Shown in pieces: positions 1 to 64,000 of a stretch of DNA of 64,000 nucleotides. The stretch's first letter is position 1. The number at the start of each line of letters is the position of its first letter. Made by a program: the position numbers and the translations under genes. The notes beneath the pieces were generated by a model that worked only from the letters and a program-made list of their open reading frames with translations, did no database searches and had not been told where the DNA came from. This stretch comes from a virus. Location: the IMG/VR virus record IMGVR_UViG_3300030104_006433, positions 1 through 64,000 of that record; one strand, 5' to 3'.

Positions 1-121
1 CTATACAATCGATACTGAATTAGATAAAGAGATTGATTATAGAAAGGATGAAAAAGGTAGACCCATTAATGAAATTGAATCAGGTGATGTAGTTGTTTAC
101 AATCATGAAGATCATACAGTA

Positions 122-1738
122 ATGAGTATTGATGATGATGGAAAAATACGCATTAGACCAAATGAAGAATCTGCTATATTAGGTAAAAGAGATACTTTTT
201 GGGTTAAACCTACAGATATAGAAACAAAAGAAGAATTCATGGATCGAATGATGAAGGATCAAATAGAACATGATGAAGAAACATTACGTAGAGAAAGAGG
301 ATTAGAAGAAACTGCTGGTACATTTGGAGATGGTGTAACTGATGAAACCAAAGAAAAATATAATAAAGCATCAATGGATAAATTTGGTAAACCTTTTGCT
401 AAATTAAATCTTGATCAAAAACAAGAAGTTACATCCACTATAATAGAACCAAAATTAAAAGCTATTTTATCAAAATCCTCATCTTTAATTGGAAGACAGG
501 GAACTAGAAATTTCATGGATGAAGCTGAAGATAAAGTAAATGAAGTAGTTAGAGGTGATGATTTTCAATTTATTGAAATTAAAGATCTACATTTTGAAAC
601 AGACCCAGACAGGTTAGAAGATATGAAAATAGCATTTGGAGCCAAAATGGGTGGAATTACAAATAGAGAAAAGATTGAAGATGCTGAATATGAATTAAGA
701 AGATTTAGAAAATCAATTAGTTTTGGTGATGGTAGTTACTCAGGAGTATTTCTACCAGGTACATATGATGCTATTAATTCTAAATTAGGTGATGGTCCTC
801 ACACTAAAAAAGTTCCTACTCCTAAATGGAATGAAAAAAAATATGAACAGTGGATTGAAGATGTAGCATCAGGAGGTGGAGCTGAATTTGCCTATGATAT
901 GGCTCAAAATGCTAAAATGGAAGCTGGATTAATTGATTGGGTAAAGAAAAATAGATTAGGATTTGGAGATGTCACTCCATTAGAAAGAATACAATATGAC
1001 ATTGAAGCATTAGCTGAATCAGTTAATGAAGTAACTCAAAAAGAAATAGATGATATTGAGGACTCAGGTAATATAGACATGGCATATAAAAAGGCTATGA
1101 AGTTATTAAATTCTTTAAAAGATAAAGAAGATGAATCAGTTAATGAAGGTACTTGTGGTTACACTCCAGATGGTAAACCAAGATCTAAACCAGCAAGTCC
1201 AGAATTAAGGGAAGATGACATTAATTTAAATATTGATGATAAAGGAAAAGAATCAGAAGATTTAGATAATGAAGTTAACCACATGTTTGAATCAGCTGTA
1301 GCTACATTTAATAAAGCTATGAAGCCTGTTGATGATATGATACGTGATAATAAAAAAGAATTAGAAGCTAGTAATGATATATTACAAGCAATAGCTAAAA
1401 TGTTAGGTAAATCAATGGAGGAGGATTTAGATGAAAATTTAATAAATAAAACAAAACAACTTCTTCAAAAGATATTTGGACCAAAACTTGATGATGATAT
1501 TGTTACTATTTTAGCTGATGAAATAAAAATGATTTTAGATAAAAATCCAAAATTAAAAGATGACCCTAAAAAAGATATAAAAATAGCTCAAGAATTAGTT
1601 AAAGATTCTGATATTTTTAAAGATAAAGATTATAAAAAATTAATGAAACCAAGAATGGGGTTCATAGGAGAAGAAGAAAAAGAATTTAACTTTAATAAAA
1701 TGGTTAAAGAAGCACTCACCCCAAATTATTTAAAATAA
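122..1738 (+). CDS. Acidic, modular head-associated/internal virion protein (hypothetical; 5' end may extend beyond the window)
   Basis: 538 aa, D/E/K-rich, segments separated by SVNE/LRE/LDE motifs like other late proteins here. Confidence 0.5.
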   Translation: MSIDDDGKIRIRPNEESAILGKRDTFWVKPTDIETKEEFMDRMMKDQIEHDEETLRRERGLEETAGTFGDGVTDETKEKYNKASMDKFGKPFAKLNLDQKQEVTSTIIEPKLKAILSKSSSLIGRQGTRNFMDEAEDKVNEVVRGDDFQFIEIKDLHFETDPDRLEDMKIAFGAKMGGITNREKIEDAEYELRRFRKSISFGDGSYSGVFLPGTYDAINSKLGDGPHTKKVPTPKWNEKKYEQWIEDVASGGGAEFAYDMAQNAKMEAGLIDWVKKNRLGFGDVTPLERIQYDIEALAESVNEVTQKEIDDIEDSGNIDMAYKKAMKLLNSLKDKEDESVNEGTCGYTPDGKPRSKPASPELREDDINLNIDDKGKESEDLDNEVNHMFESAVATFNKAMKPVDDMIRDNKKELEASNDILQAIAKMLGKSMEEDLDENLINKTKQLLQKIFGPKLDDDIVTILADEIKMILDKNPKLKDDPKKDIKIAQELVKDSDIFKDKDYKKLMKPRMGFIGEEEKEFNFNKMVKEALTPNYLK

Positions 1739-1821
1739 TGGAACTTTGTGAATGTAAATTATGTGAATGTAAAACACAAAAAGAATGTGAGAGCTCTTGC
1801 ATAGCCTCTTGCTGTAAATAA
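1738..1821 (+). CDS. Cys-rich 27-aa microprotein, metallothionein-like
   Basis: MELCECKLCECKTQKECESSCIASCCK, 8 Cys; TAATG coupling to the upstream gene; fills the gap to the next gene. Confidence 0.55.
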   Translation: MELCECKLCECKTQKECESSCIASCCK

Positions 1822-1825
1822 AAAA

Positions 1826-2107
1826 ATGAAACTACCAGTTAATTTTGAACAATTTAAAAAAAATCCTATAGCGGCGTTAGCATTTTTAATGGTAATAGCT
1901 GTGGGTTACCTTTATATAGATAATAGAATTAGTTATACTAGACAAATTGAAAAGTGTGATATTCAATTAGAAAAATGTGAGGTAAGTGTTAATAAATTAA
2001 ATGATAAATTAGACCATTTAGAAGAAAGACTTAGAAGAAGTGATAGTACTTTATCTAGAGCTGTAACACGTTTAGAAGTATTAAATGAATTAGGAGTTAT
2101 AAAATGA
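1826..2107 (+). CDS. Membrane protein with periplasmic coiled coil (i-spanin/holin-like)
   Basis: N-terminal TM segment (IAALAFLMVIAVGYLYI) followed by a coiled coil. Confidence 0.5.
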   Translation: MKLPVNFEQFKKNPIAALAFLMVIAVGYLYIDNRISYTRQIEKCDIQLEKCEVSVNKLNDKLDHLEERLRRSDSTLSRAVTRLEVLNELGVIK

Positions 2108-2532
2108 AAAAGATATTACCTTTATTTATGTTATTAAGTTGCTCTTCTCCTGCGATAGAAGATAATTTACAACTTGATAAGGAATGCATTGATTGTATTA
2201 CTGACTCAGTTGATACTGATATTATTAGTCATACAGATTCTTTAATTATGGAAAATGATAGTTTACTTGAAAAAATTCAAAAACAACTAGAAAAAACAGT
2301 TGTGACTGAAAAAAATGTAAAAACTACATTAACCAAAGAAAAAAAATTAAGGAAAGAAAATAAAAAATTAAAAAAAGAAATTAAAAAAACCAACCAAGTA
2401 GTTGATTCAATGAAAAAAGAAATTGAAATCATGAAAAAAATGATGCCTGGTAAGAAAAATTTCATTCAAAAAGTTCTTAAAATAGAAGTAGACTCAGTTG
2501 AAGTAGTAGATACTGTTATAAAAGAAAATTAA
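2104..2532 (+). CDS. Lipoprotein with coiled coil (o-spanin candidate)
   Basis: MKKILPLFMLLSC lipobox; ATGA overlap with the upstream membrane-protein gene. Confidence 0.45.
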   Translation: MKKILPLFMLLSCSSPAIEDNLQLDKECIDCITDSVDTDIISHTDSLIMENDSLLEKIQKQLEKTVVTEKNVKTTLTKEKKLRKENKKLKKEIKKTNQVVDSMKKEIEIMKKMMPGKKNFIQKVLKIEVDSVEVVDTVIKEN

Positions 2533-2635
2533 TTCCTCCATCTTTCTTTAATATTTATAATAAATTAATTCATATGAAATTAATTATATCTCTTTTTAAT
2601 TGTTTTTCAATAAAAGTTGCGCCTGTAATTAACTG

Positions 2636-2770
2636 CAGGGGTAGATTTAAAAAAGAGTGATCCAACCTATTTGATTAAAAGATAGGGGCACTAGTGGGAA
2701 GTAAACCACTAATAGGAACACTTGAAAAGCCGAAGGAGATTAAAGCTCTCAACTACAGCCCCTGTTTTTT
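2636..2770 (+). ncRNA. Candidate multi-branched structured RNA ending in a T-tract
   Basis: Closing stem CAGGGG/CCCCTG; inner helices AGTG/CACT, CCTAT/ATAGG, TAGTGG/CCACTA, GAGA/TCTC; GC-richer than flanks. Confidence 0.45.
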
Positions 2771-2781
2771 AATAAAATAAA

Positions 2782-3159
2782 ATGGAACTATTGAAATTGA
2801 CATGGTGGATGGAAGAGCCAATTGATTATGAGTATAAGCAATATATTTTGCTTGATTACTTACAAAAGATTGAAAAACTATTTATAAATAGGGAATTCTC
2901 ACCTTATTTACTCCATACTGAAAAATTATATGAAGAAATGGCTATTAGTCTTGAATTCATAGATAATTTTGAAGATGAAATGACAAAAAATACTTTAGTG
3001 TTTACTCAAACCGGAGTTGAAATGGAAGAAAATAAACTTCCAACTATCAAAGAACTTGAAGAAATGAAATTAGTACTACGATTCTCAGTCCCTTTATTAA
3101 AAGAAAAAGTCAAGTTTGGTAAAAACTTATGGAAAGAAAGCCCTACAATATTATGGTAA
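2782..3159 (+). CDS. Hypothetical protein
   Basis: 125-aa ORF with A-rich initiation region. Confidence 0.7.
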   Translation: MELLKLTWWMEEPIDYEYKQYILLDYLQKIEKLFINREFSPYLLHTEKLYEEMAISLEFIDNFEDEMTKNTLVFTQTGVEMEENKLPTIKELEEMKLVLRFSVPLLKEKVKFGKNLWKESPTILW

Positions 3160-3169
3160 CCTTCTAGTT

Positions 3170-3241
3170 ACCTTTGTGCGGGAGAATTTGGCTACCCTAT
3201 TTACTTTACTTATATTTATATATAAGAAAATTAAGGTAGTT
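3170..3241 (+). promoter_or_regulatory. Early promoter cassette, partial copy
   Basis: ACCTTTG...TTTGGC-N18-TATATTTA...TAAGAAAATTAAG...GTTATG. Confidence 0.7.
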
Positions 3242-3457
3242 ATGGACAATTGGAACGAAAATTTATCACTAGAAACAGAAAAGTATTTATGTAAATTACA
3301 TAAATTAAATGCTTTTGACTTGCTTAAATTAGAAAAGCAAAAAGAAGTAGAATTAGGTTTAGCTGATGCAAATGAAAATTATGATTTATCATTTGACATT
3401 GAAAGTGATTTAAGTTGGATTCGTATTGTTCTATTAACTAGATCAAAGTTAAATTAA
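3242..3457 (+). CDS. Hypothetical early protein (start moved from 3116 to 3242)
   Basis: ATG directly follows the promoter cassette. Confidence 0.7.
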   Translation: MDNWNENLSLETEKYLCKLHKLNAFDLLKLEKQKEVELGLADANENYDLSFDIESDLSWIRIVLLTRSKLN

Positions 3458-3470
3458 TAAAGGTTATAAA

Positions 3471-3701
3471 ATGGCAATAAAAAGTATAGAAACTAAAAAA
3501 CAGCTCCCAATTGAAATAGACTTAACAGGTCCAGATGGTAATGCTTATGCATTAATGGCCTATGCAAAGCGATTTGCAACACAATTAGAATGGGAAGATA
3601 AGGGTGCTGCTCTTATAAATGAAATGATGGAAGGTGATTACGAGCATTTATTAGAAGTGTTTGATAATGCCTTTGGTGAATTTGTAACTTTATATAGATA
3701 A
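3471..3701 (+). CDS. Conserved-looking small phage protein
   Basis: IDLTGPDGNAYALM motif typical of small phage proteins; AAGGTT leader. Confidence 0.7.
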   Translation: MAIKSIETKKQLPIEIDLTGPDGNAYALMAYAKRFATQLEWEDKGAALINEMMEGDYEHLLEVFDNAFGEFVTLYR

Positions 3702-3703
3702 AA

Positions 3704-3928
3704 ATGGAATATACAACAGATCAAAAATTAAAAATATTAGCTAATTGGTTACAAAACTCAGATTCTGGAATTGATATATATCATGATGGCACATTGGAAA
3801 AAGCAATTAAAAATGCTAAACAAGAAGTAAAACAAGAAATTGGAGATTATTTAGAAGAAATTTTAAATGCTGATAATGAATTTATACAATATGAGTTGAA
3901 TAGTATTGAAGCAAATAAAGAAATATGA
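3704..3928 (+). CDS. Hypothetical protein
   Basis: ORF in a tightly packed operon. Confidence 0.65.
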   Translation: MEYTTDQKLKILANWLQNSDSGIDIYHDGTLEKAIKNAKQEVKQEIGDYLEEILNADNEFIQYELNSIEANKEI

Positions 3929-4239
3929 CATTAGAAGAAAAACAATTTATTGAAAATTTTAAAGAAGTTTATTATGACTTTGAAATGTTTTCTGTATCTG
4001 GGAATAAAAAAGTTAAAGAACTTATAGCTGAAGCTATGGAAAATATATTCACTAAGAAAGAATTAAATAGAGATAAAACACATAATTACCTTAAAAGAAT
4101 ATTAGATGAATCATATAAAGGTAAAAATGGATTTAAAGAAATTAGAGACACAGAACCCGAAACCCACATTCAAAATCATGTTAATGAAGCTCTTGAATTT
4201 AAAGGATATAAATTTAGAGTTAACAGATTTGAATTTTAA
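3925..4239 (+). CDS. Hypothetical protein
   Basis: ATGA overlap with the previous ORF. Confidence 0.65.
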   Translation: MTLEEKQFIENFKEVYYDFEMFSVSGNKKVKELIAEAMENIFTKKELNRDKTHNYLKRILDESYKGKNGFKEIRDTEPETHIQNHVNEALEFKGYKFRVNRFEF

Positions 4240-4415
4240 AACCCAATTAAAAAAATGAATGAAATATTACACTCAAATGACAGAGAAGTCTTAGTACAAG
4301 AAGGAATACAATTAATTGAAAATTATTTAAAAGAAAACCACCCATACATTTATAGAACTTCAACAACAAAAGAAATAAAAGAATGGGTTGAGAAACAAAA
4401 TTAAAAAATATAGTT

Positions 4416-4628
4416 ATGGCTAAAATGCAAAAATTCGTTACACAAAAAGATTATCTATGGTACACAGCTGATCTTACAGATGAACAGGCAGCAGAGTATA
4501 AAGCTTGGGAAGATGATGAAACTGGTGAAATAGAAGAACCAGATTGGTTATATGAATTAGATTATGATCTAGTAAGAGATAAACCCGCATCTGATGATAT
4601 GGAATTTGAATTAATAGAAGATGAATAA
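4416..4628 (+). CDS. Small acidic hypothetical protein
   Basis: 70 aa, very D/E-rich. Confidence 0.65.
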   Translation: MAKMQKFVTQKDYLWYTADLTDEQAAEYKAWEDDETGEIEEPDWLYELDYDLVRDKPASDDMEFELIEDE

Positions 4629-4818
4629 GTTTATTAAATTTGCTTTAATATGGATTAGTCAAAACTTAGCAATTCCCTTTTGGATAGTTGGGCATATTCA
4701 TTTATCACTAAATATTTATGAAGATATCCATGAGATTGGAGCCTCAGTTGGAATGAATATCATAGTTTTAATAGGATTTATTTTAGATTATAAAGAAAAT
4801 GTTAAGGAAAAAATATAA
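4621..4818 (+). CDS. Small membrane protein
   Basis: Two hydrophobic segments. Confidence 0.6.
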   Translation: MNKFIKFALIWISQNLAIPFWIVGHIHLSLNIYEDIHEIGASVGMNIIVLIGFILDYKENVKEKI

Positions 4819-5125
4819 AAAATGCGGAGAAGAAGTAGCCAAATCAGTATTAGATACTGGGGCTAAGACTTGTTGTTTAAAGATAGAGTTAAAAGCCACT
4901 TCTAAAATTGAAGGATATTTTATTTATGAAGTATGCTATTTAGATGAAGGAGACTTAAAACAAATTACAATAATAGCTCGAAATATTATAGACATAGTAA
5001 ATAAAATAGAACCATACATCAATAAAGGAATACCAGAACAAACAGTGGGTTTTGATTTAGGTTTAAATGAAGATGTAGTACTATCAAGAATGCAATCAAA
5101 AACATACAAACCCTCACAAAATTAA
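4799..5125 (+). CDS. Hypothetical protein
   Basis: ORF in operon. Confidence 0.55.
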   Translation: MLRKKYKKCGEEVAKSVLDTGAKTCCLKIELKATSKIEGYFIYEVCYLDEGDLKQITIIARNIIDIVNKIEPYINKGIPEQTVGFDLGLNEDVVLSRMQSKTYKPSQN

Positions 5126-5140
5126 ATTAAAATAAAGGTT

Positions 5141-5710
5141 ATGAATAAATCAATTATATTACCCAGTTTTATCTCTTTAATTGGGATTGGGATTTTATCA
5201 GATAATGAAACTACAAATATAATAACAGATGAAAAAGTTACTGTTGTTGACTCAACATATGTTGAAGAAATAAATGGTATAGGAGGTGAATGGATTAAAG
5301 ATATTTACACAATTGAATTAAATCCAATTAAATTTACTAAAAAAGAAATCAATCAAATAAAATTAATAAAAGCATTGATTCAAGTTGAAAGTAGAGGTAA
5401 AGAGAATTGTGTTGGAGACAAACATTTAATTATACCTTCAATAGGTGTTTTACAAATTAGACCTATAATGGTTAGAGAAGTTAACCGCATATTAAAATTA
5501 TTAGGCGAAAATCAACGTTATAAAAATAAAGATAGATATAGTAGGGTTAAATCAATTGAAATGTTTATTATATGGAGAGATTATCACCATAAAAATGATA
5601 GTGATGAAGTAATAGCTAGATGTTGGAATGGGGGCCCAAAAGGGTATAAACGTAAAAAAACATTACATTATTGGAACAAAGTACAAAAAGAAATAAATAA
5701 ATTATTATGA
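5141..5710 (+). CDS. Lysozyme-like/lytic transglycosylase (SLT superfamily) with N-terminal hydrophobic anchor
   Basis: ALIQVES catalytic Glu motif, GVLQI, ARCWNGGP. Confidence 0.75.
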   Translation: MNKSIILPSFISLIGIGILSDNETTNIITDEKVTVVDSTYVEEINGIGGEWIKDIYTIELNPIKFTKKEINQIKLIKALIQVESRGKENCVGDKHLIIPSIGVLQIRPIMVREVNRILKLLGENQRYKNKDRYSRVKSIEMFIIWRDYHHKNDSDEVIARCWNGGPKGYKRKKTLHYWNKVQKEINKLL

Positions 5711-6117
5711 AATTAGATCCTGAAGAAGATATAGAGAACAAATATGGTGATGTATTTGAATATTAAATAAATAAAAAACAAACAATTATGAGTAAAAATT
5801 CAATTAGACAAACAGTAGCAACAGTAAGCAGTTGGAGAGAGGGATTATCCCATATCAAAGAACAAAAAAGAAAACAACTAGAGAGAAACAAAAGAAAAAA
5901 CAAAAAGAAAAGCTAAGCTTTCTCTTTACATTATTTACACCCTATAATATGTATATACAATGAGTCAAACCATTGAACAAAAAAGACTATCTATCTTGTA
6001 TGAGGCCCAAGATGAGATACAAAAGGAAAAAAACCCAAGTCCAAAAAAACAATTCTTAATCAAGTTAATGATAAACAAACTTGAAACAGAAATAGTTGAC
6101 GGTAGAACTAAAGGTAT

Positions 6118-7326
6118 ATGAGGTTATTAACTATTATTTTAATTTTAATACATTTTAATTCACTAAGTCAAACTTGTGTAACTGATGAGTATAATAAGCC
6201 CTTTATAGACTCTAATCCAAAAAAATATAAATTAATAGAGGAAAATCTTCAAAATTATTATAAAAATAAATCATATAATAAAATAATAATTCCTGTTGTA
6301 TTTCATGTAGTATGGATAAACAGAATCCAAAACCTTTCAACTAATGTTATACATCAACAGTTAGAGGTTTTAAATGAAATGTTTAATGCTCAAAATACTG
6401 ATACTAATAAGTTAGCTGATACATTGAAAAATTGGGTAGGTAATTTCAATATCAAATTTGAAATAGCACATCGTGACCCAAATGGGTTTCCAACTAATGG
6501 TATAACAAGAAAAAAAACAATACAACCTCACTTTTCATATTGGAACGATCCCGTTAAAAAATCTCATTATGGGACAGCACCTTGGCCTACTAATAGATAC
6601 TTAAATATTTGGATATGCGACTTAAATGAGGGATCAATGGGTTATGCACAATTTCCAGGTGGACCTGAAGAAACTGATGGAGTTGTTATTGATTGGCAGA
6701 CAGTTGGAAATCAAATTTATCCTTGGACAGCATTAGAAAATCACGAGTGGGCAAAAGGTAAAGTACTTACACATGAAGTAGGCCATTGGTTAAACTTATT
6801 TCACCCCTGGGGTAATAATTATGGTGGGTGTGGTGAAGACTTCATTCCAGAAACTTCATTACAAAAAGGTCCTATTAGACCATCAGATAATTGCCCTGAT
6901 ACTTTATTTAGTGAATGTCAAGATAGTGGGAGACTTTTTATAAGACATTATATGGATTATGCAGGTAGTTCTTGTATGGTTTGTTTTACTAAAAACCAAG
7001 TATTAAGAGGTTTAGCTTCATTACACACTTATAGAAGTGAAATGATTGAAAACTACGAACCTAGAATAGATATTAATGGGTTTGAAAATATTAAAATGTA
7101 TCCAACATCTATTAATGATAAGTTATATATTGAATTCCCAGAATATGAAGGTAAAATAGAGATTTTATTTTATAATTTACAGGGTCAATTACTAAAAAAA
7201 TCAACAATTGATGGTGAATGGTTTCACATAATTTATCCCTATGAATTAATACCTGGGATTTATTTAGTGAATGTATATCATAATGATATTAAAGTATTTA
7301 GTCAAAAAGTACTTAAAAACCCTTGA
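6118..7326 (+). CDS. M43 (pappalysin/ulilysin-like) zinc metalloprotease with signal peptide and T9SS C-terminal sorting domain
   Basis: IPVVFHVV, YLNIW, GYAQFPG, DGVVI, HEVGHWLNLFH, Met-turn YMDY; C-terminal YP...YNLQGQ...GIYLV...KV. Confidence 0.85.
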   Translation: MRLLTIILILIHFNSLSQTCVTDEYNKPFIDSNPKKYKLIEENLQNYYKNKSYNKIIIPVVFHVVWINRIQNLSTNVIHQQLEVLNEMFNAQNTDTNKLADTLKNWVGNFNIKFEIAHRDPNGFPTNGITRKKTIQPHFSYWNDPVKKSHYGTAPWPTNRYLNIWICDLNEGSMGYAQFPGGPEETDGVVIDWQTVGNQIYPWTALENHEWAKGKVLTHEVGHWLNLFHPWGNNYGGCGEDFIPETSLQKGPIRPSDNCPDTLFSECQDSGRLFIRHYMDYAGSSCMVCFTKNQVLRGLASLHTYRSEMIENYEPRIDINGFENIKMYPTSINDKLYIEFPEYEGKIEILFYNLQGQLLKKSTIDGEWFHIIYPYELIPGIYLVNVYHNDIKVFSQKVLKNP

Positions 7327-7402
7327 CACGTTTTGCTTGGCTTTTGGCTTAAAGGATGTTATATTTAGGTATAAGAAAGTTAAGAAAAATAATAAAGGTT
7401 AT
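7318..7402 (+). promoter_or_regulatory. Early promoter+leader cassette
   Basis: CTTGGC-N18-TATATTTA-GGTATAAGAAAGTTAAGAAA...AAAGGTTAT-ATG. Confidence 0.8.
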
Positions 7403-7831
7403 ATGAAAAAACAAATACCAAACAATTATTTAGATGCAATTAAAGTTACAATTGTGACTAAAGAAAATAAAACATTTACAAAACCAATAACAACATGGGT
7501 TACTGATAAAAGTATATCTATTGGTAATTTAAAAAATTATCTTAATCATCCAAGTGTTATTGATTTTGAATTAACATTTCCAAAACCAATTAATAAAAAT
7601 GGAAATGGATCATCTTCAACAAGTGGTAAAAAGTCCAAAAAACAAAATAAAGACATTCCATTTGAAATAATGTCAGATCTAATTGATGTTGCTCATTCTA
7701 AAGGTGTGGGGTGTAATAAAGAAAAAATATCAAGATTTAATCAATTTCTTGATTTTGATTTACATAAAGCTTTAGATTATAAATATGGATTTACAGGAGC
7801 TTCAAAATTACATACAATATTTAAAATATGA
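7403..7831 (+). CDS. Hypothetical early protein (start moved from 7271 to 7403)
   Basis: In-frame ATG at the end of the cassette. Confidence 0.7.
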   Translation: MKKQIPNNYLDAIKVTIVTKENKTFTKPITTWVTDKSISIGNLKNYLNHPSVIDFELTFPKPINKNGNGSSSTSGKKSKKQNKDIPFEIMSDLIDVAHSKGVGCNKEKISRFNQFLDFDLHKALDYKYGFTGASKLHTIFKI

Positions 7832-9084
7832 AAGAGTTACAAACATTTATAGAAGATATGAGAAGCACAAGTAGTGCTAATGAGAAGGTTGAAATTATAA
7901 AAAATTCAAGTACATTTATTCATAAAGTATTAGAAGCTGCTTATAACCCCTTCAAACAATATCATGTTACAAGTAAAACTTGTATAAAAAATAGTGATAA
8001 AATAACTAACCATAATTATCCTATTTTTGAGATGTTAGATAAATTAACTAATAGAGAAGTAACTGGACATGAAGCCATTGCTTTAATTAATGGTTTTAAT
8101 AGAAATACGGATGATGAAGTCATTTATAAAATAATAGATAAAGATTTAGGTATTAGAGCAGGTGATAAAGTAATTAATAAAGCAATACCAGGTCTTATTC
8201 CTACATTTAATGTTGCTTTGGCTCAAGAGTATAAAGGTAAATGTGATTGGAATGATGAATGGTATGCCTCTCGTAAATTAGATGGAGTTAGATGTTTAGC
8301 TATTGTTGATAAAGAAGGTAAATGTACACTCTATTCTAGGATGGGTAAAGAATTTACAACATTAGATAAAATTAAACATGCTATTGAATCAACTAATATT
8401 ATTAATACTGTTTTTGATGGTGAAATTTGTTTAATAGATGAAAATGGAGATGAAGATTTTAAAAGTGTAATGAAAGAATTAAGACGTAAAGACCATCAAA
8501 TTGAAAAACCTGTGTTTAAAATGTTTGATATGTTACATAAACCAGATTTTGATAATGGTAAATCAACAGAAAAACTATCAGAAAGATTACTTAAATTAAA
8601 AACATTCCTTCATAATGTTGAACCTAATTTAGGGTTACATTATTTAGATCAACATATAATTTCAGGTGATGATCATTTTGAATATTGGGGTAAAATATCT
8701 TCTAAAAATAATTGGGAAGGTTTTATGTTAAGAAAAAATGTTGGTTATGAAGGTAAGCGTAGTAAAAACTTAGTTAAAGTTAAGAAATTTTTTGATGCTG
8801 AATATATAGTATTAGATTATGATGTTGATAAACATGAAGTAGTTAGAGATGGCAAGTCTGAAACTATTGAAATGTTATCACAAGTATGGATTGAACATAA
8901 AGGCCATAAAGTAAAAGTTGGTAGTGGTTGGTCTCAAGAACAAAGATTACAATATATGGATGGGTCTATTGTTGGTAAATTAATCACTGTTCAATATTTT
9001 GAAGAGACATATAATGATAAAGGTGGTGTATCATTAAGATTTCCAACAGTAAAACATGTTTATGAAGGTAAAAGAGACATGTAA
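7828..9084 (+). CDS. lig: ATP-dependent DNA ligase
   Basis: Motif I KLDGVR, III FDGEI, IIIa FDML, IV EGFMLR, V KVK, VI SLRFP. Confidence 0.93.
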   Translation: MKELQTFIEDMRSTSSANEKVEIIKNSSTFIHKVLEAAYNPFKQYHVTSKTCIKNSDKITNHNYPIFEMLDKLTNREVTGHEAIALINGFNRNTDDEVIYKIIDKDLGIRAGDKVINKAIPGLIPTFNVALAQEYKGKCDWNDEWYASRKLDGVRCLAIVDKEGKCTLYSRMGKEFTTLDKIKHAIESTNIINTVFDGEICLIDENGDEDFKSVMKELRRKDHQIEKPVFKMFDMLHKPDFDNGKSTEKLSERLLKLKTFLHNVEPNLGLHYLDQHIISGDDHFEYWGKISSKNNWEGFMLRKNVGYEGKRSKNLVKVKKFFDAEYIVLDYDVDKHEVVRDGKSETIEMLSQVWIEHKGHKVKVGSGWSQEQRLQYMDGSIVGKLITVQYFEETYNDKGGVSLRFPTVKHVYEGKRDM

Positions 9085-9086
9085 TA

Positions 9087-9159
9087 ATGTTTGGCTTTTG
9101 GCTAAATGGATGTTATATTTACGAGGTAAGTAAGTTAAGAAATATATAAAATAAAGGTT
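9087..9159 (+). promoter_or_regulatory. Early promoter+leader cassette
   Basis: ATGTTTGGC...GATGTTATATTTACGAGGTAAGTAAGTTAAGAAATATATAAAATAAAGGTT-ATG. Confidence 0.85.
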
Positions 9160-9492
9160 ATGAAAAAAAGTAATAAATTAGTAAAACAAGTAAGTAGAGA
9201 AATAATAGCAGCAGGTGTTAATCTTGAAATGGATTATGAATTTGGTGATGTAGGTGGTGAAAGAGGTATTATAGAGAAAGATTATGCTTATGTAGGTTCA
9301 GGTAGATACAATGGTATAGAAGGATTTTATTTCAAAAGAGGTGACGATCAATGTTTTGATAATAAAGAGGAAAAAACAATTACAGAGATATTAAATAAAA
9401 ATGGATTCGAAGTTGATCATTTTTCACCATGGGAAATGGAATGGGATAGAGATAGATCATTTAGAGCTAGTGTTGGATTTTTTAAAAAATAG
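9160..9492 (+). CDS. Hypothetical early protein
   Basis: First gene after the cassette. Confidence 0.75.
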   Translation: MKKSNKLVKQVSREIIAAGVNLEMDYEFGDVGGERGIIEKDYAYVGSGRYNGIEGFYFKRGDDQCFDNKEEKTITEILNKNGFEVDHFSPWEMEWDRDRSFRASVGFFKK

Positions 9493-9616
9493 GAATTATG
9501 AGTAATAAGCATAATGATGAGTTAATGGAAAATTTATTTAATAAATTTATTGAAGCAGGTTACACAGATAAAGAAGCAGAAAAAGCAGTATTAGAAACAA
9601 TTAACATGTATTAAAT

Positions 9617-10168
9617 ATGAGTTTAAGAAAACAAAGTTTAGAAGTAAGAAATAAAGTTAAAGAAAAATTAAAAGAAATCACAGGATTTACATTTTGTGAG
9701 TATTATAATGACCTATATGGGAGAAAAGGTGGTTATGAAGTTAGAAGAATTAAAGGTATTATTATTGATCGGACAACAAATTATGATGAAAATCCAGATA
9801 AAGATTGGCACCATAAAAATGATTCTTTAAAATGGAAAGAAAAAATTGATGCAATGGATTTTGGAAATGATTTTAAAGTTGAATTTAACCCTGTTAGTAA
9901 AGCAAGAAGTATGGGCCTTGATTGGGTGAAAGAAAGTAGAAGAAGATGGGTTGAAGGACATAAAGATGGAAGTTTTTATTACTATGATGATTCACCTTCA
10001 GGTCCACCAAGGGGTACTGCTGAGGAGTATGATTATAGATTTAATAATTTAGATTATTACTTTACAATTAGAGTTATTTACAAAGATGAAATTGGTAGAT
10101 ATACACCTAGTGGAGTTATTAAAGATGGAAGTAGAGATAAAAATGGTAAATATTTTACAGGAAGTTAA
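9617..10168 (+). CDS. Hypothetical protein
   Basis: 183-aa ORF. Confidence 0.7.
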   Translation: MSLRKQSLEVRNKVKEKLKEITGFTFCEYYNDLYGRKGGYEVRRIKGIIIDRTTNYDENPDKDWHHKNDSLKWKEKIDAMDFGNDFKVEFNPVSKARSMGLDWVKESRRRWVEGHKDGSFYYYDDSPSGPPRGTAEEYDYRFNNLDYYFTIRVIYKDEIGRYTPSGVIKDGSRDKNGKYFTGS

Positions 10169-10169
10169 A

Positions 10170-10628
10170 ATGAAAAAGATAAATAAAGCAACAATAATAG
10201 ATCATTTTGATTATAAAGACCTTTATATAGGCAACTCCTCAGATTTTGAAAAATTACCTGAAGATGAAAAATTTAATGACGAATATATGATTGATGTAGA
10301 CCCAGGAATGTATCAAATGATATATTGGAATGATGAGGGTCCTGATTCTATGAGTCACAATAGTAAAAAAGAATATATAATAGAATCAGTTACTAATTTT
10401 TGGGGTGAAGATCAATTCATTCAAAAATTTCAAATTGAAGATAAAATCGATGAGTCAGGAGATGAGTGGGAAAGTGTTTTTAATAAACATGTAGAAGATA
10501 ATTTAGACATGTACTTTGAAGAATTAAAAAAATGTATTAACGATTCATATCCTGATAAAGATTCATCTCATGGAATTGTTCTTTTAGAAAATGATAAAAT
10601 AATAGCAGGTGAAGCAAGTAAAATATGA
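10170..10628 (+). CDS. Acidic hypothetical protein (start moved from 10086)
   Basis: In-frame ATG 1 nt after the upstream stop. Confidence 0.65.
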   Translation: MKKINKATIIDHFDYKDLYIGNSSDFEKLPEDEKFNDEYMIDVDPGMYQMIYWNDEGPDSMSHNSKKEYIIESVTNFWGEDQFIQKFQIEDKIDESGDEWESVFNKHVEDNLDMYFEELKKCINDSYPDKDSSHGIVLLENDKIIAGEASKI

Positions 10629-11074
10629 TGAATAAAAAATATATTTTATATACTACTAATATTGAATATGACACTGGAGAAGATGGTTATATGTACCAAC
10701 TAGTAGAAGCAAAAACAGGTGAAGAAAATGAAATTGGATTTGATCAACTACATTTTGATAAAAATGATAATCTTTTACAATTAGGTGTTGATTTTAATGA
10801 TTATGAACAAACCAGCTACCAAGAAGAAGAAGTATCTAAAGAAGAAGCTTTACAAGTATATAGTGAATTATTACATACTAAACAAAATAGATATAATATA
10901 AATAATCCTAAGTCAAAATTATTTGAATTAAATGAAAATGAAAAAGATACAAAAACATTAAATGCTTTAACTAAAAAATATGGTAAGGATATTGTTTTAT
11001 TTTGGCTAACAAATGGAAATTATGGAGAAAAATCAGATTGGGAAATTAAATATGAACAAGAAGAAAATAAATAA
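10625..11074 (+). CDS. Hypothetical protein
   Basis: ATGA overlap. Confidence 0.65.
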   Translation: MMNKKYILYTTNIEYDTGEDGYMYQLVEAKTGEENEIGFDQLHFDKNDNLLQLGVDFNDYEQTSYQEEEVSKEEALQVYSELLHTKQNRYNINNPKSKLFELNENEKDTKTLNALTKKYGKDIVLFWLTNGNYGEKSDWEIKYEQEENK

Positions 11075-11603
11075 ACTAGCAGAAGAAATATCTTTTAGAT
11101 TATTAGCAACTAAAAAACATGAAGATTTTGATTGGTTAGTTAAAAAATTATACTTGTTAGTTGATTCTGATTATGCAAAAGTAGTAAATGAAGAAAATTA
11201 CTTCAAAAAATACACTGAAGAAGAATGGAAGTATGAATTAGATCTAAATGTTGAGATGGCTAAAGAATTATTGGCTTATCAAAGAACACCACCATCAAAA
11301 AGAGTATGGGAAGACTTAGCTTCTGATTTATTACAATTACAGAAAAAAACTAACATTCCTACTAGTTTTACTTTTTTTGAAGAATGGGTTGAGAGTCAAA
11401 AAGTAAATGGATTACCTAACCTAAGTAGTGGTTCATTTTTTACAGGTTTAACTGATATAGATGGTTTATTAAGTGCTATGAATTTTGAGGAGTATGATAA
11501 AAAAACAGGAGAGGATTTATACACAGATGAAGAGTATGATAAAGCACAAAAATACCATACTGAAAAAATAAATAATGAAATTCCAGATTGGACTAAATAT
11601 TAA
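11052..11603 (+). CDS. Hypothetical protein (start probably 11052)
   Basis: ORF in operon. Confidence 0.65.
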   Translation: MNKKKINKLAEEISFRLLATKKHEDFDWLVKKLYLLVDSDYAKVVNEENYFKKYTEEEWKYELDLNVEMAKELLAYQRTPPSKRVWEDLASDLLQLQKKTNIPTSFTFFEEWVESQKVNGLPNLSSGSFFTGLTDIDGLLSAMNFEEYDKKTGEDLYTDEEYDKAQKYHTEKINNEIPDWTKY

Positions 11604-11785
11604 TGGGAAAAATAGGAAAATACTTACGCAAGAAAAAACACAGATCTTATTTAGAAAAATCTGTTATTGAAATGAGAAGTAAAATATGTAGGCAAGCTTG
11701 TTTAACAGGAAATGTTGACTTGAATGATAGACATTTATTCTTAAAATATAATAATAGGTTAAAAAAATGGGATGATGAAAATTAA
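11603..11785 (+). CDS. Small basic hypothetical protein
   Basis: TAATG coupling. Confidence 0.6.
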   Translation: MGKIGKYLRKKKHRSYLEKSVIEMRSKICRQACLTGNVDLNDRHLFLKYNNRLKKWDDEN

Positions 11786-11790
11786 AAATT

Positions 11791-12345
11791 ATGAATTTCT
11801 TTTCTGACATTAAAATAAAAAGAGGATTTAATCAAAGAGTTTATGATGAGTATGGGCCTGAAGGATTAATAAAGTATTTGTTAAGTGTAGATGAAATACC
11901 TAAAAATTTAGATTTAACTAAACTTAAAAAAATACTTAAATCTGGTGATGTAATTGGAAGAATTGTTGAAGATTTATATGCTGAAAAACATGGATGTTTA
12001 ATATCAGAATCTGATAATCAAAATACTATAGGTTATGATGCTGAATTTAAAGATGGTACTAGAAAAGAATTAAAATCAACTTCTACAAAAACAATAAAAA
12101 ATATGTTACAAATAAATAATGTTCACACGAAAGAGAATGAATGTCATTTCATGGTAATATTAGATTTATATAATTATAGAATGTTTGAGATACCACATAA
12201 TGACTTTTTTGATAAATTTAGTTTTTATTACACTTATGACAAATACGGAAGGAAAAAAACAAGTAAAATGGTTTGGGATGCTGAATATTCAGGTACTAGA
12301 GCTAAAAGAAATACTGATTTATTAATTAAATATGAAATAAAATGA
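11791..12345 (+). CDS. Putative PD-(D/E)xK restriction-endonuclease-like protein
   Basis: GRIVE...GYDA...ELKS spacing fits the E..D..ExK catalytic triad. Confidence 0.45.
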   Translation: MNFFSDIKIKRGFNQRVYDEYGPEGLIKYLLSVDEIPKNLDLTKLKKILKSGDVIGRIVEDLYAEKHGCLISESDNQNTIGYDAEFKDGTRKELKSTSTKTIKNMLQINNVHTKENECHFMVILDLYNYRMFEIPHNDFFDKFSFYYTYDKYGRKKTSKMVWDAEYSGTRAKRNTDLLIKYEIK

Positions 12346-12617
12346 AGATAAAAATAATCATGATATTAATAATAACAAACATAATATCTTGTGTTTGGTT
12401 ATTAGGAGAAAACCGTACCACAAATAGAGAAAATGATGGATTGGTTAAGGAAATGAATCAAGTAAAATATGAGAGAGATACCTTAGCAGACCAATATGTT
12501 GAATTGTTAGAGGATTATGGCAGATGTTTTGATGAGGTATTACGATTAGAGGATGAGAATCAAATATTAGGTAGCTTAGTTGCTAGTGGAGATGAAAATA
12601 ATTTAACAATGCAATAA
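12342..12617 (+). CDS. Membrane-anchored coiled-coil protein
   Basis: N-terminal TM segment plus heptad repeats. Confidence 0.6.
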   Translation: MKIKIIMILIITNIISCVWLLGENRTTNRENDGLVKEMNQVKYERDTLADQYVELLEDYGRCFDEVLRLEDENQILGSLVASGDENNLTMQ

Positions 12618-12618
12618 A

Positions 12619-12843
12619 ATGAAAGGAGTTCAAAACATACTTTTTAGATACAATGAACAAATAAGCAAATGGGATTGCTTTAGTAGAGATGACTATAAGG
12701 ATTATTGGAACAGACGTTCCTTAATTTATGTAGGAAGAGGAGATACACCTAGACAGGCTTTAAAAGTGTATAGAAATATGAAAGCAAATGGAATTGAACC
12801 TTGGGTTCAAGGAATTGACCCAAATGAAAAAAGATCATATTAA
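12619..12843 (+). CDS. Hypothetical protein
   Basis: ORF in operon. Confidence 0.6.
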   Translation: MKGVQNILFRYNEQISKWDCFSRDDYKDYWNRRSLIYVGRGDTPRQALKVYRNMKANGIEPWVQGIDPNEKRSY

Positions 12844-12844
12844 A

Positions 12845-12932
12845 AACCTTTGTACGTAAATATTTGGCTTCTGGTTAAATTGATGTTATATTTATGAGGT
12901 AAGAAAGTTAAGAAATATATAAAATAAAGGTT
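12845..12932 (+). promoter_or_regulatory. Early promoter+leader cassette
   Basis: AACCTTTGTACGTAAATATTTGGC...GATGTTATATTTATGAGGTAAGAAAGTTAAGAAATATATAAAATAAAGGTT-ATG. Confidence 0.85.
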
Positions 12933-13079
12933 ATGAATAGAGTAGAATTATTAGATAAATTAGAAGAGTTAAGTATTGAATATCAAATGGCATTAGATTG
13001 GGGAAAAATCCAACATTTATCTGTGGATGGGCTTAAGAATGTTTTAGATATGGTGGAGAGAATTTATAAATTAAGATAA
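12933..13079 (+). CDS. 48-aa early protein (not in the ORF track)
   Basis: MNRVELLDKLEELSIEYQ... begins at the cassette ATG. Confidence 0.65.
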   Translation: MNRVELLDKLEELSIEYQMALDWGKIQHLSVDGLKNVLDMVERIYKLR

Positions 13080-13093
13080 AAAATTAAGGTTAT

Positions 13094-13537
13094 ATGGCAT
13101 TATTCAAATTTCAAAATTTAAACAAACATGGTAATCTAAGAACTAGAATAGTTCATAGTCCCACCTCACAATTTTCATTTAAACCAAAAGGCTTTGGAAA
13201 ATTTGTAAATGTACAAAGATTTTATTATGAAATGGAACATGCATATTTAAGTGCTGCATTATGGATTAATAATGAGGGTGATAAAATATTATTACCAACA
13301 ATGCAAAAAGTACATCCAAAAACAACATTGGATGATATTAAAGTAATTAGACCAAAACCTAAAAAAAGAACAGAACCTATCATAGAAACTAATATTAGCA
13401 GCTCAGGTGAAGTTACTTATGAAACTAAATACTACCCAGATTCAGGTAATTACTATTGTAGTTGTCCAGGTACATGGAGAGCGAAAGATAGAAGATGTAA
13501 ACATATTAAAGCATTAGAATTAAAAAATAAAAAATAG
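13094..13537 (+). CDS. SWIM zinc-finger protein
   Basis: C-terminal CSCP-x9-CKH. Confidence 0.75.
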   Translation: MALFKFQNLNKHGNLRTRIVHSPTSQFSFKPKGFGKFVNVQRFYYEMEHAYLSAALWINNEGDKILLPTMQKVHPKTTLDDIKVIRPKPKKRTEPIIETNISSSGEVTYETKYYPDSGNYYCSCPGTWRAKDRRCKHIKALELKNKK

Positions 13538-13686
13538 ATGAGCAAATTGGAAGAATTACTTTATAATGCTGAAGAGCATGGGCAAAGATTTAAAATGTTT
13601 GAAGAAATTGAAAAAATAAAATTAAAACATCCTAATTTACCTTTGGAAAAAGTATATGAAAAGGCTTATCAAAAAACAATGAAGGT

Positions 13687-13830
13687 ATGAGAAGTAAAGA
13701 AGAAATAATGTTGGCAAAATTAATAATAGGAATATCAGGATTTGTGTTAGTAGCTGTTTTTCCACCTATTTTATTTGTAGGAATATTAGGATGGGCTGGA
13801 TACACTTTATATAAAAATAATGCAAGATAA
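13687..13830 (+). CDS. 47-aa membrane microprotein
   Basis: Long hydrophobic stretch LIIGISGFVLVAVFPPILFVGILGWAGY. Confidence 0.55.
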   Translation: MRSKEEIMLAKLIIGISGFVLVAVFPPILFVGILGWAGYTLYKNNAR

Positions 13831-14299
13831 AGTATTAGATTATATTAAAGATGTTTTAGAAGTCCCAAGACAAGAATATAATGGAATGCCAGCTTGTCCT
13901 TTTGCAAAACAAGAAAGAGAATCAAATAATATCTATTTAGATGAAATAAGTGATGAGAATGATTTTTTGATGTGTATGAATAAATTTGTTCATTCAAATA
14001 AAAACTCAGCTGTGTTTATTCAAAATGAAGAAATAGATGAAAAAGAAACTAAAGCTTATGAGATTTTTTTAAATAATATATTAAATGAATTAGACATAAA
14101 TTATTGGAAAGCAATTTGTATTAATCCAAATGATAAATTAAATGTTGAAGGATTAAATATTAGATCATTAGCACCTTGTTTTTTAATATTAATTAATCCA
14201 AAAAAACAAATAAATGAAGCTCATTCATCACTTTTAAAAACAAAGTATTTTGATAAAATGAGTAATAAGTATAAAAAATATTTAGGAAAAATAAAATGA
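13820..14299 (+). CDS. Hypothetical protein, DUF1415-like N-terminus
   Basis: PACPFAK motif. Confidence 0.5.
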   Translation: MQDKVLDYIKDVLEVPRQEYNGMPACPFAKQERESNNIYLDEISDENDFLMCMNKFVHSNKNSAVFIQNEEIDEKETKAYEIFLNNILNELDINYWKAICINPNDKLNVEGLNIRSLAPCFLILINPKKQINEAHSSLLKTKYFDKMSNKYKKYLGKIK

Positions 14300-14376
14300 T
14301 AGAAATAGTTTGTATATTCTTTATTGGTTTAGCTCTAATTGGAGTTTGGGTCATTGAAGGTGAAGTAAAAAAATAA
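14296..14376 (+). CDS. 26-aa single-TM microprotein
   Basis: MIEIVCIFFIGLALIGVWVIEGEVKK; ATGA coupling. Confidence 0.5.
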   Translation: MIEIVCIFFIGLALIGVWVIEGEVKK

Positions 14377-14377
14377 T

Positions 14378-14465
14378 AACCTTTGCACGTAAATGTTTGG
14401 CTACTGGGGATATTGATGTTATATTTACGAGGTAAGTAAGTTAAGAAATATATAAAATAAAGGTT
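14378..14465 (+). promoter_or_regulatory. Early promoter+leader cassette
   Basis: From GATGTTATATTTACG to the ATG it is identical to the 9087 copy. Confidence 0.85.
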
Positions 14466-14654
14466 ATGTTAAGCAGAGAAAATATAGAAAAGTTAAGTTT
14501 TAGTTGGAGTAGTAAATCTCAATATGATTGGGAATTAAGTTGTAATTTAAATTCAGATAATCCAGTTATCACATGGGATGAATATATTGAAGCAAATGAT
14601 AGACATGCTTCATTTGAGATTGCGTTTGAGAAATTAGGTGTTAAATTTATATAA
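14466..14654 (+). CDS. Hypothetical early protein
   Basis: First gene after the cassette. Confidence 0.7.
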   Translation: MLSRENIEKLSFSWSSKSQYDWELSCNLNSDNPVITWDEYIEANDRHASFEIAFEKLGVKFI

Positions 14655-14664
14655 AATAAAGGTT

Positions 14665-14829
14665 ATGGGAGTTCAAGAAGTAATATTAAAAATAGAAGAA
14701 CCAACAAGAGAAGATAAAATTAAACAATTAATTAAATACTTAGATGGAATGTTAGAATTTGATTCCAAAATAGGTACAGTTGTTGATTGTGGAGTTTGTA
14801 GTAATAGTGGTTGTAAAGTTTGTAAATAA
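14665..14829 (+). CDS. Small protein with C-terminal CxxC-x4-CxxC zinc site (start moved from 14638)
   Basis: AAAGGTT-ATG; CGVCSNSGCKVC. Confidence 0.6.
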   Translation: MGVQEVILKIEEPTREDKIKQLIKYLDGMLEFDSKIGTVVDCGVCSNSGCKVCK

Positions 14830-14841
14830 AAAATTAAGGTT

Positions 14842-14973
14842 ATGAAAAAAGTTTTAAAATATATTAATAGTAATATAATAGAGTTAGTAGCACTTAGAGA
14901 CACAGCAATTTTAGTTGTTATGTTTTACATTGCTTGGTTAATTGTTAAATTTGCAATTTTAAATTTATCATGA
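14842..14973 (+). CDS. 43-aa membrane microprotein
   Basis: AAGGTT-ATG start; hydrophobic C-terminal half. Confidence 0.55.
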   Translation: MKKVLKYINSNIIELVALRDTAILVVMFYIAWLIVKFAILNLS

Positions 14974-15215
14974 GAGAAAATATAAAAAGATATACAGTAG
15001 TAATAGACACATATGTCTATGCTCAAGGAGATGAAGAAGCTAGAAAAATAGCTCACAGTATTAAAAGAAATATTACTGAAGGTGATCATACTAAAGTGAT
15101 AGAAATATCAGAAACACCATTTGCGAGTCTTCAATCTAGAGAATTAAAAGATCTCAGTGAACCAAAAATAAATGGAGATACAGTTTGGACTGAGAAAGAT
15201 GAATTACCATTTTAA
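14970..15215 (+). CDS. Small protein with SSB-like acidic tail
   Basis: Ends in ...KDELPF. Confidence 0.6.
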   Translation: MRENIKRYTVVIDTYVYAQGDEEARKIAHSIKRNITEGDHTKVIEISETPFASLQSRELKDLSEPKINGDTVWTEKDELPF

Positions 15216-15370
15216 TTATGAAAAAAATGAAAGGTAGATATTATTGTGAAGAAAATGATAGTCCAACTTATCAAGCTATAATAGCTGAAAAGTTAAGGTT
15301 TGAAAAGAAAGAAATTATCTCAACAAAAAGAGGAAAGAGAAAAGTACGAGTCAAAGTGACTATTGACTAG

Positions 15371-15541
15371 TGTGCCACACATGATGAGAAATAGTGTAGT
15401 TAACTATAGTGGATATACGGGTGATGGACAGGAAGAGCCACTTAACGTGATGACGCCCAGGTTTAGATTAGCCTGCCGAAATAAAAATAAGGTATAAAAC
15501 TAAAGACAACGGTTCCTTAGCTTAATCTACTTTAAACCCCC
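15371..15541 (+). ncRNA. Candidate structured intergenic RNA
   Basis: GC-richer 170-nt gap; helices GGGTG/CGCCC, GGTTTA/TAAACC, TAGATTA/TAATCTA, CTAA/TTAG. Confidence 0.35.
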
Positions 15542-15622
15542 CTGTGGATATGCTTGGCTTCTGGCTAAATTGACGTTATATTTATGATGTAAGTAAGTTA
15601 AGAAAAACGTTAAATTAAGGTT
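15534..15622 (+). promoter_or_regulatory. Early promoter+leader cassette
   Basis: CTTGGC...GTTATATTTATGATGTAAGTAAGTTAAGAAA...AAGGTT-ATG. Confidence 0.85.
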
Positions 15623-15988
15623 ATGAATAAATTTAGTATTAAAAATCAGGAAGAAAAAGTTGAATGTTTAATGTGGATCTCAGATCTATATAAAGACGTT
15701 TATGGTTTTAGACCAAGAGGTTATAATTTTGAAGCATGGTCATTTCAAGAATTAACTGATTTTGTTAATGACTTATCTGAGGAGAGTGAAAAAGAAGCTG
15801 AGTATGAGAGACAAATGGAGGAAAAAGCAATTAAAGATGTTATGTCTTTAGGTTGTAATAAAGAAACAGCTTTAAGATGGTTAGATCAAGCAGATGCTTA
15901 TTTTATTTATGGTGATGATGAGTTTTATCAAGATAGTATTGATAAGTATGGTTGGGTGGTTAAACACTTTGATAACACTTGTGTGTAA
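15623..15988 (+). CDS. Conserved-looking phage protein
   Basis: ISDLYKDVYGFRPR motif, recurrent in phage early proteins. Confidence 0.7.
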   Translation: MNKFSIKNQEEKVECLMWISDLYKDVYGFRPRGYNFEAWSFQELTDFVNDLSEESEKEAEYERQMEEKAIKDVMSLGCNKETALRWLDQADAYFIYGDDEFYQDSIDKYGWVVKHFDNTCV

Positions 15989-16069
15989 GTGTTTGGCCTC
16001 CAGGTAAATGGATGTTATATTTACGAGGTAAGTAAGTTAAGAAATACGTAAAAATTAAAAATTAAGGTT
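15974..16069 (+). promoter_or_regulatory. Early promoter+leader cassette
   Basis: TTTGGC...GATGTTATATTTACGAGGTAAGTAAGTTAAGAAA...AAGGTT-ATG. Confidence 0.85.
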
Positions 16070-16834
16070 ATGTTAAAAGAAAATGTTAAAATAGTTAAGA
16101 GATGGAAGCCAGAATTGGTTAAGATGAATGATATTAAATTCGATAAGAATTTATTCAAACCAATGAAAACAGGTAAAAAAGTGGATTCACTTTTAAGTAG
16201 TGAAGGTGGGTTAATGAAAGGTACAAATTTTGCTTTTGTTGGAGATCCAGGAGTTGGTAAAAGTACTGTTATGTTAGATATTTTATCTGATCTACAAAAG
16301 AAAAAACAAAAAGTATTATTCATCTCAGGTGAGATGACAAGCATTGATATGTTTGGTTATGTTAAAAGATTTCCTAAATTTGGTAAATTACCTATTTTGT
16401 TTATGGGTGATTACATAGAAAAAGATCCAATGGTTGTATTAACTAGTGTTTTGAGTGAAGGATTTGATGTTGTGTTAATAGATAGTATGGCTGAAGTTTG
16501 TACTAATATTGTTGATTACCATGGAGGTACTATGAAAAATGCTGAAACTAAAGTATTGAACTTATTAGAGAAGCATAACAAAGCTGAAAATTTAAATAAA
16601 ACAAATACCACGTTTTTAATAATTCAACAAGTTACTAAAGGTGGTGAATTTGCAGGATCAAATAGATTTAAACATATGTTAACTGGAATGGGTCATATGA
16701 AATTTACTGAAGGAAGTAGAGTATTATTTTTCAGTAAAAATAGAAGAGGTGGCCAAATGGATAAATTACATTTTAGTTTAGATCAAAAGAATCACGTTGG
16801 TTGGTTATTCACAGAAGCAATGAACGGAGAGTAA
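16070..16834 (+). CDS. RecA-superfamily ATPase, RadA/Sms-like (no Zn finger or Lon-like domain)
   Basis: Walker A GDPGVGKST, LFISGE, Walker B VLIDS, QVTKGGEFAGS...HM, KNR. Confidence 0.8.
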   Translation: MLKENVKIVKRWKPELVKMNDIKFDKNLFKPMKTGKKVDSLLSSEGGLMKGTNFAFVGDPGVGKSTVMLDILSDLQKKKQKVLFISGEMTSIDMFGYVKRFPKFGKLPILFMGDYIEKDPMVVLTSVLSEGFDVVLIDSMAEVCTNIVDYHGGTMKNAETKVLNLLEKHNKAENLNKTNTTFLIIQQVTKGGEFAGSNRFKHMLTGMGHMKFTEGSRVLFFSKNRRGGQMDKLHFSLDQKNHVGWLFTEAMNGE

Positions 16835-16905
16835 TATTCAGAATCATAACCTGATAAATAGGGGTGGCATCTTAACTTACAACTTACCTTAAGCCACCCC
16901 TTCTC
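16835..16905 (+). ncRNA. Candidate antisense sRNA / 3'UTR hairpin complementary to the early leader
   Basis: 9-bp stem AGGGGTGGC/GCCACCCCT; loop carries TCTTAACTTAC and ACTTACCT; CATAACCT lies upstream; all are reverse complements of leader blocks. Confidence 0.6.
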
Positions 16906-16907
16906 TT

Positions 16908-16996
16908 ACCTTTGTACACAAATGTTTGGCTACCGGTTAAATGGATGTTATATTTATGAGGTAAGAAAGTTAAGAAACACAATAAAAATTAAGGTT
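16908..16996 (+). promoter_or_regulatory. Early promoter+leader cassette
   Basis: ACCTTTGTACACAAATGTTTGGC...GATGTTATATTTATGAGGTAAGAAAGTTAAGAAA...AAGGTT-ATG. Confidence 0.85.
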
Positions 16997-17404
16997 ATGA
17001 AAAAAGTAGAAATTAAAAAAGCAGTAAAGATAGTTCAGGATGAATTAACTAAGTATGGTTTAATGACACCAGGTAATGGTATTGATTTTAAAGTTTCAAT
17101 TATGGTGGAACAAATTGAGAATGATAGAGGTAGAGTGGTTCCACATTTAGTAGCTAAGTGGAATGAAACAGCTAGTATGATTAATGAGACTAAAGATGGT
17201 TTTACATATGGTATATTAGAGAGAGAAAGTTTTGGTGAATTAAATAGATATTTTTGTGCTGAATTATTCGTTAAAGGTATTACTCAAAGAGCAGCATGGA
17301 TTAAAGCTGATCATAAAGATTGTGTTGAGTATTTAAAATCAGAACCATTTGGCCACCCAGCACTGTTTCCAGTGTGGAAAGAGAGTCAAAAAGTAAGTGC
17401 GTAA
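16997..17404 (+). CDS. Hypothetical early protein (start moved from 16922)
   Basis: In-frame ATG at the cassette end. Confidence 0.7.
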   Translation: MKKVEIKKAVKIVQDELTKYGLMTPGNGIDFKVSIMVEQIENDRGRVVPHLVAKWNETASMINETKDGFTYGILERESFGELNRYFCAELFVKGITQRAAWIKADHKDCVEYLKSEPFGHPALFPVWKESQKVSA

Positions 17405-17484
17405 ATGTTTGGCTACCAGGGATATTGATGTTATATTTAGGTATAAGTAAGTTAAGAAATACGTTAAATTAAAAAATAAAGGTT
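17404..17484 (+). promoter_or_regulatory. Early promoter+leader cassette
   Basis: ATGTTTGGC...GATGTTATATTTAGGTATAAGTAAGTTAAGAAA...AAAGGTT-ATG. Confidence 0.85.
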
Positions 17485-18255
17485 ATGTTAAAATTAGAAA
17501 AATTAAATAATAAAGTTGTAGAATTAGATAATAAGATTTGGTCAATAAGGGTTGAAAATGAAAATTCAACTTCAACTGTTTTAAAAAATTCATATTTTCC
17601 ATTTATTGATGAAGTTAAATTTGCTGGTGAAGATTATATTTACTTGAATAATAAAGATGGTAAAGAAATTTGCACATTATCACTTAGAAAAAAACATTGG
17701 AATGATGTTAATTTTAACTATATGGAGATTGGTTATTATTCAACTAGAGTTAGTACTAATGATTCATTCGAAATGGATAGATTAATTACATTAGGAAAAA
17801 TAACAGAAATTGTAAAAACAAATTCCGAGTCAATATTATTTGATATTCATAATTTAAGAAAAGAAAATAGTAAAGAAATAAGTAAATTAAGTAAAGAAAA
17901 GTATTCATTAGAAAAAGAAATAAATACCTTAAACAAAGAAATAAAAGACAAAGCAAAAGAAGAAAATTTAAAAACTCTGTTTAACGGTGTTAATATAGAG
18001 CCTACATATATACAGGTTAGAAGTAATACTCATGTTAGTAATGTTAAGAATATTAAATTCAAAAAATGGACTAATGATACTAAAAGATCACTTACAATTG
18101 AGTTCACATGTGATCACAATATCTATAATTTTGAGGAAGAAAAATATAATACTACAACTAGAGTTTTTGAGTATGATAAAGTGAGACTTGATAATGTAAG
18201 ACATTTCATTTGTGATTTGAATGAGTTTTTACCTAAAGTAAAAGAATTAGTATAA
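17485..18255 (+). CDS. Hypothetical coiled-coil early protein
   Basis: 256-aa ORF after the cassette. Confidence 0.75.
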   Translation: MLKLEKLNNKVVELDNKIWSIRVENENSTSTVLKNSYFPFIDEVKFAGEDYIYLNNKDGKEICTLSLRKKHWNDVNFNYMEIGYYSTRVSTNDSFEMDRLITLGKITEIVKTNSESILFDIHNLRKENSKEISKLSKEKYSLEKEINTLNKEIKDKAKEENLKTLFNGVNIEPTYIQVRSNTHVSNVKNIKFKKWTNDTKRSLTIEFTCDHNIYNFEEEKYNTTTRVFEYDKVRLDNVRHFICDLNEFLPKVKELV

Positions 18256-18332
18256 TGAAAATAATATTATTAATAATAGTAGGTGTCTGTTTAATAGGAT
18301 TGTGGATTAAAGGAATTGATATTATAAATTAA
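18255..18332 (+). CDS. 25-aa single-TM microprotein
   Basis: MKIILLIIVGVCLIGLWIKGIDIIN; TAATG coupling. Confidence 0.5.
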   Translation: MKIILLIIVGVCLIGLWIKGIDIIN

Positions 18333-18343
18333 AAATAAAGGTT

Positions 18344-18562
18344 ATGTATAAAGTTAGATTAAGAAAACCATATGGAAAAATTTATAATGAAATAGCTACA
18401 TTTGAACAAGAATGGTTTGCTAAAGAATTTGTTGATGCAATTAAAGGTAAATTGTATGATGTAGTTGAAATTCATGAGGGTAAAAAAGTGATCTATTCAA
18501 CTCAAAAAAGAGTATTGAATAATCATGATGTTAACTTAAGGAATAAAAAAGAAATAATATAA
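18344..18562 (+). CDS. Hypothetical protein
   Basis: AAAGGTT-ATG start. Confidence 0.65.
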   Translation: MYKVRLRKPYGKIYNEIATFEQEWFAKEFVDAIKGKLYDVVEIHEGKKVIYSTQKRVLNNHDVNLRNKKEII

Positions 18563-18631
18563 AAAATGAGCCGAGAAACAAATATTCCAGCGACGAGGAA
18601 GAAAACGTATACGGTGAAGAAGTATAATATG

Positions 18632-18668
18632 CTTGGTGGTATTAAACCACTTGGGGGTATTAAACCCC
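18632..18668. repeat. Tandem 18-bp repeat forming twin hairpins
   Basis: GTGGT-ATTAA-ACCAC and GGGGT-ATTAA-ACCCC. Confidence 0.75.
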
Positions 18669-18850
18669 TGAATAAAACAATGGGTGGGAAACTAAATAAG
18701 TAGGTGATAAACAAATGGAGTTAAATGGAGTGGTGTGATGGTATGTGGAAAACATATAGGGTGTGGGTGGAATGAGATGTGGCTAATGTTAGCCCATTTA
18801 TGGCGCAAGCCAAACATTTTTAGTGTAAAATAAATTATATACCTAATTGG

Positions 18851-18901
18851 ACACCCCCCGCGGTAATAGTTTGGCCTCCACGTTGATTTTCATTATATTT
18901 A
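18851..18901 (+). promoter_or_regulatory. Host-sigma-type promoter without the leader block
   Basis: TTTGGC at 18870 and TATATTTA at 18894 (same 24-nt offset as the cassettes). Confidence 0.7.
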
Positions 18902-18923
18902 ACCGATGTTAAAATCACGAGAT

Positions 18924-19004
18924 ATGGAAATATTAATTGGTATAGCTATAGTTGTTTTATTCTCTGGAATATTCATATACGGCTATTTAACATATAAAGA
19001 ATAA
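18924..19004 (+). CDS. 26-aa single-TM microprotein
   Basis: MEILIGIAIVVLFSGIFIYGYLTYKE directly after the promoter. Confidence 0.5.
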   Translation: MEILIGIAIVVLFSGIFIYGYLTYKE

Positions 19005-19032
19005 AAAGATTAATAATATAAAACGAGGTATT

Positions 19033-19145
19033 GATCATAGGGCCCACCTAGTGTAGTACGGCGCCATGAAACAATAGTACACCAACACTATAGACACCTA
19101 TGTCATAACCAGTTATAAGCTCCCAAATGTGGGATAAGGGAGTTT
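19033..19145 (+). ncRNA. Candidate structured RNA / leader of the 19164 gene
   Basis: Nested helices CATAGG/CCTATG, TAGTGT/ACACTA, GTAC/GTAC; alternative TCCCA/TGGGA vs CTCCC/GGGAG. Confidence 0.4.
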
Positions 19146-19163
19146 CATTTTAATAAAAGTTAT

Positions 19164-19517
19164 ATGGAAGAAAAAATAAAAACAACAAAACGTAAAGGAA
19201 GAAAAAAAGGATCAACAACCCGATATTGCCTCATTCAGGATGAAATGTTAGGTAAATATGAAATACATGTTGATGAATCTAATCATTGTTTTATATTAGT
19301 AGATAAAGAAACTGGTTCAACTGAGGGATATTATACTTCATTACCATATGCTTTAAAACGTGTGTTGAAAGATAAGTATGTTCCTGGAGGTAAGAATGGA
19401 GAAACGTATACGTTACAAGAATATATCACACAAATGAATAAACTAGGTAATGCAATGGCAAAACTATTAGTGCCTGCACATTGGCAATTCAAACCTGGTT
19501 TAGATAAACACAACTAA
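19164..19517 (+). CDS. Hypothetical protein with basic AT-hook-like N-terminus
   Basis: KRKGRKKGS. Confidence 0.65.
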   Translation: MEEKIKTTKRKGRKKGSTTRYCLIQDEMLGKYEIHVDESNHCFILVDKETGSTEGYYTSLPYALKRVLKDKYVPGGKNGETYTLQEYITQMNKLGNAMAKLLVPAHWQFKPGLDKHN

Positions 19518-20340
19518 TACACGGTAATCACACACATAGCTGTGGTTATAACCACTAACATGTTACGTGTGGTATGTTATTGTATAGTTAAAGTTGTATA
19601 CTAGTATTAGTGGCCCCGTATTACTATATTAAATTAGGGGGTGGCTATTACTCTGTACTTAGTAAATTATGTTAGATAACGTATCCCAACTATATTGTGT
19701 ATAATGTTGTAACCATAAAATAATATTGTGAATCGCGTATTACAACTATATTGTGTAGCTATAGTATCGCCAACATAATGTTGTGCGTACGTACGTGTAT
19801 AGTACTTAATACATAATACCCATGTATACTGATATCCATCGATACTAGTATATTACGGGAAAGAAAGTAAATGTATTTTTAGTTCGAAAACGATCCTTAC
19901 ACATCGATGCATATATACAAATATATACAATTTGCCATTTTAACCCACAGGTATAAAATCCAAAGAATCCGAAATTCTTCTTTTTATAAATCTTTAGGTA
20001 TCGAATAAGGTATATACTATGTATTGATATGGATGTGGATTTAATATTGGAACTTCAAATAATATGTTTAACATATGGTATGTGGATGTTATTCAAATTC
20101 CATAACAGGAGAGATGAAAAATAGAGCCAAGCTTCATCCTATATTATATATTCCAGTGTAAAACAATGTGGTAAAACCAATTGAGATTAAACCAATTACA
20201 ACGCTACCAATATACATCCAGAGTATTCCATATTATTCTTCCTACCCATTTAATTTACCTAGGTTGGAAACAATGGTCTCTATACTAAGGTATGTAAATA
20301 ATTGCTGTATATACGTATCTCTATATTGAGGTATGTAAAG
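19518..20340. repeat. Palindrome- and direct-repeat-dense non-coding island (possible origin, genome end or packaging/injection signal)
   Basis: GTGGTTATAACCAC, TAACATGTTA, ATACTAGTAT x2, CGTACGTACG, CAACTATATTGTGTA x2, TCTCTATAyTrAGGTATGTAAA x2. Confidence 0.7.
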
Positions 20341-20362
20341 AGAGTTACTTTTTTGAGTGTTT

Positions 20363-20403
20363 GCTTGGCTTTTGGATTTTTCTTCATTATATTTATATAA
20401 AAA
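20363..20403 (+). promoter_or_regulatory. Host-sigma-type promoter
   Basis: CTTGGC at 20364, TATATTTA at 20388. Confidence 0.7.
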
Positions 20404-20598
20404 ATGAAGGTTATGATAATATATCTCACAATTGGAATAGTGTTAATGTTTTTAATTGAATTTTCTAATCATGTTAATAAGGAAAAATTAGAATATTTAG
20501 GTGAAGAAGCATCAAAATTTAATATGTTCGAAAGAGTGATTGGTATTCTTATTTGGCCTGTTATTATATTTTTAGCAATTAGAAATTATTTAAAATAA
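20404..20598 (+). CDS. Small two-TM membrane protein
   Basis: Two hydrophobic helices; alternative start at 20413 (AAGGTT-ATG). Confidence 0.65.
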   Translation: MKVMIIYLTIGIVLMFLIEFSNHVNKEKLEYLGEEASKFNMFERVIGILIWPVIIFLAIRNYLK

Positions 20599-20603
20599 AA
20601 GTT

Positions 20604-21302
20604 ATGAAAAATTCCACAAGAACGTTTTTATATATAGCGTTAATCTATTTTTTAGTATTATTACTATTTTCTTCATGTACTAAAGAAGATGATATAATAC
20701 ATCAAACACCATGTAATGGTAATTGTGATACTTATTATACTGTAGTGTATGAAAATCAAGAAATTACACCTAATAATGGTTATTATGAAATACCTTGGAA
20801 TGGTTTAAATTATTTTCAAATTAGAGGTCAATTAACAGAACTAAATGAACAATATGTTGTAAATGATGTTCCCTTAATTGAAGCAAAATTTGATTCTGAT
20901 TATTGGGTTGTATTTGATGATATAGTGTTTCAAGTGCCTATGTATTCTTATCTTGGGTGGTTTAATAGTAGTAGTTTAAATACACCCATACCTTTTGGGA
21001 CTTATACTTATACTATGAATGATTTAATTGATCTTCATCCACCTACTAATATTGTAGGGTATCAAATTCCAAAACATTTTTGTACTGAATGTCCGTATGC
21101 ACCTACATTAGTTGGTACTTATTCCAAATATAATTACCATCCAACTCAAAATATATTTTTAGATGATGAAATGATAGGTGATACTATTAATATTTTTATT
21201 GAAACTGTATTCAATACAGAGGGAGGAATTTGGTATCATGGACATGACGCCCCAGTTCCTAAAGAAACAATTACAGATCAAATAAAAGTTATAATAATAT
21301 AA
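20604..21302 (+). CDS. Putative lipoprotein
   Basis: Signal peptide ending LLFSSC, followed by TKEDD. Confidence 0.7.
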   Translation: MKNSTRTFLYIALIYFLVLLLFSSCTKEDDIIHQTPCNGNCDTYYTVVYENQEITPNNGYYEIPWNGLNYFQIRGQLTELNEQYVVNDVPLIEAKFDSDYWVVFDDIVFQVPMYSYLGWFNSSSLNTPIPFGTYTYTMNDLIDLHPPTNIVGYQIPKHFCTECPYAPTLVGTYSKYNYHPTQNIFLDDEMIGDTINIFIETVFNTEGGIWYHGHDAPVPKETITDQIKVIII

Positions 21303-21574
21303 TGGAAAAAACAGGTTTTGTTGAAAAAATGGAATACCTCTTTAATGAGGCAAAACATTTAGAGGTATATGTTCCCAATTTAAAAGGGTGGTATAGAGTA
21401 ACTCCAAATGATTTTAGATCATGGGATGGTAAAAGAAGAATACAAGGTGAAGAGTATGAAGGTCCTTTATATGCATATGGTACTAATAGAAAAGTACCAC
21501 TTAAAAATACAGGTAAAATTATACCTTCAGAAATTTTAAATCAACGTAATGCACGTTCACAAAAAATGAGGTAA
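21302..21574 (+). CDS. Hypothetical protein
   Basis: Coupled ORF. Confidence 0.7.
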   Translation: MEKTGFVEKMEYLFNEAKHLEVYVPNLKGWYRVTPNDFRSWDGKRRIQGEEYEGPLYAYGTNRKVPLKNTGKIIPSEILNQRNARSQKMR

Positions 21575-21575
21575 A

Positions 21576-22031
21576 ATGATAGAAAGATTAACATTAGAAG
21601 AAACTAAAAAATATTTTAATAAAGAAGAAGATTTTACTGATGCTCCTATTAAATTTTACTCTATCTCTCCAGATGAAAATGGATGGGAGAAAGTAGATTA
21701 TTATACTGGAAGAAAAAAGAATATTTACAAAAATAGAGGAAAAGGTGATCAGTGGGTATATATATTATCAAGTAATAATAATAGGTATTATAAGATAGGA
21801 TATACAAAAAATGAACCTGAAGTAAGAGCAAAACAAATTTCATCAGCTACTGGTGTAGCTCATCCATATAGAGTAGAATTTGCTTTTCAATGTTTCAATG
21901 GTGAGGCTTTAGAACATGAGGTTCACCGTAAATTAGAACATTACCGAGTAAATCACAGCAGAGAATTTTTTGATGTATCATTAAACGAAGCTAAAGAAAC
22001 TGTGGTTAATTTAGGTGAAAATTATATATAA
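21576..22031 (+). CDS. GIY-YIG family protein, T5orf172/MUG113-like
   Basis: WVYIL...YKIGYT...R..QIS.ATGV...LE..VH..L...R....EFF. Confidence 0.85.
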   Translation: MIERLTLEETKKYFNKEEDFTDAPIKFYSISPDENGWEKVDYYTGRKKNIYKNRGKGDQWVYILSSNNNRYYKIGYTKNEPEVRAKQISSATGVAHPYRVEFAFQCFNGEALEHEVHRKLEHYRVNHSREFFDVSLNEAKETVVNLGENYI

Positions 22032-22308
22032 TGAGAGATATAAAAAAAGAATTATTAGAAATAAAAGGTGGAGAATTTCCTAATTGGTATGCATCTTTAA
22101 CTAAATTAGAGAAGATACTTTATCAAAAAACATTAGAAGAGTTAGGAAAAGATGTTAAAAGTGATAAATAATATTACTTTCATCCGTATTTCTTAGCGTT
22201 TTATCCATAATCTTAAAAAACATTTGGGAAATTCCTTTCTTTAATGTACTTTATTCTATATTTATTAACATACGTTGTTTATTTACGGGACTTTTAAAAT
22301 CAAATGCT

Positions 22309-25119
22309 ATGAAAACATTCAAATTACTTCTCACCTTACTTATATTTTCTTTAATAGGTAACTACTCTTTTGCACAAATTACAAGTTACCCCCATAATAC
22401 AACCTTTGCTTCTAATTTTGGAGATTGGTTACAATCAGGAACTGATGATTTTGATTGGACTCAAAAAACAAGTGGAACTAATTCATCTGGAACAGGGCCT
22501 CAAGTTGCACCTTATGGGGCAAATGGAACTACAGGTTATGTCTATACAGAAACATCATCCCCAGTAGGCACAAATGAAACAGCAAGAATATATTGTACTT
22601 ATGATTTAAGTGGAGCTTCATCTGCTAGTGTTACATTTTATTATCATATTTATGCTTCCTCAGGTTATGGTCCAGGTACATTAAGACTTAAAATATATAA
22701 AGGTAATGCTGCATCAGGAGGTACAATGCATTACCCTTGGACTGTTACTACATCTCATAATGGTTGGCAACAAGCTACTATTGATTTAGCAGATTACATT
22801 GGATATTCCTATGTCCAATTAGCATTTGAATCAATAACTCCTGCATCAGGAACAGTATGGCAATGTGATAATGCAATAGATGAAGTAGAAGTTAGTGCTG
22901 TTACTTGTGTAAATGCTTGGAATGGAAGTGCTAATGATGAAGATTGGAATAATGTTAATAATTGGAGTTGTGGTGTTGTTCCTTCTTCAGGTGATAATGT
23001 TTCAATTCCCGCAGGTGTTGGTTCTTATCCTGATATATCTTCAAATACTACTTTTGGCACACTAACAGTACCAACAGGAGCAACATTAACTGTTTCATCG
23101 GGTACTTTAACTTTAAATGGTGCTGCTGATATTGATGGAACTTTATCTATTTCGGGTATAGTAGATGCTAATAGTACTTTTGACGCTACTAATGGGACAA
23201 TTGATATCCCAAATGGTACTTTAAAATTAGGAAGTACTGTAACAAGTTTAGGTACATTGGATAATAATTCTGGTACTATTGAATATGATGATGCAACACA
23301 AGATGTAATAACAGAAGACTATTTCAATCTTACAATAAGTACAGCAGGTACAAAATCTGCAAATGGAAATTTAACAGTAATTGGAGCGCTAACAACTGCC
23401 GCTACATCAAATTGTAAATTAGATTTAGGAGCACATGATTTAACACTTGGAGGTGATTTAACTGTTGGAGATATTGGGGGCTTAGACCTTACAGATGTTG
23501 CATGTGTATTAACATTGAATGGAGGTTCAAGTCAAACAATAACTCATGCTGGAGCAAGTACTGCTGCATCAACTCTTTTAACACAAGATTTCGAAGGACT
23601 TTCAACAGGTTATATTACAACATCAACTAGTTCTAATCCTCATCAAATAGATAATAGTAATGCAAGTTGTAGCAGTTCAGATACTTGGATTGTAAGTACA
23701 GGAGATGCGACAGGTACTGCATGTAGCGGTTGTTCTGGAAATAGAGCAAGAATAGATTATGGAAGTTCAAGTTGTGTACAAGACAATGACATGATTCTTG
23801 GTAGTTTTACACCAACGACATCATCAATTACAATTAGTTTTGATTATGGTTATGATGATTATAGTAGTGATGATAGTTTTAAAGTTGTATTATATAATGA
23901 AACAACCTCATCTACTACATATACTCTAGTAAATGCAACTGCAGATTGTGACAATTGTAATTACTCAGAAACAAAGGCGGTCACAGCAGGAAATAGTTAT
24001 ATTTTAAGATTTGAATATGAAGGTCATTATGATTATGGTGCTACAGTTGATGATATATTAGTTACTGAAAATATTGCAAATAGTCACTTTAAAAATATGA
24101 CACTTAACAATGGTGCAGGTTTTACACTCTCTTCAAATGTAGAAATAGAGGGAACTTTAACTTTAACAAATGGAGATATAAACACGGGGGCAAATACACT
24201 TACTATTAAAGAAGGAGCTACAATATCAGGTGGAAGTACTTCTTCAATGGTTATAGGTAATTTAGCAATTAAAACAAATTCAACATCATCTAAAACATTT
24301 CCAATTGGAGATGGTACTAGTTATAGACCAGTTATTATAACACCTTCATCTTCAAGTGATGAAACTTATACAGCTAAATTTTATAATACTGCTCATGCTA
24401 ATACAACAATGGGATCAGGTTTACATCATGTTTCTCAATATTATTGGGATATTAATAGGGCAAATAATGTTAATGCAGAGTTATCTTTTGATTGGGATGC
24501 TGGTTATGCTGTTGATGCTCCTATGGATTTAAAATTAGCCCATTTCAATTCAGGGACAAGTGAATGGGAAGATATGTCTGCTACTATATCAGGAGCAGGT
24601 GGAAGTGGAAGTGCTACAGCTTCAAGTGGTAGATTAACAGCCACAGCTACATCATTTAGTCCGTTTGGGTTTGGATCAGGTAGTAGTGGTAACGCTTTAC
24701 CTATAGATTTAATTTCATTTACAGGTAAAGTTATTGAAGAGATAGAACATATAGTATTATTAGAATGGGTTGTAGCATCACAAGCTAATAATGATTATTT
24801 TACAATAGAAAGAAGTAGAGATGTTTATGAGTGGGAAACAATAGAAACAATTACAGGGGCAGGTAATTCCAATACTCAAATGTCTTATTCATTAATTGAT
24901 GATAATGCTTTAAGAGGAACTTATTATTATAGATTATCCCAAACTGATTATGATGGTACTACTAAATCCTTTCAACCAATAGCTGTTACTATTAAAGAAG
25001 AAAGGAAGGAAATAGTTAAAAGGACTAATTTAATGGGTCAAATCGTGAATGATTCTTACCAAGGTATAGTAGTGGAAATTTGGGATAATGGAGATATAGT
25101 GAAACGTTATAATAGATAA
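22309..25119 (+). CDS. Secreted MAM-domain / beta-rich adhesin-like protein with Bacteroidota-type C-terminal region
   Basis: Signal peptide; MAM (DDFDW..SG.T.S.GTGP...AIDEV); LPIDLISF...W...NNDYF.IERS...YYRL.Q.DYDG; terminal NLMGQ...IWDNG..KR. Confidence 0.8.
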   Translation: MKTFKLLLTLLIFSLIGNYSFAQITSYPHNTTFASNFGDWLQSGTDDFDWTQKTSGTNSSGTGPQVAPYGANGTTGYVYTETSSPVGTNETARIYCTYDLSGASSASVTFYYHIYASSGYGPGTLRLKIYKGNAASGGTMHYPWTVTTSHNGWQQATIDLADYIGYSYVQLAFESITPASGTVWQCDNAIDEVEVSAVTCVNAWNGSANDEDWNNVNNWSCGVVPSSGDNVSIPAGVGSYPDISSNTTFGTLTVPTGATLTVSSGTLTLNGAADIDGTLSISGIVDANSTFDATNGTIDIPNGTLKLGSTVTSLGTLDNNSGTIEYDDATQDVITEDYFNLTISTAGTKSANGNLTVIGALTTAATSNCKLDLGAHDLTLGGDLTVGDIGGLDLTDVACVLTLNGGSSQTITHAGASTAASTLLTQDFEGLSTGYITTSTSSNPHQIDNSNASCSSSDTWIVSTGDATGTACSGCSGNRARIDYGSSSCVQDNDMILGSFTPTTSSITISFDYGYDDYSSDDSFKVVLYNETTSSTTYTLVNATADCDNCNYSETKAVTAGNSYILRFEYEGHYDYGATVDDILVTENIANSHFKNMTLNNGAGFTLSSNVEIEGTLTLTNGDINTGANTLTIKEGATISGGSTSSMVIGNLAIKTNSTSSKTFPIGDGTSYRPVIITPSSSSDETYTAKFYNTAHANTTMGSGLHHVSQYYWDINRANNVNAELSFDWDAGYAVDAPMDLKLAHFNSGTSEWEDMSATISGAGGSGSATASSGRLTATATSFSPFGFGSGSSGNALPIDLISFTGKVIEEIEHIVLLEWVVASQANNDYFTIERSRDVYEWETIETITGAGNSNTQMSYSLIDDNALRGTYYYRLSQTDYDGTTKSFQPIAVTIKEERKEIVKRTNLMGQIVNDSYQGIVVEIWDNGDIVKRYNR

Positions 25120-25120
25120 A

Positions 25121-25357
25121 CTATTTCTTGTTGAGTTCTTTTATAAATTCAACAATTATTTTCAAATCTGATTTGATTTCAGCTAATGAAACTTTTACTT
25201 CTTCCATTTTCTTAGCATTTATCTCATGTCTCTTGGTAAATGTATCTTTTACTTCTCTAACACTGAAAAAGAAAAATTTGTAAAGAGCGTATAAAGCTCC
25301 TATTGCTATTACTAAGGATAATCCAAATTCCTTTACAAGGTCGAATACTTCTGTCAT
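25121..25357 (-). CDS. Small TM + coiled-coil protein (holin-like)
   Basis: Only credible minus-strand gene; ATATTTATA motif upstream on the minus strand. Confidence 0.6.
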   Translation of the reverse strand: MTEVFDLVKEFGLSLVIAIGALYALYKFFFFSVREVKDTFTKRHEINAKKMEEVKVSLAEIKSDLKIIVEFIKELNKK

Positions 25358-25475
25358 TTGTTTTAATTTTTAAAGTGAAAAGGAAACCAATTTGAATAAC
25401 TATTATTGGTTATAAATATTTCAGAAAAGTTGATATTTATAATAGAATCCCAATTTTATTAAGATTTAAGTAAAT

Positions 25476-25865
25476 ATGATTGAATTATTAGTTTTAATTA
25501 TCGCTACCACTCTACTTTATTTACTATTACCTATTATTATATGTTTTATGATTCTAAAATATATTTTTACAGGTAATAAGAAAATGCTAGCTGTCTGGTT
25601 TTATAGAACTGCTCGTGAAATAGATTTATTTGCAAATGTAGTAGGAGCTGAATTTTGGAATGCAGTTTTTATTACAAATGGTGGTTATAAATTTGGAAAC
25701 CCTAAAGAAACCATATCATCAGTATTGGGTAAAAATCAGCGAGATAAAACATTAACTCTGTTGGGAGATGCGCTTCGATGGGTATTAGATAGAATTGATG
25801 AAGATCATTGTTTAAATTCAATTAATGATGACGCTACTAACACTAAAAAAGACATATCTAAGTAA
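25476..25865 (+). CDS. Conserved phage membrane protein
   Basis: N-terminal TM segment; GNPKETISSVLGK...DHC motif. Confidence 0.7.
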   Translation: MIELLVLIIATTLLYLLLPIIICFMILKYIFTGNKKMLAVWFYRTAREIDLFANVVGAEFWNAVFITNGGYKFGNPKETISSVLGKNQRDKTLTLLGDALRWVLDRIDEDHCLNSINDDATNTKKDISK

Positions 25866-25873
25866 CCTCCCTT

Positions 25874-25971
25874 AACCCTTCCTGTACAGGTGCTTGGCTC
25901 CCGTAAAGGAGGATGTTATATTTATATCATAAGAAAATTAAGAAATAGTATAAATTAAAAAAATAAAAGTT
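25874..25971 (+). promoter_or_regulatory. Early promoter cassette, divergent copy
   Basis: CTTGGC...GATGTTATATTTATATCATAAGAAAATTAAGAAA...AAAAGTT-ATG. Confidence 0.75.
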
Positions 25972-26778
25972 ATGTTAGATTTTGAAAAAGGTGAATATTT
26001 AAATGAAAAAGAATTAAGAGAAGTATGCCCAGTTATTTTTGCAGAGAAAGCATCAGCAGAAGTATCAAAACATTACACTCATATTCCAACTAGTAAAGTT
26101 ATAAATGATATGGCAACATTAGGTTGGAAAGTTGTTGATGCTAAAGCTGTTAAAGCTAGAAAAAATAGTACAAAAGGTTATCAAAAACATTTAGTAGTAT
26201 TTAGAAATCCAGATGTTGTTATTAATGGTAAAGATGGAGACACAGTTTTTCCACAAGTATTATTAACAAATAGTCATGATGGTAAAAATGCATTTACTTT
26301 CACTGCTGGTTTATTTAGAATGATTTGTGAAAATGGGTTAGTAGTTTCAGACACACAATTTGAAGATGTTAAAATGAGACATATGGGTTATTCATTTGAA
26401 GAATTACAAGTTAAAATTAAAGATATGGTTGAAAAATTACCATTAACTGTTGAATCAATGAATAAAATGCAAGAAACTGAATTAAATGAAGAAAAAGCAG
26501 TTGAGTTTGCTAAAAAAGCTTTAACAACTCGTTTTAATGAAAAAGAAATGAAAAGAATTAAAATTGATATTAAAGATATTTTAACACCAGTTAGAATTGA
26601 AGATAATGGAAAAGATTTATGGTCAATATTTAATGTTGTTCAAGAAAAAGTAATTGATGGGGATTTTAATTATATTGCCGGTGGTAAAACTAGAAAAGCA
26701 AGACAGATTAAAAATTTCAAACAAGATCAAAAAGTTAATAAAGAATTATTTGAATTAGCTTTAGAATATGTAGCTTAA
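25972..26778 (+). CDS. DUF932 (DUF945) family protein
   Basis: Y.HIPT, KH.V.FR, NSHDG, GLFRMICENGL, LWSIFNVVQE. Confidence 0.85.
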   Translation: MLDFEKGEYLNEKELREVCPVIFAEKASAEVSKHYTHIPTSKVINDMATLGWKVVDAKAVKARKNSTKGYQKHLVVFRNPDVVINGKDGDTVFPQVLLTNSHDGKNAFTFTAGLFRMICENGLVVSDTQFEDVKMRHMGYSFEELQVKIKDMVEKLPLTVESMNKMQETELNEEKAVEFAKKALTTRFNEKEMKRIKIDIKDILTPVRIEDNGKDLWSIFNVVQEKVIDGDFNYIAGGKTRKARQIKNFKQDQKVNKELFELALEYVA

Positions 26779-26802
26779 AAATAAGTTTTTAAAATCTAAA
26801 AT

Positions 26803-26828
26803 GAGCCCCTTATATGGGGCTTTTTTTT
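26803..26828 (+). terminator. Rho-independent terminator
   Basis: AGCCCC-TTATAT-GGGGCT followed by a T run. Confidence 0.9.
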
Positions 26829-26866
26829 ACTTAAAATTCATGTTTTCATATTTATAACCACACACA

Positions 26867-27076
26867 TTGAATATGGATGAATATATAGATATTTTAGAAC
26901 AAGCTATTATTTTAAATACTAGAGAATTAGAAGATAATGCTGATGATTATTCAATGAGTCAAATTTTTTATATGAGAGGGTATACTCAATGTCTTAAAGA
27001 TGTTTTAATTGATTTGAAAGAAAATAATAAAAATTCTAAAAATTTAAGTGGTTTAAGAAAATTTAATTTAAACTAA
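26867..27076 (+). CDS. Hypothetical protein
   Basis: ORF after an ATATTTATA motif. Confidence 0.6.
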   Translation: MNMDEYIDILEQAIILNTRELEDNADDYSMSQIFYMRGYTQCLKDVLIDLKENNKNSKNLSGLRKFNLN

Positions 27077-27112
27077 ACTTGCCTCCCCAAGATGTTTTTC
27101 ACATATTTATAA

Positions 27113-27580
27113 TTGATGATTGACATTAATAAAATATTTGAAATGTTTGGTGGTGATGATAAAAACCGTTACCCAAATCCAACTGAAGAGGAAGTTCAGG
27201 GGATGTTGGGGTTCGATGAATTCAGGACTACTCCTACTTATCATTTAAAAATGTTTCAAAAAATAATTTTAAATCATGTTAATTTCCAAGAAAAACTTAT
27301 TGATTTATTTAAACAATCTGATCCTGAATTAGGGGATTTTGATGATTTAGAAGAAGCAGGACAACATATGGCTTTCTATAGAGGTTGGGAATTTTTAAAA
27401 TTAACTAACTTAGAAAAAGAAATATGGAGAGATTGTATTAGAATTCAAAATAAAAAGAAGTTTAAAAAAGCACTAGACCTAACATTAAAATTCTTTGAAG
27501 AACTAGAAGAATACGAAAAGTGTGCTTTTATCCAGAAAATTTTAACTTTCCTAGAAGATAATTTGGCCCCCAAGAAATAA
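27113..27580 (+). CDS. Hypothetical protein with C-terminal UvrB/C-like motif
   Basis: EELEEYEKCAFIQK. Confidence 0.65.
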   Translation: MMIDINKIFEMFGGDDKNRYPNPTEEEVQGMLGFDEFRTTPTYHLKMFQKIILNHVNFQEKLIDLFKQSDPELGDFDDLEEAGQHMAFYRGWEFLKLTNLEKEIWRDCIRIQNKKKFKKALDLTLKFFEELEEYEKCAFIQKILTFLEDNLAPKK

Positions 27581-27592
27581 GATGTTATATTA
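27561..27592 (+). promoter_or_regulatory. Host-sigma-type promoter, followed by a three-hairpin leader (27598-27690)
   Basis: TTTGGC...GATGTTATATTA. Confidence 0.65.
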
Positions 27593-27714
27593 TAGATACG
27601 GGTTTCAGAAAGACTAATAAACTCGAAACTATAATAAAAAGAAAAACGAGATAAGTGACTCGGTTGATATAAAGGGGGTAGGATGCCCTCACAGTTTTTA
27701 TTAAAAAATAAGAT

Positions 27715-27888
27715 ATGAGAAATAAAAAGTTAATGCAAAGACGCTTACAGACATTAGATGGAATGTTTAAGAAACTTGATATGGAAATCCATAGAGGTGG
27801 AACTAAAGAATCTATCAACTCTACTCAGAGAGATATTACTGAAATGATTCAAGATATGAAGGATATAATCGAAAGGGAAAATGATTAA
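27715..27888 (+). CDS. 57-aa helical protein (not in the ORF track)
   Basis: MRNKKLMQRRLQTLDG...; abuts the HD gene. Confidence 0.65.
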   Translation: MRNKKLMQRRLQTLDGMFKKLDMEIHRGGTKESINSTQRDITEMIQDMKDIIEREND

Positions 27889-27889
27889 T

Positions 27890-28654
27890 ATGAATTTATC
27901 AGCAGAACAAATCCAATCAAATTGGGAAAAAATGTTAGGTTATATTAACACCTACATCTCAGACCCCCGTAGAGAAAAATTAATTGAATTTTATAAAAAA
28001 CATGAAGAAGAAATCATGTTAATGCCCGCTTCTCATAAAAAAGCTTATCATAATGCGTTTCCAGGTGGTTATGTAGATCATGTCAATCGTGTAATTGAAG
28101 CCGCTTTAGAATTTAATAAAACATGGTTAATGTTTGGGGCTGAAGAAAATTATACAGTTGAAGAACTTGTATTTTCAGCTTTAAATCATGATTTAGGGAA
28201 ATTAGGAGATGAAGATAATTATGCTCATATGCCCTCTAAAGATGAATGGAGAAAAAAGAATTTAGGTGAAATGTACCAATTTAATGATGCTTTATCTTTT
28301 ATGTCAGTACCAGAACGTAGTATAAAACTTCTAGTAGATAATGATATTAAATTAACTAAAAATGAATGGTTAGCAATAAGATTACATGATGGATTATATG
28401 ATCCTGCTAATGAACCTTATTTAAAATCTTTCATGCCAGAATTAAAACCAAGGACATCTTTAATTTATATAGTACATCAAGCTGATTTAATGGCTGCTCG
28501 TATTGAATTTGAAAAAGAATGGTTACCTAAATTTGGTAAAAAAGAATCTAAAGTTAAAAACTTTAAAGTTACAAAAAATAAAACAGATCTTAAAACTAAA
28601 GCTTTAGGTACTATTAAAAGTGAAGGTTTGAAAAATATGTTAGACAGTTTATAA
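27890..28654 (+). CDS. HD-domain phosphohydrolase
   Basis: H..FPGG..DH, HDLGK, HDG, HQAD. Confidence 0.85.
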   Translation: MNLSAEQIQSNWEKMLGYINTYISDPRREKLIEFYKKHEEEIMLMPASHKKAYHNAFPGGYVDHVNRVIEAALEFNKTWLMFGAEENYTVEELVFSALNHDLGKLGDEDNYAHMPSKDEWRKKNLGEMYQFNDALSFMSVPERSIKLLVDNDIKLTKNEWLAIRLHDGLYDPANEPYLKSFMPELKPRTSLIYIVHQADLMAARIEFEKEWLPKFGKKESKVKNFKVTKNKTDLKTKALGTIKSEGLKNMLDSL

Positions 28655-28941
28655 TGGAAACTCCAATAATAATAATATTAATACTATCAATTCTGCTTGG
28701 TGTTTTTTTATTCACAACTTTCAATTTAATGAAAAAGAATGAAAAACAAGAAGATATACTAGCAGAATATTTAAATTATTTAGATCAATTATCTAGAACA
28801 ATTGAAGCATCAGATAAAAAATTAAAGGAAATAGATGAGAAAGGGACATTTAAATCTGATGACGAAGTAGGTTACTTTTTTACTTCAATAAAATCTATTC
28901 AAGATATTTTAAATGATTTTAAGTTAAAAAGAATCAAGTAA
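28654..28941 (+). CDS. Membrane-anchored hypothetical protein
   Basis: N-terminal TM segment; F.SDDEVG motif. Confidence 0.7.
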   Translation: METPIIIILILSILLGVFLFTTFNLMKKNEKQEDILAEYLNYLDQLSRTIEASDKKLKEIDEKGTFKSDDEVGYFFTSIKSIQDILNDFKLKRIK

Positions 28942-28943
28942 CC

Positions 28944-29669
28944 GTGGCTAAAAAAAGAAGACCTAAGAGTAAAAACTACTTTACTCAAGATACTGAAGAT
29001 GCTATCGTATTATATAATAATACTAAATGTACTGAGAAAAAAAGTAAAATTTATAGTGATGAAATTCACTATCCTTTTTTTAAACTAACAGAGAATATAA
29101 TCCATACTTTCAAATTTTATTATACAGAGGTAGATAAAATAGAACATCTACAGCATGAAATTATAACATTCTTATTATCTAAAATTCACCTATTTGACCC
29201 TAGTAGGGGAGCTAAAGCTTACTCTTATTTTGGTACTATAGTGAAAAGGTGGCTAATATTATATAATAATAAAAACTATAAAAAACGTATAGATAAAGCC
29301 CCAGTAGAAGATTTATATAAAGATGAAACTTATTCTTATAATATAGAGGATGATAAAGAAATTGAAAAATTATCTTATTTTATAGATAGATACATTAAAT
29401 ATGTTGAAGATAACTTTGATAAATTTTTCCCTAAAGGTAATGATGCTAAAATAGCAGATGCTATTCTTGAATTATTTAGAAAAAGGGAAAATATTGAAAT
29501 ATTTAATAAAAAAGCCCTTTATATTTACATTAGAGAAATAATGGCTACTCATAATCTAGAAGTAAAAACACCCAAAATTACTAAAATAGCAGGTAGATTA
29601 CATAATTTATTTAAAGATAATTATATTTATTTTTTAGACACGGGTTATGTAGAATTTCAAGAGGATTAA
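28944..29669 (+). CDS. Putative phage late-transcription sigma factor (T4 gp55-like)
   Basis: Basic N-terminus + NYFT; FDPSRGAKAYSYFGTIVKR resembles sigma region 2 / gp55 FDP..NPFAYFTQI; sits at the head of the structural block. Confidence 0.6.
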   Translation: MAKKRRPKSKNYFTQDTEDAIVLYNNTKCTEKKSKIYSDEIHYPFFKLTENIIHTFKFYYTEVDKIEHLQHEIITFLLSKIHLFDPSRGAKAYSYFGTIVKRWLILYNNKNYKKRIDKAPVEDLYKDETYSYNIEDDKEIEKLSYFIDRYIKYVEDNFDKFFPKGNDAKIADAILELFRKRENIEIFNKKALYIYIREIMATHNLEVKTPKITKIAGRLHNLFKDNYIYFLDTGYVEFQED

Positions 29670-29702
29670 TTTTTAATATTTATATCCGTAAATTTTATAA
29701 TT

Positions 29703-30053
29703 ATGAGTCATTTAGATAAAAAAGTATTTGGGAAAAAATCCTACTCTGATCTTTTAAAAGAGATATACGATAATCAAAAGAAGAAAGAAACACAAATTAG
29801 TGCATTAATTAACGAATTAAAACCATTAATCAGTGATATAGGTGATGCTACAATGATTGTGCCACTTATTAAAGAATACATGGAATTAGGTATTAAAAAT
29901 GATGAAGCACTTATAAAAGTAGCTACTATTTTTCAACGTATATTTGCAAACGAAGGTAATGAAGATAACGGATTTGGTATTTCTGAAGAAGAAAAAGAAC
30001 AATTACTTAAAGAAATAAATAATTTACACTTACCACCTAAAAAAGAAGAATAA
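29703..30053 (+). CDS. Conserved helical phage protein
   Basis: First gene after an ATATTTATA motif. Confidence 0.7.
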   Translation: MSHLDKKVFGKKSYSDLLKEIYDNQKKKETQISALINELKPLISDIGDATMIVPLIKEYMELGIKNDEALIKVATIFQRIFANEGNEDNGFGISEEEKEQLLKEINNLHLPPKKEE

Positions 30054-31384
30054 TGCCAGTTGATAAAAAAGGTTTTAAGAATATAATTACTTCAACACCA
30101 CAACAGGCTCAAATTATAAAAAATTTAAGCCAACTTCAATCTAATAAATCATTTAAATTAGTTGTAGGTAGAGTTAGAGATATTGTATTAAATAAAGAAC
30201 ATGCTGAATTTAAAAAAGTTGGTGAATATAATGGGTTAGGTACTATATTTTTTGAAATAGTTGGTGAAAATTCATCAACATCTAACATAGCCAAACCCCT
30301 CAATCCCTCAGATACTTTTATACCTGTTATAAATGAACTCGTTCTTTTATTTGCCGTACCTAATACTAATATGGGTAAATTTAAAAAAGCAGAATCTTAT
30401 TATTATTCCTCAACTGTTAATTTATGGAATAGTCCACACCATAATGCTTACCCTGACCCTTTAGTATTAGCTAATGAAAACATAGCAGATAATACAGCAG
30501 ATGATTATAAGAGCTCAGATGCTGGTTTAGTTAGACAAACTGAAGATGGGGCTACTGATATACCTTTAAATACAACTAATAATTTTACTCAAGTAACATT
30601 TAAAGAAAACCCAAAAATATACCCTTTAAAATTTTATAGTGGTGATGTTTTAACTCAAGGTAGATTTGGAAATAGCATTAGATTTGGAAGTACTAACCAA
30701 TACATGAAGGAAAATGAAGTAACAAAAGCTAATAATTGGTCTGATAATAAAGAAAATGGTACAACAGTTGGAGATCCTATTGTTATTATAAGAAATGGCC
30801 AAACAGAAACAAATTTACCAAAAGATACTTGGATGCCTATATCTGAAGATATTAGTAATGATAAATCATCCATATATTTAACATCTACTCAAAAAATTAA
30901 TATAGAAGTAGATCAACAATTAAAAAGGTATGAATCATACGTTTCTGATGATGATGTTCCTGATTCACCAGATACTTTTACAGGTAATCAAGTTATTTTA
31001 AATTCAGGTAGATTACTTTTTAATGCTAAAAATGACCATATTATATTAAATTCAGCTAAAACAATTAGTATAAATGCTCTTAGAGGATTTAATTTTGAAA
31101 CAGACTCCAATTGTGTTATTAAAGTAGGCACCAATATATTATTAGGAGATTCAGATGCAAAAGAACCTGTTATATTTGGTGAAAAATTTCTAAATGATTA
31201 TAATCAATTATTAGATTCTTTATCATTTTTATGTTCTCAATTACAAAACAAACAAATTTGGCCTGCTGGAGCAGCTGTTCCAGATGTTACTATTATTCCT
31301 GCTGCTGTCCAATTAGACTCAAAAGTTTCATTTATTAAAAAACAAATTGAAAATTATAAATCCAAAATAACATTTACTAAATAA
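30053..31384 (+). CDS. Baseplate hub/spike protein (gp5/VgrG-like)
   Basis: N-terminal OB-fold-like region, GRFGNSIRFGS, C-terminal beta-repeat QVILNSGRLLFNAK; context. Confidence 0.55.
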   Translation: MPVDKKGFKNIITSTPQQAQIIKNLSQLQSNKSFKLVVGRVRDIVLNKEHAEFKKVGEYNGLGTIFFEIVGENSSTSNIAKPLNPSDTFIPVINELVLLFAVPNTNMGKFKKAESYYYSSTVNLWNSPHHNAYPDPLVLANENIADNTADDYKSSDAGLVRQTEDGATDIPLNTTNNFTQVTFKENPKIYPLKFYSGDVLTQGRFGNSIRFGSTNQYMKENEVTKANNWSDNKENGTTVGDPIVIIRNGQTETNLPKDTWMPISEDISNDKSSIYLTSTQKINIEVDQQLKRYESYVSDDDVPDSPDTFTGNQVILNSGRLLFNAKNDHIILNSAKTISINALRGFNFETDSNCVIKVGTNILLGDSDAKEPVIFGEKFLNDYNQLLDSLSFLCSQLQNKQIWPAGAAVPDVTIIPAAVQLDSKVSFIKKQIENYKSKITFTK

Positions 31385-34032
31385 TGGCTAATTCAATTGA
31401 TATAGATGGAGATGGAATAGTAACTTTTCTAGAAATAAGAAAATTAGGACCTAACGGTAGAGAATTCTTCAGCTCAGGATTTAGATCAACCCCAATGTAT
31501 ACTAAATTGGGTTTCTCATCTACCCAAACAATTTTTGAGGGTGAGGATAATATAAAGATGAAAATTGCTTGGTATGAGTTTTTAAGAGATGTTAAAAAAG
31601 ACCCAAGAGTAGTAGGTACTATATTAGATCCAAAATCAATCCCAACAGCAAAAGAATATTCTGAGTTAAGACAGCAAGAACTGTTAGAGAAAAAAAAGAA
31701 ACAAGACGCGGCACAAGCAGCACAATCAACACAAACCCAATCTACAAAAGTAGCTAACGAAGATGGTACTGGATATACATACACTTTAAATTCACCCACA
31801 TCAAATGATTTAACACCACCATCTCAACCCGTAGAAGAACCAACAACTGAACCAACAACTGAAGAAAATAATCTTTCCGCAGAAGATGTTCCTCTCTTAT
31901 TAATGACTGGAATGACAACATCAATGTCTGCCCCTAAACAAGTAAAAACTTTCAAAGAAGGATATGGTAAAGATAGATTAGTTATCTCATTTGGTTATGA
32001 TTATAATAAAGGTATTGTAGAGTTAAAACAAGCTATGACCAAATACCCAGACTCTCCAGTTGTATTATATAGTGCGGGGGCTCAACATACTGAAACAGTA
32101 GCTAAAAAAATTAAAATAAAAGATAATTTATATGTTTTAGAAGGTTATAATAGTGGTCCTAGTGGAAAAACAGCAAATAAAATTAAAAGATCTATCTCTT
32201 TAGGGGTTCCATCCCAAAATATAGTGACAGGTCCTACAATGCATAGAGGTAAAGGCACATTATCTCAATTTAATATTCAAGGAGCCACAGATACTCCACA
32301 ATCACCAACCAAAACAAACCACTACAATGCGTTAATATTCTTAGGTAAAATATTAGCACAAAAATACCCACCACCAGTAATAGAAGAAGAAATTGAAGAG
32401 GATGATGTTACTTATCTTCCATCACCTAAATTTAGTATTTACACAACTAATTCAAATGTAACAGGTGAAATACGTTTTTATGCTTTGCAAGATGGATATT
32501 ATGGGGAAGCTTATTTAACAAATTTTCCAGAAGACTATGTCCAAAACTACATTTTAGGAACAGCCCCAATATCAGAACCTAACTATGAAGAACTTAAAAA
32601 GGAATCTATTTTCCAAGTTCAAGAATTTTTAGATAGTTTAAAAACTGAAGAAATGGATTTTGGTATTGTAAAGGAAGGCAAAAAACCAAAAATCATATGT
32701 TTTAAAGGTACTGTTTTAGATAAATCAACCAAAAAACCAATATCCGGAGCTACAATATTTGCAAACACAGAGGAAAAAGAATCAACAAAAACTCAAACTG
32801 ATGGCACTTTTCTATTAAATGTTGAAATAACCGAAACAGCAGAAGAATTAAATCAATTATATTCTGTAGGTCCTCCATCACAATCTGATGTTTTATCATT
32901 ACAAGACTTTATATCTAATTATACTCCCCCATTACAACTTACTGTAAGTGCTAAAGAATATTCACCTAGTGACCCTATATCAGTTATAGCTCAAGATGGA
33001 AAATACAAAACTTTAGTAGGTTTTATTCAATTAGTACCACTTGAAGAAGTCATAAAAGAAGAGGAGATGAGTCTTAAAAGTTTCACCCCACCTCAAATAA
33101 AAGAAATAACATCAGGAAATAAAAAAGATTTCATACCAGGAATATTAAAAAGAGTATTCCAATCAATACAAGATAGACTTATACCAGCCATTTTAAAAAT
33201 GATAGCAGCTTTTGGAATAGCAAAATTCAATGAAGAGGTTCTCCAAAATATAGATAAACTCCCTAAAATATGCCCTCCTGATATAGAAGCTTTAAATAAT
33301 ATTATAAAGAAGAAAAACCAATTAACAAAACAATTAAATAACCTTTATAAAAATATAAATAAAGTTAATAAAATTTTAGAAATACCACCCTTAACAATTA
33401 ATATAGCTGGTAAGGTTGTTACTGGAGTTGATATTGCTTTTAAAATCCTATCAAATATACCATCAACAGTAGGCACACCAATACCTACAGGTTCTGTTTT
33501 AATACTTAAAGATCTAATTGAAAAATTAAAAGATTTAATTGATTTTATGGGTAGTAAATTAGGATCAGGGCAAATTCAATTAAAATTAATTCTCGAAGAA
33601 TTAAAAAAAGTAATTTTATTATTAAGTATTTTAGATGCATTAATCGAAAGTTGTGCTAAACAATTAGCAGAAGATGACGGAGATGGAGATGATGGAGATT
33701 TAGGTGATGGAGATTTAGGTGATGGAAATGGTAATAATGGTAGTAATTCTGGTTTAATAAATCAAGAATCAATTTCAAATGAATTACTAACATCAACTCA
33801 AGACCAAGCTATTCAAGGATCTCGTGTAGCAAATAACGTGAATGGTTTTACCTTCTCAGTAGCTACAGTTAATAATTCTACAATTGATGGTTATACAAGA
33901 AGACAAGCTTTAGCTAGGAATGCTCAAGGGGTTATATTATTACGAGGAGAACCATCATTTTCATCAAATGACCAAATACTAATAGATGAATTAATATTTT
34001 ACATACAACAAAATGATTTAAAAGCTGAATAA
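31384..34032 (+). CDS. Large mosaic virion/baseplate-region protein
   Basis: EF-hand-like DIDGDGIVT, hydrolase-like LYSAGA, carboxypeptidase-regulatory-like domain (GTVLDKSTKKPISGATI), helical C-terminus. Confidence 0.55.
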   Translation: MANSIDIDGDGIVTFLEIRKLGPNGREFFSSGFRSTPMYTKLGFSSTQTIFEGEDNIKMKIAWYEFLRDVKKDPRVVGTILDPKSIPTAKEYSELRQQELLEKKKKQDAAQAAQSTQTQSTKVANEDGTGYTYTLNSPTSNDLTPPSQPVEEPTTEPTTEENNLSAEDVPLLLMTGMTTSMSAPKQVKTFKEGYGKDRLVISFGYDYNKGIVELKQAMTKYPDSPVVLYSAGAQHTETVAKKIKIKDNLYVLEGYNSGPSGKTANKIKRSISLGVPSQNIVTGPTMHRGKGTLSQFNIQGATDTPQSPTKTNHYNALIFLGKILAQKYPPPVIEEEIEEDDVTYLPSPKFSIYTTNSNVTGEIRFYALQDGYYGEAYLTNFPEDYVQNYILGTAPISEPNYEELKKESIFQVQEFLDSLKTEEMDFGIVKEGKKPKIICFKGTVLDKSTKKPISGATIFANTEEKESTKTQTDGTFLLNVEITETAEELNQLYSVGPPSQSDVLSLQDFISNYTPPLQLTVSAKEYSPSDPISVIAQDGKYKTLVGFIQLVPLEEVIKEEEMSLKSFTPPQIKEITSGNKKDFIPGILKRVFQSIQDRLIPAILKMIAAFGIAKFNEEVLQNIDKLPKICPPDIEALNNIIKKKNQLTKQLNNLYKNINKVNKILEIPPLTINIAGKVVTGVDIAFKILSNIPSTVGTPIPTGSVLILKDLIEKLKDLIDFMGSKLGSGQIQLKLILEELKKVILLLSILDALIESCAKQLAEDDGDGDDGDLGDGDLGDGNGNNGSNSGLINQESISNELLTSTQDQAIQGSRVANNVNGFTFSVATVNNSTIDGYTRRQALARNAQGVILLRGEPSFSSNDQILIDELIFYIQQNDLKAE

Positions 34033-34056
34033 CCCAATATTTATAAAAAACAGTAT

Positions 34057-34404
34057 ATGAAAACCCAAACATTTAAAAAGTTAATAAAAGAAGCTGTCAA
34101 AGAAGCTATACAAGAAGAATTAAAAGAAGTTTTATTAGAAGCGGTTAAAGCACCTAAAATGGCCCCAATACAACCAATTCAAGAAAATAAAACAATTACT
34201 TCAACTACACTTCCACCAGTATCACAAGTAGAACAAAGACAAAAATACCTTGATGTTATAGGAGAAACAGCTTTAAATTTAACAAGTAAAGATGCCCAAA
34301 CTTTTAATCCACGAGGTACAATAGACACTACATCACCAAATGGAAGCTTACCTACTGGAGAAGTAGGAATGGATCAAATTATGGGATTAATGACAAATAG
34401 ATAA
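34057..34404 (+). CDS. Hypothetical late protein
   Basis: MKTQTFKKLIKEAVKEAIQEELKE N-terminus. Confidence 0.7.
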   Translation: MKTQTFKKLIKEAVKEAIQEELKEVLLEAVKAPKMAPIQPIQENKTITSTTLPPVSQVEQRQKYLDVIGETALNLTSKDAQTFNPRGTIDTTSPNGSLPTGEVGMDQIMGLMTNR

Positions 34405-34811
34405 TGGCATTTGGAGCACAAAAAATATTCCCTATTGATTTTAACCAAAGCGCCGCTGTTGGGGTAGATATTCCTTTCTCAGCACCCGGGGTATTTAGAC
34501 CTAATTATACAACAAAACAAGCTACTAAAAATAATTTAATAAACTATTTCTTAACAAATCCTGGAGAAAGACCTTTAAATCCTGAATTTGGTGGTGGTTT
34601 AAGAGCTTTTATATTTGAACAAATTACAACAGGCAACTTAGATTTCTTAAAAGAAAGAATATCATCAGATTTAGAAGTATTTTTTCCTGATGTTATAATA
34701 GGTGATTTAGAAATTTTAAGTCAAGAAGATAGAAACATAATAACAGTATCATTAAAATATAATGTAATTAATACAAGCATTAATGATACTTTAGAAATAA
34801 ACTTTACATAA
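34404..34811 (+). CDS. Baseplate wedge protein, gp25/GPW family
   Basis: LTNPGERPLNPEFGGGL. Confidence 0.88.
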   Translation: MAFGAQKIFPIDFNQSAAVGVDIPFSAPGVFRPNYTTKQATKNNLINYFLTNPGERPLNPEFGGGLRAFIFEQITTGNLDFLKERISSDLEVFFPDVIIGDLEILSQEDRNIITVSLKYNVINTSINDTLEINFT

Positions 34812-36670
34812 TGGCAACTATAGATAGAGATGTAAAATATTTAAATAGAGATTTTAGTGATATTAGAGCTAAGTTAATAGAATTTTCCAAAACTTACTTC
34901 CCCAATACTTACAATGATTTTTCTCCTACATCACCGGGTATGATGTTTATGGAACAAGCTTCTTATGTTAGTGATGTTATGTCTTTTTATTTAGATAATC
35001 AAATTCAAGAAACATTTACTCAATTTACGAGACAATCAAATAATTTATATGAATTAGCTTATATGTTTGGATATAAGCCTAAAGTAACGGGAGCAGCTCA
35101 AGCAAGATTAGACTTATATCAACAAGTCCCAGCCATACTATCAGCTAGTGTATATGTCCCAGATTATAATTACGCTGTCACTATAGGTGAAAATACAACA
35201 GCTAAATCAGCTTTAAATAACGATAATACTTTTTTAATATCAGATGCTTGTGATTTTACATTTTCAAGTTCATTAGATCCTACAGGTGTATCAATATATA
35301 AAGCAGCAGGTGCTAACCCAACTTTTTTCCTATTACAAAAATCTAGAAACTCAATATCAGCTACAATAAAAGAAACCAAGTTCACATTTGGGGAACATGA
35401 AAAATTCCCAACAGTAGATTTAGAGGGTAATCAAATAATAGGAATATTAGATATTATAGATTCAGACGGAAATAAATGGTCTGAGGTAGATTATTTAGGA
35501 CAAGAAATGGTTTATAATAATATTAAAAATACAAACCCAAATGATCCAAATAATATAGTAGATGCTGGAGAAGTTCCTTTTTTATTACAATTAAAAAAAG
35601 TACAAAGACGTTTTGCTACAAGATTTACATCACCAAATACTCTTCAAATTCAATTTGGAGCCGGAAACCCAGCTGATACTGATGAATTAATAACACCAAA
35701 TCAAAATAATGTAGGTATAGGTTTACCATTTGAACAAGATAAACTTACAACAGCATATTCACCAACAAATTTTTTATTCACAAAAACTTACGGTATAGCC
35801 CCAACTGATACTACTCTAACAGTAAGATATTTAACTGGTGGTGGTGTAAGTGCTAATGTACCTGCTGGAGATTTAAAATCTCTATCAGAAAATACAATTA
35901 CATTTAATCAACCTAACTTAAATCCAACAACAGCAGATGCAATTTTTGCATCAGTAGCTGTTACAAACCCACAAGCTGCAGATGGTGGCCAGGCAGGTGA
36001 TACAAAAGAAGATATTAGACAAAATACATTAATGCAAATAGCAACTCAACAAAGAACAGTTACTTTAGATGATTATATAGCTAGAACTTTAAGTATGCCT
36101 TCTAAATTTGGAACTATATCTAAAGTATATATTGAAAAACCACAATTAACGGATAGTCAAGTTTCTACAATTGAAACTTTAAATTTATTCGCATTATCAA
36201 AAAATAGTAGAGGATATTTAACAACACCAACTACAGCATTAAAAAATAACATTAGAACTTATTTATCACAATATAGAATGATTGGTGATAATATTGAAAT
36301 AAGGGATGGTTTTATTATTAATATAGCCATAGATTTTGAAATTATAGTTTTACCTAATTTTAATAATAGTGATGTTATATTAAAATGTATTGACTCATTA
36401 AAAGAATTTTTTAATATAGAAAATTGGCAAATGAATCAACCTATTTTATTAAGAGATTTATATGTAAGATTAGATAAAGTTAGTGGGGTCCAAACAGTTA
36501 AAAATATTATTATTACAAATAAAGCAGGAACAACTCAAGGATATTCTCCGTATGCTTATGATATTTCATCTGCTACAACAAATTTAGTTATATACCCAAG
36601 TTTAGATCCTTGTATTTTTGAAGTTAAATACCCTAATAGAGATATTAAAGGTAGAGTAGTACCATTATAA
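34811..36670 (+). CDS. Baseplate wedge subunit (T4 gp6 / baseplate J-like)
   Basis: YLNRDF...YFP.TYNDF, FGYKP, GG...E.IR, QQRTVTLDDY; follows gp25. Confidence 0.85.
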   Translation: MATIDRDVKYLNRDFSDIRAKLIEFSKTYFPNTYNDFSPTSPGMMFMEQASYVSDVMSFYLDNQIQETFTQFTRQSNNLYELAYMFGYKPKVTGAAQARLDLYQQVPAILSASVYVPDYNYAVTIGENTTAKSALNNDNTFLISDACDFTFSSSLDPTGVSIYKAAGANPTFFLLQKSRNSISATIKETKFTFGEHEKFPTVDLEGNQIIGILDIIDSDGNKWSEVDYLGQEMVYNNIKNTNPNDPNNIVDAGEVPFLLQLKKVQRRFATRFTSPNTLQIQFGAGNPADTDELITPNQNNVGIGLPFEQDKLTTAYSPTNFLFTKTYGIAPTDTTLTVRYLTGGGVSANVPAGDLKSLSENTITFNQPNLNPTTADAIFASVAVTNPQAADGGQAGDTKEDIRQNTLMQIATQQRTVTLDDYIARTLSMPSKFGTISKVYIEKPQLTDSQVSTIETLNLFALSKNSRGYLTTPTTALKNNIRTYLSQYRMIGDNIEIRDGFIINIAIDFEIIVLPNFNNSDVILKCIDSLKEFFNIENWQMNQPILLRDLYVRLDKVSGVQTVKNIIITNKAGTTQGYSPYAYDISSATTNLVIYPSLDPCIFEVKYPNRDIKGRVVPL

Positions 36671-36680
36671 AATTTAAATT

Positions 36681-37166
36681 ATGCCATTATCAACAGTATT
36701 TTTAAGTCAATCATTAGGGAGAACTAATCTAGATGTTAGTAACCCTCAACCTTCAGGAGGTCCAAATAATTTTCCTAATTATAATCACCAACATACTTAT
36801 TCACCAACTAATACCTACCTAAATTCAAGTACCCCAGGAGGTAATGGATCAGGAAACATTAGTTTACAATCAAGTGTTAATAGTGATTTCGGAATAAGTA
36901 ACATTACATTAAAACCTAATAATGTCTTTAAAGACGGAACTAATTTAGATTTAGAAAACCCGGATCCACTAGGAGGACCAAACAGACATAGTGCTGGGGC
37001 TTCAAATATCCCATCAGGGTTTTACCAGACAACAACAACTCAAGGCCCATTAATGAGTCTTTCAGGTAGTATTATAAATAATATGTTACATCAATTTACA
37101 CCCAATGGTACTAAATATGAAGATTCATTCACACCAGATCAATTACCAGACAATTCAACATTTTAA
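36681..37166 (+). CDS. Hypothetical structural protein with internal duplication
   Basis: TNLDVSNPQPSGGPN / TNLDLENPDPLGGPN. Confidence 0.6.
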   Translation: MPLSTVFLSQSLGRTNLDVSNPQPSGGPNNFPNYNHQHTYSPTNTYLNSSTPGGNGSGNISLQSSVNSDFGISNITLKPNNVFKDGTNLDLENPDPLGGPNRHSAGASNIPSGFYQTTTTQGPLMSLSGSIINNMLHQFTPNGTKYEDSFTPDQLPDNSTF

Positions 37167-37168
37167 TC

Positions 37169-38317
37169 ATGGCAGTTTACAAATTATTTCCATATAAAGA
37201 CGCAACATTATATTCATTATACCCTGATATGAATACAGGAATAGATCCTATAACATCTATTACAAACTTAAATATAGCTATTAATTCATCACCTAGAGTA
37301 TCTAGATTTTTAACTGAGTTTGTCCAAGAAGAAATAGAGGATATTATTAATAATAAAATATCAGGCTCACAATGGGATGTAGACTTCAGATCATTTATAG
37401 CTACAGCTGAAGGAATTGTAGAAGCTACTGATTTATCAGTTCATCCTTTAGCTCAATCTTGGTTTAATGGAACAGGAACTTATTTAGATGTACCACAAAC
37501 AACAGATGGATGTTCTTGGAATTCACCAGATTTTAAAGACTCAGGAGTTACCTGGTCTTCAAGTGGTACAGATAGTACTGATAATTACGTTACTAGTTCT
37601 TATAATTTAACTTATGCTAATGCTGGTGGTGGTGCTTGGTATTTAAGTGGATCTGATGGTACTTTATATGCTGTAACTCAATCATTTGATACTAGATCAA
37701 CAAAAGATTTAAAAGTAAATGCTAAAACCGTAGTAGAAAAATGGTACAGTGGTTCATTTGCTAATAATGGTTTTATAACAAAGTGGGAGGATAATGTTGA
37801 ATTTAACCCAAGTACTCAAATACAACCAGTAATGCAATTTTATAGTGTTGATACTAATACTATATACCCACCACAATTAGAATTCAAATGGGATGATTAC
37901 TCAACAGTATTAACAGGTTCAGCTACATCTAGTATTGTAGGAACAACAAATTTAGCTACTTCATTAGCTGAAAATCCTGGATATTTCACACCTGAAAGTG
38001 TAAATAGATTTAGGTTTAATTTAGCACCCAAATACCCAAAACCAATTTGGACAACATCTTCACTATTTACTAAAGTTCATTATTTACCTACTTCTTCACA
38101 GTATGCTGTAAAAGATTTGGATACCAACGAATTTGTTATTAATTTCGATAACAATTATACAAAATTAAGTTCTGATGAAAAAGGAAATTATTTTGATTTA
38201 TATATGAATGGGTTAGAACCAGAAAGATATTATAAAATATGTATTAAAACTAATATAAATGGTTCAACTTTGATATTAGATGATAATTATTATTTTAAAG
38301 TTGTAAATGCATTATAA
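37169..38317 (+). CDS. Structural protein (baseplate/tail)
   Basis: S/T/G-rich beta protein in the baseplate operon. Confidence 0.6.
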   Translation: MAVYKLFPYKDATLYSLYPDMNTGIDPITSITNLNIAINSSPRVSRFLTEFVQEEIEDIINNKISGSQWDVDFRSFIATAEGIVEATDLSVHPLAQSWFNGTGTYLDVPQTTDGCSWNSPDFKDSGVTWSSSGTDSTDNYVTSSYNLTYANAGGGAWYLSGSDGTLYAVTQSFDTRSTKDLKVNAKTVVEKWYSGSFANNGFITKWEDNVEFNPSTQIQPVMQFYSVDTNTIYPPQLEFKWDDYSTVLTGSATSSIVGTTNLATSLAENPGYFTPESVNRFRFNLAPKYPKPIWTTSSLFTKVHYLPTSSQYAVKDLDTNEFVINFDNNYTKLSSDEKGNYFDLYMNGLEPERYYKICIKTNINGSTLILDDNYYFKVVNAL

Positions 38318-38712
38318 TGGATAAAGATATAAAATTAAATAAAGAAGTATTTTATAAAAGATCTTATAAAAAAACAATTGACACTAATTTTAAACAATTA
38401 GGGGTTGTACCTATTCAAGACCAAATTGATGCTCAACCAACAGTTCAAGAATTTTTTGATATGTATAATACTTTATTTTATCAAATTAATGAGTTAGGAC
38501 CAACTAATTCCCATGAATTTTTAATTAAAACTAGTCAAGAATATATAGGAGATGAAGTTAATGATGAATTAATAGATGCTTTGCAAGATGAAATAGCAGG
38601 TTTGAGAAAAGAATTATTACGAGCTCAACAGGATTTTGCTAAGGAATTACTAGCACTACAAGAAGTAGCAACCACAGAAATCCCAGACATAGATATACCA
38701 GAAACTCCATAA
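38317..38712 (+). CDS. Hypothetical structural protein
   Basis: Coupled ORF; C-terminal coiled coil. Confidence 0.6.
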   Translation: MDKDIKLNKEVFYKRSYKKTIDTNFKQLGVVPIQDQIDAQPTVQEFFDMYNTLFYQINELGPTNSHEFLIKTSQEYIGDEVNDELIDALQDEIAGLRKELLRAQQDFAKELLALQEVATTEIPDIDIPETP

Positions 38713-38713
38713 G

Positions 38714-41700
38714 ATGGCTGAAGTAAATAGAATAGAACCCACAACATTTGAAACTCAAAATTATTTAAATAAAGATTCAAATTTAATCCAACAATTTGAA
38801 ATTGATACTTCTTTAATTAATTCTAGTTATATAGAATTTTTTATCTATAATAACAGCAAACAACTTCTATACAAGGATTTTAATTATAAAGGCTATAAAA
38901 CATCAATAACCCAACCAGGTACAAGTAATGTTTCTACATTATCTGTCGACCCAGAATTTGATATAACATCAAATAGTTATACTAGTGGAACTTATGTAGC
39001 TTATTATAATTTCTTAACTAGAAGAATAGGAGATACTTTAAACAACCTCTTCATTAAGGAAATATCATCAGATAGAAAAGAAATAAGATTAGATACTACA
39101 ATTTTATCAAATTTAGAATTAACAATTCAAACTCAAACCTTTGTAACATTTAGAGAAAATTCTGATTATTTTGTAGACTTTTATCTTAATTTTGGTGATA
39201 ATCAATTAATCATAGCTAATAATATAAGGTTAGAAGATGAAGGAACTGATGATCCTACAATATTAGTTAAATTATATGAACCTTTACCTTCAAATATAAA
39301 TTTAAAAGATGAATTGTGGGTTGTTACAACTTTAAATGAACCCGAAGCTTTTAGGGTAACATACCCAAACGAACCTATAGTAATTAATGATACTATTCAA
39401 ATTCAAGGTCCAAATAATAATATTTCATTAAAAGATCAAATTAATAATTCATCTCAATTATTATCATATAGTGATATAATAAGTGGAGCTCCTTCAAGTT
39501 CAATAAGCCAAATAGATAGTTTATTAGAAGAATCTTCTATTAGTATAAGTGTAGATTATACTAATTTTAATGATTTTATTCATTTTAGTTCATTACAAAC
39601 CCGATTAGAAAATTTTTATTATAAAGTTCAATTAATAGAAAACTACACATCAGAATCACAAGCATTAAATAATATAACTAGTTCTAATACAAGTATAACA
39701 TTATTAGAATCTAAAAAATCAGAAGTAATTAAAAACTTTGATAAATTTGAATATTTTATGTATTATGATAGTGGTTCAATGAACTCATGGCCCAAATCTA
39801 ATACAGAACCACCATATATTTTATATCCATCAACTAGTTCACAAGTTTTAACTTGGTTTGGAACTGATGATGAATCTAGTTCTAATTATGGGGGATTAAT
39901 TTTATCTGCTTCTAATTTTGATAACCAAAATAATAATGAACTTAAAAAGGCAATACCTGAATATTTGAGAGAAAACTTAGATAATCAACAATATGATTTA
40001 TTTGTTGATATGGTTGCTCAATATTATGATAATGTTTGGTTATATACAAAAGATGTTACTCAAAAATATAACGCAGATAATAGATTAGATTTTGGTGTTT
40101 CAAAAGATTTAGTATCTAAAGCTATAACTGATTTTGGGATTAAATTATATCAAAATAATTTTTCAAACCAAGATTTATACACAGCATTTTTAGGATTAAC
40201 CCCTAGTGGTAGTTTATTCCCTTTCCCTGAGATAACAGGATCAAGACCAGTTCCAACAGGAATGGAATTTGTAGACACCTTAATATCAGCATCCAATGAT
40301 GTTATACCTTTAGATGATACTAATAAATCATTATATAAAAGAATATATCATAATATACCATATTTACTAAATTCAAAAGGAACTATAGCTGGGTTACGAG
40401 CATTAATAACATCATATGGCATACCTGATACTATACTTAAAATATCTGAATTTGGTGGTAAAGATCAAGTAAATGCTAATGATTATGATTTATATTTCAA
40501 TAATTTTAATTATGCTCTAGGAGTAGGACCTGACCCTATTAATGGAAATTTTTTAAGTAGTTCATTTGTTTTTAATAGTGATTTTAATGCTACTAGCAAT
40601 AGACCAAAAACTATAGAGTTTAGGTTTAAAGCCGAAGAAATAACTTCAGCAATTTCACCTTTTGGGTTAACAAATTTATCCCAATCTTTATTTACTCTAG
40701 AATACCCCACAGGAGGGCAATTCTTAGATATAGTATTAGAATATACCGGATCAGGTTTAGCTACAGGATCATATAGAGGTTCTGATATACATCCAGAATA
40801 CCAATATGGTAACTTAAAAATAATTCCATTTACAGGAACACCCACTACATCAGCTAGTATATATTTACCATTTTTTGATGGAGGTTGGTGGTCTGTTAAA
40901 TTAGATCATGATTTAGCATTTAAGTTTATTATGAGTGCTGGTAATTCAATATATAATGGCTCAGATGGGACTTCAATAGGTTATTTTGATACAACAACAG
41001 TAAATGGTTCACATGCGGGTTATGCTAATGATACTAAAATGTATTTAGCAACATCTTCTTTATATCCTGGATTTTCTGGTTCTGTACAAGAATTAAGATG
41101 TTATAATACACAATTAAGTGAAAGTGTATTTAAGGATTATATAATGAATCCTTTATCTTTTGAAGGTAATAAAGGAGAAAGAAAAAAACAATTACCTGAT
41201 GTTAATAGTTCCCCTAATCAATTAATGTTTAGAGCAGCTTTAGGAAGTGAACTAGATATAACTTCAACTTCATCCATACATCCTAAAGTCACAGGTTCTT
41301 GGGTAACTACCTCATCATTTAATTCTAATAGTGATTTTTATTTACATTCTCCTTCTACATATACACCAAATGAAGAAATATTCTTTTTAGATCAACCCGC
41401 GGTAGGTATAAAAAATAGAATTAATGATAAAATTAGATATGAGGATAATGTCTTACCTTCAGGTGATACACTATCAGCATATAGAAGAATTTCACAACAA
41501 CCAGTAACTAGTGCTTCATATACAGATAATATAAATTACTTAGAGATAGCATTTTCACCTCAAAACCAAATTAATGACGATATTATAGGACAAATGGGTC
41601 ATTTTAATGTGGGTGATTATATAGGAGACCCTAGAGATAGATTTACAGGAAATAATTATCCTGATTTAAATAATTTAAGTGAAGAGTATTTTAAAAAATA

Positions 41701-42448
41701 TATTAAAAATTATGATTTAGTAGATTTTGTTAGATTAATTAAGTTTTTTGATAACTCATTGTTTAAAATGATCAAAAACTTTATTCCTACAAGAACAAGT
41801 CTAGCATCAGGATTAGTAGTAAAACAACATTTATTAGAAAGAAACAAATATCCACAACCTCAAACATCATATGATGATAAAATACAATACACAGGTTCTA
41901 TAGAAACTGCTTTTATATCTGGGGGTACTGGAGGAGTGTTAGATGTATTTAATAGTACAACAACCTCTCCATCTGGATCTTTAGGTAGTGGTCCTAATAA
42001 TAGATTTGATTTAACTCAAAGTTTTGTTGAAACTTTTTTAAATCTATCAGGTTCTTCTCCTAAAACAAGTGATTCACAATATGAGTTTTATGATGGTGAA
42101 TTTAGCGGTTCTATAATATTAGTTACAGATGGAGAATTAAATTCTGGTTGTGATTGGGCTAAAAATGTTAATGTCAATGGTGTAGATATTGATGGGATAA
42201 GAAGTTATAGTTATAATAATGTCCCATTTGATTTTCCTGGTAATAGTGGGGCTTACCTCAACGCCTTTTTGGATGCTAATAATAAACCAACAAATGGGTA
42301 TATTCAAACTTGGTATGATGAAAATCCATTTGGTACACAATTTGCAGCTTATGCTCCATTACCACCCGCAGTCATTGTTCCTCCAATAGGTGGAGGGGGA
42401 GCGACAGGTGCTGGACCCGGTGGTGGTGGTTATGGAGTTGGAGGATAA
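38714..42448 (+). CDS. Large baseplate/tail structural protein
   Basis: 1244 aa; IPEYL...KGT..GL..L...YG wedge-like motif; LamG-like TIEFRFK segment. Confidence 0.6.
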   Translation: MAEVNRIEPTTFETQNYLNKDSNLIQQFEIDTSLINSSYIEFFIYNNSKQLLYKDFNYKGYKTSITQPGTSNVSTLSVDPEFDITSNSYTSGTYVAYYNFLTRRIGDTLNNLFIKEISSDRKEIRLDTTILSNLELTIQTQTFVTFRENSDYFVDFYLNFGDNQLIIANNIRLEDEGTDDPTILVKLYEPLPSNINLKDELWVVTTLNEPEAFRVTYPNEPIVINDTIQIQGPNNNISLKDQINNSSQLLSYSDIISGAPSSSISQIDSLLEESSISISVDYTNFNDFIHFSSLQTRLENFYYKVQLIENYTSESQALNNITSSNTSITLLESKKSEVIKNFDKFEYFMYYDSGSMNSWPKSNTEPPYILYPSTSSQVLTWFGTDDESSSNYGGLILSASNFDNQNNNELKKAIPEYLRENLDNQQYDLFVDMVAQYYDNVWLYTKDVTQKYNADNRLDFGVSKDLVSKAITDFGIKLYQNNFSNQDLYTAFLGLTPSGSLFPFPEITGSRPVPTGMEFVDTLISASNDVIPLDDTNKSLYKRIYHNIPYLLNSKGTIAGLRALITSYGIPDTILKISEFGGKDQVNANDYDLYFNNFNYALGVGPDPINGNFLSSSFVFNSDFNATSNRPKTIEFRFKAEEITSAISPFGLTNLSQSLFTLEYPTGGQFLDIVLEYTGSGLATGSYRGSDIHPEYQYGNLKIIPFTGTPTTSASIYLPFFDGGWWSVKLDHDLAFKFIMSAGNSIYNGSDGTSIGYFDTTTVNGSHAGYANDTKMYLATSSLYPGFSGSVQELRCYNTQLSESVFKDYIMNPLSFEGNKGERKKQLPDVNSSPNQLMFRAALGSELDITSTSSIHPKVTGSWVTTSSFNSNSDFYLHSPSTYTPNEEIFFLDQPAVGIKNRINDKIRYEDNVLPSGDTLSAYRRISQQPVTSASYTDNINYLEIAFSPQNQINDDIIGQMGHFNVGDYIGDPRDRFTGNNYPDLNNLSEEYFKKYIKNYDLVDFVRLIKFFDNSLFKMIKNFIPTRTSLASGLVVKQHLLERNKYPQPQTSYDDKIQYTGSIETAFISGGTGGVLDVFNSTTTSPSGSLGSGPNNRFDLTQSFVETFLNLSGSSPKTSDSQYEFYDGEFSGSIILVTDGELNSGCDWAKNVNVNGVDIDGIRSYSYNNVPFDFPGNSGAYLNAFLDANNKPTNGYIQTWYDENPFGTQFAAYAPLPPAVIVPPIGGGGATGAGPGGGGYGVGG

Positions 42449-42497
42449 GATATATTAAATTAAAATGAAAAATATTTATAATAAATAAAAGTTATTA

Positions 42498-44798
42498 ATG
42501 GCTGAATTAAAATACATAAAAATAGCAAAAATAGATAGTAATGGAATTGATCTATCAACAACCCTTACTTCCTTAGCTCAAATAATATTACCTTTATCAA
42601 CAGGAAATAAAATATATGTTATATTAACTTCAACAGAATTTCCTGATTATTTCTTATTTGGGGTTAAAGCCCCAGATACTGATGATATCCCAGCCCCAGA
42701 CCATACAAAAATAGAAGAATATGTATTTTCAGGCTCAATGGATACCACACAATATGTAGCTAGTTCTAATCAAAGTCAAACTTTGATCCCAATTGGAACA
42801 GTTATTGAAGATAATTTAAATTTTATAGGTAGTGGTTCTTGGGATAATTCAGGTTATGGTACTAACTTCCAACCTGTAAATAATCTCTATTTTATAAATA
42901 CTATTACACAAAAAGATATAACCGTTAAACTTCAAGGTACTTTAACAACAACAGCTTCCCCTACTTTACCCTTATCAATACAAGTAAGATTATATAATAA
43001 TGATGGTACTACTATAGCCACAGGATTAATAGCAGAATTTTCAACCGCTGATACAGCTACAGGTGCTATAAACATATCAGGCACTATCCCAGCTGCTGAA
43101 GCATTACCAGGTAGTTTTATAGCAGTTAAACTTTCAGGGGCTAATGGTAATGTAGGTCCACGCTTTGCTCAATTTTCAAGTGATGCTAGATTATTAATAT
43201 CATCAGCTACTACATCAACCCAACCAACTGAGTTAATTTTAGAACCCTATTTATCTCAATATTTTCCTAATTCTGATTGTGATGTTTTACAAGGAGAAGT
43301 AGAAGGTGAAAGACCAAATCCATTTTTACAAGATGTAGATTACTCAACATCCCAAACAATACCAGTTAATGTTATATCTTTAATTAGTGGTAGTGCCACA
43401 AGAGCAACAGTACCAGAATCTTTTTATACACAATTAACATCAATTACACCAAGATATTTAGGAGCAAAAAACCAATCAGAGAAAATTAATGTTTGGACTT
43501 CTTCATCATTTAACATAGGAAATTATGGTAATACAAGTCCTATAGAAATTGATAGTATTAATATATTTGAATTTGCATGGGGTGGTGGAACATCTCCAGA
43601 AATTCTAGGTTGGGGTGGTATGAAAATGAGTAATATACTTCAAGTCAATACCACATCCTCAGTTAGAGTTATTAATAAATCATCTGGGGTTCAAGAAAAA
43701 TTATATGATGATTACCGTCTCCAAAGTACTTCACTACCAGTTATGCAAAGTTATAGAAGATCAACTGATCCCTTAGACCCAGTACCTTCCATTAGAGCTA
43801 TTGATATTGGGGCGGGATCATCAGCTATTCGATATGTTTGGCAAGTATCACAATCTAGGGGTGAATTTTACACCACTTTAAATAATGTAGTTCCTATAAA
43901 TACTAAAATACAAATTGGATCATATGGTATAAACCAAGCTGATAATCCAATAATACCTCCATCTACTAAAATAGCAGCATTAGGTTTTGCGGCACCAGGT
44001 AAAAGTAGTTATATATTTACATCATCATATGATGATGGTATTGTGACTGGAGATAACCCAACTGCATCTAACCCCTTAGTTAAATATATATCAGGTTCTT
44101 ATGGAGTTGTTAAATCAAACCAACCAGGTCTAATGATTTTTAATTGGAATAATGATATAAGTAAAGTAAAGAAAAACCAAGATGGGTATTATCAAGCAGG
44201 AACTACAACAAAACTCACAACCACAAAAGTTATAAATGATGTAAATGCGGGTTTAACAAGAGGAGAAAGGTGGTTTTTAACTATATTCAGAGAATTAAAC
44301 AGTGCGGGTTCAACAGGTACTTTAGAAGATGCTTTAACATTAGGTGAAAATTTAATACCTTTTAATTATGGATATGATGAAAAAGATGAAAATGGTAATT
44401 ATCCATATCCTTTAGCTAATAGAGGAGTATATGAACTTACAGGTACAGACCCGAGTTTTAGTTCAGTTTATGATATGAATCCTGTATTTTTTACAATAAC
44501 ACCACCAATAAAATTTGGAATAGAATCTGGTTCTTCAGGCCAAGTTATCAACCAAATTAATATAGGGGATTCTGTATCAACTGAAAATAACCAATACCCA
44601 GATTCTCCAACTAATGGTCTTGGAATGTTAATGTGGAAAGCTGTTGGTAAGGATCAATTAACAGGAGAAGATTATGTACTTATACAAGATAATATAGGAG
44701 GAGTAGGTCAAGGATATTTTACAACAGAATTTATAACCGAAGAAATTCAAAATAACATTGAAAAAATAACAAAAGAATTTGGTTCAAACAAAACTTAA
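42498..44798 (+). CDS. Structural protein (tail/baseplate)
   Basis: S/T/G-rich, in the structural block. Confidence 0.55.
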   Translation: MAELKYIKIAKIDSNGIDLSTTLTSLAQIILPLSTGNKIYVILTSTEFPDYFLFGVKAPDTDDIPAPDHTKIEEYVFSGSMDTTQYVASSNQSQTLIPIGTVIEDNLNFIGSGSWDNSGYGTNFQPVNNLYFINTITQKDITVKLQGTLTTTASPTLPLSIQVRLYNNDGTTIATGLIAEFSTADTATGAINISGTIPAAEALPGSFIAVKLSGANGNVGPRFAQFSSDARLLISSATTSTQPTELILEPYLSQYFPNSDCDVLQGEVEGERPNPFLQDVDYSTSQTIPVNVISLISGSATRATVPESFYTQLTSITPRYLGAKNQSEKINVWTSSSFNIGNYGNTSPIEIDSINIFEFAWGGGTSPEILGWGGMKMSNILQVNTTSSVRVINKSSGVQEKLYDDYRLQSTSLPVMQSYRRSTDPLDPVPSIRAIDIGAGSSAIRYVWQVSQSRGEFYTTLNNVVPINTKIQIGSYGINQADNPIIPPSTKIAALGFAAPGKSSYIFTSSYDDGIVTGDNPTASNPLVKYISGSYGVVKSNQPGLMIFNWNNDISKVKKNQDGYYQAGTTTKLTTTKVINDVNAGLTRGERWFLTIFRELNSAGSTGTLEDALTLGENLIPFNYGYDEKDENGNYPYPLANRGVYELTGTDPSFSSVYDMNPVFFTITPPIKFGIESGSSGQVINQINIGDSVSTENNQYPDSPTNGLGMLMWKAVGKDQLTGEDYVLIQDNIGGVGQGYFTTEFITEEIQNNIEKITKEFGSNKT

Positions 44799-44857
44799 AA
44801 TACAGTTTGGATTAGAAATTAATAATACATATATTTATAACATATAATTAAACAAAA

Positions 44858-45523
44858 ATGGGATATTTAAACAATCAAGTTATAACAGTTGATGCTATCT
44901 TAACAAAAAAAGGTAGAGAGTTGTTAGCACAAAACAATGGTTCCTTCAGAATCACACAATTTTCCTTAGCAGATGATGAAATAGATTATACTTTATATAA
45001 TCCAAACAATGCTTCAGGTTCTGCTTTTTATGGACAGGCTTTAGAAAACATGCCTTTACTAGAAGCATTTCCTGATGAAAATCAAATAATGAAGTACAAA
45101 TTAGCAACCCTACCAAGGGGTACAGCAGTTTTACCAGTTATAGATTTAGGATTTCCTTCTATATCTTTAGCTCAAGGTTCACCATTAACAATAGAACCAT
45201 CAACATTAAACTATTTAGGAAATTCTCAAGCTTTTGAAACATCAGGATATTCAGCTACTATAGGAGATGTGAGAACTATGGCTACTTTTACAGGTGTAGG
45301 CATTCAAAGCACAGCAGCTACAAACCAAAATACATCATCAACAACAACTTTAGGTACAAATGTATCCTCAACAGTTATAGGAACTCAAATTAATTTAAGA
45401 GCAACAACTGTAAATACTTTATTTGGAAGTAATGCTACATTACAAACAACATTAACAGTGGTAGGACTGGATAGTGGAGCTAGAATAACAATACCTATCA
45501 CAATAACACAATCAACATTATAA
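44858..45523 (+). CDS. Conserved structural protein
   Basis: MGYLNN...VDAILTKKGRELLA...F.LADDEIDY.LY. Confidence 0.6.
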   Translation: MGYLNNQVITVDAILTKKGRELLAQNNGSFRITQFSLADDEIDYTLYNPNNASGSAFYGQALENMPLLEAFPDENQIMKYKLATLPRGTAVLPVIDLGFPSISLAQGSPLTIEPSTLNYLGNSQAFETSGYSATIGDVRTMATFTGVGIQSTAATNQNTSSTTTLGTNVSSTVIGTQINLRATTVNTLFGSNATLQTTLTVVGLDSGARITIPITITQSTL

Positions 45524-45535
45524 AAATATTAAAAA

Positions 45536-46549
45536 ATGGGATTTAAAAGTTTAGATGCTCAAGATTTTGTTGTAAGTGCTGACTCAGTACAATCAACAGC
45601 ATGGTCAACAGATGTGCCAACTCTAACACAGTTTTATACTTCATCAGTTCAAGCAGGTGGAAGTTCAGGAGATTATTATTTAAGTGTATACCAATCAGAC
45701 CCAGCTACAGATTCTAATGCTGCGGTTCAATTTGATATAGCTTATGGAAATTATTTAGGAAGTGGAAGTAGTTATTATAACTCTTTATATCCACATTTAA
45801 CACCATCTTCAACAACTTATGGTCAATATAGAACTATGATTTTAGAAGATGAAAATGCTAAATTTATATATGGGGGAGGTAATAATTCATATATACCTGA
45901 AGATTTTTATGCTTTATCAATTGAAAGATCAAGGTACAAAGAAAAATTATTCCCCTCTACATTTAACTTACAATTAACTGGACCTGGAGGTACAATACAA
46001 TTAACAAACGATTCAAGATCTACTCAAACTTCTACTTTTATAGGCTCAACACGAGTATACCAAGTTATATCAGGTTCAAATGGAATGCCTTATAATACAT
46101 CAGGTTATATACCAGGTTCAGGTTCATTTGGTTTATTCTTTCCTGAGATTGGAACCATTTTATTAAACCCAGATGCTTTAAGTGAAGCGGTTGCAATATC
46201 AACACTTAGAAGTTCAGGTTTAACAAACGGATTAAATAATCAAAACTTTTATAAAAGAATAGAAGCTGGAGGAGGTTTCACATTAAACGCAGAAGAAACC
46301 ATAACATCAGATTATGTTTTTATTAGAGCAAGAAACTCAGAGTTTAATTATTCAACAAACCCTTCATATATATCAGGATCAACAGGTGAATTAATATACT
46401 CAGAATTTATAAATAATCCTCAAGTATATTTAACAACTGTTGGAATGTATAATGACGCTAATGAATGTGTAGCGGTAGCCAAACTTTCAAAACCATTATT
46501 AAAAGATTTTACTAAAGAAGCTTTAGTAAGAGTTAAATTAGATTTTTAG
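45536..46549 (+). CDS. Structural protein (paralog 1)
   Basis: C-terminal FNYSTNPS...YLTTVGMYND...AVAKLSKPL...VKLDF. Confidence 0.6.
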   Translation: MGFKSLDAQDFVVSADSVQSTAWSTDVPTLTQFYTSSVQAGGSSGDYYLSVYQSDPATDSNAAVQFDIAYGNYLGSGSSYYNSLYPHLTPSSTTYGQYRTMILEDENAKFIYGGGNNSYIPEDFYALSIERSRYKEKLFPSTFNLQLTGPGGTIQLTNDSRSTQTSTFIGSTRVYQVISGSNGMPYNTSGYIPGSGSFGLFFPEIGTILLNPDALSEAVAISTLRSSGLTNGLNNQNFYKRIEAGGGFTLNAEETITSDYVFIRARNSEFNYSTNPSYISGSTGELIYSEFINNPQVYLTTVGMYNDANECVAVAKLSKPLLKDFTKEALVRVKLDF

Positions 46550-46554
46550 GATGA

Positions 46555-47532
46555 ATGAGTGCTTTCAAGTCATTAACCACATCGGATGTTGTTGTAACCC
46601 CATTTAAAGTAAGTAAAAAATTTACTTTTAAAGGAACTACTCAACTTACTTCTAACCCAGTAGGAATAGATAGATTTAAAGGTAAAAACATTCCTTACAT
46701 ATCCGGTTCTAATTTAACAGGTTATATTAAAAAATACTCAGAACCCTTAATATACGAATCAGCCAAACAATTATATTATACAAACTATTTAAGAGGAGAA
46801 AATGGCTCACCAGCTTTTACTTCATCAATTGGTATAGATGGTGTTAGGAGGGGGCAAGGAGGTAGTGAATCCCAACCAGCATATGTTAATTATTTAGATA
46901 ACACTTTAGAAGCAGATAGACATTTCCCAACTGGATCTGGTGATTTTATAGGGGTTATTTCTATACCCTCAAATTTATATGGTGAGAATATCAAACCAGG
47001 TTCTTTTTCATTTGAGTCTTCAGGTTCAACTAACAATAAAATAACAGATGATGGTGAAGGAAGATTATTTAATAATGGAATTAAAGTAGGAGAAATAATT
47101 TATCAACATGGTTTAATAATATTAACAACTTATGGAGGTTCAATACCTTCAAGTAGTTATGATAATTTTGACACAGCAATATATGGAACAGCTCTTTATT
47201 CACAAACTGATGAACAAGAACTAGATGAGTTTTTATCTTGCAGTATTGTTACTTGTTCATTTCAAAGTACTAATACTGTATATGAATCACAATATAAATG
47301 TACTTTTAATCCTAGTGAATATAATTACACACAAAACCCATCAGCCATATCAAGTAGTTTAAATAGTGGTATATTATATGATTTTCTAACAGGTTCTTAT
47401 TTTCAACCCTATATAACCACAGTTGGGTTATATAATAATGCAAACCAATTAGTAGCTGTAGGGAAACTAGCTCAACCTTTACAAAGCTCTAATGTTACTG
47501 ATACTACTATATTAGTTAACTTAGACTTATAA
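46555..47532 (+). CDS. Structural protein (paralog 2)
   Basis: C-terminal YNYTQNPS...YITTVGLYNN...AVGKLAQPL...VNLDL. Confidence 0.6.
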   Translation: MSAFKSLTTSDVVVTPFKVSKKFTFKGTTQLTSNPVGIDRFKGKNIPYISGSNLTGYIKKYSEPLIYESAKQLYYTNYLRGENGSPAFTSSIGIDGVRRGQGGSESQPAYVNYLDNTLEADRHFPTGSGDFIGVISIPSNLYGENIKPGSFSFESSGSTNNKITDDGEGRLFNNGIKVGEIIYQHGLIILTTYGGSIPSSSYDNFDTAIYGTALYSQTDEQELDEFLSCSIVTCSFQSTNTVYESQYKCTFNPSEYNYTQNPSAISSSLNSGILYDFLTGSYFQPYITTVGLYNNANQLVAVGKLAQPLQSSNVTDTTILVNLDL

Positions 47533-47543
47533 TATTTATAAAC

Positions 47544-48860
47544 ATGGCAAAAAGATTAGATAAAATAGGAGTACAAACCGGAGAAATAATTTTTGCCCAT
47601 GAGGTATCACAATCAATTGATGCTTTCACTGGGTATGAAGCTTACGACATTAACCTTTCAGGATCTTTAAATGTTACGGGTTCAACAAAAATAGTAGGAA
47701 ATACTTCATTAACAGGCTCTTTAAATACAATAGGACCTGTTATTTTTGACAACAATACAACAGATACATTTATTAAAAATGGTTATTTAAAAATAACATC
47801 AGCAAATGATGCTGGCCTCCAACCAGGTATTCAACTAAAACATCCAAGTACAGACCCAGAAAACGGTTTAAATATTACATTCTCAACAAATGGTAATGGT
47901 AATACTGCTGAAATTCAAGGTATTTCTGATAATCAACTAAGAATATCAACAGCAGGTAGACCAAGATTATATATTACAGCTTCTGATACTGGTGGAACAA
48001 TAGAAAAAACAAGAATAGGAGTAGCTACTAGCCAACCAGAAACTACACTTCATGTTCTGGGTAATAGTACTCTAGGGGACGCTACTAATTCTACTCTCGT
48101 TAATCAAACAGTATTAAACGTAATGTCATCAGCTTCAAACTCAGACATGGTAAGTTTATACAACAATCAAAACCCCAAAGTAAAAATTATTCAATTAACA
48201 GAATTAGGTACTGGGAATAGTTTAATTGATATGTTAGATTACTCAGGTAGTCTTTGTAATCGTTTTAGGGCAGGTGACGGACATAGTCATTTCTCAAGAG
48301 GGGTTACAATAGGAGATACATCATCTCCAGGTTTTTATAATTTATTTGTTTCTGGTTCTCAAAAAATTTCAAAGACACTAGAAATAGATAGAAAAGCTGA
48401 AAAAGAAGGAGAACAAGCAGTAATAATATCAGGCTCTGCTGTATTATCTTTACCATCAGGTTCTAAAGGTCGCCAAGATTTTCAAATTATGGGAGCCCAT
48501 ATGGTAGAAATACCTTATAACCAAGAAGAAACATTTTATGATGATGATTATATTGATTTATATTACGCTGACCCTGAACTTAAATGTACTATTCTAGCTA
48601 ATCCATTATCTGGAGATGTTAACATTGTGTATAATAATGAAGGTACATATTCATATTTTGATAAATTAGCAGCAGATGGTCAATTTGATATTGACACTAA
48701 TTTTGGTGATAATGAAACAGGTATAATTACTATTAAGTCTCCTCAAGATTCAAACTATCCATTCTATAGAATAACAGTTGTAAGAGCTGATGGAACTGTA
48801 TATGGTGTTGATAGAATGTATGCTATAATAGAAAAACTTTTTAAACCTCAACCTATTTAA
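47544..48860 (+). CDS. Tail fibre-like protein
   Basis: SGSLNVTGS repeats and RIGVATSQPETTLHVLG fibre motif. Confidence 0.6.
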   Translation: MAKRLDKIGVQTGEIIFAHEVSQSIDAFTGYEAYDINLSGSLNVTGSTKIVGNTSLTGSLNTIGPVIFDNNTTDTFIKNGYLKITSANDAGLQPGIQLKHPSTDPENGLNITFSTNGNGNTAEIQGISDNQLRISTAGRPRLYITASDTGGTIEKTRIGVATSQPETTLHVLGNSTLGDATNSTLVNQTVLNVMSSASNSDMVSLYNNQNPKVKIIQLTELGTGNSLIDMLDYSGSLCNRFRAGDGHSHFSRGVTIGDTSSPGFYNLFVSGSQKISKTLEIDRKAEKEGEQAVIISGSAVLSLPSGSKGRQDFQIMGAHMVEIPYNQEETFYDDDYIDLYYADPELKCTILANPLSGDVNIVYNNEGTYSYFDKLAADGQFDIDTNFGDNETGIITIKSPQDSNYPFYRITVVRADGTVYGVDRMYAIIEKLFKPQPI

Positions 48861-48869
48861 ATTTAAATT

Positions 48870-50354
48870 ATGCCCGAAATAGATTCTACCCCAGAAAATA
48901 ACGAAACAACAGTTACTGTAGCCGCAGAAGCAGGAACAGAAGCAAAGTCTTCTGAAGACGCAACCTCAGATGGGAAAGGGAATGAAGAAACTACAGGTGA
49001 TGGTAATACAAACAAATCAACAACTACTTCAGATTTATTAAATCAATGGGTTGTCCATGCTGTTGTAAAAATAAGAGATAATGTTAAAAAACAAACCAAT
49101 ACTATTAAAGTTGTACATGTAATATTAGCTAATGATGAAAATGAAGCCGAAGAAGCTTTAAATAAACATTATAATGAACAAAATAGTGACCGTTTATTTC
49201 ATAAATCAAGAATAAGAAGTATGCATCCTGTAATACAATCAGAAAATTATGTTATAAGCACACCAGAAGATCCAACACCAGACCCACTTCCAGAACCAAG
49301 GCTTACAGATATGAGCCCTACACAAGCAGAAAAGGGAAAAACAGTGACTATTACATTTACTGGGGCAGATGTAACATTTAGTCCAAGTACTTTACTAAAT
49401 CAAGAATGGATTACAAATAATAGTGTAGATAAACTTATTTATACTCTTAACTCAGTAGAAACATCAGCTACAGGTACAGTAGTAGCATTTAATATTACAA
49501 TAGATGAAACCACTCCTGAAGGAGAATATGTTTTAGGAACTAGAAATGATGAAAATGGTGATTTATTATACCCATTAGGTCCTTTTATAGTACTACCCCC
49601 AACACTTGATGAAGATGGTGATGATGGTGATAAAATAGATGGTGACGATACAATCCCAGATCCAGACCCAACCCCAGATCCAGATGGTGATTCCGCAGAT
49701 GAAGATGGAGGAGATAGAACAGATGGTAATGATACAACCCCAGACCCAACCCCAGATCCAGACCCAACCCCAGATCCAGATGGTGATTCCGCAGATGAAG
49801 ATGGAGGAGATAGAACAGATGGTAACTCAGGAGATGATAACACTGGTGATGATACAACCCCAGACCCAACCCCAGATCCAGATGGTGATTCAGCAGATGA
49901 AGATGGAGGAGATAGAATAGACGGTAACTCAGGAGATGATAACTCAGGAGATGATAACTCAGGAGATGATAACTCAGGAGATGATAACACTGGAGATGAT
50001 AACACTGGAGATGATAACACTGGAGACGATACTACAAACCAAAACCTCTTTGTTGTAAATATAATAGAAGATAGTAACAGAGAAAATAAATATACTATTG
50101 ATGGAGTACAACAACCTACTTTAACTTTATTTAGAGGATCTACTTACATTTTTGATGCTTCAAGAATTAATAAAGCCCATCCTTTCCAAATAGATATCAT
50201 AGCAGATTCTGGAAACAATATAAATGAGGCTGTTGCTGGACCAAATGATAGTATTGTATTAACAATACCACAAAATTATTTTTATAATAAACTTTTTTAC
50301 TATTGTAGCAAACATGGAGCTATGGGTGGAACCATTCAGGTACAAACACCTTAA
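48870..50354 (+). CDS. Acidic repeat protein with Ig-like and C-terminal cupredoxin-like modules
   Basis: PD/GDD repeats; PTLTLFRGSTYIF...HPF...YYCSKHGAMGG. Confidence 0.6.
   Translation: MPEIDSTPENNETTVTVAAEAGTEAKSSEDATSDGKGNEETTGDGNTNKSTTTSDLLNQWVVHAVVKIRDNVKKQTNTIKVVHVILANDENEAEEALNKHYNEQNSDRLFHKSRIRSMHPVIQSENYVISTPEDPTPDPLPEPRLTDMSPTQAEKGKTVTITFTGADVTFSPSTLLNQEWITNNSVDKLIYTLNSVETSATGTVVAFNITIDETTPEGEYVLGTRNDENGDLLYPLGPFIVLPPTLDEDGDDGDKIDGDDTIPDPDPTPDPDGDSADEDGGDRTDGNDTTPDPTPDPDPTPDPDGDSADEDGGDRTDGNSGDDNTGDDTTPDPTPDPDGDSADEDGGDRIDGNSGDDNSGDDNSGDDNSGDDNTGDDNTGDDNTGDDTTNQNLFVVNIIEDSNRENKYTIDGVQQPTLTLFRGSTYIFDASRINKAHPFQIDIIADSGNNINEAVAGPNDSIVLTIPQNYFYNKLFYYCSKHGAMGGTIQVQTP
49645..50030 (+). 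repeat. Coding tandem repeats
   Basis: 3x PDPTPDPDGDSADEDGGDRxDGN; 7x 15-bp AACwCwGGAGAyGAT at 49926-50030. Confidence 0.9.
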
Positions 50355-50374
50355 ATATTAACCAAAACATTTAT

Positions 50375-50827
50375 ATGAATTGGACTTATCATGGAGATGA
50401 AATAACTGAATATTCTCAATTTCCAAAAAACACATTTGGATTTATATATAGAATAACACATATACCTTCTGGAAAATCTTATATAGGTAAAAAAGTACTT
50501 ATACATAATCGTAAAGTAAAAGTAACTAAAAAAGATTTAGCAATGTATGAAGGTGTTAAAGGCAGAAAACCAACCCACAAACGTGTTAGTAAAGAATCAG
50601 ATTGGAAAACTTATTATGGTTCTAATAAACCTCTTTTAGAGCTAATAAAATCAGAACCTATAGAAAATTTTGAAAAGTGTATATTAAAAATAGCACCAAA
50701 CAAAAAACTTCTTACTTATTATGAAACACAAACCCAATTTGTTTATCAAGTTTTAGAAAATCCAGATAAATATTTTAATGATAATATTTTAGGTAAGTTT
50801 TTTACAAAAGATTTGGCATCCCAATAA
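50375..50827 (+). CDS. GIY-YIG nuclease-like protein
   Basis: GFIYRIT...SYIGKK...YYGS. Confidence 0.75.
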   Translation: MNWTYHGDEITEYSQFPKNTFGFIYRITHIPSGKSYIGKKVLIHNRKVKVTKKDLAMYEGVKGRKPTHKRVSKESDWKTYYGSNKPLLELIKSEPIENFEKCILKIAPNKKLLTYYETQTQFVYQVLENPDKYFNDNILGKFFTKDLASQ

Positions 50828-50842
50828 ATTAATGTTATATTA
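50811..50842 (+). promoter_or_regulatory. Host-sigma-type promoter for the replication genes
   Basis: TTTGGC...ATGTTATATTA just before the primase GTG. Confidence 0.65.
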
Positions 50843-50848
50843 AACACT

Positions 50849-51775
50849 GTGATAAATGAACTATTAGTTAATTTAGTTGATACTGTTATAGGTAATGGTA
50901 AAAGAACAGCCAGAGGTAATAAATCTTATCACTGTCCATTCTGCAATCATCATAAACCAAAACTAGAAATTAACTTTACAGAAAATAAAAAAGGACATAA
51001 TCCTTGGCATTGTTGGGTTTGTGGTAAAAAAGGTAAAACTATAAAAGGTTTATTTAAATTACTAAAAGCACCATCAGGTAAATTTATAGAATTAGGTAAA
51101 TTAGTTAAAACGGGTAGTGAAGTTGAAGAAGTTATAATAGAAAATAATGTAGAATTACCTAAGGAATTTAAACCAATATTAAGTACCTCAGGTCTTACAG
51201 CTAGAAGAGCATACAATTACCTTAAAAATAGAAACATTTCAGATGATGATATGTTAAAATATAATTTAGGTTTTTGTGATTTTGGAAGATATAAAAATAT
51301 GATTGTTATACCATCATATGATCAAAATGGTGAATTAAATTATTTCACAGGTCGTTCATTTGAAAAAGACCCATTTATAAAATACAGAAACCCAGAATGT
51401 TCAAGAGACATAATACCATTTGAATTATTCATAAATTGGGGTTCACCCTTAATATTATGTGAGGGCCCATTTGATGCTATGACAATAAAACGTAATGCTA
51501 TACCTTTATTGGGTAAGAATATACAAAAAAATTTATTAAAAAGGATAGTGGAATCAACTGTTAAAAAGATTTATATAGCATTAGATACAGATGCTATAAA
51601 ACAAGCACTTAAACATTGTGAATATTTATTAAATCAAGGTAAAGAAGTATATCTTGTAGAATTAGATGGAAAAGATCCAAATGAAATGGGATTCTCTCAT
51701 TTTACAAAACTAATTCAAAACACTGAACCAATAGACGAATTTGAGCTAATGGAGAAGAAAATCTCATTAATATGA
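50849..51775 (+). CDS. DNA primase (Zn finger + TOPRIM)
   Basis: CPFC..H...WHCWVC; EGPFD; ALDTDA; KDPNE. Confidence 0.9.
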   Translation: MINELLVNLVDTVIGNGKRTARGNKSYHCPFCNHHKPKLEINFTENKKGHNPWHCWVCGKKGKTIKGLFKLLKAPSGKFIELGKLVKTGSEVEEVIIENNVELPKEFKPILSTSGLTARRAYNYLKNRNISDDDMLKYNLGFCDFGRYKNMIVIPSYDQNGELNYFTGRSFEKDPFIKYRNPECSRDIIPFELFINWGSPLILCEGPFDAMTIKRNAIPLLGKNIQKNLLKRIVESTVKKIYIALDTDAIKQALKHCEYLLNQGKEVYLVELDGKDPNEMGFSHFTKLIQNTEPIDEFELMEKKISLI

Positions 51776-52545
51776 GTAAAAGAAATATTAAGAAGAAATA
51801 CAATAGGATATTAGAAATATCTGAGGATGCAAAACAAATAACATTACCAGATTCTAGATATTATAGAAGAAATGGTAAATATTATCCTTCTATAACTTAT
51901 GTTTTAAGTTATTACCCAAAAGGTAAATTTTTTCAAGATTGGCTTAAAAAAGTAGGATATTCTGCTGATTATATTGTTAAAAAAGCAGCAGAAGAAGGAA
52001 CTCAAGTACACGAAATGTGCGAAGATTATTTAAATGGTAAAGAATTAAATTTCTTATCACCATCAGGCAATCCAATATGTGACCCAAATGTATGGCAAAT
52101 GTTTTTAAGATTTGTGGATTTTTGGGAAGAATATAACCCAACACTACTAGAAGCTGAAGTACATCTATTCTCAGATGAACTAAAAGTAGCAGGTACCTGT
52201 GATTTAGTATGTGAAATAGATGATGAACTATGGATTATAGATTTTAAAACATCAAACCATTTACAAACGACTTACGATTTGCAGACCGCTGTTTACGCCA
52301 AATGTTATGAAGAGTGTTTTGGAAAAAAGATAGATAGACTAGGAGTTCTATGGTTAAAATCATCCAAACGTGGACCTAAAGAAGGTAAAATTCAAGGGAA
52401 AGGTTGGGAAATGTATGAATCAAAACGTACACAAGATGAAAACATAGATATATTTCAAACAGTTAAAAAACTATTTGACCTAGAAAACCCAAGACACTCA
52501 CCAATATTTACTGAATTCAGAACGCAAGTGAAGAAAAAGGACTAA
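51772..52545 (+). CDS. PD-(D/E)xK exonuclease
   Basis: YPSIT.VL, GT.VH, AGTCD, IIDFKTS, Q..VY. Confidence 0.85.
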   Translation: MSKRNIKKKYNRILEISEDAKQITLPDSRYYRRNGKYYPSITYVLSYYPKGKFFQDWLKKVGYSADYIVKKAAEEGTQVHEMCEDYLNGKELNFLSPSGNPICDPNVWQMFLRFVDFWEEYNPTLLEAEVHLFSDELKVAGTCDLVCEIDDELWIIDFKTSNHLQTTYDLQTAVYAKCYEECFGKKIDRLGVLWLKSSKRGPKEGKIQGKGWEMYESKRTQDENIDIFQTVKKLFDLENPRHSPIFTEFRTQVKKKD

Positions 52546-52557
52546 TATTTATATCAT

Positions 52558-55500
52558 ATGATAAATTTAGTTAATTTAAAAGAACAGGAAGAAAAACCTA
52601 AAGCTATAATCATGGCGGGTGGTGCAGGAGTTGGTAAAACTTTTGTGACTGATAAATTCAAAAAAGCAGCTGAATCTAAAGGTTGGGTAATATTAAATCC
52701 TGACCAATATGCTAGGAACCCAGATCCAGAACAAAGATTATCATTAGCAGCAGCAGGAAGTAAAATTAATAAACAAATAGATGGTTTAACAAAAAGTGAG
52801 GATAAACCAAATATAATATGGGATACTACAGCTACAAACCCATCTAAAATAGAAGCTTTAAAAAATGCAGGTTATGATGTTTTAATGATTATGGTGTATG
52901 CCCACCCAAGTGTATCATTTGAACAAAATTTTTCAAGAGCAGGTAAAGATGGAGAAGAAAGTTTACCACCATATGTTGTTTTAAAAACATGGATTGATTC
53001 TTATAATAATGATCATGTTAAAAATTATAAAAATATGTTTGGTGATAATTTTATTTTAGTAAACAACACAGATAAACCAGGCACAGATCAATCAAAAATA
53101 AATGCCTTTAATAAAGCTGCTCAACAAGGAGGAAAAGCCTTAGAAAAACATATTGAAGGTATTATAAGTAAAGATCCTGAATATTATACATCATCACAAA
53201 TGGTGGCAAAACCATCTAATTTAACCCCAGAACAATTAGAAGACTTTAATTCTAAAGTACAAGAATTAAATTTAAGATTTTTAGAAGAAGGTGATGAAGA
53301 AATATTAAAAAGAGAGTATCAAAAATATTTTGAAAAATATAACGAATTGATGCCTTCTGTTAAAGTAGGTAGAAGGAATGGAATGAAAGAAGTATATGCT
53401 TCTAAAATGAAAAATAAATTAAAAAACATTCAAGAAAAAAATAAAGTTTATAATGATATTTCATCTACTCTTAAAGATATAGGTGATACAACTGATTTAG
53501 ATAAAGCTACTAACATAGCTCTACAGTATATAGGTGCTAATGGTTTGAGTGAATTCTTAGTTAATAATATTTTAAATGAAGAAGAAGAAAAAAAAGAAAA
53601 GTCTGTAGCTTTATTTGGTGGGGGATTTAAACCTCCTACAAAAGGTCATTTACAAGTTGTACAAAATGGTTTATTAAAACATTTAGAGGATATTGATAGA
53701 GTAAAAATAATAATAGGTGGAGGAATAAGAGATGGCATAACACCTAACCAATCAGAAAAAATTTGGAACATATATAAAAGATTTATACCTGTAAAAACAG
53801 ATATTATAAAAGCAGATATGTTTAGTTATTATAAAGATTATCTAAGAAAACATAAAGATGATAAAGTATATATTTTTGTAGGTTCTAGAGAAGGAAATGA
53901 AAAAGATGCTCAAGATGTTCAATATAGACAAGAATATGCTAAGAAATATAGTGATAATGTTGTAGTAGAAGAAGTATCAACTGTAGGAGATACTAGTGGA
54001 ACAAAAGCAAGAGAATATTTCCTATCAGGAGATAAAAAGAGTTTAAGAGGTATGTTACCTGAAAAATTAACTGATGAAGAATTTGATTATATATTGGACA
54101 TACTTAACAATAAATCAACTAATAATATTGAAAAATCAACGCCTAAATCAACAGAACCACTATCTCCAATAAATGAGGATATAATTGATAAAACTGATTT
54201 TGTACTTCCAAGAGGAGAACAAATGATTTTACAAGCTGAAGATGAAGATTATGATAGGGGTTTAATAGTAGAATTAACAGAAGAAGGTGGATATAAAATG
54301 AATTACTGGTATGGAGATGATGCTAAAATTTACCCTGTAGAAGTTGAAGTAGATGGAAAATCTATAAAACCAGATGCTAGAGAAGTTTATATGAAATTTC
54401 ACCCTGAATTAGAAAAGGAACCAATAAACGAAAATGCTACATATTCTAGTAAAATCGATTATAAACAACAAATAAAAGATTTAACTAAACATATGTTAGA
54501 TAAGGGTATGAATATATTACCTTTACCTAGAGTTATATTTAAACATTCAGATGTTAAAAATGCATCTCAATTTTTAGGAAAAACAGCTTATTATATGCCT
54601 GACACTCAAGAAGTAGTATTATATACAGAAGGTAGACATCCAAAAGATATAGCTAGGTCATTTGCTCATGAAATGATACATCATATTCAAAATTTAGAAG
54701 GTAGGTTAGATAATATTAATACTACAAATACAAATGATGATGACCATTTAAATGATATAGAAAGAGAAGCATATACAAGAGGTAATATGGTTTTTAGAAA
54801 CTGGACTGATAATATGGATGGAGAAGAGGTATCTAGTTTAAATGAATCTTCCCAATTTACTTTTACAATGTATAGTGGCATAACAGGAGATGCATGGGAA
54901 AAAATTTGGAAAGATAAAAATTTTATAGATAAAGTCACTAATGTTACTAATGATGAAGATTTTGCATTAGATTATTCATATAATTTTAAAACAGGAGAAT
55001 ATGAAGATAAATATGTAGAAATTTCCAATATTCCTTTAGATGCATTTGTATCAGTTAGAGATAGAGATTATGGGGATGATGATGATTTTGAATCTATATC
55101 AAATTTAGATGATAAAGAAAAAATAAATGCTATAGAATCTAATGATTTATTTTTAGTAAATTTACTTCCTTATAAATCTCAAATTAAAACTACGTTAATT
55201 GATGATAGTTTAAATGAAATAGGTGATGCTAGTTCAAAAGTATTTAGTTATAAGAAAACTAAATATGGAATAGATGCAAAATCCTTTAAAGAAATTACTG
55301 ATGAAGATGACAGAATAGATGATATTGAAACTGAAAATGTATACGAATTTGAAACAGATTTAGGTACTAAATATGTAGTTAATTTTGAAGTCGAACATGA
55401 TTCTGATTCTAAAGAATTAAATGTAGAAATAGATTTTACTACAATTGGTAATTTAAGAATGGATCCTACTAATAAAGGAGAACAATACGCGGTAATGGCA

Positions 55501-55896
55501 ACTCTCTCAGATATTATAATTAATTGGATTAATGAATGGGATAAATATTTTTATATTAGTATGATATGGATAGAACCAAAAGTAGAGGATAGTGAAGAAG
55601 TAGAATATACTGTTTTTAGTAAAAGAGGCAGATTATATAAAGTGTATTTAGATAAACAAATATCAAGACTTAATAAAAGTTATGAAGTACAACAAAAACC
55701 TAATGCTTTTAAAATTGTTCCTACATTTAAAAATCTTAAGGAAACTAAAAAGCAAAAAGATCCATTTGGTTTAAATCAATTTGCCAGAGAATTAATACAA
55801 GATAATCCCCAACCTGTAAAAGAAGACATTAAAAGTTTGGCTCCTCAAGAAGAAGATGTTATATTCAACAAAAATTGTGGTTGTGATAAGACTTAA
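52558..55896 (+). CDS. Polyvalent multi-enzyme protein: P-loop (zeta-like) kinase + HIGH nucleotidyltransferase + zincin peptidase + unknown modules
   Basis: GGAGVGKT/NPD/DTT; GGFKPPTKGH and SGTKAR; HEMIHH...EREAY. Confidence 0.75.
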   Translation: MINLVNLKEQEEKPKAIIMAGGAGVGKTFVTDKFKKAAESKGWVILNPDQYARNPDPEQRLSLAAAGSKINKQIDGLTKSEDKPNIIWDTTATNPSKIEALKNAGYDVLMIMVYAHPSVSFEQNFSRAGKDGEESLPPYVVLKTWIDSYNNDHVKNYKNMFGDNFILVNNTDKPGTDQSKINAFNKAAQQGGKALEKHIEGIISKDPEYYTSSQMVAKPSNLTPEQLEDFNSKVQELNLRFLEEGDEEILKREYQKYFEKYNELMPSVKVGRRNGMKEVYASKMKNKLKNIQEKNKVYNDISSTLKDIGDTTDLDKATNIALQYIGANGLSEFLVNNILNEEEEKKEKSVALFGGGFKPPTKGHLQVVQNGLLKHLEDIDRVKIIIGGGIRDGITPNQSEKIWNIYKRFIPVKTDIIKADMFSYYKDYLRKHKDDKVYIFVGSREGNEKDAQDVQYRQEYAKKYSDNVVVEEVSTVGDTSGTKAREYFLSGDKKSLRGMLPEKLTDEEFDYILDILNNKSTNNIEKSTPKSTEPLSPINEDIIDKTDFVLPRGEQMILQAEDEDYDRGLIVELTEEGGYKMNYWYGDDAKIYPVEVEVDGKSIKPDAREVYMKFHPELEKEPINENATYSSKIDYKQQIKDLTKHMLDKGMNILPLPRVIFKHSDVKNASQFLGKTAYYMPDTQEVVLYTEGRHPKDIARSFAHEMIHHIQNLEGRLDNINTTNTNDDDHLNDIEREAYTRGNMVFRNWTDNMDGEEVSSLNESSQFTFTMYSGITGDAWEKIWKDKNFIDKVTNVTNDEDFALDYSYNFKTGEYEDKYVEISNIPLDAFVSVRDRDYGDDDDFESISNLDDKEKINAIESNDLFLVNLLPYKSQIKTTLIDDSLNEIGDASSKVFSYKKTKYGIDAKSFKEITDEDDRIDDIETENVYEFETDLGTKYVVNFEVEHDSDSKELNVEIDFTTIGNLRMDPTNKGEQYAVMATLSDIIINWINEWDKYFYISMIWIEPKVEDSEEVEYTVFSKRGRLYKVYLDKQISRLNKSYEVQQKPNAFKIVPTFKNLKETKKQKDPFGLNQFARELIQDNPQPVKEDIKSLAPQEEDVIFNKNCGCDKT
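55836..55866 (+). promoter_or_regulatory. Host-sigma-type promoter
   Basis: TTTGGC...GATGTTATATTC with the same spacing as the others. Confidence 0.55.
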
Positions 55897-56425
55897 AGAA
55901 ATATATACTAAAATAATTGAAGATTTAGAACCATCAAAATACACATTATATTGTGATATGGATGGTGTATTATGTGATTTTGAACAACAATTTAGAAATC
56001 TAACTCGTAGTAAAAATAGAACCTCAGGCATGTCACCAAATGAATATAAAACCAAATATAGTACTAACAGTTTTTGGAAAATAATTGATAGGGCAGGTAC
56101 CAAATTTTGGGCTGATATGCCCTGGATGCCTGATGGTGAGACTTTATATAATTATATTAAACCTAATTTATATTCATTATTATCCTCACCTTCATTTGAT
56201 GTTAGTTCTGAAGAAGGAAAACAAGAATGGGTTGATAAAAATGCAACAGGAACAAATTTAATTTTAGCTCCAAGAGCTAATAAACAAGATTATGCTAAAG
56301 AAAACGCAATATTAATAGATGATCTTAAGCCGACCATTGATGAATGGAACGCTAAAGGAGGTATAGGAATCCTACATACCTCAGCTGCTTCAACTATAAA
56401 GCAGTTAAAAGAGTTAGGATTATAA
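55883..56425 (+). CDS. HAD-family 5'(3')-deoxyribonucleotidase-like protein (start probably GTG 55883)
   Basis: DMDGVLCDF, LSSP, K..W, LIDD, W...GG.GI. Confidence 0.85.
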   Translation: MIRLKEIYTKIIEDLEPSKYTLYCDMDGVLCDFEQQFRNLTRSKNRTSGMSPNEYKTKYSTNSFWKIIDRAGTKFWADMPWMPDGETLYNYIKPNLYSLLSSPSFDVSSEEGKQEWVDKNATGTNLILAPRANKQDYAKENAILIDDLKPTIDEWNAKGGIGILHTSAASTIKQLKELGL

Positions 56426-56440
56426 TTAAATAATTAAATT

Positions 56441-56596
56441 ATGGACAAAGTAAAAGCAATAGTAAACTCATCATGGTTCAGAGCAGCAGCTGCAGGTGCA
56501 GTAGGAGCTCTATTACTAATGGATAAAAACCCACTTTATGCTGGTATAGCATTTGGTATAGGTGTTAGAGAATTTTTACTCGCAATGAAAAGTTAA
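56441..56596 (+). CDS. 51-aa membrane protein
   Basis: MDKVKAIVNSSWFRAAAAGAVGALLLM... Confidence 0.6.
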   Translation: MDKVKAIVNSSWFRAAAAGAVGALLLMDKNPLYAGIAFGIGVREFLLAMKS

Positions 56597-56598
56597 AA

Positions 56599-56730
56599 AT
56601 GGCAGCATATTCCACATCTAAAACAGAAACGGCAAAAAGAAAAAGAAAAGGGGTTCATTCAAAATCTAAAACCTCAAGTCTTAAAGCCTCAAAATTATAT
56701 AAAAAGAAATATAGAGGACAAGGAAGATGA
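56599..56730 (+). CDS. 43-aa highly basic protein ending KKYRGQGR
   Basis: Fills the gap; ATGA coupling with the next gene. Confidence 0.65.
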   Translation: MAAYSTSKTETAKRKRKGVHSKSKTSSLKASKLYKKKYRGQGR

Positions 56731-57296
56731 AAGATAATATCCTAAAGAAAGAATTCAATAAAAAAGATGTTGAACGTTTAAGAAACTTAGTCAAAGGCAA
56801 AGGATCAGAACGTACAGGTCAAGGTATAGGATATACCAAAAAAGAAGAATTCCATAAAGAAGGAGATATCTGGGAAGAAAATGGCCGAACATGGACTATA
56901 AGGGACGGTGTTAAAGAAAACATAACCAAATTAGATAAATTTAAAAAATCAGCCGTCCCTTTATTTTGTCCTTCCTGTAACAAAATAATGAATAAACAAT
57001 TAGATCCTCATTATTATAAAGCACATGGGGCTTGTTTAAATTGTACAAAAGAAAAAGAAACCAAACTAAAAATCTCCGGAAAATATAAAGAACATACTAA
57101 AGAAATAGAAAACAAAGAAATAGATAAACTTATAGAACAATATAAATCATTTATGAAATTAAAAATGGCTGAAAGTAATGATGGTTTTGTGACAGAATCT
57201 GGTGAAGTTGAAAAATGGGTTGGTGGTGTAAATAAAGAAAGAGCAGAAGAAGCTTTACGTGAAGGAATAGAATATCTAAAAAGTCTTAAGAAATAA
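56727..57296 (+). CDS. Hypothetical protein with zinc ribbon
   Basis: CPSC...CLNC. Confidence 0.7.
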   Translation: MKDNILKKEFNKKDVERLRNLVKGKGSERTGQGIGYTKKEEFHKEGDIWEENGRTWTIRDGVKENITKLDKFKKSAVPLFCPSCNKIMNKQLDPHYYKAHGACLNCTKEKETKLKISGKYKEHTKEIENKEIDKLIEQYKSFMKLKMAESNDGFVTESGEVEKWVGGVNKERAEEALREGIEYLKSLKK

Positions 57297-57400
57297 AATT
57301 AATGCAATTCCCTAATTTTTTTCAATATTTATAACAGTATGAAGGGTTATCTTTTAATAAAAGTTTAAAATGTATAAACTAACTTTTTAAAAAAAGAAAA

Positions 57401-57727
57401 ATGGATAATGAAATATTACTTAGTGTCCTAACAGCTATAACAAGTGCTCTCGGTGTTAAAGAGATATGGCAGTTATGGAAAAAAAGAATGGAGCTTAACG
57501 AAGAAAAAGCTACAAAAGACGCAAGAGCTAAAGACAAGTTGATGTCTGAAGTAATTGTTGATTTAAAACATAAAATAGAAGAATTAGAACATAAAATTGA
57601 TGCTTTAATTGAAGAAAATACAATGTTAAGAGAAAAATTAGCCCGTATGGAAGAAAGATTAATGATGTCAGCATCAAAAAGAGGAACTAAATCTAGGGTA
57701 AAAAAAGAAACAACTGAAGAAAAATAA
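57401..57727 (+). CDS. TM + coiled-coil protein (holin-like)
   Basis: Hydrophobic N-terminus, then a leucine-zipper-like region. Confidence 0.55.
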   Translation: MDNEILLSVLTAITSALGVKEIWQLWKKRMELNEEKATKDARAKDKLMSEVIVDLKHKIEELEHKIDALIEENTMLREKLARMEERLMMSASKRGTKSRVKKETTEEK

Positions 57728-57732
57728 AGATT

Positions 57733-58020
57733 ATGGAAGATAATTTCAATCACAGAAAATGGTTTAAAGACCAATATTTAAAAGAAACTGAAGAAACTAA
57801 TATTGATGAAAAATCAAATAGAGCTTTATATGATAAAGTTATAGGAACCCATTTTGAAAAAGAAGATAAAGGAATGTCTTTTGACTATGAAAGAAATGCT
57901 GTTAAGACAGTAATTAGACAAGCTATGGAAGATATGGATTCTAATCCAACTCTTTTAACTAGAGATTATATAGACACAATTATTGATCGTCTTAATGATC
58001 TAAAAATGAGTGATTTTTAA
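57733..58020 (+). CDS. Putative head-associated small protein
   Basis: MEDNFNHRKWFKDQYLKE leader. Confidence 0.6.
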   Translation: MEDNFNHRKWFKDQYLKETEETNIDEKSNRALYDKVIGTHFEKEDKGMSFDYERNAVKTVIRQAMEDMDSNPTLLTRDYIDTIIDRLNDLKMSDF

Positions 58021-58101
58021 AAACAAAAGCGCATAAATCGCATAGATAACAAACTCTTATATATTTATCAGTATATTTAAATATTTTAAAAACTTAATAA
58101 A

Positions 58102-58854
58102 ATGAACGAATTCGATTTAAGAAAATTTCTTTATAAAAACCCTTTACTTGAGGAAGATAAAGAAGAAAAAGATGATGAAGCTAAAAAAGCTTTAGATAAA
58201 AAAGAGGACGAGTTAGATGAGAAAGACATGGAACACGAGACTCTTAAAGAAAAGATTAAACACCATGAAGGTGCTATTGAAAACATCAAAAAAGAATTAG
58301 AAGATTTATCTGATGATTTAGGTGAAGATGAAGAAGATCTAAAGAAAGAAAAAGAAGAAGTTAAAGAAGCCTCTTATGATGAAATGGTTGATGGAAAAGA
58401 AGAAGTAGACAATCGTGTAGACACAAATCCAGAAGAGAAAAAAACTGAGGATGAAATTTACAAAATGCGTAAAGAAGGTGAAGAGCCAAAACTTACTAAA
58501 GAAAGTCTTAAATCATTAATCAAAGAAAAAATTACATCTATCCTAACTGAAGATGAAACTGAAGAAATTGAAAACAATACTGATGTTGAAGTTAAAGATG
58601 ACACTACAGTAAAAGCTGATATTGAAAAAGAAATTGATGTTGATGATGAATCATCAAAAGCGGAAATAGAAGTAGATGGTGAAATTGCAGGTGAAAGTTC
58701 AGAAAAAGCAGCTGTATTAAGTCTCTTAACTAAGGCCCAAGAAATGGTCCCAAGTTTAGGAGCAGACGCTGAGAAAAATGAAAAAATGGTAAACCAAATA
58801 AATAATACCATTACAATGTTTGCTAGAGATTATTTAGCACAAGCACCAAAATAA
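58102..58854 (+). CDS. Acidic head-associated/scaffold-like protein
   Basis: MNEFDLRKFLYKNPLLEE leader; extremely D/E-rich. Confidence 0.6.
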   Translation: MNEFDLRKFLYKNPLLEEDKEEKDDEAKKALDKKEDELDEKDMEHETLKEKIKHHEGAIENIKKELEDLSDDLGEDEEDLKKEKEEVKEASYDEMVDGKEEVDNRVDTNPEEKKTEDEIYKMRKEGEEPKLTKESLKSLIKEKITSILTEDETEEIENNTDVEVKDDTTVKADIEKEIDVDDESSKAEIEVDGEIAGESSEKAAVLSLLTKAQEMVPSLGADAEKNEKMVNQINNTITMFARDYLAQAPK

Positions 58855-58895
58855 GACCAAAAATCTTTTTTGTTAAATATTTAAATTAAATTGTT

Positions 58896-59066
58896 ATGAA
58901 TTCAAATGAAATCTATATGAAAATGGCCGAGTTATGGACTGAGATGTCTTTAGAACACTCAAAAACCAGTAAAGCAGCACATGGCCGAGCAAGAAGTGCA
59001 GCGACAAAAATAAAAAAGCTAATTGGTGAATATAAAAAAGCATCAGTAGCAGAAGACAAAGCTTAA
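58896..59066 (+). CDS. 56-aa histone H1-like (Hc1-family-like) basic protein
   Basis: KAAHGRARSAATKIKKLIGEYKKAS resembles the Bacteroidota Hc1-like KAAG.RARK.S...K..K..RK.S. Confidence 0.55.
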   Translation: MNSNEIYMKMAELWTEMSLEHSKTSKAAHGRARSAATKIKKLIGEYKKASVAEDKA

Positions 59067-59069
59067 AAA

Positions 59070-62000
59070 ATGAAAGATTTTGATCTGAGAAAATACCTTT
59101 CAGAAAATCCTTTACTAGAAGACACATCTACTAGTGAGGATTTTTTGGGTTTATTAATGGAAATCGCAATTGAAAATTATTGTGAAGAAAATAATATTCT
59201 AAAAGAAAACTTAAATGAAAATTTTCTTAAAAAATTAAAATCTAAATTTTCAAAAATACCATCTAAAGTAAAATCAAAAATAAAAGATACTATAGATGAT
59301 GTAAAATCTAAAACTAAGGATACAAAAGAGTTTTTTAAAGATATAACTTCAATTCCTAAAGATTTAGACCCACAAAAACTTCTTAGAACTATCCAAATAT
59401 TAAAAACGAAGAAAAACCTAAATGAAGAAGACTTAGGTGAATTTACTTCAATAGAACAAATTAAATCACTAAAACCTGGTGATACTTTCACTTGGAAAGG
59501 AGAAAAAATAGAAGATTTTACAGCTAATGATATGCCTGTATATAATGATGATGCAGGAAAAGAGGATGGAATTTTAAAACCCAATGTAATATATGTAGTA
59601 TCAACTCCTGATTCATTTGAAGATGGAAATGGAGACCTAATAAGAATGCCAGGATTTATTGGTTCAAAAGAATATTTTGAAGAGGTAGAAGAATCTAAAG
59701 AGGGAATGTGGGCTCGTAAAATGTTTGACAAATATCCCTGGACAGAAAAACTATTAAGAGTTCTTTTTGCTAGTATTGGTATTGGAAGTGTTGCTTTAGG
59801 AGTTGCTGACATAGAAAAATTAGCTGGGGATGACGAGAACGTATCAAAAGGTGGAGAGGCAGGCACAGCTCAAGACCCCTATGCAGATTTTTTACAAGAT
59901 GGTGATGGAAGCGCTCTAACAGACACAGATGATGTTCAAACAGGAAATGTAAAAATTATTAGAACAGATGCTGCTAATTCAACTTTTGATAGTATAGTAG
60001 ATCAAGTAGAACAAGCCTTAGATGATGCTAATGTAAATATTGGTGATACTAATTTAGATAATACTGATACTAATAGTGCAGCAGTTCAAACTTATGATGT
60101 AGGAGAATATGAACTTTCAGATAGTCAAAAAAGTGAAATAGTTAAAGATCTTGTTGGTAATGGATTAGAAGATCTAAATAAAAAATTAGAAGATTTAAAA
60201 GGTAAAAATGTAACATCATTTGATTTTAATATTGATTATGGAGGAACTGTATCAAATCAAGCTGATGGAGATAGTAATCAAGCTAATGATGGTAATGATT
60301 TAATAGATGGAAGGATAAGCACAGCTGAAGAAATTAGTAAACTAGTTGGAGAACAAATCACAAAAATTATTAAAAATGCTTTAGGAGATAATGTAGAAGT
60401 TAACATTAACTACAATAAAGTAGATACTCATAATAGTGTCTCGAACCAAACAGTACAAGATGCTGTTGATAATATGGGAACTCAAAGTTCATTTGAGACT
60501 GTAAGTATAGGAGATATAGTGGCTGAAGATGTTCCACCAACAGAAACACCAAATGATATTCCAAATCTAATATATAATTTCTTATATACTAGATACAAAC
60601 CAGATGATGGGAAAAGGTTAACTGCTAAAGATTCTCCATCTTCAAAAACAGATTCAAAATCAACAACTTCAACATCACCAAAAGAAAAAGGAGTTGATAT
60701 AGCTAAAACAGACAATTTTGATAATATGAATCGTCATAATCAAATTGCTGTTATTTTACACCAAATAAATCCTTCATTAAACATTTATGATAAACTTAAA
60801 AGTGAAGGTATTAAAAGTGAATTAACTGGCCAGCTTGATGATATTTTAAAAAATGAAAAAGCATCTAATGAATTAAAAAAATTAGCTAAACTGATAGTAA
60901 CAATTAGAAAATCACCAAATGCTTTTTTAAAGAAAGTAGCCAAAGCTACAGGTGTAGAATTTTCTATTAGAGCTAAAGCTAAAATGACTGGGTTTGGTAA
61001 AAAAGGCAAATCAGCAGCTAAATTAGGATTAACTGAAACTGTACTGCAATCTTTAAAAGAGGGCATTATAGATGATATGATTAAAGATGAAGATATAACA
61101 GCTAAAAAAATAGATATTATAGCTTTATTAGGAAGTATGTACAAATCTAATTCTCAAAAAGATGGAAAAAGATTAAGTGTACTTGATCAAAGTAAATTAA
61201 GTGATGAGGATAAATCAAAACTAAAAGGTATTGGATTTTCTACTGATGAAAAAAGTGGAAAATATATGTTCATGGATGATGATGAATATAAAGAATTTGA
61301 GAAAAATAAAGAAAAAACTAAAACAACATCAACATCTAAAAGTACAGATGATGAATTTGTTAATGATCCTAAACTATTTGCTATAGAAGATAGGATGGAA
61401 AAGTTAAAAGCTTTACAAATAGATTTTAAACAATTAGATCAAACCCAAGAAATAGATCCTTTTATATTAGGAATTCTATCATTTGTTAACCCTAAATTTG
61501 AAAATGATAAAAATCTCTTAAAAAGAGTTTTACAAAAAGCATTAAAACAAATAAAAGATAATAATAGAGAACAAAAACAAAATATAGCTAATCAATTAAA
61601 ATCTGAATCTAACATAAAACAAGTAAATGAAGATGTTACAAAAACTAATAAACAAGTTCAAAAAGCAATTCAAACAATAGCTAATGATTCTCAATTACCA
61701 AGAAGAATAAATGCTTTAACTAAATTTGATGATATTGTAGATTTACTTGTAAAAATATTTTTTGACCAAGATGATCCTGATACACAATTCTTCCCAGGAA
61801 CTTCATTCTCAGAGCTTGAACAGGGGTTTTTAAGAGCTATCAGAGCTCTTGATAATGATAAAGATATTCAATCATCATTTGATAAAAGTAAAACCAAAGG
61901 TAAAGAAGATGAAGATAAAGGATTAGATGTGTTTACTAAAACTTATCTTTCAAAGAAAGATGTAGCTAGTCAAATAACAACAGAACAAATTAAATCCTTA

Positions 62001-62738
62001 ATTAAAAATATCATAACAGAAGGTTTAACACCTTCTCAAACAGCTAAAGTCAAAGACAAATATAAACAAATATATTCAGGCATGCTTAAAGGTGATAAGA
62101 AAAAACTTTTAAAGTATATTGATCCTAAATTTGGTAGACCAAATCCTGATGGTATGGCCACAGGTAGAGCTATTAATTTAGTTAAAAAGGAAAAAGATGA
62201 GAATGTAGAAGAATCTAAAACTGAAAAACAAAGAAAATGGGCGTGTGCTCAAGTAGATTCTAAATCTAGACCAAAAGGATTATCTAAAGCTCAAGCTAAA
62301 GAAATGTGTAGTGACACAAATTTATCAAAAAATGAAAGTATGGAAAATACAAGACTAACAGAACTAATTAAAACAGCGCTTAAAGGACCTGTTAAAGAAG
62401 GATATTATGGTACTAGTGATATAGAAAATGTTACTGAATCTTTAGGATATGATGATTTAAATCATTTTTTTAACGACAACCCAGGAGCAGTAGAGGCTTT
62501 AACATCATGGATTGAAAACATTCCTGAATTTAGAAAAAGTTTAGAAAATGATTTTTCAAATCAAGAACTAGAAGAATTAGGTTTTTATAATCTAGATGGA
62601 TATGATACAGATGATGACGATGATATAGAAGAATCATTCCCAGATTTAACTGGAGATGGAAAAATAACTAAAGCTGATATCTTAAAAGGTAGAGGTGTTG
62701 AATTAAAAGAACGTATTTTTAAAGAACTTAGAAAATAA
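59070..62738 (+). CDS. Large putative virion internal/ejection protein
   Basis: MKDFDLRKYLSENPLLE leader; one TM-like segment; C-terminal FPDLTGDGKITKADILKGRG EF-hand-like motif. Confidence 0.55.
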   Translation: MKDFDLRKYLSENPLLEDTSTSEDFLGLLMEIAIENYCEENNILKENLNENFLKKLKSKFSKIPSKVKSKIKDTIDDVKSKTKDTKEFFKDITSIPKDLDPQKLLRTIQILKTKKNLNEEDLGEFTSIEQIKSLKPGDTFTWKGEKIEDFTANDMPVYNDDAGKEDGILKPNVIYVVSTPDSFEDGNGDLIRMPGFIGSKEYFEEVEESKEGMWARKMFDKYPWTEKLLRVLFASIGIGSVALGVADIEKLAGDDENVSKGGEAGTAQDPYADFLQDGDGSALTDTDDVQTGNVKIIRTDAANSTFDSIVDQVEQALDDANVNIGDTNLDNTDTNSAAVQTYDVGEYELSDSQKSEIVKDLVGNGLEDLNKKLEDLKGKNVTSFDFNIDYGGTVSNQADGDSNQANDGNDLIDGRISTAEEISKLVGEQITKIIKNALGDNVEVNINYNKVDTHNSVSNQTVQDAVDNMGTQSSFETVSIGDIVAEDVPPTETPNDIPNLIYNFLYTRYKPDDGKRLTAKDSPSSKTDSKSTTSTSPKEKGVDIAKTDNFDNMNRHNQIAVILHQINPSLNIYDKLKSEGIKSELTGQLDDILKNEKASNELKKLAKLIVTIRKSPNAFLKKVAKATGVEFSIRAKAKMTGFGKKGKSAAKLGLTETVLQSLKEGIIDDMIKDEDITAKKIDIIALLGSMYKSNSQKDGKRLSVLDQSKLSDEDKSKLKGIGFSTDEKSGKYMFMDDDEYKEFEKNKEKTKTTSTSKSTDDEFVNDPKLFAIEDRMEKLKALQIDFKQLDQTQEIDPFILGILSFVNPKFENDKNLLKRVLQKALKQIKDNNREQKQNIANQLKSESNIKQVNEDVTKTNKQVQKAIQTIANDSQLPRRINALTKFDDIVDLLVKIFFDQDDPDTQFFPGTSFSELEQGFLRAIRALDNDKDIQSSFDKSKTKGKEDEDKGLDVFTKTYLSKKDVASQITTEQIKSLIKNIITEGLTPSQTAKVKDKYKQIYSGMLKGDKKKLLKYIDPKFGRPNPDGMATGRAINLVKKEKDENVEESKTEKQRKWACAQVDSKSRPKGLSKAQAKEMCSDTNLSKNESMENTRLTELIKTALKGPVKEGYYGTSDIENVTESLGYDDLNHFFNDNPGAVEALTSWIENIPEFRKSLENDFSNQELEELGFYNLDGYDTDDDDDIEESFPDLTGDGKITKADILKGRGVELKERIFKELRK

Positions 62739-63223
62739 TGACTGTTGAAGAATTAAAAGATAAAATTAAAACTTTAACAGTTAAGGTTATTCAAGACCGA
62801 AAAAAGGCTGAATATGCTGCTGTTGAATTTGATGAATTAACAAAATTCCCTGAACTTAAGGAGGTAATTTTAAACTTGTTAACATCAGATTTTGATTCTT
62901 TTATAGCTTCTATTGATTGGGTAGCTCCAAGACCAACTACATTTAGAATTAATCTTCAAAATGATGAAGAATTTTATTTAATATGGATGAGAAGAAGTTG
63001 GATAGCACAAGTTGAAGGTAAAAAATATTATTTATTAAATCTTCCTGAAGAAGAACGTGCTGTTGAAGCAATAGCTCGTATATTACGTTATGGACCTGCT
63101 TCAACAGAGGAAGAATCAACTGATATTGATACTTCAACTGATACTGATGTAGAAGCAACTAATGATACTGGAGGTGAGGAAGTAGTTATAGATGATGAAA
63201 CTAATGTAGATATAGAAACATAA
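62738..63223 (+). CDS. Hypothetical protein with acidic tail
   Basis: TAATG-coupled ORF. Confidence 0.7.
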   Translation: MTVEELKDKIKTLTVKVIQDRKKAEYAAVEFDELTKFPELKEVILNLLTSDFDSFIASIDWVAPRPTTFRINLQNDEEFYLIWMRRSWIAQVEGKKYYLLNLPEEERAVEAIARILRYGPASTEEESTDIDTSTDTDVEATNDTGGEEVVIDDETNVDIET

Positions 63224-63228
63224 CATAA

Positions 63229-64000
63229 ATGGAGGTTTTAGATAAATTATTTAAAAAATATTCTTATAAATTTGATAAAGGATATCCTGATATGAATAAT
63301 GAACAGGATATTTTGTTATTAGAAAATATTCTTAATGGACTTAATATTAAAGTTAATCTAAAAGAAACAAACTTAGCCAGGAGTGAGTTAAAAAAATATG
63401 AAGATAGAGTTAGATTATTTGTAACTCAAATTCAAGAAAAGAAACCATTTGAAACTGTTAATGGAGAAATAATTAATATAACAAGTATTATTGATAAAGG
63501 TAATGAATTTGACTTAAATGCTGATGTTGAAGAAGTAGTTAATAGTATAATATCAAATAAAGGAACACTTTTTGTTAAAGGAGATATTGATGATAAAGAT
63601 GTTAAAATAAGTACTAATCAATTATCAAAAACTAAAGATTATGGTGGTAGAGGAGCCGGCTCTGGAACTAGAGTTGAAGATGCTTGTCTAGCAGATGCTG
63701 TTTTAGGAATTAATAAACTTGATAATTGCAAACCTGTTAGTATATTATTTAATGGTGTAACATATAATAACATAGTTACTGCCACTACAGTTCCAAAAAC
63801 ACCTAAAGCAGATTTTTCTTTTGATGATGCTGAAGGAAATAGAAAAATATTTGTATCCCACAAAGCAGGTTCAACAGCTAAAGATTTTCAACAATATGGT
63901 GGTGTTTTTGATTTACAGGAATATTCTGAAGTTATGGATTTTGTTGAAGCTGTTAAAGAAGCATTACCTGATTCTGATATTATAGAACCTGGAAATAAAG
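63229..64000 (+). CDS. Partial CDS, putative PD-(D/E)xK-like nuclease (runs off the window)
   Basis: Open from ATG 63229 to the window end; TPKADF...SHK...FQQYGG. Confidence 0.6.
   Translation, partial: MEVLDKLFKKYSYKFDKGYPDMNNEQDILLLENILNGLNIKVNLKETNLARSELKKYEDRVRLFVTQIQEKKPFETVNGEIINITSIIDKGNEFDLNADVEEVVNSIISNKGTLFVKGDIDDKDVKISTNQLSKTKDYGGRGAGSGTRVEDACLADAVLGINKLDNCKPVSILFNGVTYNNIVTATTVPKTPKADFSFDDAEGNRKIFVSHKAGSTAKDFQQYGGVFDLQEYSEVMDFVEAVKEALPDSDIIEPGNK

Follow-up and report, generated by a model that had tools for sequence, protein, structure and literature searches.

A phage RadA-like early mRNA whose 3' tail mirrors its own leader: a candidate cis fold-back brake in uncultured marine Bacteroidota phages

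The untranslated stretch at the 3' end (3'UTR) of an early RadA-like gene in an uncultured marine Bacteroidota phage carries the complements of two parts of its own leader, the 5' end and the start-codon region. The match between leader and tail recurs with different sequences from one phage lineage to the next, is restricted to the RadA-like gene and involves blocks located at the predicted ends of the transcript. The best explanation, to which we give an even chance of being correct on the sequence and folding evidence, is that the element acts as a cis 5'UTR/3'UTR fold-back brake on the RadA-like mRNA and includes a terminator-like hairpin. If this is true, the two ends would pair as RNA within one molecule, and the effect on expression would be repressive.

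The DNA analysed here, referred to as the window, comes from an uncultured marine Bacteroidota phage and comprises the initial 64 kb of a viral record from marine metagenomes that is 160.5 kb long in all. Megablast of positions 15000-19000 against deposited phages gave no match, and the relatives found by tblastn were all at no more than 37% identity. The early leader, AGGTAAG(T/A)AAGTTAAGA ... AAGGTTATG, is present in eight copies on the + strand of the window (at 7369, 9124, 12897, 14430, 15587, 16026, 16959 and 17441; span 7369..17457), all of them possible targets in trans. The cassette alignment places every copy 3' of one common promoter cassette of about 100 nt; the cassettes span ~7260-17500 and have the order Bacteroidota-type promoter (TTTG, 20 nt, TATATTTA), leader AGGTAAG(T/A)AAGTTAAGA, A/T spacer and AAGGTTATG. 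In Flavobacterium the sigma-A box TAnnTTTG is located at -12..-5 (PMC9723704), and on this basis the predicted +1 is the fifth base after the -7 box, the G of GTAAG. The motif AAGGTTATG is found 12 times in the window (5135-20415), always at early gene starts. It has a Shine-Dalgarno (SD)-like AAGG 2 nt before the ATG, though the host phylum is SD-less. Distant relatives use other fixed motifs before the ATG, for example AAAACGGAAAA(Y)ATG in L067, L070 and L071 (L numbers are our handles for loci). The cassettes seem to mediate gene shuffling similar to that of the PeSLs of T4-type phages because gene order differs between the window and L001, whose RadA-like protein is 99% identical: a gene whose product begins with MNKVEIKK lies upstream of the RadA-like gene in L001 (L001:800-3300), while a similar gene, beginning with MKKVEIKK (16997-17404), lies downstream of it in the window.

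One of the eight cassettes belongs to the RadA-like gene. Its predicted promoter, of the Bacteroidota sigma-A type according to the cassette alignment, occupies 15992..16023 on the + strand, with the -33 TTTG at 15992-95, a 20-nt spacer and the -7 box TATATTTA at 16016-23. The 5'-end block of the leader, AGGTAAGTAAGTTAAGA, follows at 16026..16042 (+) with G16028 as the predicted +1, and the start block AGGTTATG lies at 16065..16072 (+) with the ATG at 16070. The gene itself (16070..16834, +) encodes a RadA/RecA-superfamily P-loop ATPase of 254 aa and ends with the stop codon TAA at 16832-34. Pfam matches of the protein to RecA, KaiC and AAA_24 are weak, as is the match to PHROG, and there are matches to DnaB-like P-loop proteins; the family profile matches the solved RadA structures 5lkm and 8rxc with E ~5e-10. 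The next early promoter cassette (16925..16999, +) has TTTG at 16925-28, TATATTTA at 16949-56, the leader at 16959-75 and AGGTTATG at 16992-99, and drives a 135-aa gene starting at 16997. Since this cassette starts ~90 nt past the stop codon, the RadA-like gene should form a monocistronic unit with a 3'UTR of ~70 nt. Contigs from marine metatranscriptomes (X18, X19 and X20; three runs from two studies) show 88-99% identity to the 3' part of the RadA-like gene. They span 16699-16864 (ends at ~16847-16864), and positions 16872-16925 are uncovered, likewise in the DNA run used for comparison. RNA libraries thus contain the RadA-like gene or something closely related to it, although these libraries may include carried-over DNA.

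The element after the stop codon lies exactly where the first-pass annotation had placed it. Ten nucleotides past the stop there is the anti-start block CATAACCT (16845..16852, +), the complement of AGGTTATG. It is followed by a hairpin (16860..16901, +) with a 9-bp GC stem (AGGGGTGGC at 16860-68 and GCCACCCCT at 16893-901) and a 24-nt loop (16869-92), which is predicted to be a probable 3'-end hairpin or weak intrinsic terminator. The loop presents the anti-5'-end sequence (16870..16889, +), made up of TCTTAACTTAC (16870-80), an A and ACTTACCT (16882-89), and complements leader positions 1-17 with a 3-nt bulge. RNAfold reproduces the GC hairpin as it had been described, with the 24-nt anti-leader loop open; the energy of the hairpin alone is -16.6 kcal/mol. 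Behind it comes the pyrimidine/T-rich tail TCTCTTACCTTTG (16902..16914, +). This tail includes a third CTTACCT (16905-11), which can pair with the 5' AGGTAAG as a nested three-way alternative and is not kept in L008/L009.

The complementarity of the 3' tail to the early leader is not a matter of chance. The duplex of loop and leader has 17 bp, a 3-nt bulge and an energy of -18.5 kcal/mol. For the six leaders with no more than one mismatch, no more than 1-2 in 500 dinucleotide shuffles equal it; for the leaders at 17441 and 7369, which have three mismatches, 5/500 and 81/500 shuffles reach the duplex energy. When the whole 5'UTR is compared with the whole 3'UTR in the window, z = -7.9 and 0/300 shuffles are as good. 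The initial claim of complementarity is borne out by these shuffles, and our results also support the view that nothing of the leader has been kept except its two functional blocks, at the 5' end of the mRNA and around the start codon. The reverse complement of the leader 11-mer occurs once in the window, CATAACCT and ACTTACCT occur once each on its + strand, and there is no reverse-strand copy of the leader 15-mer in the 160.5-kb record. Another copy of CATAACC, at 19104, was considered as a similar element and rejected, there being no leader complement nearby. We also discarded a minus-strand reading of the leader-like sequence and AGGTTATG, the ORF being just 12 codons long here and 3 codons in lineage E (see below). 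The covariance models of Rfam 15 gave no family match; the single hit elsewhere is at chance level (E = 0.15), far below the gathering score.

Given the shuffle statistics, and the covariation in ~12 lineages described below, we find it hardly credible that the element is just an ordinary terminator hairpin, with a loop that is leader-like by chance or through a decaying inverted duplication. A GC stem followed by a T/C-rich tail would fit a terminator, and TTTTCT follows the copies of lineage B. However, the 24-nt loop is far beyond the usual 3-8 nt, and the tail TCTCTTACCTTTG stands in place of a U tract, so that the stem alone has the form of an intrinsic terminator. A scan for sigma-70 promoter and terminator consensus sequences, which is not informative for this type of host, did not call the hairpin. 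A role in forming the 3' end is still plausible because F-type and other relatives have an ordinary terminator after the anti-leader.

Searches with the RadA-like protein gave 30 viral and 58 metagenomic loci at 22-99% identity, and leader and 3'UTR were taken from the usable ones. In ~12 lineages, some with as little as 42-44% protein identity, the RadA-like 3'UTR complements its own 5'UTR, and what is mirrored has an unrelated sequence from lineage to lineage. The matched block of lineages A/B is GTAAGTAAGTTAAGA. Lineage B (L008, L009 and L044; 78% identity) has the same architecture as the window, with a loop that is a 15/15 exact complement of GTAAGTAAGTTAAGA and a stem that shows a compensatory T:A to C:G change. 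In lineage D (L011, 80%) the leader GTGTTAGAAAGT... is matched by the loop ACTTTCTAACAC (12/12), and CATAACC is present as well, while lineage C (L010, 78%) has a short loop and a weak match of ACTTACA to the leader TGTAAGT. Lineage E (L002-L006, L018 and L039-L041; 82-89%) has the leader TGTAGTTAA..., with TTAACTACA and (A)CATAACC directly after the stop codon. In lineage F (L013-L017 and L042; 72-75%) the complement of the 5' end (CTGTAAATAA / GTAAATAATAAT) is joined to that of the pre-ATG block (AATAAAGGT / TAAAGGTTA); the middle of the leader is omitted and the mirror sits between the stop codon and an ordinary TTCG-loop terminator. In a distant group at 42-57% identity the matched blocks are CGTAAATAAT plus TAAAAACCA (L051), GTAAATAA plus TAAAACCAAA (L062), AACACAAAACAAAA (L052/L053), ACCCAAAA plus TATGCGA (L054), AAAACGGAAA (L067) and GTTATGAC (L076). 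CATAACC is kept after the stop codon in lineages A-E. The display of the anti-leader in a loop holds for lineages A-D only: in many lineages the element is found in a plain single-stranded 3'UTR ahead of an ordinary terminator, with no loop.

The element is absent in lineages L019-L026, L043, L045 and L070-L073. In L049 (2302-2400) and L050 (2250-2350) the GTTTTGTTTTGTGTTG tail of L052/L053 is kept and the leader, GAGGGTAAAGTTAGAGGAAAATAA, has no complement to it, which looks like a recent swap of promoter and leader that broke the match. The mismatch in L049/L050 and the several lineages without the element indicate that it is dispensable. In L076 the promoters upstream and downstream of the RadA-like gene each have the same palindromic hairpin, AGAGCTAGGCATACCTAGCTCT, in front of them; this hairpin and promoter form a true PeSL-type terminator-promoter composite.

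Covariation between leader and tail in related phages had been set as a test beforehand, and its outcome was positive. We compared the 3'UTR with the leader's first 20 nt and took the longest exact complement. Its length is 7-15 nt for pairs from one lineage and mostly 4-8 nt across lineages, with up to 9 nt where the leader is partly shared, so the matrix is block-diagonal. Specifically, among 22 lineage representatives the own match was at least 9 nt in 10/22, against 10% of the cross pairs, and the observed mean or count was reached in 0/100,000 permutations (p<1e-5). The effect is also gene-specific. When each leader was compared with the 60 nt past the stop codon of its gene, a match of at least 9 nt was found for 13/23 RadA-like genes and for 0/45 other promoter-proximal genes of the same loci. 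Compared with shuffled 3'UTRs, the own duplex had z = -13.1 in L009, -7.8 in L011, -6.0 in L054, -4.7 in L042 and -4.4 in L051, and moderate values in L052/L053, L076, L010 and L013. In lineage E (z = -0.6), L062, L067, L015 and the lineages without the element the own-duplex energy was not significant.

The position of the matching blocks is informative as well. One block starts within -2..+1 of the predicted transcription start in 12/18 lineages, and the other spans -9..+5 around the ATG in most lineages. The anti-start block is located 0-20 nt past the stop codon and reaches the gene's own second codon in L054 (TATGCGA), L076 (GTTATGAC), L004/L018 (GGTTATGTT) and L009. In L054 the heptamer TATGCGA is found nowhere else in the locus, although the upstream block is common to three leaders. 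Even within a lineage the RadA-like gene can have different upstream and downstream neighbours, yet the tail is retained, and a comparison of the window with L008/L009 shows higher conservation in the 3'UTR than in the adjoining C-terminal coding sequence. The block positions, the second-codon match, the changing neighbours and the conservation of the tail together locate the selection in the + strand transcript of the RadA-like gene. Neither a DNA repeat nor an action on the downstream gene agrees with these observations.

A DNA-level feature could take the form of operators for one phage DNA-binding protein, or of recombination scars or sites between promoter cassettes. Sites of a single protein would also co-change between lineages, and the promoter cassettes are clearly shuffled among close relatives, as happens with PeSLs (PMC2839356, PMC4122927). 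We nevertheless regard this possibility as very improbable. The mirroring is limited to transcribed blocks; it begins at the predicted +1 and includes the start and second codons, which are features of the RNA. The inverted copy is always found between the stop codon and the terminator of the RadA-like gene, and inverted promoter remnants are absent from the window element. Moreover, repeats of 7-15 bp located ~800 bp apart are short for recombination sites and differ in every lineage. A count of G.U versus A.C at helix mismatches, meant to separate selection on RNA from selection on DNA, draws on just six mismatches.

The tail might also serve the next gene, if anti-leader and CAUAACCU paired with the leader and AUG of the following cassette (16959-16999) in read-through transcripts. 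The downstream gene would then be translated from its own promoter only, for which the T4 genes e, 49 and I-TevI are reportedly precedents. The next leader is just 70-150 nt off, and the anti-start block CATAACCT fits the downstream gene's AGGTTATGA by 9 nt, as compared to 8 nt for its own start. Where no promoter intervenes in lineage E loci, a GC hairpin stands between CATAAC and the GTTATG of the next gene. In L003:3742-3820, L006:3742-3820 and L018:3739-3815 (also in L007, L028 and L030) CATAAC(C) and (G)GTTATG flank the nested hairpin CCCCCA..AGCGCG-TAA-GCGCT..TGGGGG, and with this arrangement the anti-start block could sequester the start codon of the downstream gene as well, which hints at coupled or occluded translation. 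Such a filter on read-through seems improbable to us: there is free variation in the downstream gene and its leader, and through all of it the tail continues to match the RadA-like leader. The next leader is CGACGTAAATAAAAA in L011, there are four different downstream genes in lineage E, and in L004, L018 and L054 the anti-start block matches its own second codon better than the downstream one.

The first-pass annotation had proposed a single small RNA (sRNA) that switches off the whole early regulon. A hairpin-protected sRNA derived from the 3'UTR would use its loop and CAUAACCU to pair with all eight early mRNAs, at their 5' ends and AUGs, and so turn the early class off. Such pairing in trans is possible in this phage because the eight early cassettes carry the same leader: pairing of the eight leaders with the loop has energies between -14 and -18.5 kcal/mol, apart from one leader with -9.5 kcal/mol, and their pairing with the pre-hairpin block lies between -7.7 and -12.2 kcal/mol. 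The display of target 5'-end antisense in a loop resembles RNA-OUT/RNA-IN of IS10, and in relatives, where one to three leaders match, the matched leader type is often common to two or three genes (L011, L018, L054). An initiation-blocking base-pairing sRNA, FopS, is known in Bacteroidota (PMC11697453). As the tail fits the seven other leaders as well as its own, cis and trans action are indistinguishable in this genome. The comparison with relatives, however, does not support a one-RNA switch as the conserved function. Their element mirrors the RadA-like gene's own leader and, in L054, L076 and L004/L018, its second codon, while most other early leaders differ; in L011 the RadA-like leader type is found at only 2/8 promoters. 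The element follows one gene only, and inspection of the sequence by eye revealed no separate Bacteroidota-type promoter just upstream of it. Pairing in cis is also favoured because the element is made 1:1 with the leader on one molecule. For these reasons action in trans seems unlikely to us. We are equally sceptical of a variant in which the hairpin-protected RadA-like tail outlives its message and closes the whole early class, as an early-to-middle switch that evolved from a gene-specific fold-back. Contacts of the tail with the other seven mRNAs could be a lineage-specific side effect. The comparative data speak instead for another part of the original proposal, pairing in cis with the own leader together with a role as terminator.

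Folding of the complete mRNA agrees with cis pairing in most cases and sets limits to it. When the full mRNA of ~900 nt was folded with nested structures, the mirror blocks were joined in the minimum free energy (MFE) structure of 10/11 representatives. The window is the exception, with no long-range pairs in the full-mRNA MFE and 7.5 expected pairs in the ensemble; here the hairpin loop surrounds the sequence that complements the 5' end, so pairing of this sequence is a pseudoknot. Co-folding of the window sequences keeps the hairpin, pairs AGGUUAUG with CAUAACCU and pairs the 5' AGGUAAG with CUUACCU at 16905-11, at -32.9 kcal/mol. A 17-bp helix cannot fit into a closed 24-nt loop without partly opening the stem. 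We infer from the models that pairing in the window would be either partial (11-nt block, -13.7 kcal/mol) or would spread by opening of the stem. In lineage E the two blocks cannot pair at once since they are not colinear. In a control with folded chimeric mRNAs the own tail was the best in 3/4 columns; the U-rich F-type tail pairs with any A-rich leader, and for this tail energy alone therefore shows no specificity.

In the cis fold-back that we prefer, CAUAACCU, 10 nt past the stop codon, would pair with the start-codon block AGGUUAUG, and the loop of the GC-stem hairpin with the first 15-17 nt of the transcript. Once the 3'UTR has been transcribed, the tail would fold back on the leader and close the mRNA, hiding its 5' end and AUG. 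In Flavobacterium, where SD sites are absent, translation is tuned by mRNA structure (PMC6847099). Because Bacteroidota mRNAs have no SD and initiation needs an unstructured region, the fold-back duplex should block new initiation. Each transcript would then be translated mainly during its synthesis, giving a limited burst of protein. Instead or in addition, the duplex may affect decay, either as an RNase III site as in icaR or by protection as in hbs, and the hairpin would double as a terminator-like 3' end. We may speculate that the anti-start block, being within reach of the terminating ribosome, keeps the mRNA open as long as translation goes on. A short fold-back should be an effective and simple regulator in a host whose SD-less initiation depends on open mRNA structure.

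To our knowledge, long-range pairing between both UTRs of a bacterial mRNA is limited to a handful of cases (hok, icaR and hbs), and we found no description of it in the literature for early mRNAs of dsDNA phages. RNA-OUT of IS10 likewise displays in a loop a sequence complementary to its target, RNA-IN, at the 5' end and start region. It is a separate, fully antisense RNA with its own promoter, whereas the antisense sequence here shares both strand and transcript with the leader and follows ~800 nt downstream of it. In Bacteroides, which belongs to an SD-less phylum, the sRNAs FopS and GibS base-pair at the 5' ends of mRNAs and thereby suppress initiation (PMC11697453). Unlike the RadA-like 3'UTR element, they are stand-alone chromosomal sRNA genes. 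If action in trans is real in phages with a single leader type, the element would amount to a minimal switch that times the early class, and a one-RNA switch, if true, would point to a widespread and undescribed way of timing phage early translation. PeSLs of T4-type phages are repeated early-promoter cassettes tied to gene shuffling between close relatives (PMC2839356, PMC4122927). In them a terminator stem-loop stands before every promoter, while only 1/8 cassettes of the window (16959) is preceded by a hairpin, which sets the window apart from a PeSL array; PeSLs also have no leader complementarity, unlike the hairpin described here.

The closest systems in mechanism are hok, icaR and hbs, none of which is related in sequence. 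In the hok mRNA of the plasmid R1 hok/sok system the extreme 5' end pairs with the 3' end (tac/fbi), and the full-length transcript is closed and untranslatable (PMC9841398). Long-distance complementarity between the 5' and 3' ends is common to hok and the RadA-like mRNA. Unlike hok, the RadA-like element has no sequence or gene relation to that system, no toxin, no Sok-like partner and no sign that 3' processing would open the mRNA again, and its tail complements the start codon directly. In icaR of Staphylococcus aureus a 3'UTR motif pairs with the translation initiation region, blocks initiation and makes a substrate for RNase III, and there, too, both cis and trans action are conceivable (PMC3868564). 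The icaR motif belongs to a long 3'UTR and pairs with the Shine-Dalgarno sequence. The RadA-like mRNA is that of a phage, with a 3'UTR of ~70 nt and no SD; its AUG and 5' terminus would be the targets, and one block lies in a terminator-like loop. In hbs of Bacillus subtilis two UTRs of one mRNA form a 14-bp pairing (PMC5737220). That pairing modulates RNase Y cleavage and stabilises the mRNA with the start codon not hidden, whereas the blocks described here cover the start codon. The sequence features of this fold-back class are all found in the RadA-like gene: complementarity between 5'UTR and 3'UTR in one unit, compensatory change and coverage of the initiation region. What the phages add to these systems is covariation across a broad clade of uncultured marine Bacteroidota phages, which amounts to a natural series of compensatory variants.

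Follow-up and report, generated by a model that had tools for sequence, protein, structure and literature searches.

The non-coding island at 19518-20340 was shown to be a composite conserved control region and not one cluster of palindromes. Its upstream two thirds (19518-19985) form a recurring unit, in which a domain of alternating purines and pyrimidines (140-400 bp among the phages compared) precedes a conserved core. The sequence-only reading had proposed looking for conservation in relatives, and both the core and the alternating composition were indeed found in at least 12 phage lineages. Judged from these comparisons, the core unit is an uncatalogued, recurrent phage element, and a literature search found no paper describing it. 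The element is probably a cis-acting site that acts in the context of transcription and binds a protein, because a physical property of the DNA is conserved, the boxes and their spacing are fixed, the core is present in a single copy and a fixed orientation, and the gene that usually neighbours it encodes a protein of a DNA-binding type. Of the roles that we considered, the most likely single one is that of a nucleoprotein site or a replication origin coupled to transcription, with a probability of roughly 0.3.

Layout of a composite non-coding control region

The window, that is the whole stretch of 64,000 nucleotides analysed here, represents the first 64 kb of an IMG/VR record of 160,544 bp, which is 99% complete and contains no end repeats. 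The GC content is about 29% genome-wide, the ORFs lie mostly on the + strand and transcription runs almost entirely in one direction. No tRNAs were found. One of the proteins, of the baseplate wedge, shares 45% identity with its counterpart in the 160-kb myovirus Flavobacterium phage vB_FspM_immuto, and among the other proteins of the window there are matches to T4-type baseplate PHROGs and to an ATP-dependent ligase. Because of these matches the host is probably a member of the marine Bacteroidota, and the baseplate genes indicate a phage of the contractile-tail type. The large terminase gene is found at 72.4 kb, that of a DnaB-like helicase at 119.7 kb and that of DNA polymerase B at 133.7 kb.

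Promoters of the class TTGGC-N17/18-TTATATTTA were predicted throughout the genome, and nearly all pattern matches directly precede ORFs. In a genome-wide scan, the pattern TTGG[CA]-N16-20-TAn[AT]TTT[AG] matched 26 times on the + strand, compared to 3 times on the - strand. A subclass with a common 60-nt leader makes up repeated cassettes at 7.3-17.4, 25.9, 130 and 155-157 kb. Canonical TAnnTTTG promoters were not enriched ahead of genes; the TTGGC-N17/18-TTATATTTA variant appears to be used instead. The last cassette-driven small genes lie upstream of the island and the tail and baseplate genes downstream of it. This agrees with the sequence-only reading, which saw a non-coding, repeat-bearing island with a function at the end of an early region; the island terminates a block of small genes with repeated promoter cassettes. 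The same reading had called it the largest gene-poor stretch, and 19518-20403 is the longest gap in the genome without an ATG-started + strand ORF of at least 50 aa. The 601 bp ahead of the neighbouring gene (18563-19163) are among the next-largest ORF-free gaps.

We split the island into parts by comparison with about 30 related contigs. Upstream of it, a host-type promoter on the + strand (TTGGCC-N17-TTATATTTA, 18871..18901) was predicted from its motif, and this is the probable source of the transcripts that enter the island. It is followed by a 32-codon ORF (18906-19004) and by the + strand gene for a basic protein of 117 aa (19164..19517). The alternating non-coding domain then extends over 19518..19818 and holds the direct repeat 19680/19736 as well as copies of a TATTGTG/ATGTTG motif. 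The conserved core, delimited on the + strand by an nhmmer model, occupies 19819..19918 and belongs to a longer conserved stretch, block A (about 19820-20016), with a hairpin and a T-run at its end. At 19911..19930, TRF detected a tandem ATATATACAA x2. On the - strand this segment reads TATATTTG, a candidate Bacteroidota -7-type box, with a TAnnTTTG match at 19925; the sequence TATATAC(A/C)(A/T)ATAT is kept in most lineages.

The hairpin (AAGAAT/ATTCTT followed by CTTTTT, 19963..19985, + strand) is a candidate intrinsic terminator. It has a 6-bp stem with one G-C pair and a stability of only -4.6 kcal/mol, and a consensus terminator scan gave no match. In three clades the stem changes are complementary (AGAAT/ATTCT, AGAT/ATCT and AGGT/ACCT), each time followed by a T-run, whereas the hairpin was not seen in distant lineages. 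We regard it as a weak candidate for the terminator of the upstream transcription unit.

Downstream of block A lies a variable slot, which in this genome contains a 31-codon ORF on the + strand (MDVDLILELQIICLTYGMW..., 20029..20124). A 32-aa ORF in L004 is 83% identical to it over 23 aa, while in L002 it differs by a single, synonymous change; we have low confidence that it represents a real gene. In three relatives (L022, L024 and L025) the slot has received insertions of 0.4-1 kb with small MKKSELRQ-type genes. The second conserved non-coding block, block B, spans 20123..20362 and is bordered by GAGCCAAGC (20124) and GCTTGGCT (20363). It holds CTACCCATTTAATTTACCTAGG, GTATATACGTATCTCTATA and the 22-nt direct repeat 20277/20318, and it is 66-79% identical among relatives, with invariant stretches. 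RNAalifold gave only -18.5 kcal/mol for the + strand of block B and -12.5 kcal/mol for its - strand, and no ORF with a start codon is conserved in it.

Several coding candidates in the region were rejected. In L002, a membrane-like minus-strand ORF of 27 aa (20134-20217) lacks the ATG and has acquired a stop upstream, and the minus-strand MKKNPKAK ORF has lost its ATG in L015, L004 and L025. A minus-strand frame in block B is open in all six relatives (6/6), but it has no start codon. Furthermore, the 'gene' of 122 aa that was called across the core in L003 results from spurious read-through.

The region ends with a second predicted host-type promoter on the + strand (TTGGCT-N17-TTATATTTA, 20365..20395), which would serve the downstream membrane-protein gene. 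It closely resembles a copy at 79244, is conserved in relatives and has the features of a Bacteroidota sigma-A-type promoter, namely a -33 TTG and a -7 TAnnTTTG-like box about 19-21 nt apart that recur before genes. The membrane-protein gene starts at 20404 or 20413; ATG 20404 is lost in L002, while the in-frame ATG 20413 is kept. The promoter at the 3′ end, the composite make-up of the island, the alternation and the conservation across many phages had all been missed when the sequence was first read.

Purine-pyrimidine alternation and palindromes

The sequence-only reading had centred on palindromes and repeats, all of which are present where it had placed them. These are GTGGTTATAACCAC (19542-55), TAACATGTTA (19556-65), ATACTAGTAT (19598 and 19842), CAACATAATGTTG (19771-83), CGTACGTACG (19786-95), a run of 6-bp sites (19801-19912), GTATATAC (20010 and 20307), CCTAGG (20258) and the direct repeat CAACTATATTGTGTA (19687 and 19743). 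In addition, there are two 22-nt direct-repeat pairs, 19680/19736 and 20277/20318, each with 2 mismatches. Both pairs exceed chance, as none of 200 dinucleotide-preserving shuffles (0/200) gave a pair as good.

With 33-34 6-bp palindromes per 823 bp, compared to a genome mean of 15.6 (sd 4.5), the island is the genome maximum. However, most of the excess is lost against a dinucleotide-matched background: shuffles that preserve dinucleotides contained 26.7 +/- 5.3 palindromes versus 33 observed (z 1.2). The sole outlier was 19770-19930, a sub-stretch picked after the fact, with 15 palindromes versus 6.5 (z 3.3). GC-containing palindromes numbered 21, compared to 5.7 expected from their genome frequency (3.7-fold), whereas AT-only palindromes were not enriched in the island (13 versus 11.1 expected).

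What underlies the palindromes is the arrangement of purines and pyrimidines. Between 19518 and 19930, 67% of the steps alternate between the two, compared to 45.8 +/- 3.5% genome-wide (z 6.1), which is the genome extreme, and the longest alternating run of the genome, TGTGCGTACGTACGTGTATA, lies at 19782-19801. Over the same stretch the + strand purine fraction is 0.50 instead of the usual 0.57, and the purine excess is thus lost. Alternation is the primary anomaly and the palindromes are a by-product of this composition, because palindromic hexamers are by nature frequent in a sequence that alternates and is symmetric between the strands. This side effect can produce a high palindrome density elsewhere and calls for caution with other genomes.

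No other repetitive structure stood out. Inverted repeats showed no excess over shuffles (p 0.36-0.94), and the copy number of any motif in the island reached at most 3-5 (p 0.1-0.7 versus dinucleotide shuffles). To call the repeats 'iteron-like' was therefore too strong, since no single motif has a copy number above that of the shuffles. A helical periodicity of 10-11 bp or one of 24 bp is absent from the island, in which only a 5.5-bp signal of A/T versus G/C was detected. When searching the genome for iteron arrays elsewhere with TRF, only repeats inside coding regions were found.

The 3.7-fold enrichment of GC-containing palindromes could be taken to mean that the island draws off restriction enzymes or nucleoid proteins of the host, as a decoy or sink. 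This had been proposed together with the view that phages usually avoid 6-bp palindromes. Such avoidance does exist genome-wide, but it is only mild (observed/expected 0.92). Moreover, the conserved boxes are few (GATATC, two ATCGAT and GTATATAC) and stand at a fixed spacing, while the other sites differ between clades. A functionless leftover can be ruled out because the exact spacing and the conservation extend across lineages with 35-50% protein identity. We regard a decoy or a leftover as highly improbable.

Conserved core and neighbouring 117-aa protein

The core contains CCATGTAyrCTGATATCCATCGAT (box 1, 19837), then a run of purines, ATGTATTTTTAG-TCGAAAAC, a run of pyrimidines, CATCGATG (box 2, 19902) and TATATAC. 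Across lineages the core reads GCTGATATCCATCGAT, purine run, ATGTATTTTTAG-TCGAAAAC, pyrimidine run, CATCGA(T), TATATAC. The purine and pyrimidine runs between the CATCGAT boxes can pair. In all loci that match the search pattern at both box 1 and box 2, the two lie exactly 65 bp apart. The nhmmer core model found one copy in the genome (19819-19918), and all related loci match it with E values of 1e-9 to 1e-24. In addition, a pattern scan of IMG/VR gave five more contigs with the core. Two matches of the pattern in cellular genomes (L043 and L044) were discarded as chance matches within coding sequence.

Directly upstream of the element, a gene of the 117-aa family is found in 10 of the 13 lineages. 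In six distant lineages this adjacent gene is 51-58% identical to that of the window at the DNA level and 35-50% at the protein level. The identity of the core to the window is 61-70% in five distant lineages and 52% in L034, and in most of the distant lineages the core is kept as well as or better than the adjacent gene. These distant members (35-50% identity) come from marine and several other metagenomes, and in them, too, the gene is followed by a gap of about 200-440 bp with a copy of the core. The alternation in this gap is 0.61-0.67, compared to 0.47-0.56 in the contigs overall or outside the gap. Taken over all related lineages, alternation reaches 0.57-0.69 at the homologous place, even in parts that cannot be aligned. 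That composition is kept where sequence is not suggests that a physical property of the DNA is under selection.

Among cultured phages, no DNA or protein matches were found for the island, the 117-aa protein or P0020. Flavobacterium phage immuto, the closest cultured relative, lacks the gene as well as an alternating island in its syntenic stretch at 55-78 kb, and the core model found no copy in it.

The orientation of the core is always that of the gene, and it is co-directional with transcription from the upstream promoter. The family gene is not directly upstream of the element in three lineages (L038, L041 and L042). In L038, a promoter cassette is located about 170 nt ahead of the element, and a mini-ORF of 14 codons is all that separates them. 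As no protein gene intervenes, it is the transcription into the element that is conserved.

This arrangement would also suit an element that acts as RNA, either as a 3′ UTR-derived small RNA ending at the hairpin and T-run or in cis on RNA polymerase as an antitermination site of the nut/put type of lambdoid phages, which would control read-through into the genes downstream. We rank this second after the origin and consider it rather doubtful. The core is located in the predicted 3′ UTR of the mRNA of the 117-aa gene or on a short dedicated transcript, always co-directional, and at the downstream end of a cassette-driven block in a genome read in one direction; the L038 cassette likewise leads into it over no more than a mini-ORF. 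A hairpin and T-run follow the core in three clades, with compensatory changes in the stem, and in L027. Furthermore, the segment from box 1 to box 2 tends to form a hairpin closed by the boxes, which in L022 needs a G-U pair of the + strand. However, no Rfam match was obtained at the gathering threshold or at E 5, and the consensus fold amounted to -7.6 to -10 kcal/mol over 335 columns for the island and to 0 for the core. The MFE z-scores of 19518-19998 were only -1.45 and -1.27, and the box 1-box 2 segment of the window itself had a z of -0.27. The terminator-like hairpin is very weak and absent from distant lineages, and there is no obvious RNA rationale for conserved alternation or for palindromic boxes at a fixed spacing.

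If the element binds a protein, as we think probable, the product of the adjacent gene is a candidate partner, judging by its sequence and genomic position. The 117-aa protein has an N-terminal KRKGRKKG arm, followed in the AlphaFold2 model (pLDDT 77) by four beta strands and two helices. A profile search with it yielded 57 representative clusters, most of them of 85-127 aa. The motif [KR]GR occurs in 44 of 48 aligned family members and the AT-hook-type core GRP in 12 of the 48; the window protein has GRK. The arm looks AT-hook-like. Pfam returned no AT_hook match and no Pfam family for any family member. Searches for a solved structural relative (Foldseek against the PDB, VIA-align wide and profile against the PDB) gave no convincing match.

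Some weak matches may link the family with replication. All ten close members (10/10) weakly match phrog_154, a 'replication initiation protein', with E values of about 2e-4 to 6e-4, and weak matches in BFVD were to DUF5405 proteins and to the phiKT 'replication initiation protein' (E 0.04). In one distant lineage, from which the element is absent, the family gene lies between DNA polymerase B and GroES/GroEL with a clamp-loader-like ATPase.

A bound protein, possibly the 117-aa protein, might instead block or time the passage of RNA polymerase from the upstream genes to the modules downstream, or repress transcription upstream, so that the element would be a transcription boundary at the DNA level with no role in replication. 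A location that separates the last cassette-driven genes from those for tail and baseplate fits such a boundary, as do the terminator-like hairpin, the next promoter and a small basic protein of DNA-binding type encoded alongside. However, the unit stays with the upstream gene when 0.4-1 kb have been inserted before the promoter block in relatives, and in L034 the module precedes nucleotide and NAD salvage genes and not structural genes. For a Q-like mechanism, a + strand promoter is lacking in 19518-20362. In addition, 'early' and 'late' timing of genes in this phage are themselves inferences. We therefore rank a boundary of this kind third and regard it as unlikely.

Possible roles and known systems

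Returning to the transcription-coupled origin, a protein complex would assemble on the 19518-19985 unit with the 117-aa protein as partner. The fixed boxes would nucleate binding, and the flexible alternating DNA would be bent or wrapped. Such an origin might be activated by transcription running into it, as at T4 oriF and oriG or at oriE with RepEB.

An origin or nucleoprotein site is consistent with the largest + strand ORF-free gap of the genome and with an alternation that is both the genome extreme and conserved as composition. It also agrees with a core that is single-copy, well conserved, fixed in orientation and exact in its 65-bp spacing. The adjacency of gene and element in 10/13 lineages, the N-terminal [KR]GR(P)xG motif, the weak phrog_154 and phiKT matches and the family gene next to DNA polymerase B in one lineage point the same way. 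In 9 of 10 lineages the fold of the box 1-box 2 segment is more stable than those of shuffles (mean z -1.2), two direct-repeat pairs are beyond chance, L038 has a promoter cassette upstream of the element, and T4 origins are likewise without a common motif. On the other hand, the family gene is missing from the position directly upstream of the element in three lineages, and two lineages have the gene but not the element. The helicase and polymerase genes are about 100 kb away, the replication links of the protein are weak (E of about 1e-4 or annotation only, with no solved relative), and a fixed orientation fits a function at the RNA level equally well.

We also searched the island for hallmarks of classical origins. 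With at most one mismatch a single DnaA box was found, and with at most two mismatches there were 8 compared to 4.5 expected, with no cluster or pairs. No array of three or more evenly spaced motif copies was present, as only the two 2-copy repeats are beyond chance. In the nearest-neighbour profile the least stable 100 bp of the island rank only in the top 5.7% of the genome, and the GC content of the island is 30.7%, slightly above that of the genome. Cumulative GC and AT skew both rise monotonically across 160 kb and do not turn at the island; this test is weak, because nearly all genes are on one strand and transcription dominates the skew. The island may be the replication origin that had been suggested from the sequence, but it has no cluster of DnaA boxes and no stretch of low stability, and the replication genes are 100 kb away.

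We further considered whether the island marks a genome end, a terminal-repeat boundary, a pac site or a T5-like injection stop, the last three of which had been put forward before. In favour of this, the T5 region is also large, conserved, untranslated and rich in repeats and palindromes, and it ends a pre-early block (10.1101/866236). The starts or stops of many metagenomic contigs fall close to the module, and one contig (L037) ends in adapter sequence 117 bp after box 2. However, contig ends within the island are scattered and not at one base, and G000 and several long contigs read straight through. The contig starts upstream are assembly breaks, because they lie inside the repeated promoter-leader cassettes, and a terminus signal was not detected. 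End repeats are absent from the record, the terminase gene lies at 72.4 kb and the paired DnaA boxes that define the T5 region are missing. Cassette promoters occur on both sides of the ends of the record, and as they are also found at 130 and 155-157 kb, the small-gene block is not a bounded first-entry segment in the assembly. The phage has a contractile-tail baseplate, and to our knowledge T5-like siphoviruses are the only phages with two-step injection. We found no support for a terminal-repeat boundary or pac site, and we judge any terminus or injection stop very unlikely. The sequence-only reading had stated that it would be contradicted by a palindrome density not above background together with a lack of skew or terminus signals, and this is largely what we observed.

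A more far-reaching version of the replication-origin proposal can be put forward tentatively. The element may represent a new class of cis-elements read by DNA shape through an AT-hook-like protein family, which would act as an origin of lytic replication or as a master early/late switch and would be widespread in marine and freshwater phages of the Bacteroidota type. We know of no mapped replication origins or control sites in marine Bacteroidota phages. The present analysis defines an element that can be searched for: a core of 100 bp, its two CATCGAT boxes at a distance of 65 bp, and a flank that is conserved in composition and not in sequence. As a candidate protein partner is named, the hypothesis is directly testable. 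If conservation at the level of composition reflects recognition of shape or flexibility, the element would provide a clear case from nature of indirect read-out in the control region of a phage.

Among known systems, the T5 injection-stop region corresponds to untranslated repeat region 3, which lies within a terminal repeat of 10 kb, about 8% in from the left end of the genome, with eight paired DnaA boxes that sit in conserved inverted repeats (10.1101/866236). In contrast, DnaA boxes are not enriched in the island, no terminal repeat is known and the tail is contractile. The Q/pR'/qut/tR' and nut/put systems of lambda resemble the island, with its putative regulator gene and candidate terminator, in the succession of a small regulator gene, a conserved non-coding segment, a terminator and a long co-directional late block. 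However, the island has no + strand promoter between gene and hairpin and its RNA structure is weak, and the 117-aa protein has no detectable similarity to lambda Q or N.

Protein p6 of phi29, of about 100 aa, is thought to recognise bendable DNA over strict sequence and to organise origin DNA; the phi29 origins are found at protein-primed genome ends. The island resembles the p6 sites in that a physical property, alternation with many flexible pyrimidine-purine steps, is conserved over sequence. It differs in having no periodicity of 10-11 or 24 bp, and the likeness to p6 is not one of demonstrated homology.

The origins of T4 have no common motif and depend on promoter-derived R-loops (oriF and oriG) or, at oriE, on direct repeats and RepEB (PMC3016281). 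Like the island, they are non-coding or partly coding sites near transcription-unit boundaries in a large lytic myovirus. They use either a transcript from an upstream promoter or, in the case of oriE, direct repeats and a small phage protein, and the island resembles oriE in that its small neighbour protein weakly matches the PHROG 'replication initiation protein'. In contrast to T4, the island has no stretch that melts easily and no evenly spaced repeat array, and its alternation and 65-bp boxes have no T4 counterpart. The likeness to the T4 origins is one of logic and not of demonstrated homology of sequence or protein.

Periodicity of the alternating domain

We analysed the distribution of A/T versus G/C content along the purine-pyrimidine alternating domain and found a periodicity of 5.5 bp at 19518-19935 in the window, as well as in the homologous domains of the related loci L029, L034, L036, L037 and L022. 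Across 10 lineages, the spectral power of this signal averages 3.5 times white noise. The power in the window is 7.0 versus a genome maximum of 7.09, so that the two values are nearly equal. In the same analysis, no periodicity of 10-11 bp was seen in the alternating domains. In one clade, GGCGGGCGGCGGGCG stands in place of the alternating CGTACGTACG run (L022, 1395-1420; L005, 960-990; homologous to ~19784-19800 in the window). Judged from its four G-tracts and 1-nt loops, GGCGGGCGGCGGGCG could in principle form a G-quadruplex.

Promoter cassettes ahead of small genes

A cassette of ~100 nt, consisting of the promoter TTGGCT-N17-GTTATATTTA, a common leader (GAGGTAAGTAAGTTAAGAAATA...) and AAGGTTATG, recurs ahead of small genes. 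Copies are located in the window at 7337-7420, 9091-9200, 12864-12955, 14397-14500, 15554-15650, 15993-16100, 16926-17030, 17409-17515 and 25894-25985, and in the whole record (G000) at 130304, 155654 and 156667. In metagenomic assemblies of related phages, breaks fall within these cassettes. Directly 3′ of the 18871 promoter, a 32-codon ORF (MLKSRDMEILIGIAIVVLFSGIFIYGYLTYKE) is found at 18906-19004, which may encode a small membrane peptide.

A distant family member and a contig end

A distant member of the 117-aa family, the small basic proteins with an AT-hook-like N-terminus, occurs in Tara and other marine contigs (L030, L031 and L032). Here, its gene belongs to a cluster of overlapping genes, between those for DNA polymerase B and a 251-aa protein and those for GroES, GroEL and a clamp-loader-like ATPase, and this cluster lacks any non-coding element. 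The contig L037 terminates in the Illumina adapter sequence AGATCGGAAGAGCACACGT (915-934), 117 bp past box 2 of the element. This single case could be either an untrimmed read or a genuine DNA end. Elsewhere, G000 contains a run of 10 N at 78976-78985.

Comparison with phage immuto

The closest cultured relative, Flavobacterium phage vB_FspM_immuto (L026, MW353176.1), harbours a 540-bp gap without genes at 66231-66767, with about nine copies of (A/G)ACCCGT spaced roughly 11 bp apart and another cluster at the far end. The gap looks like a true iteron array, to which G000 has no counterpart. vB_FspM_immuto is named 13 times in 'Four additional natural 7-deazaguanine derivatives in phages and how to make them' (PMC10516641), and for this reason its DNA may carry 7-deazaguanine-type modifications. 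Such modification could affect restriction-site statistics.
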